Below are positions 1-32,057 of a DNA stretch of 32,057 bases, piece after piece. The DNA comes from Dimargaris cristalligena (Eukaryota). The stretch is from contig ML002429.1 in the NCBI GenBank assembly GCA_003614675.1, positions 1-32,057 of the forward strand. The letters run 5' to 3'. Positions within the stretch are counted from its first letter, which is position 1. Every line of letters starts with the position of its first letter. The translations under genes and the position numbers were made by a program. The notes beneath the pieces were generated by a model that was given only the letters and a program-made list of their open reading frames with translations, ran no database searches and was not told where the DNA came from.

Positions 1-366
1 GGGAAGGGAGTTCCCAGACAATCATATTAGTTATCACAAAGGATAGGTAATACTTAGGTAACCAATAAATTTAATGTGAAATAATAAAAGGGAAAAAGGG
101 AAAAAAAGAATGCTATTTTAAACTGTGCTTTAAACAGGGGTGCAGTCGGGCCAGGGGCAGTGTGAATGCAGGGGTACAGTCTAGTCAGGGGCAGGGATGC
201 ATCATAGTCAAGGGTATAAAAATATACTAATGAAAATGGAGGAAAAATGACTATACTTATTAGGGGCAGGGGTAGGGGCTCATTTACTTATCAGGGATGT
301 ACTTCCAATAAGTGCGAAAAATAGATAAAAAATAAAAGTAGGTCAAAATGTGGTAAATTCACCACA
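1..366 (-). mobile_element. Repeat family B, left copy (runs off window start); probable transposon end beginning TG (LTR-like)
   Basis: The reverse complement of about 221-366 aligns with 31902-32042. The shared terminus is TGTGGTGAA(T/C)TTACCACA. It contains an internal duplicated 26-mer (135-160 and 169-194, caggggtRcagtc..gYcaggggcag) and is CpG-poor. Confidence 0.7.
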
Positions 367-506
367 CCTGTACTCTGCCTTTATTAGTTAGTACCATGCT
401 TATACCTAATTCTAGTAGCCTACTTAGCTGGGTCTAAGCCCCACCTACTGTTAGAAGCCAATCCTCAGGACTCTTAACAGACTAATAGTAGTTATCCCAG
501 GCAACA
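367..506 (+). mobile_element. Truncated LTR fragment (3' end of family A LTR)
   Basis: About 377-506 aligns directly with 1347-1478 (gcctttattagttagtacc...ctaagcccc.cctactgttagaagcc.atcctcaggactctt.acagactaa...ggcaaca). It ends at the same ...GGCAACA terminus, and its 5' part is replaced by the family B end. Confidence 0.75.
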
Positions 507-896
507 GGGTTATATATATATAAATTTAAAGAGATTATTGAGGGAAATAATACCAGTATCTCTAAAGAATAAGGTTTCATAAACAGAGTTGGCTTTAAAA
601 TCAGAATGGCATACATTGTTTAATGAAAGAAAAAATGGGCTTAAATATGATGAAATGATAATTATAATCAAATGAGATTAGGAAGGCCTCCAGGTCATTT
701 GCAAGGGGTTTTGATGTCATCAGTGGCCTTGGCTATTGAGTAGGTCCATGTTGTGGTGGTTAGCCTTCCAGCCAACAACTTCAGAAGTGATGAAGGGGTC
801 ATTCATTAGGCCCAATATTAATACCTGTGCCATGAGCATGTAGTTAATTTCTGTAATGATGGTTATATAATGCAGATGGTTATTTAGTCCTTTCCC

Positions 897-1478
897 TGTT
901 AGCCCTCCTAATCTGACTTAATCCAAACCTAATAATTGCCCAACCTATTTAGGCCTTATAGGGCCCTATTAACCTTCCCATAGTCACCCCCCATACTATG
1001 GGTCATCCCTTATTATATATCCCCACTCCTTCCAACCCTAATACTTTGCACCCCAAATACTTGACTTACTGATCTAAGACTCTTCCTGTTCTCATGAGAG
1101 TCTTCCCAATACAAAGCCATCTGTTTGGATTCTTTACTTATCTATACCTTAGTCATAGTAGTATTTCCTCTGGGACCTCCCTCCAGAACCATCCCCACAT
1201 ATATAACCAGGCCCCACTGGGACTGGTTCAAGGTTAGCTTATTCTTACCCCTCAGTTTACCCTAAATAAACTCTATATATACTCACTCCCCCTGTACTGA
1301 CTAGTAAGTATGCCCACTGCATGTCCCTTACCTATACCTATGCCTAGCCTTTATTAGTTAGTACCTGTACCCCATACCTGATGCTAGTAAGCCACTTGGC
1401 CAAGTCTAAGCCCCGCCTACTGTTAGAAGCCTATCCTCAGGACTCTTGACAGACTAAGAGTGGTTAACCTAGGCAACA
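897..1478 (+). mobile_element. Solo LTR (582 bp) of an LTR retrotransposon, family A
   Basis: Begins TGTTAGCC and ends GGCAACA (TG...CA with a short terminal inverted repeat). Flanked by a 5-bp direct repeat TTCCC at 892-896 and 1479-1483. TATA-like (TATATAA, about 1200) and AATAAA (about 1265) motifs lie inside. Its 3' end is repeated at 377-506. Strand is inferred from the TATA/AATAAA order. Confidence 0.8.
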
Positions 1479-1763
1479 TTCCCCAATCTGCTCTATGTAG
1501 TAATAAATAAATAGAGGACAAAAGGTAGTTGACCTATTATCCAACACCATTATTTTTGGCACTGGAATAAATGAGAGGGGCAAATTGGATATTATCTTGT
1601 TAATAGCAAATATGGACGAGCATAGGAATAAAATAAAGGATTTCTTCATGTGCAATTTTATTGGAATTAATATTAAGGGTAAAGTAATATATAATCAGTA
1701 AGTATCTAATAACGGTGATAAAAACAAAATATAATCACCTGAGGGACCATGGTCAGACTAATT

Positions 1764-2217
1764 AACTAATATATTTATATTGGAACATTTTGAGAATACC
1801 AGTTAGGTGAAGGTGGGTTGTTTTGCCGTAGTTGCTGAGTTGTTGGCCCGCAGGCCTATTGCATTATTTTTGTGACCTTAGGTTTAATGTATTGGCTGGT
1901 CGGAACAGGGTTTTCTGGTGATGTACATGGCGTTGTTGTGGCCAGATTGGCCTCCTTGGCACCCCTGTAGCGTCTTCGGAGTGTGAAAAGTGCCTCTGGC
2001 GGTCTGGTGGCCTGATCGGATATTCAGGTTATATGACTGGCCTGATCAGTACTGGACACCCCGGTGGTACGGTATCAACAATCTGAACACCGGACTTGAA
2101 GGGCCATGCCATCTATTTGACTTTCGGATCATAGGCCACGTAATCCCGATTAAGGTGTCCTGGAGGGCATTGGGGTTCTGGTTTGGGACTACCATAGCTG
2201 GTATGTTCAAATGACAC
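1764..2217 (-). pseudogene. Possible decayed ORF of unknown identity
   Basis: One minus-strand frame reads about 150 codons (SFEHTSYGSPKPEPQCPPGHLNRDYVAYDPKVK*MAWPFKSGVQIVDTVPPGCPVLIRPVI*PEYPIRPP...). It has only three stops (TAG 2113-2115, TAA 2029-2031, TAA 1864-1866), each one C->T step from Gln. No homology recognised. Confidence 0.25.
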
Positions 2218-2267
2218 GGTTGTTTTCTAGAGTTGGGGTGTTGGTAGTGGGAAGTAGACAGTAGGGA

Positions 2268-2295
2268 GTGGGGTGTGGGGTGTGGGGTGTGGGGT
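2268..2295 (+). repeat. (GTGGGGT)4 tandem repeat, G-quadruplex-capable
   Basis: Four GGGG tracts separated by TGT loops, read directly. Confidence 0.85.
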
Positions 2296-3711
2296 CTGAA
2301 ATATCACAGTGGGGGAGGGAGGTTAAATATGTGCATGTGTGAGGGGAATCGAATACAAATGTGTTGAGGTTTACAGAGTAATTTCACAGTTGCTATTTGG
2401 TGCGAATGATGATTAAAATTAACATGCGACAGCGCGGGGTATTTATAGGCAGATAGAAATATTGGATGGGTTCTGGTGACTGCACTAGCCCATTACCGGG
2501 CAATAATGTGTTGGGAAAAGACATAGTCTTTACCACTTACAACCTTTGAACAGTGCAAGGCGAGGCCATCCATCCACAGTGAATGGGCCCATTGTTGTAA
2601 AATGGAAATGATAAATACTATACAAAGCGAATAAGAAAACCTAAGGCCTCCAAACATTGTAGCCTGGCCTATCTTTAGCGGGGACTGTAGTATCACCCTA
2701 AGTGGTCCAATTGTTTGCCGCTTTTATTAATGCTTTTTTTTATTAAGTTATGAAGAGAAGGACTGGCCCCGATGAATTACCATGGAGTACATTCACCTTC
2801 GCCCTTCTTCAGCTCGGATGGCATGCTTAGTCCTAAATGAAAGTGAAAGTATCTCATGCTTCTAAAATCATGACTCCAAGAATTCGTACTCGCACAAAGA
2901 TTAATGGGAAGGTGGTTTAACGTGTAAACCATGAAGAGTAACCATTGATATTGAAGACCCGATATTGTACCATTTGTTCCTAAACCAGGCTGCTGGACAC
3001 TGTGTAAATCTCGCAAGACAATAGTAATAGTATGGCCATTTTATAATAAGTTATATTATGCGGTATTTTCTAGACTGACTGGTTTACATTCGAAAGCTTT
3101 GGAGCTAATGACAAAGTAAACGAACATCGTAGTCCTTGTTCAGATGGCATAGCACCATTCATACCATGTGGTATTGTGAGCGTACGAATTTAGGTCATCA
3201 TCTATTTATTCGCACTCCCCTTTAACACCATGTAGTACTTCGTTAATAATGACAGGTCGCCCTTGGTAGCTGGTTGTTTATGGCTATATCCCAAATCCGC
3301 ACACTACAGTTGGGTATTTTTGCTGTTCATTCTACTACCAATTATCGCCTACCATACCCATATCTTTTTGTGGATACAACACCTATACTAATGCATCCAC
3401 TTTTCCGGCTCCACCGCAAGTACACTGTCGATATCCCACTCCACCTCTCGCTTCCATCAGTTTTTTCTATAGTCCCCTCATTAATTTGCAACAAGTCGCT
3501 AACCACAGCTATTTAGGCTTAATGGTAGATTAGTGAATTGCTGAGTGCTGAAATAGAGCACATCCTCAAACGGCCGAGTAGATGGCCGGTATCCCTTGGT
3601 TTCGACTCAAGACCATGGTGGTAAATAATGCGCCAGTTAGCCAATCCTTCTTAACTCTGGTTTTTACAGGTATTAATCGAGCTATACCGTAGCTGCTATA
3701 GGCCGATTTAT

Positions 3712-4881
3712 CTAGAGAAGTCGATAGTTACAATCATCCTGCTTCGGCCGTACTTTGGGGTTGGCCAAAAGTTTAACTATGGCTTGGAGGTAACGCCGGG
3801 AACTTTTGGATACCTCGAAGAAATAGCCCGGGGCCTTGGGGCTCTCAATGCGTGTGAGGAAGTCGTAAATAATCTTTTGGGGAGGATGATAGATTATTAT
3901 ATACAAAACCCAGGTAGATTGGTAAACATGTGATAGTGATGCCATACTCCATGACTGGGTTTAAGTATAGGATGATTTGGCAACATACGTCCAGAAAATA
4001 CATCAAAATACACCGACTGCAATGTACCCATATAAATCAAAAATGGTGTTCCAATAATTTAAAGACAGTTGGTTTACCTGGGGGTCGCATTGTTCAGTTC
4101 GCCGGCGGTGGAGGTACACGAAGTCAAAAGCCATTTGGGGGTTGGCTACATGGGCGTCAATCTAGGTGAAGGGTTACCAAATCCAAGTGCCATGTTCCAA
4201 GCTCAAACAGTGTCAATTACATACATGCAAGTCCTTTTCCTGTGTATAATAGCCCGACGGGCTGTATACAAAATGAATTCCGAGGCTACCCTTACACCCT
4301 TAAGTAGTGCTTATACCCGTATAAGTCCCTTCGCCTCAGCTCAGACATACCTTAACAATACATTCCTCGGGAACCACAGTAGACCGACCGTAGATACAAA
4401 TCACCCGGGGCATCGTTACTCCCAATCGGGCCGTATTGGTTTGGACCGTTTCAAACAATGACCGAGTCTCAAAACGCGGGAAGGGTTCCAGGGGAACTAA
4501 TCCATCCAGGACCACCTGGAGCAGATGCACATCGGCCGAGAAATCCATCAGCCATTCCGCCCGATTTTTCAAGAGCACTATGGCGAACTCGTGCTGTATC
4601 GGGGAAGGAGGTATCGGGGAATCATCCGAAGATACTCCGGCGCCCGGGGTCGAGTTGGTTGACGATAGAGAGAGGCCCCGTTTAGCGTCAATGAAGGCTT
4701 TGATAAACCGCTGGGTGGCGGCTAGCCGGGTGGTGCTGGGCATGGTGGTGGGGGCGGCTAGGAGGGGTTCGCTCATTTCGGTGTGAACGTCAATACAAAA
4801 AACGATACGCTCGGTTAGACCCGCGGCGGAGCCGGGCGGTAGTGGGGAATTGGACGACATGGCCGAAGTGGGCGAGAGCAT
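3712..4881 (-). CDS. BABAM1: BRISC and BRCA1-A complex member 1 (MERIT40/NBA1)-like vWA protein, 3 exons
   Basis: Exons 4881-4351, 4161-4078 and 3873-3712, GT-AG and frame-consistent. Motifs ERIVFCID, HEFAIVLL...AEWLMDFS, PRVICIYGRS, FDFVYLH and the C-terminal KLLANPKVRPKQ..CNYRLL match MERIT40 (KLLAHPLQRPCQ..ASYSLL, recalled). The start could also be the ATG at 4860. Confidence 0.88.
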
Positions 4882-5451
4882 GGCGGAGCAAGGTTGTTGG
4901 TGAGGTAAATATATAACAGATGCGTTGTTGGTGTATAGCCTAAAGAAGGGAGGAATACCTGAGAGCGAGACAAGAAGAGAAAGAGAAAGAGAGAGGGGGG
5001 GGTAAATAGTGTAACAATAATAATTGACAAGGGGGATAAAAACGTTAACTCCGAGATTACGGGCCACAAACGAGGTCAACCCTAAAGCTTGAGGAGCTGC
5101 TTCGCATATGCCTTGTTAAACGGAGAGGCGGCTTGGTGGGAGGGTGCCCACTTTTAACTACCTCATTGGCCCAAGGCCCAGAAGCCGCCATTCCACCCAT
5201 ATTACCCACCCTCTCACATAAGGCACAACCCATTCCTATTTATTTACTTCTAGTGAAATGCTTTAATAATCGTTTGGCTAATTAGCCCTTAACCCTCTCT
5301 AACCGTAGCACCACCCCAACCCGTTGCTTTACTACCCCGCCCCCGCCCCCGCTCCCTCGCCCTCACACTCTCCGAAAGCCCGGGTGGTTTCTCACTTGAC
5401 CACCACTGCACACCCCACACGTACTACCCAAACATTCGTATCGCTCCAGGC

Positions 5452-6724
5452 ATGCTCGTTCTTTCACCCCCCGACGCATTCGGTACCGTTGAAGAAGGCA
5501 TCTACCGGTCGTCCGATGCCATCACGTCGGACCACTACCCGTTTTTAAGGAATCTCCGGTTATGTCATATTGTATTCTTGTCCACCGAGGTCCCCTCAAG
5601 GGCCATTCAGAAGTTTGCCGCGGAAGAGAAAATCAATTTAGTAAGGCAAAACGACCTGGTTCTATGACCCGGGCCTCTCTCTCTCTCTCTATATATATAT
5701 ATATCTTATCCCCCATGGAGAAAATTTCAGTGCCTTTCGAGAAGCCGGCCCCATTATCATATCGCCTACTAATCATAGTGTTATTTATATTGTCAATACG
5801 AATATTTCACCACATCCTCTCTTTTCGGGTATTCGAAAATGCTGGCCATATCCAATCCATTCGGGCTTACTCCCCCAATGTTATTAGATCCATTTGGGTC
5901 TTAAAGCCTGGCAGGCCAACCTTGGGTGGAAACCCGTCAGCGAAGAACTAGTTAAAGAGGGTCTGGAATTGATATTAAATAGGAATAATATCCCCGTTCT
6001 CCTCATGTGCACGTAAGACACCGCCAATTAATTACCCACATACTTCCCATTATATATATATATACTGATTCCACGGTGCTTGATTTTGGGCAAAGAACTG
6101 GGATATGATTCCCTATATAGACCTTTGCCTCCTCCTATTGAAAATCCAATTCTCACCTTTAGTTGCAATCTCCGCTATATCACCGACCCATTTTATTTTA
6201 ATCGAAATAGCACGGGCTTACATGAAACCGGCGCATTTGTCGGCTGCCTTCGTAAACTCCAACACTGGAACTACAACTCCATTATCTTTGAGGTAAGATC
6301 ATGCCAATTACTTCTATCACATCTGCCTCGATGGTACCTACGATGCTAGTATCGTTTGTTTTTTTATGGGTTTAATGATTTGCTTTTTCAAGGCATTGTT
6401 TAAACTACACAAGTCACTATTATCCAACCCTAATCATCTGTTTTGACCACTATAATAACCCCATATCACCATCATACACATCATACAAATGCCCCCTCCC
6501 TCCTCGGTTGCACATTGTCCATATTTTTATGAACCCAGTACCGGAGTTTTGCCGGCAAGCGCTCGCGGTATTACATTGAACAATTCATTGAGCTGTTCGA
6601 TACCGATTTGATCACCATCCCATCCGAGGTGCCCCCCTTTTTTACCACCCAGCAAGTCATGTGGGAGGCCGAGGACATTCAATTCCTTCAGCAAAAATGG
6701 GGATCCCAATTCATAAAACCATAA
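5452..6724 (+). CDS. OCA4: Siw14/OCA-family tyrosine-phosphatase-like protein (OCA4-like), 4 exons, 193 aa
   Basis: Exons 5452-5640, 5888-6012, 6211-6292 and 6539-6724. Family motifs are PPDAFGTVEEGIYRS, WKPVSEELVKEGLELIL, VGCLRKLQHWNYNSIIFEYRSFAG and EQFIELFD. The P-loop reads MCTTGLHETG. The family call is secure; the specific OCA paralogue is less so. Confidence 0.8.
5675..5704. repeat. (CT)n(AT)n compound microsatellite in intron 1 of the OCA-like gene
   Basis: ctctctctctctctctatatatatatatat read directly. Confidence 0.85.
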
Positions 6725-7183
6725 TATATACCCGTGAGTGGCGTTAACTCCAATTAATCTGGGAATTATAGTCTGGTACTAACAACCGAACTTGAAAAAA
6801 AAAAAAAGGAATACTGGCGATTTTATGGGCATTCATGTTATATAAAAAGAAGAGTTAAGAGAGGCTTGAAAAGTTTGGAAATAAAGAGGGTGCATATGTA
6901 AATATTTATAATACGGACAAGAAGGTGGCTAGTGCGGGCCTAATAGTCGAGCCAAAAGAAGAAGAAAAAACCAAAGAGGTGGAGTAGGTGAGAATGCAAG
7001 ACAAGGGCGAGCAAGGAGGCCACATATCGATACCAATAAGCAGTGGTCAGATTTGCTTATTGAACATAATCATACCACACTAGCACATGGGCCTAATTCA
7101 TTCTAAATGGCTGCAATAAATGACACCTTCCTAATATATCGATCAGGTCTTTAAAGCTCCCCCCCTCCATTCATGTGGTTAAT

Positions 7184-9719
7184 TTAGACAATTCGGTAAT
7201 CATCGGTAGTCAACGAGAACATCTTGGAAAATTCCACAGTTGAGCCGTCGCTGGTTAGTGCCACGTCCGTAATATCCACGTCGCAAAACGGTGTACTGGC
7301 CTGGAAGGCTACTTCCACGGGGAAGAAGGCCTCCGCATCGTCAACGGGGGCCGTAAATTCGAGACAGCCCGATTTGTTGGTCCGGTCAATAAGCGGCAGT
7401 TGCCACTCCAAAACACCCATACGGGAATTAATGGCGTAGTCGCCATCTACATTACCGACGATGGGGGTCACACCGGAAGGCAGGGGAATGGAGATGACCA
7501 CGTCCTTGAGTTGCAGGTCATCGGATTCTAGTTCGTACTCGATGTTCACTTCGGTCTTACCGTCCCCGGTGGCGGAGGGCCAGCAGTTAATGGACAGGGG
7601 GAGGCAAGCGTCATCTTGGGATACCAGGCGCCATTTGAACAGGCCTACGGGCTGGTTGATGGGGAAACTGCGGGAAGCATCCTTGAGGGCCAAAATAGCA
7701 TTGTTCTGGAACCGTTTTTTGTCGACGTGTGGGTGGGTCTGAAGTAGGGTATGGGGAAGTGGGGAAGGCAAGGCATTATTATAAAAACCAGGATTAGATT
7801 ACATAAGTAGCTGTGGTATGAGTGAAAGCCATTCAAGGGAAAGTAACAAGCGGTTAATAATACCATAATATATATATATATATATATATATAATAGCAAG
7901 CCGAGAGGTTAAACGTACCTTAATCTGCATGTTGCTATCGTCGCCCAGCTGGACCTGGAGCGACAGGTTGCTCTTGTCGGGGTCAGCCACCAGCAGCGTC
8001 AGTTCACCCTTGATCTCGAGGGCCTCCACGCCCCCTTCACGTCCAACGACCGCCGAAATATGTTCGACTACTTCAATGTGAACGTCGCTCTTGTAGATAT
8101 CGGCCACCGGGGCCTCCTCCTCCAGTTGAAGTTTGCTTTCTAGCTGCTCGGCCAGCTCGGCCTCCTGGCTAAACAACCCTGATGTGGCCTTGTCCTTCTT
8201 ACCACCAAGCTTCATACCACGACCCTTGATGGTGGGTTTCGAGGATCTAAAGAAAAGAAAAAACAATGGAAATAAAGGGGAATGGGCAACAAGAAATAAA
8301 GGATGAGGTAGAAGATTAATATAAATTCACTAATGAGGAGGGGAGGGTCATTTATAGAATGGCAAATATCATAGTAGTAGAGCAATAGGGGGGATAACAG
8401 CGGGGTTCGGGCCACCACTCTTAAACATGATTTACAATAACCGTAATAATAATGATAAAGGAATTGATACTTACGTTGATTTCGGAGCCACCGACGAAGG
8501 TTCGTTGTCAAAAGTCGAGATTGTTGGTTCGAGCGGCGAGTAGGCGCTTTTCATGGTATTCGTAAAGGAACTAATCGAATTAGCAAATGAACCGCTGCCG
8601 CTACCGCCCCGGCGGTTAGCTTCCTTGCGCTGCATGTCGAATTGCTTAGCACGGCGCTTGAGTTCTTCCTTCGCCTCTTTCTCTTTGTTCTATGGTGTCA
8701 GATCGGGATTAATAAATATATTAATAAGAACGGAAATCAATGAGTTAGTAGGTAGAGATGGTTGGGGCTTTTTCTACTACACTTCCATACCTGACCAAAA
8801 GATGAACCGCGCTGCCAATAAACCATAGTATATAAATTCCCTGGTTTCCCTGGAAATGCCAATGCTTACCTTTTCGATAATATCCTGGATCTTCTCTTCC
8901 TGGCTCTCCATCTCCATGATAGTCTTAAGCTGGGCCATGCTAATGTTTTCTCGGAGTCCCAAGTTAATAATTTCGTCAAAGGCGCACAGGAGCTCGAAGC
9001 AGTGTTCCAACACGACCATCTCTTGCACACTGCCTCCCCCGCAGACATCCGTGGTGGCGCGGGCGAAGAGTTGCAGGGTACCAATGTCCTGCACAATATT
9101 GGACTGGCGGTTGGTGATCAGGACCATATACAGCGTATCCATGGGCTGGTAGACGTAGCGAATGGCTTCTGTGTCAATGGTGGTGTGCTGCTGGCCCGTG
9201 CTCATGAGTTTGGGGAAGGAGGCCAGCAAACCTTCGATACGGGAACGTGGCATATCGATGAATTGCCGGGAAACCAAGGCTGTGCGGTAGGGAAGGAAGG
9301 CGGGTAGATAGGAAGAGGGGGTTTAAAAGGCGATTGGGGAGTAATTAGACGGAGTGGTGGGTGGATAAAGCTACATTAATAGGGTTATAATACCGGGCGG
9401 AATATGGCGGAGGTTGAATATAACGGTGGGCCCCCCCTCGCTGCTTTTCCGTTTCGGGTGCCTCTGAATGGGGTCAATCGGCACCATGTATAATAGAATA
9501 GCTGCTTACGTTTCCCGGCTTTAGTGCATAGAGCAGCGGCTAATACGACCTGGAGAGGGAGATGCACGAAACATTCAAAGCGGGAAGGTTAATTGGACTA
9601 TATGGTCGGGAGGATTCGGTTGGTATTAGGGTGGCTGGATGAGGGTGGATGGGGTGGATGGTCCTACAACTTCAATAGATGGCATCCGTACGGGAAGCAC
9701 AGGGCAGTAAGCTTACCAT
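7184..9719 (-). CDS. RET2: Coatomer subunit delta (delta-COP), 6 coding exons, 516 aa
   Basis: Exons 9719-9717 (ATG only), 9549-9510, 9279-8870, 8689-8475, 8246-7919 and 7738-7184, total 1551 nt. It has the N-terminus [39 protein letters not shown], then MESQEEKIQDIIEKNKEKEAKEE and GMKLG. The mu-homology domain contains THPHVDKK and PLSINCWPS. Confidence 0.96.
7869..7892. repeat. (TA)n microsatellite in the last intron of delta-COP
   Basis: About 12 TA units read directly. Confidence 0.9.
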
Positions 9720-10638
9720 AACGACGGGGTGGGAAGTACTGGAAAAGATGACGGTTAGTAGGTGGGGATGATGCCAATCGGCCGGAGAAGAGAATTAGGA
9801 ATGGAGCACTGCACAGAAACTCACACAAGTCGGACTATTGTAAAGCAGGTAATGTCAAAGAGAGTAGGATTGTATTCTGAGTAGACTGGTGGTAGTAGTG
9901 TCGATGGGGAAGAGAGAGAGGAGGGAGGGATATATGGGAAAAGGAAAGGGAGAGAGGAATCCATACTAGGTGGGGAAGTCCTTGGGTGAACCAGTCCAGT
10001 AGCCAAGATGACCTGGATAAAAGTCTGACACGTAGATAAGCTCAACCACCATTACCACGGCTACTAACACTACCCCTTATTCACATACCCCATGAGCCAG
10101 GCTCGAATGAAGCCGACCATAGTCAGGCCTCGTTAGGGGGACGACGGACCTCCACCACCTAGGACACATTTACACCCCCGTCTAGGCTGCTAAACTATCG
10201 GTTCCTAAGGCCTCTGCTTCCCGAGACCACGGCTGCTTCTATAAAGTATCCCAAAGTCCAGTCATCCCTTTTCTTGTTATTAAAATGCTAACTAGTCTTT
10301 ATTGAGATAAACACCCGTAATCGTGCACTTATTTAAAAAACCTACCCGCGGAAATGTACAAGAAATGGGGGATATGGAAACGAGTCTGCTGTCTAAAATC
10401 TGCCATGTCAACGACCCTCCGCCATTTTAACGAGGGGGGACTGACTGTCCATCCATCAGAAAAAACTACCCTAGTAGCAGTGGAAATATGGAACGAGACC
10501 TAAACTTAAACTTTCGGAAAATGTGGGGGGAACAAAACAACTCAAATATATATATCTGGAGGACTGAAAAACAAGTAGGGTCTGGTTTAAACCCCGATGC
10601 ACCATCAAACATATAGAAGTAATACATAGTTTGGTATA

Positions 10639-11160
10639 TTAGATGCGGGCGGGTTCGGTTGCATGGGTGTTCCAAATCATGCCGTACCTCTTCAACCGTT
10701 TACTGTCACGCTCGCTGCCGGTGTTGTTGAACGGCCTCTCGTATGCATTCACGTGGGGGATATAATTCGCATCCACCAGACTGCCGCCATTGCTACTGCC
10801 ACCACTATTACTACCGGCGGTAGTGGTGGTGGTGGAAGCACGGAAATTCGGCAATGATGAACGCCGGGGCGGCGAGACGATTGGCTTATCCTGATCGGGT
10901 CTGAGGTTTAGGAACCGTCTGGGCAAGCTATAAATACTACCCCCGGATTCGCGGGTGGGGGGCTTAGGTGGATTTTGCGCGGATTTAATCTTGCGCAAGT
11001 CCTCTACGCTGCTATAGCGGCGGGCCTGCCGAAAAGGGAGGCGGGTAGCGGTGGAAAGGGGGGTTCCAAAGTCCATATCAATCGGAGAGCCGGGCGACGA
11101 GGGCTGGTAGGCTGAGACACAGGCCAGCAGGAGTAGCGCGACCAGGATAAAGTACGACAT
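10639..11160 (-). CDS. Orphan small secreted protein, 173 aa, Ser/Pro/Arg-rich, intronless
   Basis: The ATG at 11160 opens MSYFILVALLLLACVSA|YQPSS, a classic signal peptide with a small-residue cleavage site. The frame is open and GC-richer than its flanks. A TATAAAA lies about 140 nt upstream on the minus strand (11298-11304). No recognised domain. Confidence 0.7.
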   Translation of the reverse strand: MSYFILVALLLLACVSAYQPSSPGSPIDMDFGTPLSTATRLPFRQARRYSSVEDLRKIKSAQNPPKPPTRESGGSIYSLPRRFLNLRPDQDKPIVSPPRRSSLPNFRASTTTTTAGSNSGGSSNGGSLVDANYIPHVNAYERPFNNTGSERDSKRLKRYGMIWNTHATEPARI

Positions 11161-12625
11161 GCTTCTAATGGATGGGGGGAGGGATATAAGGTGTTTAAGC
11201 GCAATGCAATAAAAAGATGGCAGAGAGAGAGAGGGGGGGGGGTACAAGCCCAATGGAAGTGTAAGGTCCGAAAATTAACTGGGCCATTTGAGCCCTCTTT
11301 TATAGAGGCGTTAAGCATACGCTATTCTAGTAGGGGAAAGAGGGGGGAGCATTAGCTTGGAATATCCCTTGAGCCTCAACCACCGTGCGCTAAACTACCA
11401 CCCTCCCCTTCCCCCCTGTTAGAAATTTTATATCTGTGCAACCCCGAGTCTTGTGCTCGCCGTGACTACGCGTTGTTGTATTGGAGAGCCAGAGAAATCG
11501 GAACGTTACGTCCGGAATTCAACCTAACGGCACGTCCAACGAATGAACCAAAGCCTAAAAAAAAAATCCGCGTGCTGTTGTCGGTGTCTTTTAGTTAGGC
11601 TGGGATGGGATGGCGGAGTGCAGTTCACTGAGGTATCGCAGAACTGGCCTAATAAGATTGCAATAGTGTGGACCAGAACATCTATACTAAGCGCAATAGA
11701 AGGGTTAGGCTAACCCACCTTTTTGCGGTTAATCCGCCCGCTGGCACCTCCACCCCATACTGCTAGGTCTTTTTTCAAATGCTGTTCCCGCTGAGGAATC
11801 CACCGCCGTGCCACATGTAGCATCCACGAATATTCCATCGAACACGTTAAACATGGCCGGCCGGCAAAGACCGTTTGGCCAACCCAACTTCAACCACCAC
11901 TACCAGCCAGTAATTGTACGGTGGAAGTTAATGTAGGACAGTGCCAGGGTAAATTCACATGTTGGCCGTGATAATTGTCACCCTCCACGGCTATAATTCA
12001 GGCCTGCAGTAAATTAAGAGAAATATAGTAATAAGATGTGGACGACCAATATATTAAACCTCGACTACAGTACTAAAGAATGAACAGAGACTAGGTGGAT
12101 AAAATAAAAGTGCAACATAACGAATAATATATTAATGTGAGCTTGGGATGGGGTATGTATAGTATCATAGAAACATGTCAACTTTGGGACATGCCTGGCT
12201 GGGTAGTGAAGGTGCCAAATGGCATTAAATCAATCTACATGCCCTGCGCGCAAAAAATAATTAAATAAATAAAAGGCACAATGGATAAGAGGAGCTTGAA
12301 AATGAGAACAAAATGAAAAAAGATACGGCAAGAGTATGAGTTTTACAGTGATACATGTGCAGAATAATGGGTTTAAAGAATAGTGCAATATGAATACAGT
12401 TGGGGATACTTAATATTCAAATCGACAAAAGTCGTAAAAAAAAAGGAGAGAGATGCCAGCAGGTTCATGAAAATGGGTATATACGTAGATAATGGGTGGG
12501 AATAAATAGTAAAAATAGGCGGAAGCGGATAGTGCAGCACTACCGGCAAGTAGAGATTAGATTATCAATCTCAACCATCGTTCAGATCGTACGGCGTAGG
12601 TGAAAAATAGCCGGGAGGATGCAAA

Positions 12626-15600
12626 TTATGAGTAGGGAGGCGACCCTACACTGCGATTACGCGATCGAAAAACATTGGGGAAGGTCAACGAAGTGAAGGG
12701 TGATTTTAGTCGAAAATCAGGGCTACCGGAATGCGGGGTAAGCACCGAGTAACCATTATCATGTCCTGAGTCGTCCGATGGGGGGTTACAGTGATCATGG
12801 CCGAGTCGACGACCAGGGGTTTCGCCTGTGTGGGTAAACACCAAATACTCTAACTCGGGGCCAAACCGGTCAAAGCTATACTTAAGCTCTCGGAGGTCCT
12901 GTTGCAAATCAGGCCAGCAGTCGTCCCCACCCGCATATCGATTTCGGCAATCAGTGACAAGAATTTCGAGATTCTGGTAAAGAAATACCAGGAGGTGATC
13001 CTCGGAATGGGTCTCATTCGCAGCGGTACTATGGCTGGACTTGGTAGTCCCACTATCCAGACTTTCACTTGAGTTGTAGCTCAAACGCGACGAAAGCGTC
13101 GACGACTGGCTTCCAGACGCACCCAGCCCCAAGTTTTCGCCCAGGCTAAGCGAGCAGCGGGCATCAAAGTCGTCCATACTAAAGGCCGATTCCAGATGCT
13201 GAGCAAGTACATCAGCCATATCCATGTAGGGACTAATCTTCAAAACCTCCGACATGCGCTTTTTCGGCTTATGAGCGGACTTGGTAGTCTCGTCCGAACA
13301 CGGAGTCGTACACACCCGCTGCAAATATTGGCGTAATTTAGGACGGGCCTCCCGCAAAAAGGGATTCATACACCCCATGTAATTCTCCTTGGACCCAAAC
13401 TCGATTCCGTTGCAAAGGGCCGCCAGCACTTTACCGCATAGCACGAACCCCCGGCGAGCCCGCGAACTGGGTTCTGGCGGTAAGCCAGCGGACTCGGGGG
13501 AGGTCATAGTAGGAATGACAAACCGAATAAAGAGAAGCGTACCCAGGACTTTTTCGATGGCATTGAAGTCAATATCCGATTCAGGTGGGTTGATTAGTCG
13601 CATGGAATTGGTGCCGACCGAGGAACGGCTCCCCAATCCAAGGCCCGGGGAGGTAACACCGCCCCCACCTCCACTGGTTATCGGGGAGAGGGTTGAGTGC
13701 CTTGTAGATAGGAATTCGAGAGATACAGGGGACTCCAGAGTAAACCGTTCGGATTTGGCCGACGCGGCCCAGCTGCTCAACCGATAATTAGCCGACTCCT
13801 CTAGAATGGACTGGAGATGCTTGGTCATATCACTGGCAAAGTCGTCGCTCACAGTGCCGGGGTTGAACACCGGCAAGTCGATCTGGCTGAAGCGGTGGTA
13901 GGCGACCTCGTCAGGGGACCGGCCACCTTCGGAGGGACCCAGCCCACGGCCCAGGATACCCCGTGGACTGTCGGGGGCGGGGGGCAGGGGTTTAATCCTA
14001 AAATCATACGATTTACAGCGATTGCGCTTATGATCACCGAGCTGGTGGGTGTAGGAGACTGAGATTTGCCAGAGGCGAATTACTTCCTTGCGGATAAGTG
14101 CACACATATCTTGCAGCGGGGTGGGCATATGCTGGCGGGCGTTTATCACAGTGTCCAGAATCAATCGACAAGCAGTGTGCAGATTATCCCGGTTACGGTC
14201 AATCATACCCGGACTAACGCGAAACGGATCGATTTCACAGTCCTTGATTATAGACTGCAGCTGTTGCAAGCACGGTTGCAGGAGGGACAACAAATAGGGG
14301 CGGCCCTCCGTCTGGGTGTACGTCACAAGTAGCAATGTGCTCATGCTATTACAATTGGGTAGGACATTATACCAACGCAGAGAAAGCGGAAGTGGGTAAG
14401 TAAAGGAGTGAGTAATCGATAGGAGGATAAGTGCCAGCAAACGGTGGCATCAACCAGTATCAGACTGACTGGTTAGACATGGGGCAAATAGGGAAGGCGA
14501 TAGGTAATGCCAATACCCCTGTCGTCACTAAGGGGTGGTCAGTTAATTGAAAGCAATGGGGGTAGATGCCGAGTCAATCTAGGCCAAATCCAGCGCAAAA
14601 GAAATAGGATAGGCATGGCCATACAGTCACTTCAAAGAGGGGGGATCTACCACGACACGCCAAAAGTACTTGAGGTGATCCCCCCACCTCTAGTGGGACA
14701 GAAGAGCGAAAATGGGGGAGGGGACGAAATCCTACTGACTGAACCGACTAGGCTGATGCAATGAAACCTACCTATTATCACGAAGAACCTCGCTGATATC
14801 CTTGCCCTTCGTATCTGCAGAAGCAAAAATAATATGGGACGCTGTTAGAAAACGGTGTAGGTGATAAACTACTCAAGCGCGCATACCTGGACAACATTGG
14901 GCTCACTAAAGTGACGCACAGCTGGCAGTTGCAGCGGAGTATGCCGACAAACAACTCATGCAATGGGCTGGACAGTAATGATCCATTGAACCAGACGTCA
15001 TTGTAGCAATGTTTATACGACAATCGGATATGAGGGGCCAAGCACTGGCCCCCCTGGTTCATGTAATAGTCCGAAAAACATTCAGTGCCCATGGATAATA
15101 CTTACAAGACTCGAGCATTTTCTCGCGGATGGCATACTTGATAAAGGCCTGAATAGATTCGGGAGAGTTCTGACGCCGGAGCAAAGTAACAATAAGGTGG
15201 GACCAGAGGGCAGCCTTGTCGCCAGACAGGTTGGCCCGGCTCAAATGACGCAACAGCATTTGGTCCTTGCGAAGCAGGATCCGACTGACATGGTTATACA
15301 CTCGCTCCAGGTCTTGTTTGTAGGTTGAACTAGGGACCGGCTATATGATAGAGGATAGCAGGAAAGTAGGTGTGTCAGAAAATAGAGATAGAAGCGGAAC
15401 TGGCTAGACTGGATCACATAGCCAACTGGACATATATGGCATAGACTAATGACGGGGGTACCATAGCCATACGAGGCTCAACTTACCGGCTCATCGTAGT
15501 GGGATTTGTATTGGGTCAGGATGAGTGGCGGCAAGGGTTTAGACCGATTCGCCAACTTCTTGGTCTACCGATCGTCGATTTGGAATAGTTAGGTAATTCA

Positions 15601-16029
15601 AGGATATGGCGAATTGCAGTAATTCGAAATGGGCATATTAGCTTCGGGGATTATGGTTAGCCGTGTGTAACCGTGGCTCAGGTATATGCGAATGTGGATA
15701 CAGCAGGGGGCGCAAGTCGGTGGTATTGCTCCAACCAGTACTGGACTGGGGAACAGTATTGTACGGATTATCATCCACGCTAGCCCATCTACCGAACCCC
15801 CTCCCCCAGTTAAGGAAGGCTGCAGTTCCCCAGTAAAGGGCCATCAGAAGTAGTGGAGGCAACGGGGCCAGCGGTTTATAAGCCGGATTGGGCGTCGCCT
15901 ATTGCAGTTGGTTTTAGGGTAGATAAGGCCGGAAATAGCCCATAAATGGTATGGCCGACGAGAACTTACCCGAGGAGGGCCCTTGGCCGGGGGCGTAGGA
16001 GAAGAATACGGCAGTTCGGTGGAGTTCAT
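12626..16029 (-). CDS. Ras GTPase-activating protein (RasGAP domain), 5 exons, about 711 aa
   Basis: Exons 16029-15970, 15564-15487, 15340-15106, 14814-14772 and 14345-12626, all GT-AG with consistent phases. The arginine-finger segment EVLRDNSMSTLLL is assembled across the 43-nt exon 4. It also has the FLR-like motif LLFIRFVIPTMTSP and RRGFVLCGKVL...FGSKENYMGCMNPFL. The first two exons are less certain. Confidence 0.85.
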
Positions 16030-16776
16030 GATATACAATGAAAAGACGGGTGTGGGGCGGTGGGAAAGGAGGGGTGCAAAACAGCACCAACTGAGTGGTG
16101 GCTATAGCCAGAGGGGACGCAGATTAGCCAATAACACACCTAATTCGGCACGATAGGCGAACGAGGGGTGTGTGGGAAAGGCGGGGAAGCTGAGGGAGCT
16201 CGCGGTGAAGGCCAATAAAGGGGCGACTAGCTATGGTCGGGATAAACAAACTACGCAATGGGATACTAAACCGACGAAACGAAACTCCGAAGTGGCTAAA
16301 AATAGAGTAGAGGTCCGCCAGGGACTCGGTAGGGAAGTTAAAGTAGGTCGACAACGCCAATGGAAGGAACAATGGTGGCAAAGATGCGCGGGCCAGTGCC
16401 AAAGGGTCAGCTTAGAATCGGGGACATAAACGGTACAGGCTTATCGAGGTGAGGTAAGGGAAACGAAGCAGTAAGTCGAAAACAGATAAGAAGAGAGAAG
16501 GGATGAGCTCGGGTCAGCAAAGCCGGAACGTAGTTTAAACGGTAGCTGAATAAAGAGAGAGGGAGGGAAAGAGAAGGGACCAGCGGGCGGGGAAAACGGC
16601 AATTATATTTGGTAGATACAAGAAGCATACATTCATAGGACTGGGATGGAAGCCAAGGCTGACCAAAGGTGGAGAGTATGAGGAAAGGCAGTGTGTGCAT
16701 ACATACACCAATGTGCCTGTATGCGACGGTGGCTGTAGAAATATGATATAGTAGGAGCGTGGATGAAAAGGGCATT

Positions 16777-16822
16777 CTCTCTTTCTCTTTCTCTCTCTCT
16801 CTCTCTCTCCTTCTCTCCCTCT
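16777..16822. repeat. CT-rich microsatellite upstream of RasGAP
   Basis: ctctctttctctttctctctctctctctctctccttctctccctct read directly. Confidence 0.85.
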
Positions 16823-19485
16823 CACTCACTCACTTTCTCCCCTCCATCCCTCTTTCCTCATCGGTCCTGGTTACTTGAGAAAAGCAGGCACACACACCAT
16901 CCAGCCGCTACCTCCAAAAAATGGCTGGTGCCGAATTTCTCCCTCTTGCCTATTACGTATCCCTCATCCGCAGGGATGGGCCAGCATCTAGTTGCTGGTA
17001 TCCGAAAGATAAAAGGAAAGGAAAGGGAATAAATAGATCATCTACCCCGGCCAGCATACTAATATGTACATTGGCAAGTCCGAATGCTCTGAGCCCGCTG
17101 TCGTTATGGTTACTAGGATAAGCGAACAAAGACCAGGGCCAACACACGTATCATCCCCCTCAACCAATGCCATGTCTAACCGAAGTAAATTCAAGGGCAT
17201 ATAAGGTGCGAATCATTAAACCCGGCACAGCCGAAGCAACGAGGGAGGGGCCAGTCAAGTCAAGCGAAATGATGCGACCAGGGGATGATGTATCGGCCTT
17301 TTTGGACCTACATTTATCGCCAGCACCTGGTATTGGTGGCCACGCAAGATCGTACATCACCATCTGTGCCGCCACGGCCTCTTCGGCTGAACTATTTTGG
17401 GACCATAGTGACGAAAGAGGAGGGACCCCTCCTGTTCTACTCTATCATTGGCCTGCTCTAGTCACGAGTTGTGGAGGCTGGGATATATTAATATAACCAG
17501 GTCAGCACCAAAGCTTGCTCATTCGGTGTCTCTTGCCCATTGGACATGGTTCAAACGAGATAGGCGGAGCACATCCTGGTGGTGATGAAGCACCGGAAAC
17601 ACTAATGCGAGTTGCTCCAACCCGGACATTCCCAAGCGCAGTGGCTTTCCTATAGGCACATCTTTATTACACCAGTCGTGTAATATACTTTAGTGTGGAG
17701 ATCCCTGGCAATTAGACACCCCTTCTTCTTCTGAAGCCATCTCGCAGCAATCACTGGACTGGACAATTCCTAGTTTTCTGAGTCTTTGGGTGTGTCCACT
17801 CTACTATGCACCCACACTAACAGTAGCTCCGGCTAGGTTGCTCTCTATCGCGCCCTGTGCCCCTGAACACTTCTCATAGGATTGCCCGTCGCGCCGCCAC
17901 TCACACTTCCTGTAACACGTTGGGGGAATATTTGCCAGGCGTGTTCAATGGTGAAGTTCGGGGGGGGGGGGGGGGGTATATGAACGGAAATGAAAGAATT
18001 CCAGACCCTAGCTGTCCCGCCATTTTCGATTTACTAGTCAACCAACTATGGTCAACGCGCCCCTTGATGTATCTTTAAGGAATTTGCCATTAACCGGCGA
18101 CAAATACGCCAGAGTGATTAGGAAATGGATGGTTGCTGTCGATGGGTGGGGAGTCCATGGGGGCAACGAGTCTTAACCGACATTGATTATTGTAGCAATA
18201 TAACATAGTACGACCGTATTCATGGTAAGAATAACTCAGCCGTAATTCGGGGGCCAGTGGGGATTTCCGAAGTATGTTTCGACTCACTGCATATCCCTTA
18301 TTGAACCGGTTAATATTTTGAGGCCCTGTTAGGTGCCAATCCAGCCGTTTGGTGCATTGCCCCACTGCCACGGATGGCATTCGGAGTGGCTGAACCAACT
18401 CCGCGATTTACCAGTCCCTGGTCCAGTCTGCATTCAGATACCCACCCATGTAAAAATGGGGTGCTGGGTTATTGTTTGGAGCCTAGCAATGTGTGATGGT
18501 GCCACAGTCCCTTAATTAAATACAACATGACTAAGTAAGTATGCGTCTAGTGGGAACTTCCACACCACCCACCCATCCCAATTTCGACACTCGATATGGG
18601 TGAATATGAGTAACGGAGACTGAATCAAATTGGCTGGAATAGGCTGATGTTTCCCTGTATTTGACCTAAATCGGACGAATAAATCTATACCTAAAACAGG
18701 AACGGCAGGGAAGGGACGGGGGGAAGAGGAGGGGGAGATTGCTGTGCCCTCAGCCCTTCTTCCCTCCCATCTACCTACCCAAAAATAGTCAATAGTCAGG
18801 ATTAACCCCCACCCTGACCCGCGTGTTATATATACTATAAAACCAACGGCCATTCAAACTCGCCAATCCGCGGCCAATTCACAACGAGCCGGGCTCCGGC
18901 CCTTCGTTCATGTATATCCGATGGTGGATATATCAAATAAATTCAATGGTTAGCCATAATAAGGACAGGTGCCCGTTTATTGCCGTCCAAAACGGCCAGG
19001 TCATCCGAAAATATAAGGAAAAGTCTACCCGAACGTATTTATGCCCTACGCATCCGTATCACCAGCTTCCAAAGACAACGTAATGGTAGTGCACCCCTGC
19101 CGAAGAGTATAGTAGTTTGGGGCACCCACCGGCCGCCCTTCTCAACCTCTCCCCACATTATTAATTTGACTGGGCCACTTTTCCTCAGGTGGTGAATGGC
19201 GTGCTTAGACTCGCTAGGTGGGGTGATATATGGCGTTGTATCGACGAGGCCCTCCTCTACTATGGCCTATTTCCCCTATATTTCAGAGGCTTGCTCTGGA
19301 CAGTATTTTCCCAGTGAAAACATCCTCGTCCTGTTCCTTCTTCTTGTCTTCAGCACGACATTAGCTTCCACCGTCATTTTCCTTATACTATTAGCACCTG
19401 CCCCATTCTCCCAACGACAAGGCCCAAGTAACCCGCTCAATTGCAAGACTCACCATAAACTAGGCAGTGTACCTCTCTCATCGGC

Positions 19486-21456
19486 ATGGGTACCACCACC
19501 ACCAACCCAATGGCCACGGCCCAACACAGTATTCTACTACTTCGTTTGCCCAATTCGGTCCACTCAGACCCCTCCCTAGTTCAGCAAGTCTTAACCGAAG
19601 TCATTCTGAAGACCGCCAGGTCGTTGCTCATTATTCTCGATTGTCCGGGTCTGTCCCGCCAGGCCTCACCGCGTGACACTACCCATCCCATCGGTTGGTC
19701 CCAGCTCCAGAACCTATTGGCCCTACTCTACGCAACGGCCACCCAGGTAGCCGCCAAACAGAACAAATTTCTGTTTGAGACGGACATTATCCTTGAACGG
19801 CCTACCGAACCCCAAAGCTGCGTCCGGCTAGCAAATATCAGTCAAATATGCGTCGCGCGTAATGGTAATCCACCCCAGCTCCCTTTCCTCGTTACTATAG
19901 TACCACTTCGATAAATTTATGGGTAACCGACATTGCCTGATACCCACTAGGAGCGTGATTGGGGGGATTGCTACTATGCTATCCCTTCTTAAGCCAAAGG
20001 CAATTGCCCCATATGTACGCTCCAACGACCGACCTGATCTGCCAGTCGGCCCATACTCATGGATACGCTATTCTTACTCTGCCCATCTTTCCCTGTCTAG
20101 ATGTTGATCATTGGCAGCCGTTTCTCGACCGACTAGAACCCCATTTTCCAGTGAAACTAGTACCCCTGCCCATTCCTTCACTTGTTTCTACTGACGTAGC
20201 TGGCACCTCTCAAATAGCCTCCGAACCCTCCGGCCAAGACACTGGTTTATTTTCCATCACCGCCATGGGTGGAACCTTTGACCACCTCCATAGTGGTCAC
20301 AAACTGTTGCTGACCATGGCCGCTTGGATAACAACCGGTACCCTGTACTGTGCGGTGAGCGGTAGGTTGGACATGGTTATTTAGCAAAACACCCCATTAG
20401 CAGTGTCTCCCCATTGAATTCCCCGAGTAGCTCGTGGGCTTCAGTGTGTCGTATATCAGCCACCTCTATTGTTAAGGTGACCGATACTATTCCCTAACGC
20501 AAATCGTTTACACCATTTTTTTCTCTTCAACGCATACCTTGGCCATTCTACTATAGACGAGCCCCTTCTTAAGAATAAGAAGTTTGCCGACTACTTGGAA
20601 CCGTTCCCAAAGCGCTGCCGCCGTGTCCGTGATTTTCTGAACTTGATTAACCCCGATCTGGACTATCGGGTAAGTACCGCTTGATCAGACCAAGTGCACT
20701 CTTCTCCTATTAGACCTACGGCTATTAGCTGCCCAAGGTTGCATTATTAAATTTATTAACCCCGCGACCAGCTATCACCCCCACCAATTCCGGCTTGTTA
20801 ACTATTGTATTATCACTGGCCAACTCTAATTGTATATATGCCCACTTATCATCTATACGGAATCTCTCCCCGCATACAATCTGTAGACTCCGCCGCTCGA
20901 AGATCCCTACGGACCAACCATTACTGCCCCGGAGATCCAGGCCCTCATTTGTTCTGAGGAGACCCTTCCGGGAGGACATGCCGGTAAGTATTGCCTCTCC
21001 ATCTCGATTAGGAATCGGGTAATCACAAGTGCAAGTACAAGCACAGGCACTCTCCCCATTTCCCTTATTCCGTTCCATATTAAGGCCACCAATTACTGAT
21101 TGGCCTGGCTTTCCCTTGCTTGTTACATCAAGATCGATCATGTAAACCAAATCCACCAATCCTTGCTATCCCCCATAATTATTGACCATTTTAAGATTCC
21201 TTATTTTGACATTTTTCGAATCCTAAAATAATTTGCCCTACCCCACCTCCTACCATTACTGGTACCAGTCAATAATGAGCGAGCCAAACGGAACTTCCCC
21301 CCCTTGCAATTGATGGTCATCACCGTGATTTCCCATGCTTCTCCAAAGGCCAATTTATCGGATAACCGATCATCCGAGACGCAGTCGGCGTATTCCCTCA
21401 AACTAAGCTCGACAGCAATTCGCGAATACTACCATAAACTTGACTGTTCCTCCTAA
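19486..21456 (+). CDS. CAB4: Phosphopantetheine adenylyltransferase (CoA synthesis), 5 exons, about 345 aa
   Basis: Exons 19486-19864, 20101-20361, 20557-20669, 20887-20983 and 21269-21456. It has the HxGH motif GGTFDHLHSGHKLLL, plus LLKNKKFADYLEPF, DPYGPTIT, SEETLPGGHAVNNER and KLSSTAIR. The start may be the second ATG (MATAQH). Confidence 0.92.
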
Positions 21457-22098
21457 AGGGAGGAATCCAGTGATTTTTCACCCTTTTCTGCTTTTAGGAA
21501 CTTCTTCCCCCCCTGATGTATAAGCTGTATGTTTAATTTCAGCCAGGCTAATTTATGTATAATCCTTATCCTTGGCAGCTACCACGCTGCAATCTCTTTA
21601 AATCAAAGAGCCGTGCTTCTTTATCGGAAGCCCCTTGAATAAATTAATAAACCCTAATTAACTATTACGCATCTAGGTGTTAAACAGCCCGTATTTTCAA
21701 TACTTGGATGGGCACAGATTATTCGGAAAATGGGCGACCCAGTTTCATCTCAAACACTTCATATACATGTACTATTTTATAAAATAAAAAATTACCCCAT
21801 TTACAGAATAACGATTTCGCTTAAGGATCAAAGCAGTTGATCCGTATATGGATTTTTAGGTGGTGAGGATACGTAGGTTAAAGGTAGAGGGGCTCCAGAG
21901 AACAGGAATACGGAGGGTGTTAGGGTTTCCTACCACTAGGGATGTTAGGAATAAAGGGGGATAATGTTAAGATACTTAATGGTACTACGAACTGATACTA
22001 AGAAGGACAGCCTCAAAGAACTAGGATTTTAATCGGCTACTTTATTTAATAGATTGGTAATTCCGTCGGTATTAATACTACGACGTGAAGAGCAAGGG

Positions 22099-22560
22099 TT
22101 ACTGTTAGGTTGCAATACCAGCCACGGTGGCCAGAGGTAATTCGAGGATGATCCGTTATCGCGTAACGAGCCATTGGAATAGCAATGCAGCGGAGGTATC
22201 GTTCTTGTATAAGCTAGGTTGGAGTGCGGGTAGATATGGGCTAATATTCGAATAGCGTATATTGGGGTTTTAACATAGACGATAAAGCACACCATGCATA
22301 ATAGTGCCATTAATGCCGGGTATGAAAGGGTAAATACGGTTCAGCAGTTGTTACTGGATTGAAAAAATAGGAACAGCCTGAAACATTGGTGCGCAAAGGT
22401 CCAGGGAAACACAGGATAATAGATCAATCGCCAATAAGGTACATTCACAACGAGCCCATTACTGAAGTAATCTAACCACGGCCTGGGGCACTTTTGTTAG
22501 TAGGAAATATAACCTTTCTTAAGGTGGTGAGTCGATGTTCACAGCTAAGGTGTATTTTAA
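22099..22560 (-). pseudogene. Decayed ORF relic, possibly the post-RT region of a non-LTR (L1/Tx1-like) retrotransposon; repeat family C copy 1
   Basis: One frame reads ...ERLYFLLTKVPQAVVRLLQ*WARCEC...VSLDLCAPMFQAVPIFSIQ*QLLNRIY...LELPLATVAGI. It has seven stops, all TAA (22519, 22459, 22351, 22270, 22156, 22105, 22099). 22113-22305 is repeated at 31391-31525. The LINE identity rests on remembered motif resemblance only. Confidence 0.5.
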
Positions 22561-22595
22561 AGGGGCAGATAAGAATAAAATATGAAAAAAATAAT

Positions 22596-22677
22596 CGTCA
22601 CCTGCAGGATTCGAACCTGCGCTCCCAAAGGGAAATGGCTTAGCAGGCCACCGCGTTAACCACTCCGCCAAAGTGAC
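22596..22677 (-). tRNA. tRNA-Ser (anticodon GCU), intronless, 82 nt
   Basis: Minus strand GTCACTTTGGCGGAGTGGTTAACGCGGTGGCCTGCTAAGCCATTTCCCTTTGGGAGCGCAGGTTCGAATCCTGCAGGTGACG. The acceptor stem is GTCACTT/AGGTGAC and the anticodon loop is CT-GCT-AA. It has a long variable arm, a GGTTCGAATCC B-box, discriminator G and an oligo-T terminator just downstream. Confidence 0.96.
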
Positions 22678-25357
22678 TGGTTGAAAATATTTTGCTGTTG
22701 TGCTACATATATCATATATTTGTAGGTATTGTGTGTTTGAGACGTAATCTCTGTGGTTCCCAACAGCTAGTAGGCCGTAATAGTCACTCACCGATTTTTT
22801 TAGGAACCCCTGTGAGATTCTATTATCATATATATTTTTAGGGGGGATTAATCGATAAGGAGGCATGCACCCTTAAGAGCTGAGCTATCCAATATTTATA
22901 TGTATTATATTATTGTATTCGTGTATTTGCATATTCTAAACTACATTTATAATTATGTATGGTGTTTGATGTTCTAAAAGTAGCCACTGGGGTTATTATT
23001 ATTACTGTTGTAAATGTTTTTGCGATTTCTAAAATGTAATAAGTTTGTTTCAATTATCGCTATATCCCACCGTATTATAGTATGGCGAGTGTTTGTATAT
23101 TTTCTACTTTTTTTTTTTTGATCGTTGAGTAGTATTTCTGGGTAAGGGGCCCTTCATTATTGACAAGCCTCCTTTTCTACTGTATTCTACTAGGACCCTG
23201 GCTGATGAATATACCTCCTCATTTAGCCCAGTAAATTTAGTTTTTGTAAATGCATGCAGGCTTTTTTATTTGACGCTATAGTCTATGCTATCCAATATAT
23301 GTGCATTGGCTGCTCGTACTGTCCAATTGGCGACCAACTCTATACGGTCATAAACATGGGAGGGGGAGGGAGTACTTGCCAGAATCAGTATATATTTTTC
23401 AGGTGTTTTATGCATTAGTACCGATTTATGTTTTTATATTGTTGTTAATGGCATGACTAGAGAGGCTCGGGAGGCAGCTTCAGTAGATTGCATTTTGAAG
23501 GTATTCCAGGGTAACATTCCCGCCTAATTGGCGGTATTTGTATCGAGGATCGTCGTGGCCAGGAATTCCACAATCAGTCCCATTTTTCGATACCGATCCA
23601 GGCCGCTGGCATGGGGGGGGGGTGGTTCAATATAGTGCAGGACTGTGAATTTGGCCTGACTGGGGTAATGGCTATATGAGATAGTAAGCGGAATATTTAC
23701 TGCTATGCTATGGGTGTCCAGCTGTGAACCACCTTCCCCCCTGTTTACCATACATATGGGGTATAAGTCAGGGCCAGGTGGTACCATTACGAAGGACTAC
23801 TACTTCTACTTCCTCGGGATTGCCTTGCACTAGTCGTTGCCCTGCCCCTTTTCCCTTTGGCTTGAATCCTGCAAGTAGGCTTCCATTGGCTCGTACGATC
23901 GATGCTGGATATCAGCATTATCACATGCAAATTTTTAATTTGGACAGTGACGTGTGGGGATGGCCAGGGCAACAGAATATATAATACCCATGTTTCAACC
24001 ATCGGAGAAGGAAATCGACAGTTGGGTGGGTGGGGGGACCACTGGGAAGGTGGTGAAAAAGTGGGCTGACCTGGCTGGAATTCATTTCCCGGATGACCCT
24101 CTACACTATACCGCACCACACTGGTCAACGCGATGGGTGGGACCACACACAACAACAGTCCGGGTTGGTGTGATTGACCTGCAAGGGAAGATGCGTAGTA
24201 TCGACCAAGTAGGAGTAATAATATAGTATTCCCCTCCCCGTTACGTGTGGCACAGGGACAGTCACCAGTGAGGAGAGAGAGAGACAGGGCTGCGTTTCTA
24301 TGGGTGGGTAGAATATATACGTAGGTACGGAGTAACTCGGGTGGTTAAGTGGGCCCATTGGTTTTTCGGTTCAGGGAGAATACTATGGAGTGCTTCTTGA
24401 TTGAGCGGGGAAGTCTTCATTCAACTAACCACAGGCAATTCCTCCCCTCCTATTATAATAATATGGCAACGGCCTGTAATATAGTAGTATAACACAACAG
24501 GCCAAACGCCCAAATCGAAAAAACCTCCCATCTATTGGTCAGCCGCCATCGTATGATTCCAGCCATTTGATGTCGCGGCCTACCTACCTTGCGTCAGCTA
24601 GTCCACGACATCAAAGAGCACAAGCCAATCCAATTCCACCGTTTTTGCCATGGCTGACTATATGCTAATGCAGGATTCTTTTGGTTAGAATTCTTTGATT
24701 ACGGGTGCAATAAATAGCCGGGCCTTTCCTTCCCCCCTCACTTACTTCTCTGTTCTTCTTCTGTCCCTACACATACTATCTTCACCCCCTTCATTACTTC
24801 ATTGTTGTTGTTGGCTATTTCCTCCTGGTCAATTTTAGCGTGTTCGTCACCCATGCGCGTTTCACCACCGTCTCTTACGCCCCCTCTTCGGTCCTGCTGT
24901 GTGTGGCCATAAAACTGAATCAGCCCACTTTCCTTGTACACCCTATTATATCTCTCTTCCCGTATCAGCCCACTCTTGCCTACCATTTGGCTCTTCACTG
25001 AATGTATTTACTGTAACCCCACTTTATTATTCCCTCCGTTTATCCGTTTACTCTCTCACCCTCTATTCATCAATCACTTCCTCCACCAGGGCTGCGAACA
25101 AAACATTCTCCAATTAACATTAATATTAATATTCTTCTTGAACACCCACCGCACCTCCCGGGTTGATTAATAATTATCTACATTTTTGTTGACGTTTTTT
25201 CTTGAGTTAATTCTCATAAATTTTCCGACGTCCGTGTACTTGTTGTGCCTGCTTAATTGTATATAATTTAATCACTCTCATAGACCTTTCCGAGCCTTCT
25301 TTTTTTTTTCTTGCTACCCCACTATCGCCTATATCATCGTTCTGCGCCCCACACACC

Positions 25358-26248
25358 ATGGACGTGTTTCTGGAATACGTCGACTACTATGCCGCCGAGA
25401 GTGCCTACCGCTATCTGGCGGCCCACACCGCAGTGCCCTACCTGGAACCCACCAACCTCATTCGGCAGTTCATTACCCTAACCCTCGCCGTTGACTTGGG
25501 GGTTAATCTCCTTTATTTCACCGTGTCGCCCCTCTCCTACTACCTGGTGTTCGACCGCACTCTAGAACAGCACCCCAAGTTCCTCAAAAACCAAATTCGC
25601 CAGGAAATCATCGCTGCTACCAAGGCCTTCTTGCCCATGACCATACTGACCGTCCCCTGGTTTATGATGGAGGTCCACGGTTATTCGCGCCTCTACGAAA
25701 ATGTCTCCCTTTACGGCTGGCCCTATTTCTTCCTGACCATTCTCCTCTTCCTCCTCTTCACCGACTTTGGCGTCTACTGGATTCACCGGCTGTTGCACCA
25801 CCGCCTCATTTACGCCAAGGTCCATAAGCCCCACCACAAGTGGATCATTCCCACCCCCTTCGCCGCCTTCGCCTTTAATTACCTCGACGGTTACCTGCAG
25901 TCCGTGCCCTACCATTTAGCCGTTTTTGTGTTCCCCATCCACAAGTATCTCTATCTCGGCCTATTCGTCTTTGTTCAGCTGTGGACCGTTATGATCCACG
26001 ACGGCGAATACATGTCCACCAACCCCATCATCAACGGCTCAGCTCACCACACCGTCCACCACATCTACTTTAACTACAACTACGGCCAATATTTCACCCT
26101 TTGGGATCGCGTGTTTGGCTCCCACCGGTACCCGCCTCCCGAAGTTACCGACCGGGAATTGCGTAACTCCAAGTCTATCCAGAAGGACCAAGCTAAAGAT
26201 GTCGAGGATATGCTACCCACTCTGGAGCTCAAGTCCAAAGTCGCGTAA
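25358..26248 (+). CDS. ERG3: Sterol C5(6)-desaturase (lathosterol oxidase), 296 aa, intronless CDS
   Basis: His boxes HRLLH, HKPHHKW and HTVHH...NYNYGQY. It also has HPKFLKNQIRQEI and PTPFAAFAF..LDGYLQS, with strong C-ending codon bias. Confidence 0.96.
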   Translation: MDVFLEYVDYYAAESAYRYLAAHTAVPYLEPTNLIRQFITLTLAVDLGVNLLYFTVSPLSYYLVFDRTLEQHPKFLKNQIRQEIIAATKAFLPMTILTVPWFMMEVHGYSRLYENVSLYGWPYFFLTILLFLLFTDFGVYWIHRLLHHRLIYAKVHKPHHKWIIPTPFAAFAFNYLDGYLQSVPYHLAVFVFPIHKYLYLGLFVFVQLWTVMIHDGEYMSTNPIINGSAHHTVHHIYFNYNYGQYFTLWDRVFGSHRYPPPEVTDRELRNSKSIQKDQAKDVEDMLPTLELKSKVA

Positions 26249-27259
26249 AGTTGATGAGATTATATGATGTAGATCCCACTCCAATACTATTTTATTTCCG
26301 AGTTTCTATGCATCACCACTCCCCCTAACCGGTTGGTGCATCTGTAAATTTTATGATACCCTCATATTTTAGCCATCCTCCCCCCTACAAAGGTCCGCCC
26401 ATCACCTTTGGGGATTTTCCCCCTTCCTTTGTCAATTCTGCCTATTTTGGGAATTGCTTATTTGGGCCTCTGGGGATACTAGTTATTTATAGGATCTAAT
26501 GCTTCACTTATTCCTCGCTTTTAGCCACTTCCTGTTATACCAGTTATATTTCATTTTTGAAAACACTAATACCGACTCAACTACTACTACCCTAATAGAT
26601 CTTTTTGTATGCAACCAATTCTAAGCTAAAAGTATACATACATAAATATATAGATATATGAGTTGATGATTCTCAGGCGGTATATTGTGTCGTTGTCGAT
26701 ATAACTCACCCTCATATGGGTGAAATTCAGCCCAACTATATAAAGGTTGACATTATACATGTACAGGAGAATATATGGGAAATTTATTTTTAACTAATAA
26801 TATTGGCCCCATCCAATGGATTTTTTGTTATACAGCTTGGATGAACTTCTCCCATATTGACCTATCCGGTATAGCTAGCTTATATAAATGTGATTTGGTC
26901 CACAACGAAAGTAAATAGCTATCTATAATTAACCGAATGCCCCTAAAGGTCCTTGAATTATACTGAAGGGAGTCAAGACTTGGTGTACTACTATCACATT
27001 GCCTTGACTTATCTCACTACCAGGAAAGCTCAATCTGGTAATACGGACTTTGGGTATCAAAATACCATTATTCATGTGGTATTGTGACCACAGGGTTCAT
27101 ACTATATTAATTCTCCGAAGCATAACCGAACGCGGGAAATACATGAATTGTTACACTATTCGTCGCCATTCCGTTGTACCTGGCCTTCTCCCCAAGAGCA
27201 ACCGGGTTCAAGTTTATACTGTTGTCCCTTCTCTCAATTCCTTGTCGCATGTGAACGCC

Positions 27260-30158
27260 ATGGACTTCGATCGCCCGACCCACCCAGGCTCGTCAACAGC
27301 CACCCGGGATGCCCCCGATTCCATTCCGCCCAGTTCCTTCCTAACCCCCTTTAAAGCCACTCTGCTCGTGCTCGTTGACATTTACTGTAACCAGCCCCTT
27401 CTCCATGCCAGTTCCCGCGTCGTCACCCCACTCTTACCTTTCCTCATCCGGGCCATTCATACGCCATTCGCCCTACCCCGTTTAACCCTTGGCGCCATTG
27501 GCCAAACCCTCGCAACCATAAAGGTCGACACCGAGGCTAATCGTGGCCATGCTGCATTCAGCGATGACGAAGCCATGATGCCCTCCGGGGACAGTGGCTG
27601 GTCGGTAAAGGATCTTCTCTTCGATCGTTTAAGCGAATTGCGGAACAACGACGACTTTGAAACTTTCATTGTTGAAATGGAGGACATTATCCAGTTTCCC
27701 GGGGTCGAGTTGGAGTCCATGGAAGACCGAATGTACCTGCAAGATTCGAGTTTATTGGGCGTCTTTGTTCGACGCTGTTACTTGGCTTATAAACAACTCG
27801 AATTCCATGAAGCGGCGCTGTTCTTTGGGCAGTTCCAACGGTACGTCGCTATCGCTGCTGACGACGACGATAACGGCAGCGGAACTTGGGACGGAAATAC
27901 TACTGGTTCGAACCCCAAGGGGCTATCGGAGGAAATCACTTCAGCCCTCGAAGCCGAGACTTTCATTGACTCCTGCATTGAACGTCTGGCCATCCCAACG
28001 TTAGACGCCCTACCGGATCAGACCCTGGTTTTATTACAACGTTATCGAACAATGTTTCCCGATCTGGCCAAGGTCCATTATGCCAAGTAAGTCCTACCGA
28101 CTAAGCGATAGTGGTAGCCGCCTGGTCAGCCCCCTGGCCTGTTAGTATATAGGTCCAACCATGCCACATCGACCTAATGTTTATGTTTTTCACCAGACCC
28201 TACCATTCTCACCTTTCGCCCTATTTAATCCTGCCCCCCCCCCCCCCCCAATTGACCGGAATCTATCGGTAATAAGCTACCTGTACCATAAGCAGGCGGG
28301 TAATTACAATGAAGCGCTTCAGTTCCTACACCGGTATTTCGACTATACTGGGGCCATTGGCGAGCGCCGCCTGCACCAGTACGCCCTGCTCAGTCTAGCC
28401 AGTCTCGAGGCCCAATTCCACCACTATGACCAAGCCGCTCGCCTCATCCAGGAGGCTGTTGAGGTAGCCCGGGAGAACAAAGACCAGGCTTGCCTCAGTT
28501 ATGCCTCCAACTGGTTCTACCGGCTCATTGAGCTCCAGCCGGACCGGTTCCAAGGTCAGCGGGCCAATGAGCAGCAGTTGTTAGAATCATTAACCGGCAA
28601 AACCCGTCTACTCAATCTGCTGCACCTACAGTGCCTAAGTGAGCTCAATAAGGCTAAACGGGCCCTCGTGGCTGGCGAGAGTCCCGCCACCGTATTTTTG
28701 GCCCTCTTGCGCTGCGAACTACTACAACGCCAACACAGACTGCCCCATATTACCGGAACTTGCTATGCCCTCTGGGCGTCGGTCTGGCGCTCCTATGGCT
28801 TCTCGCACCTCGCGGTTCTCTATGCCCAATTACAGGTAGCCTATCACATTAGGGATGTGGCCAGCGGGGATGATGCCCTGTTAGGGTACTGCCAAATAGC
28901 CCAGCATTTAGGGGACGCGGACCAATGGGCGGCCCTTGCGGTGTTAAACGACCATATAGATACTATTCGGGACCCCACTTTAGATCGTGCTCGCTCGACA
29001 TGGTCCAATTGCTACCGCGAGCAAATGCTTCAGTCCCATGCCCTTCGTGGGGACTGGGATTCCGTGGGACGACTACTACCACTACTCCTGTTACAACCCG
29101 GCCAGACCAACGGGGACAGTACCACCGCCCAACAACCGCCTACCGGAGGAGACCCGGGCATTTCGAAGACCGCCCGCCTTGTCCAGGCTTGGCTGGATAT
29201 CCGGCGCGAGGACTATAGTGCGACCTTCCATCACCTCCAATCCCTCCTCCGGGTAACAGCGGAGCCGCCCAACCAGCGATCCCCGCCCCCGGTAGGATTA
29301 ACATTATCCCCCTTAGAAAAAGTGGGGGCGCTCCGACTCATGGGGGAGGGCCTGCTCGAAACCGGGGTCCCCGATGCCGCTTTGGCATACATTACCCAGG
29401 CCCGAGAGTTGAGTTCGACGGCCCAGTTTCGGGCCGACTATCTCGCTTGCTCTGTGCTCTTTATCCGGGCGTTGGTGGCTTTAAATTGGTCATCGTCGGC
29501 CTTTGATATGTGCAAGGCCTTGGTTAGCGAGGTAAAGTATCCTTTATATATTTATATAGCGGATTGAGGCTCAACTATGGGTAGTTTGCCTCGACCAGTA
29601 GAGAGGGTGGGGAAGGACTGGCGTTGGACTAATATCGATCCTGAACCTCGTGGATCAGCCTTTTCCAATACTTTAGAATGATTTACCATCAGCCCTTAAA
29701 GCATCCTGGAAAATACTAACACACTGCGCGCCCATTGTATAACCCGTTTCTCTGGTGGGTAATGTAAAACCTTTTCCACTGCTCGACCCTTGCCATAGAT
29801 TATGACCCACGGAACTCCATTTGTCCAGGGTACTTTTCTACGGGTATATAGCGAATGTCTACCCGAGGCAGCGGGTTCGGCAATAAAGTTGAGCCTCCTT
29901 CGTCAGGCCCACACCAGTAAGTGACCACACCTATATTTATTTATATTATTTGGTTTTTCAACTAGCCAACAGATTAATAAGGGAATGTATATTAAGACAG
30001 TGGTCGAATTAAAATGGGCTTCTAAGCACCTTCCTCCAATTATTATATTAATGAAATTATTGGAATGCTATATATTTTGTCCAACAGTTTTTGACCGCCT
30101 GGGGTGCACCAAGGAAAAGGCATCCGTCGGCCTATCAATACAAAACCTCGGCGACTAG
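27260..30158 (+). CDS. APC5: Anaphase-promoting complex subunit 5, 4 exons, about 756 aa
   Basis: Exons 27260-28086, 28277-29531, 29799-29916 and 30088-30158. Motifs are FLTPFKATLLVL, SLLGVFVRRCYLAYKQLEF and ALQFLHRYFDY...QYALLSLASLEAQFHH...IQEAVEVARENKDQACL, followed by a TPR-like C-terminus. Confidence 0.92.
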
Positions 30159-30584
30159 TGCGGTTTATTTAATACTATGTAATAAACTTCAATCACTAAT
30201 GTTAATAGTAATTTTGGGCAACTCAAAAAAATCCATTTAGTCAACCACTTGAATAGGGAAATTTCATAATATAAAACCACCTCGTGTTTTGTGAGCTATT
30301 TACCTAGATTTTATTGGTCTTTGGAACCATCGGGGGCATTTGATCAGGCAATATTGTGGTGATATTACATTGGGGGTTTGGTAGTATTGACAGTATACTG
30401 GGATTATGTGCAGAGGGTGTGGTCTGGAATGGATTGGGATGCTAGTTGACTAAATCCATGGCAAAATGGTCTATACTATAATAATGCATGAGTGGTATTC
30501 GACTTTCCATGCTTAATATTAAATGAGACATGGGAAATCGCTTGCGGAAGGACCAACCTTCCTCCAACTGTTACTACCTCTTGA

Positions 30585-30640
30585 TTTCCACATTTCCATA
30601 TTTCCACACATTTCCATATATCCACATATTCCCAATTCCA
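30585..30640. repeat. Degenerate TTTCCAYA(YA) tandem repeat
   Basis: tttccaca-tttccata-tttccacaca-tttccata-tatccacata-ttccca read directly. Confidence 0.6.
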
Positions 30641-31254
30641 CCTTCATCATTATCGTCCTACTATCCTATCAATTAGTAGGCAACTTCCAACATGCTTGGA
30701 AAAAACATGGCTAGCCTATTCACCTGCTTAGCCAATTTCATTTATTGGTTTATACCAAGACATCAAGAACATAAATTGATCCTTTATAACTACGCATGAT
30801 ACCTAATGGAATTAGATTTGGATTTGGCTATTCAGATTACCTGGAAAATCAGTCTCATCCAGTGAGCTCGAGAACTCCTGCCATGTGTCAAGTCCCTGGA
30901 TTTGGGTCTGAAACCTTGTGCTGAACACTAACCTAAGCTGGGCAGAATATGCCGAGTAGCAATAATATGGCGGTAATTGGTGTAAAATACAATTTAACTT
31001 GCTACAGCAAACACAATTTGGGTGTGTCATGATAACACACCACACAAACCGATGGATTCAGGTACGTCAAAACTTATAGTAATATTTTGCTTAATATGAT
31101 TGTACCTATTCTTCTACTTATATGTATACTTATCCTTATACCACCAGTTGCCCTAAACTAAAGTAGCTCGAAAACATTCATTAATATTTGTAATAATTTG
31201 GTATTGGTTTGTCAAGAGATTACTCAAAATTAAATAGCACTATAAATAAATGAT

Positions 31255-31525
31255 TACAACCAGGGGAAAGCCCTGCTTCTGTAGTATATATGTTCAAAAC
31301 CTTGGGCTTCTAGCCACTTTTAATGCCGAGTTATGGGTGTTTAAAAGTGACTGGTCCATTGAACCCCTTTTTCACACTGTTCAAGAAAATCAATATCAGC
31401 AATAGTGGTCAGAGGTGGGTATGTATAGTTGTATAAGCTAAGTTGGAGTATAGGTGGGTATGGGCTGATATTTGAATAATATATATTCATAGTTGATTTA
31501 GATGATAAAGTACATCATGCATAAT
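31255..31525 (-). pseudogene. Second, more mutated copy of the family C relic
   Basis: 31391-31416 matches 22113-22138 and about 31429-31525 matches about 22205-22305, with an internal deletion. The frame continues PLTTIADIDFLEQCEKGVQWTSHF*TPITRH*KWLEAQGFEHIYYRSRAFPW, again with TAA stops. Confidence 0.55.
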
Positions 31526-31901
31526 ATCCTATATCATCTCCTTTTCTGTTGGACCAATTATGTTAGTTTATAAGGGTACACTACATCCTTTAATACTAAC
31601 TGCTTAAAATGTTCCCAACTAACTATGATATTCAATAAAACTAACCAGCTAAAAATCATTAGAAAATGGACACCTTATAACTGGGGTCACATTTATAATT
31701 ATCTTACTCACCTGACTTTATCTATATTCTATTATCAACTATTCAGTCATTATATTGGCCCTTTTAATCTGACCTTATCCAGCCATAGTGATCATCCATC
31801 CTGACTAGGCTATTGTTATGATGGGCTGGTATTAAGGCCAGGTACCACAGGATAGACCAGACTTCAAAGGACAGGAATAAGTTTATTAGGATAAATATTA
31901 G

Positions 31902-32057
31902 TGTGGTGAACTTACCACATTTTTTACCTACTTTTAATTTTTATCTATTTTTCGCACTTATCGGAAGTACGCCCCTGACGAGTGAATGGGCCCCTGCCCC
32001 TGATGAGTATGGTCATTTTTCCTCCATTTTCATTATTATATTGTTTTTTCTATTATT
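31902..32057 (+). mobile_element. Repeat family B, right copy (runs off window end), inverted relative to 1-366
   Basis: TGTGGTGAACTTACCACATTTTTTACCTACTTTT...CCTCCATTTTCATTA aligns with the reverse complement of 221-366, with one 6-bp indel. It retains four CpGs, of which the left copy keeps only one. Confidence 0.7.

What the first reader, a model, noticed from the sequence alone, without database searches (positions are those of the whole stretch)
1..1500. RIP-like repeat-directed C->T hypermutation (CpA as well as CpG) in an apparently early-diverging fungus
Seen: I count only three CpGs in 1-1500, whereas the genes are CpG-rich. In LTR pair A (377-506 vs 1347-1478) the differences include cctgat/cctaat, cttgg/cttag, cttgac/cttaac, gtgg/gtag and cccagg/cctagg (TpG or CpA -> TpA), plus ccccg/cccca. 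In pair B (31902-32042 vs the reverse complement of 221-366) the left copy shows gtga>gtaa, cctga>cctaa, atga>ataa, atgg>atag, tcgg>ttgg, acgc>acat and acga>ataa. Known: CpA->TpA is the hallmark of RIP in Pezizomycotina (RID/DIM-2 dependent), and RIP-like TpCpG bias occurs in some basidiomycetes. Simple 5mCpG decay gives TG/CA but not TA. Inference: a homology-targeted cytosine mutagenesis or non-CpG methylation system acts on repeats here. If the organism is outside Dikarya, this may be an undescribed genome-defence system.
Basis: partly seen in the sequence, partly recalled or inferred. Interest (0 to 1): 0.78.

Follow-up and report, generated by a model that had tools for sequence, protein, structure and literature searches.

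The report
C-to-T decay of LTR repeats
Retrotransposon remnants at the ends of this contig from an early-diverging (Dimargaritales) fungus have lost nearly all CpG sites and show extra C-to-T change at CpA, which looks like methylation-driven or weak RIP-like decay but cannot be settled from one contig.

Summary
Bases 1-1500 carry 3 CpGs (O/E 0.05; about 47 expected). The three repeat pairs in the window differ mainly by transitions (41 ts: 12 tv).

The organism lies outside Dikarya. The ERG3 ORF is 77-83% identical to Dimargaritales proteins.

The repeats are LTR-derived and very abundant: 1822-3335 contig pieces per run.

There is a CpA signal of modest strength:
- YpA sites differ 3 times more often than YpC+YpT sites (p=0.016).
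- 3 of 8 lost CpGs became TpA.
- Against the family majority, the window copies show 22 C>T-type changes, 7 T>C-type and 10 transversions.
- Sites outside the pairs give OR 2.1, p=0.31.

This is not classical hypermutation. Repeat GC (0.42) equals AT-rich control DNA (0.40). Many copies are 95% or more alike. CpG loss also covers single-copy DNA between and beside the repeats, while a short isolated copy keeps its CpGs.

My best reading is deamination decay of a methylated repeat cluster, mostly at CpG with a CpA component. A weak RIP-like process remains possible. DNMT genes and 5mC could not be tested, because no genome is held.

The parts
1..366 (+). Family B repeat, cut off by the contig end. 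It is a high-copy, older copy with C>T decay and 2 CpGs.
   Evidence: Word depth is 1.5e5-1e6, against 124-1389 in single-copy bins. It aligns to the reverse complement of 31901-32045 at 85%. All 11 transitions in pair B carry T/A in this copy. At 261, 285, 289 and 297 the family majority has C/G.
377..506 (+). Truncated copy of the 3' end of LTR family A.
   Evidence: 83% identical to 1347-1478. Depth falls to single-copy level after about 510.
511..896 (.). Single-copy spacer between the repeats, with no CpG.
   Evidence: Depth is at single-copy level in bins 561-880, and independent contigs match the window exactly over 314-840, 316-1227, 316-931 and 446-992. For 511-880: 0 CpG, CpA O/E 1.47, TpG O/E 1.21, TpA O/E 0.91.
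892..896 (.). Left copy of the 5-bp target-site duplication TTCCC.
   Evidence: Read directly from the sequence.
897..1478 (+). Solo LTR of family A (TG...CA, 582 bp). High-copy, 1 CpG.
   Evidence: It starts TGTTAG and ends GGCAACA, flanked by TTCCC on both sides. Depth rises within bin 881-960. In 40-44 contigs per run (X4, X5) the sequence runs on unlike the window after 1478. For 881-1500: CpG O/E 0.04, TpA O/E 1.51.
1479..1483 (.). Right copy of the target-site duplication TTCCC.
   Evidence: Read directly from the sequence.
1501..3000 (.). Single-copy flank with partial CpG depletion.
   Evidence: CpG O/E is 0.49, 0.56 and 0.52 in three 500-bp blocks, then 0.88 at 3001-3500. Depth is single-copy for 1521-2400, and all four runs have a contig matching 1441-2400 or 1453-2400 with 0 differences.
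22205..22303 (+). Family C fragment in CpG-normal DNA. It keeps its CpGs.
   Evidence: 77% identical to 31429-31526. Its 4 CpGs stand opposite TA (2) and TG (2) in the other copy. The surrounding 1-kb block has CpG O/E 0.90.
30401..32057 (.). CpG-poor zone at the right end of the contig.
   Evidence: CpG O/E 0.30, TpA/ApT 0.91, substrate index 1.28.
31429..31526 (+). Decayed copy of family C.
   Evidence: It carries T/A at 13 of the 17 transition differences in the pair.
31901..32057 (-). Family B repeat, cut off by the contig end. It is a younger copy close to the family majority and keeps 4 CpGs.
   Evidence: CpGs at 31953, 31962, 31970 and 31979. It carries C/G at all 11 transition differences with the left copy.

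Best explanation
The contig ends in clusters of LTR-retrotransposon remnants from very abundant families in a Dimargaritales (Kickxellomycotina, Zoopagomycota) genome.

I infer that these clusters and about 0.4-1.5 kb of adjoining single-copy DNA are, or were, cytosine-methylated. Deamination of 5-methylcytosine has then turned C into T over time. The effect is almost complete at CpG across the whole domain. Inside the repeats there is an added, weaker component at CpA. That component would come from some non-CpG methylation, or from a low-efficiency RIP-type activity of a DNMT1-family enzyme. Older copies are decayed. Young copies and a short isolated fragment are not.

Shown here: the CpG loss and its extent, the C>T direction of change, the rate order CpG > CpA > CpC > CpT, the copy number, and the taxon.

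Inferred, not shown: methylation itself, the enzyme, and whether homology plays any role.
For: CpG loss follows a domain rather than homology:
- High-copy parts: O/E 0.06. Single-copy spacer 511-880: 0 CpG. Flank 1501-3000: O/E about 0.5. AT-rich control blocks: 0.78.
- GpC is normal.
- In the single-copy CpG-poor DNA the expected products pile up: (CpA+TpG)/(ApC+GpT) is 1.32 and TpA/ApT is 0.84.
- The isolated 99-bp copy C in CpG-normal DNA keeps its 4 CpGs.

Direction of change:
- Against the family majority the window copies show 22 C>T-type, 7 T>C-type and 10 transversion differences. The per-site C>T: T>C ratio is 4.2, p=0.0004.
- On the strict-majority subset the counts are 20, 5 and 10.
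- In pair B all 11 transitions carry T/A in the older left copy.

Context:
- Fraction of sites changed in the pairs: CpG 11 of 15, CpA 19 of 46, CpC 7 of 41, CpT 4 of 49.
- CpA vs CpC+CpT: OR 5.1, p=0.0003. The direction-agnostic version gives OR 3.0, p=0.016.
- Eight lost CpGs stand opposite TA (3), TG (3) and CA (2).
- The high-copy parts have TpA/ApT 1.48 and substrate index 0.94, against 0.94 and 1.14 in control blocks.

Slow decay rather than a burst:
- Repeat GC is 0.42 against 0.40 in controls.
- Of 2673 laid pieces in run X1, 283 are 99% or more alike and 596 are 95-99% alike.

Literature (passages read):
- 5mC on repeats with CG methylation is reported in other early-diverging fungi: Rhizophagus, and Phycomyces and Rhizopus.
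- Kickxellales carry CDCA7F, a zf-4CXXC_R1 protein described in a paper on the coevolution of CDCA7-HELLS with DNA methyltransferases.
Against: - No methylation data and no DNMT gene could be examined, because no genome is held.
- CpG-only maintenance methylation cannot make TpA, so this model needs an unproven non-CpG component.
- TpA enrichment with low CpA+TpG could be the LTRs' own composition.
- The right-end CpG-poor zone does not show it (0.91 / 1.28).
- The CpA excess is not significant at sites outside the pairs (OR 2.1, p=0.31).
- Only 40 of 381 variant rows from the read-laying were visible.
Confidence: 0.5

Rival explanations
1. A true RIP-like process. This would be a duplication-triggered, enzyme-driven C>T mutagenesis acting in a sexual or pre-meiotic stage. 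Its preference would be CpG > CpA, as reported for Aspergillus nidulans MATE elements. It would be of low efficiency and would leak into adjacent single-copy DNA.
For: - Transitions dominate (41:12) and the CpA<->TpA 'dominance' is 0.86.
- The high-copy parts meet both classical index thresholds (TpA/ApT 1.48, at least 0.89 required; substrate index 0.94, at most 1.03 allowed). Single-copy flanks (0.84 / 1.32) and controls (0.94 / 1.14) do not (thresholds from the RIPCAL paper).
- CG>TA double changes occur at 3 of 8 lost CpGs.
- The short isolated copy C is spared, as a length threshold would predict.
- The RIPCAL paper reports a dual CpG and CpA preference in A. nidulans MATE (passage).
- Composition-based RIP calls exist for Entomophthorales (passages).
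Against: - The families persist in thousands of pieces, many 95% or more alike.
- There is no drop in GC.
- The right B copy sits in a repeat cluster yet is unmutated.
- CpG loss in single-copy DNA is as complete as in the repeats.
- A kingdom-wide k-mer screen found repeat-directed signatures only in Ascomycota (abstract and passages).
- No RID-type gene could be looked for.
- The sample is small.
Confidence: 0.25
2. Only CpG methylation decay plus ordinary AT-biased neutral mutation. On this view the apparent CpA excess is sampling noise, a genome-wide context bias, or the LTRs' own composition.
For: - The independent site set gives OR 2.1, p=0.31.
- The substrate index over 1-1500 is 1.12 and CpA/TpG O/E is about 0.96-1.0.
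- Several coding 1-kb blocks also have TpA/ApT above 1, so the indices discriminate poorly here. The RIPCAL authors themselves call simple indices unreliable.
- The 11:0 asymmetry in pair B is explained by the age difference between the copies.
Against: - The YpA excess reaches p=0.016 without any assumption about direction, and p=0.0003-0.001 with C taken as ancestral.
- The window-vs-family set gives OR 3.1, p=0.024, or OR 2.7, p=0.047 on the strict subset.
- Three of 8 lost CpGs went on to TA (P about 0.04 if the second step had a 10% chance).
- The per-site C>T : T>C ratio of 4-5 is, from recalled knowledge, higher than the usual 2-3.
Confidence: 0.2
3. An artefact of assembly or amplification, for example chimeric or collapsed repeat contigs, or deamination errors.
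For: The repeats lie at the contig ends, where assemblies break.
Against: Contigs from four runs, covering three samples and two studies, reproduce window stretches 314-840, 316-1227, 316-931, 446-992, 902-1228 and 1441-2400 with 0 differences. The differences analysed are between paralogous copies that each occur in these assemblies.
Confidence: 0.03

Closest known systems
RIP-type mutation of Aspergillus nidulans MATE transposons (CpG>TpG and CpA>TpA, in that order)
   Same: The same two dinucleotides are affected in the same order. Here the fraction of sites changed is CpG 11 of 15 and CpA 19 of 46, against CpC 7 of 41 and CpT 4 of 49. The A. nidulans pattern is as reported in the RIPCAL paper (passage).
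   Different: That is an ascomycete, in a lineage with RID; this is a Zoopagomycota fungus. Here there is no GC drop, very many similar copies survive, and dependence on duplication is not shown.
Canonical RIP of Neurospora crassa and other Pezizomycotina (RID- and DIM-2-dependent, CpA-dominant)
   Same: C:G>T:A transitions in repeats with a CpA>TpA component. The high-copy parts pass the 0.89 / 1.03 index thresholds.
   Different: - CpG, not CpA, is the most affected site.
- The indices are far from those of RIP-affected repeats: 1.48 / 0.94 here, against about 1.7-2.2 / 0.3-0.7 in Stagonospora nodorum families.
- High-copy families that are 95% or more alike persist.
- The enzyme and the timing could not be tested.
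CpG-directed hypermutation of Microbotryum violaceum copia-like elements (basidiomycete 'RIP-like')
   Same: There is a strong CpG>TpG preference in retrotransposon copies outside the Pezizomycotina (passage).
   Different: Here there is an added CpA component, and no 5'-T preference: the 5' neighbour is T at 9 of 39 changed sites and at 25 of 106 unchanged sites.
5mC on transposons with CpG decay in other early-diverging fungi (Rhizophagus irregularis; Phycomyces)
   Same: Cytosine modification is associated with repeats outside Dikarya, and the DNA here shows domain-wide CpG loss with TpG/CpA products in the flanks. High CG methylation on most TE loci and a DNMT1-related enzyme are reported for R. 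irregularis (passages). 5mC marks repeats in Phycomyces (passage).
   Different: Methylation has not been measured here. The papers read do not report CpA>TpA or CG>TA changes.
Composition-based RIP calls in Entomophthorales (Zoophthora radicans 24.2% of the genome)
   Same: It is the same phylum (Zoopagomycota) and the same suggestion that RIP may act outside Dikarya, with stated caveats (passages).
   Different: That work used index scans of whole genomes. Here there are alignments of copies with direction of change, but only about 1.1 kb of repeats. The order (Dimargaritales) is different.

Membership tests
RIP (repeat-induced point mutation) | Differences among repeat copies are overwhelmingly C:G>T:A transitions. 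| tested here: met
   41 transitions to 12 transversions in the three pairs. 22 C>T-type, 7 T>C-type and 10 transversions against the family majority. The ts:tv ratio of about 3.3 across 274 variant places in X1 (211 ts, 63 tv) is mild compared with classical RIP (the comparison is recalled).
RIP (repeat-induced point mutation) | A preferred CpN dinucleotide (CpA, or CpG+CpA). | tested here: met
   CpG 11 of 15 and CpA 19 of 46, against CpC 7 of 41 and CpT 4 of 49. OR 3.0-5.1, p 0.016-0.0003. The independent site set is not significant (p=0.31).
RIP (repeat-induced point mutation) | Index shift in repeats relative to non-repeats (TpA/ApT at least 0.89; (CpA+TpG)/(ApC+GpT) at most 1.03). | tested here: inconclusive
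   Met in the high-copy parts (1.48 / 0.94, against control 0.94 / 1.14). Not met over 1-1500 (1.21 / 1.12) or in the right-end zone (0.91 / 1.28).
RIP (repeat-induced point mutation) | Dependence on duplication or homology, with unique DNA affected only by leakage. | tested here: inconclusive
   The single-copy spacer 511-880 has 0 CpG, and the flank stays depleted to about 3000. The isolated 99-bp copy is spared. TpA enrichment is seen only in the repeats. These results are compatible with both readings.
RIP (repeat-induced point mutation) | Efficient removal of near-identical repeats from the genome. | tested here: not met
   1822-3335 pieces were laid per run. In X1, 283 are 99% or more alike and 596 are 95-99% alike, out of 2673.
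RIP (repeat-induced point mutation) | A RID/Masc1-type (or DIM-2) cytosine methyltransferase homologue in the genome, and pre-meiotic timing. | not testable with these tools
   No genome is held. No DNMT domain was found in the 20 window ORFs scanned.
5mC-driven CpG decay of methylated transposons | CpG O/E is strongly reduced in repeats and neighbouring DNA while GpC is normal. | tested here: met
   CpG O/E is 0.06 in the repeats, 0.46 in the flanks and 0.78-0.80 in controls. GpC O/E is 0.80-1.28.
5mC-driven CpG decay of methylated transposons | TpG/CpA products accumulate. | tested here: inconclusive
   Yes in the single-copy CpG-poor DNA (index 1.32). No in the high-copy repeats (0.94), where TpA is raised instead.
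5mC-driven CpG decay of methylated transposons | 5mC is present on the region, and DNMT1 or DNMT5 is encoded. | not testable with these tools
   All runs found are assembled contigs. No genome is held.
AID/APOBEC-type deaminase editing | A 5'-TpC preference at mutated cytosines. | tested here: not met
   The 5' neighbour at 39 changed sites is C 13, G 10, T 9, A 7. At 106 unchanged sites it is C 31, A 31, T 25, G 19.
Plant-type CHG methylation decay | A preference for CAG/CTG among non-CpG sites. | tested here: not met
   CpA sites that changed: CAC 6, CAG 5, CAT 4, CAA 4.

The most novel reading that the evidence does not exclude
Dimargaritales fungi possess a repeat-directed cytosine-to-thymine mutagenesis with CpG > CpA preference. 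This would be a RIP analogue outside Dikarya. It would run on a DNMT1-family or other enzyme unrelated to the ascomycete RID lineage, and it would be weak enough to let LTR families reach thousands of copies.
Probability: 0.2. Interest if true: 0.8.

Novelty: new member of a known kind. Interest (0 to 1): 0.42.

Why it matters
Whether RIP-type genome defence exists outside Dikarya is an open and contested question. A 2025 kingdom-wide screen found repeat-directed signatures only in Ascomycota. A 2024 study suggested RIP in Entomophthorales from composition alone. My full-text search found no paper that mentions both Kickxellomycotina and 5mC.

This contig shows that a Dimargaritales genome has very abundant LTR families with clear C>T decay. 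The decay is near-complete at CpG and shows a suggestive CpA component. That makes these families a good substrate for a decisive, alignment-based, genome-wide test, and for a first look at 5mC in this lineage.

If only CpG decay is confirmed, the result is still evidence of past or present cytosine methylation of transposons in a lineage for which my search found no 5mC report.

Tried and rejected
- Whole genome: none is held. Genome-wide copy collection and a DNMT/RID/APOBEC search were therefore impossible.
- Other copies as sequence: two exact-pattern scans of metagenome contigs with conserved cores of families A and B gave 0 hits.
- A protein search with the 77-aa ORF inside family B (57-287, minus strand) found 3 candidates and none scoring E <= 1. 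Repeat copies could not be recovered as predicted proteins.
- Read laying gave tables only, showing 40 of 381 variant rows. The context of the other 341 places is unknown.
- Transposon proteins: none of the 20 window ORFs scanned against Pfam (10, 10) matched a transposon or DNMT family. The short ORFs listed in 1-4100 and 29600-32057 showed nothing obvious by eye and, apart from 4063-4461, were not scanned.
- SINE idea: the only tRNA or Rfam hit is tRNA-Ser at 22596-22677, not in the repeats.
- Purine/pyrimidine-recoded self-comparison, to find copies hidden by transitions, returned only the same three pairs above shuffle controls. A candidate at 881-959 vs 31740-31816 scored 77 against a shuffle maximum of 69.5 and was not counted.
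- The APOBEC-type (5'-T) and CHG-type readings were rejected on context counts.
- The 11:0 asymmetry of pair B was rejected as evidence for locus-specific mutagenesis. The right copy matches the family majority and is simply younger.
- Bewick et al. 2019, the survey of fungal DNMTs, is not held. I saw it only as cited in a review. Its tables may show which DNMTs Dimargaritales carry.
- Supplements were not consulted.
Full report
WHAT IS THERE

The window is a whole 32,057-bp contig of a eukaryote. It carries ordinary genes: APC5, an ERG3-type sterol desaturase, a delta-COP/adaptor mu-type subunit, a RasGAP-domain protein and a tRNA-Ser.

The ERG3 ORF (25220-26248) is 83% and 82% identical to two Tieghemiomyces parasiticus proteins. 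It is 78% identical to Dimargaris verticillata and 77% to Dispira parvispora. The best hits outside Dimargaritales were 43-62% identical. The organism is therefore a member of Dimargaritales (Kickxellomycotina, Zoopagomycota), outside Dikarya. This rests on one marker gene. No whole genome is held.

Bases 1-1500 contain 3 CpGs, at 147, 315 and 1414, giving O/E 0.05. Two thousand shuffles gave 60 +/- 6 and never fewer than 40. At the O/E of AT-rich control blocks (0.78), 47 are expected; Poisson P(<=3) = 9e-17. GpC is normal. CpG-poor DNA is found only at the two contig ends. Other AT-rich intergenic stretches keep O/E 0.68-0.90.

Self-BLAST finds three repeat pairs and nothing else of note:
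- A: 377-506 vs 1347-1478
- B: 218-367 vs the reverse complement of 31901-32045
- C: 22205-22303 vs 31429-31526

ANATOMY

Contigs of four public runs of the same organism were laid on 1-2400 at 80% likeness or more.
- Stretches 1-510 and about 881-1500 belong to very abundant families. There are 1822-3335 laid pieces per run. Word depth is 1e4-1e6, against 124-1389 in the single-copy stretches 561-880 and 1521-2400.
- 897-1478 begins TG and ends CA, and is flanked by TTCCC on both sides (892-896 and 1479-1483). In 40-44 contigs per run (X4, X5) the sequence diverges right after 1478. It is a solo LTR with a 5-bp target-site duplication.
- 377-506 is a separate truncated copy of the same LTR's 3' end.
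- Family B lies at both contig ends, facing inward, and is cut off by the assembly.
- Independent contigs reproduce window stretches 314-840, 316-1227, 316-931, 446-992, 902-1228 and 1441-2400 without a single difference. The copies are real.

SUBSTITUTION SPECTRUM

The three pairs differ by 41 transitions and 12 transversions. Recoding to purine/pyrimidine raises identity from 77-85% to 93-95%.

Direction of change comes from the laid copies. Of the 40 best-supported variant rows (out of 381), the window copy has:
- T/A where the family has C/G at 22 places;
- C/G where the family has T/A at 7 places (position 125, a minority variant, was not counted);
- a transversion at 10 places.

The per-site C>T: T>C ratio is 4.2, p=0.0004. 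Keeping only rows where the other letter holds half or more of the depth in at least 3 of 4 runs gives 20, 5 and 10.

In pair B all 11 transitions have T/A in the left copy. The right copy agrees with the family majority at 261, 285, 289 and 297 and keeps 4 CpGs. It is a young copy and the left one is an old copy. The asymmetry shows the direction of change; it does not show locus-specific targeting.

CONTEXT

Taking the C-bearing allele as ancestral, the fraction of sites changed in the pairs is:

| Context | Changed | Total sites |
|---|---|---|
| CpG | 11 | 15 |
| CpA | 19 | 46 |
| CpC | 7 | 41 |
| CpT | 4 | 49 |

- CpA vs CpC+CpT gives OR 5.1, p=0.0003. Without one TG/CA doublet that points to an ancestral CpG, it is OR 4.5, p=0.001.
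- With no assumption about direction, transitions hit 16 of 108 YpA sites against 8 of 146 YpC+YpT sites: OR 3.0, p=0.016.
- Eight CpGs present in one copy stand opposite TA (3), TG (3) and CA (2) in the other. TA cannot arise from CpG-only deamination. If the second step had a 10% chance, P(at least 3 of 8) is 0.04.
- In the window-vs-family set, three TG/CA doublets were moved to the CpG class. CpA>TpA then accounts for 9 of 120 available CpA sites, against 9 of 353 for CpC+CpT: OR 3.1, p=0.024. On the strict subset it is 8 of 120, p=0.047.
- That set overlaps the pairs. Restricted to sites outside the pair regions, the effect keeps its direction but is not significant: 5 changed CpA sites and 7 changed CpC+CpT sites, against 73 and 212 unchanged sites, OR 2.1, p=0.31.
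- There is no 5'-T preference and no CAG preference. APOBEC-type and CHG-type readings are not supported.

COMPOSITION

| Region | GC | CpG O/E | TpA/ApT | (CpA+TpG)/(ApC+GpT) |
|---|---|---|---|---|
| High-copy parts (1-510 + 881-1500) | 0.42 | 0.06 | 1.48 | 0.94 |
| Single-copy CpG-poor DNA (511-880 + 1501-3000) | 0.41 | 0.46 | 0.84 | 1.32 |
| AT-rich control blocks | 0.40 | 0.78 | 0.94 | 1.14 |
| Right-end zone (30401-32057) | 0.36 | 0.30 | 0.91 | 1.28 |

The high-copy parts pass both published RIP thresholds (0.89 and 1.03). The single-copy DNA that has lost CpG shows the plain CpG-decay pattern, with products accumulating. The repeats themselves show raised TpA and lowered CpA+TpG.

This contrast is the best hint that the CpA component is specific to repeats, but the LTRs' own composition is a confounder. 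Over 1-1500 as a whole the indices are 1.21 and 1.12. Several coding blocks also have TpA/ApT above 1. The authors of RIPCAL call simple indices unreliable.

WHY THIS IS NOT CLASSICAL HYPERMUTATION

- Repeat GC equals that of the controls.
- The indices are far from those of RIP-affected families in Stagonospora nodorum, which run about 1.7-2.2 and 0.3-0.7.
- The families persist in thousands of pieces, many 95% or more alike.
- The ts:tv ratio over all listed variant places is about 3.3 (211 to 63 in X1).
- CpG loss covers a single-copy spacer completely (0 CpG in 511-880) and fades over about 1.5 kb of flank (O/E about 0.5 up to 3000, then 0.88).
- A 99-bp family-C fragment in CpG-normal DNA, about 300 bp from tRNA-Ser, keeps all its CpGs.

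This is the geography of a modified chromatin domain. Leaky, length-dependent RIP would look similar.

MOST LIKELY MECHANISM (inference; confidence about 0.5)

The LTR clusters and their near flanks are, or were, 5mC-methylated. Deamination removes CpG across the whole domain. A non-CpG component, mainly at CpA, acts inside the repeats.

Rivals:
- A weak, truly duplication-triggered RIP-like process with CpG > CpA preference, as reported for A. nidulans MATE: about 0.25.
- CpG decay plus ordinary AT-biased mutation, with the CpA excess due to chance or composition: about 0.2.
- Artefact: about 0.03.

LITERATURE (passages read unless stated otherwise)

- Badet and Croll 2025 found repeat-directed k-mer signatures only in Ascomycota (abstract and passages).
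- The 2024 eLife Entomophthora paper reports index-based RIP in Zoophthora radicans (24.2%) and low levels in relatives. It says RIP may act outside Dikarya, with caveats, and notes DNMTs whose domain architecture resembles RID.
- Rhizophagus has high CG methylation on transposons and a DNMT1-related enzyme. The same paper states that no RIP signature was detected in Gigaspora or Mucoromycotina.
- A 2026 review says early-diverging fungi have little 5mC, yet in Phycomyces 5mC marks repeats.
- Kickxellales carry CDCA7F, described in a paper on the coevolution of CDCA7-HELLS with DNA methyltransferases.
- No paper in the library mentions both Kickxellomycotina and 5mC.
- None of the 13 papers that mention both Dimargaris and methylation (11 listed) looked, by title or abstract start, to be about DNA methylation in Dimargaris. 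I checked passages in one of them.
- Bewick et al. 2019 is not held. Supplements were not consulted.

VERDICT

CpG loss is strong and tied to repeat clusters, and it runs in the C>T direction. A suggestive 3-fold CpA component accompanies it, in LTR remnants of a Dimargaritales fungus. This is a new lineage for a known kind of repeat decay, and a good case for a genome-wide test. It is not yet evidence of a new genome-defence system.

Noticed in passing
window 892-1483: A 582-bp solo LTR (897-1478, TG...CA) with an intact 5-bp target-site duplication, TTCCC. It belongs to a family present in hundreds to thousands of pieces in the organism's assemblies.
   Followed up: partly
window 1-366 and 31901-32057: Both contig ends stop inside inward-facing copies of the same repeat family B. 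The contig is bounded by assembly breaks in this family. In other copies the family-B end is followed by a shared internal sequence (loose-end consensus in run X5 at 348, 13 contigs, agreement 0.8). B is therefore probably the terminal part of a longer element.
   Followed up: no
window 22205-22303 and 22596-22677: A family-C repeat fragment lies about 300 bp from a tRNA-Ser(GCT) gene on the minus strand. This is reminiscent of retrotransposons that insert near Pol III genes. This copy keeps its CpGs.
   Followed up: no
window 881-959 vs 31740-31816: A borderline, transition-rich similarity (53 of 80 columns identical, 16 transitions, 7 transversions). Its score of 77 compares with a maximum of 69.5 in 200 shuffles. 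It may be another, more decayed copy of the LTR-A 5' end at the right end of the contig. It runs 16 bp past the LTR start that the target-site duplication implies.
   Followed up: partly
window, all 1-kb blocks: TpA is not avoided anywhere in this contig: O/E is about 0.9-1.3 even in coding blocks. This makes TpA/ApT-based RIP indices poorly discriminating in this genome.
   Followed up: partly
window 2264-2295 and 30584-30641: Short tandem arrays, (GGGTGTG)x4.6 and an 8/18-bp ATTTCCAC-type array, lie in the CpG-poor flanks.
   Followed up: no
protein P0006: An ERG3-like protein annotated in the fly Pseudolycoriella hygida scores among the top hits to this fungal ERG3 (43% identity, 531 aa). 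It may reflect contamination or a transfer in that insect assembly.
   Followed up: no
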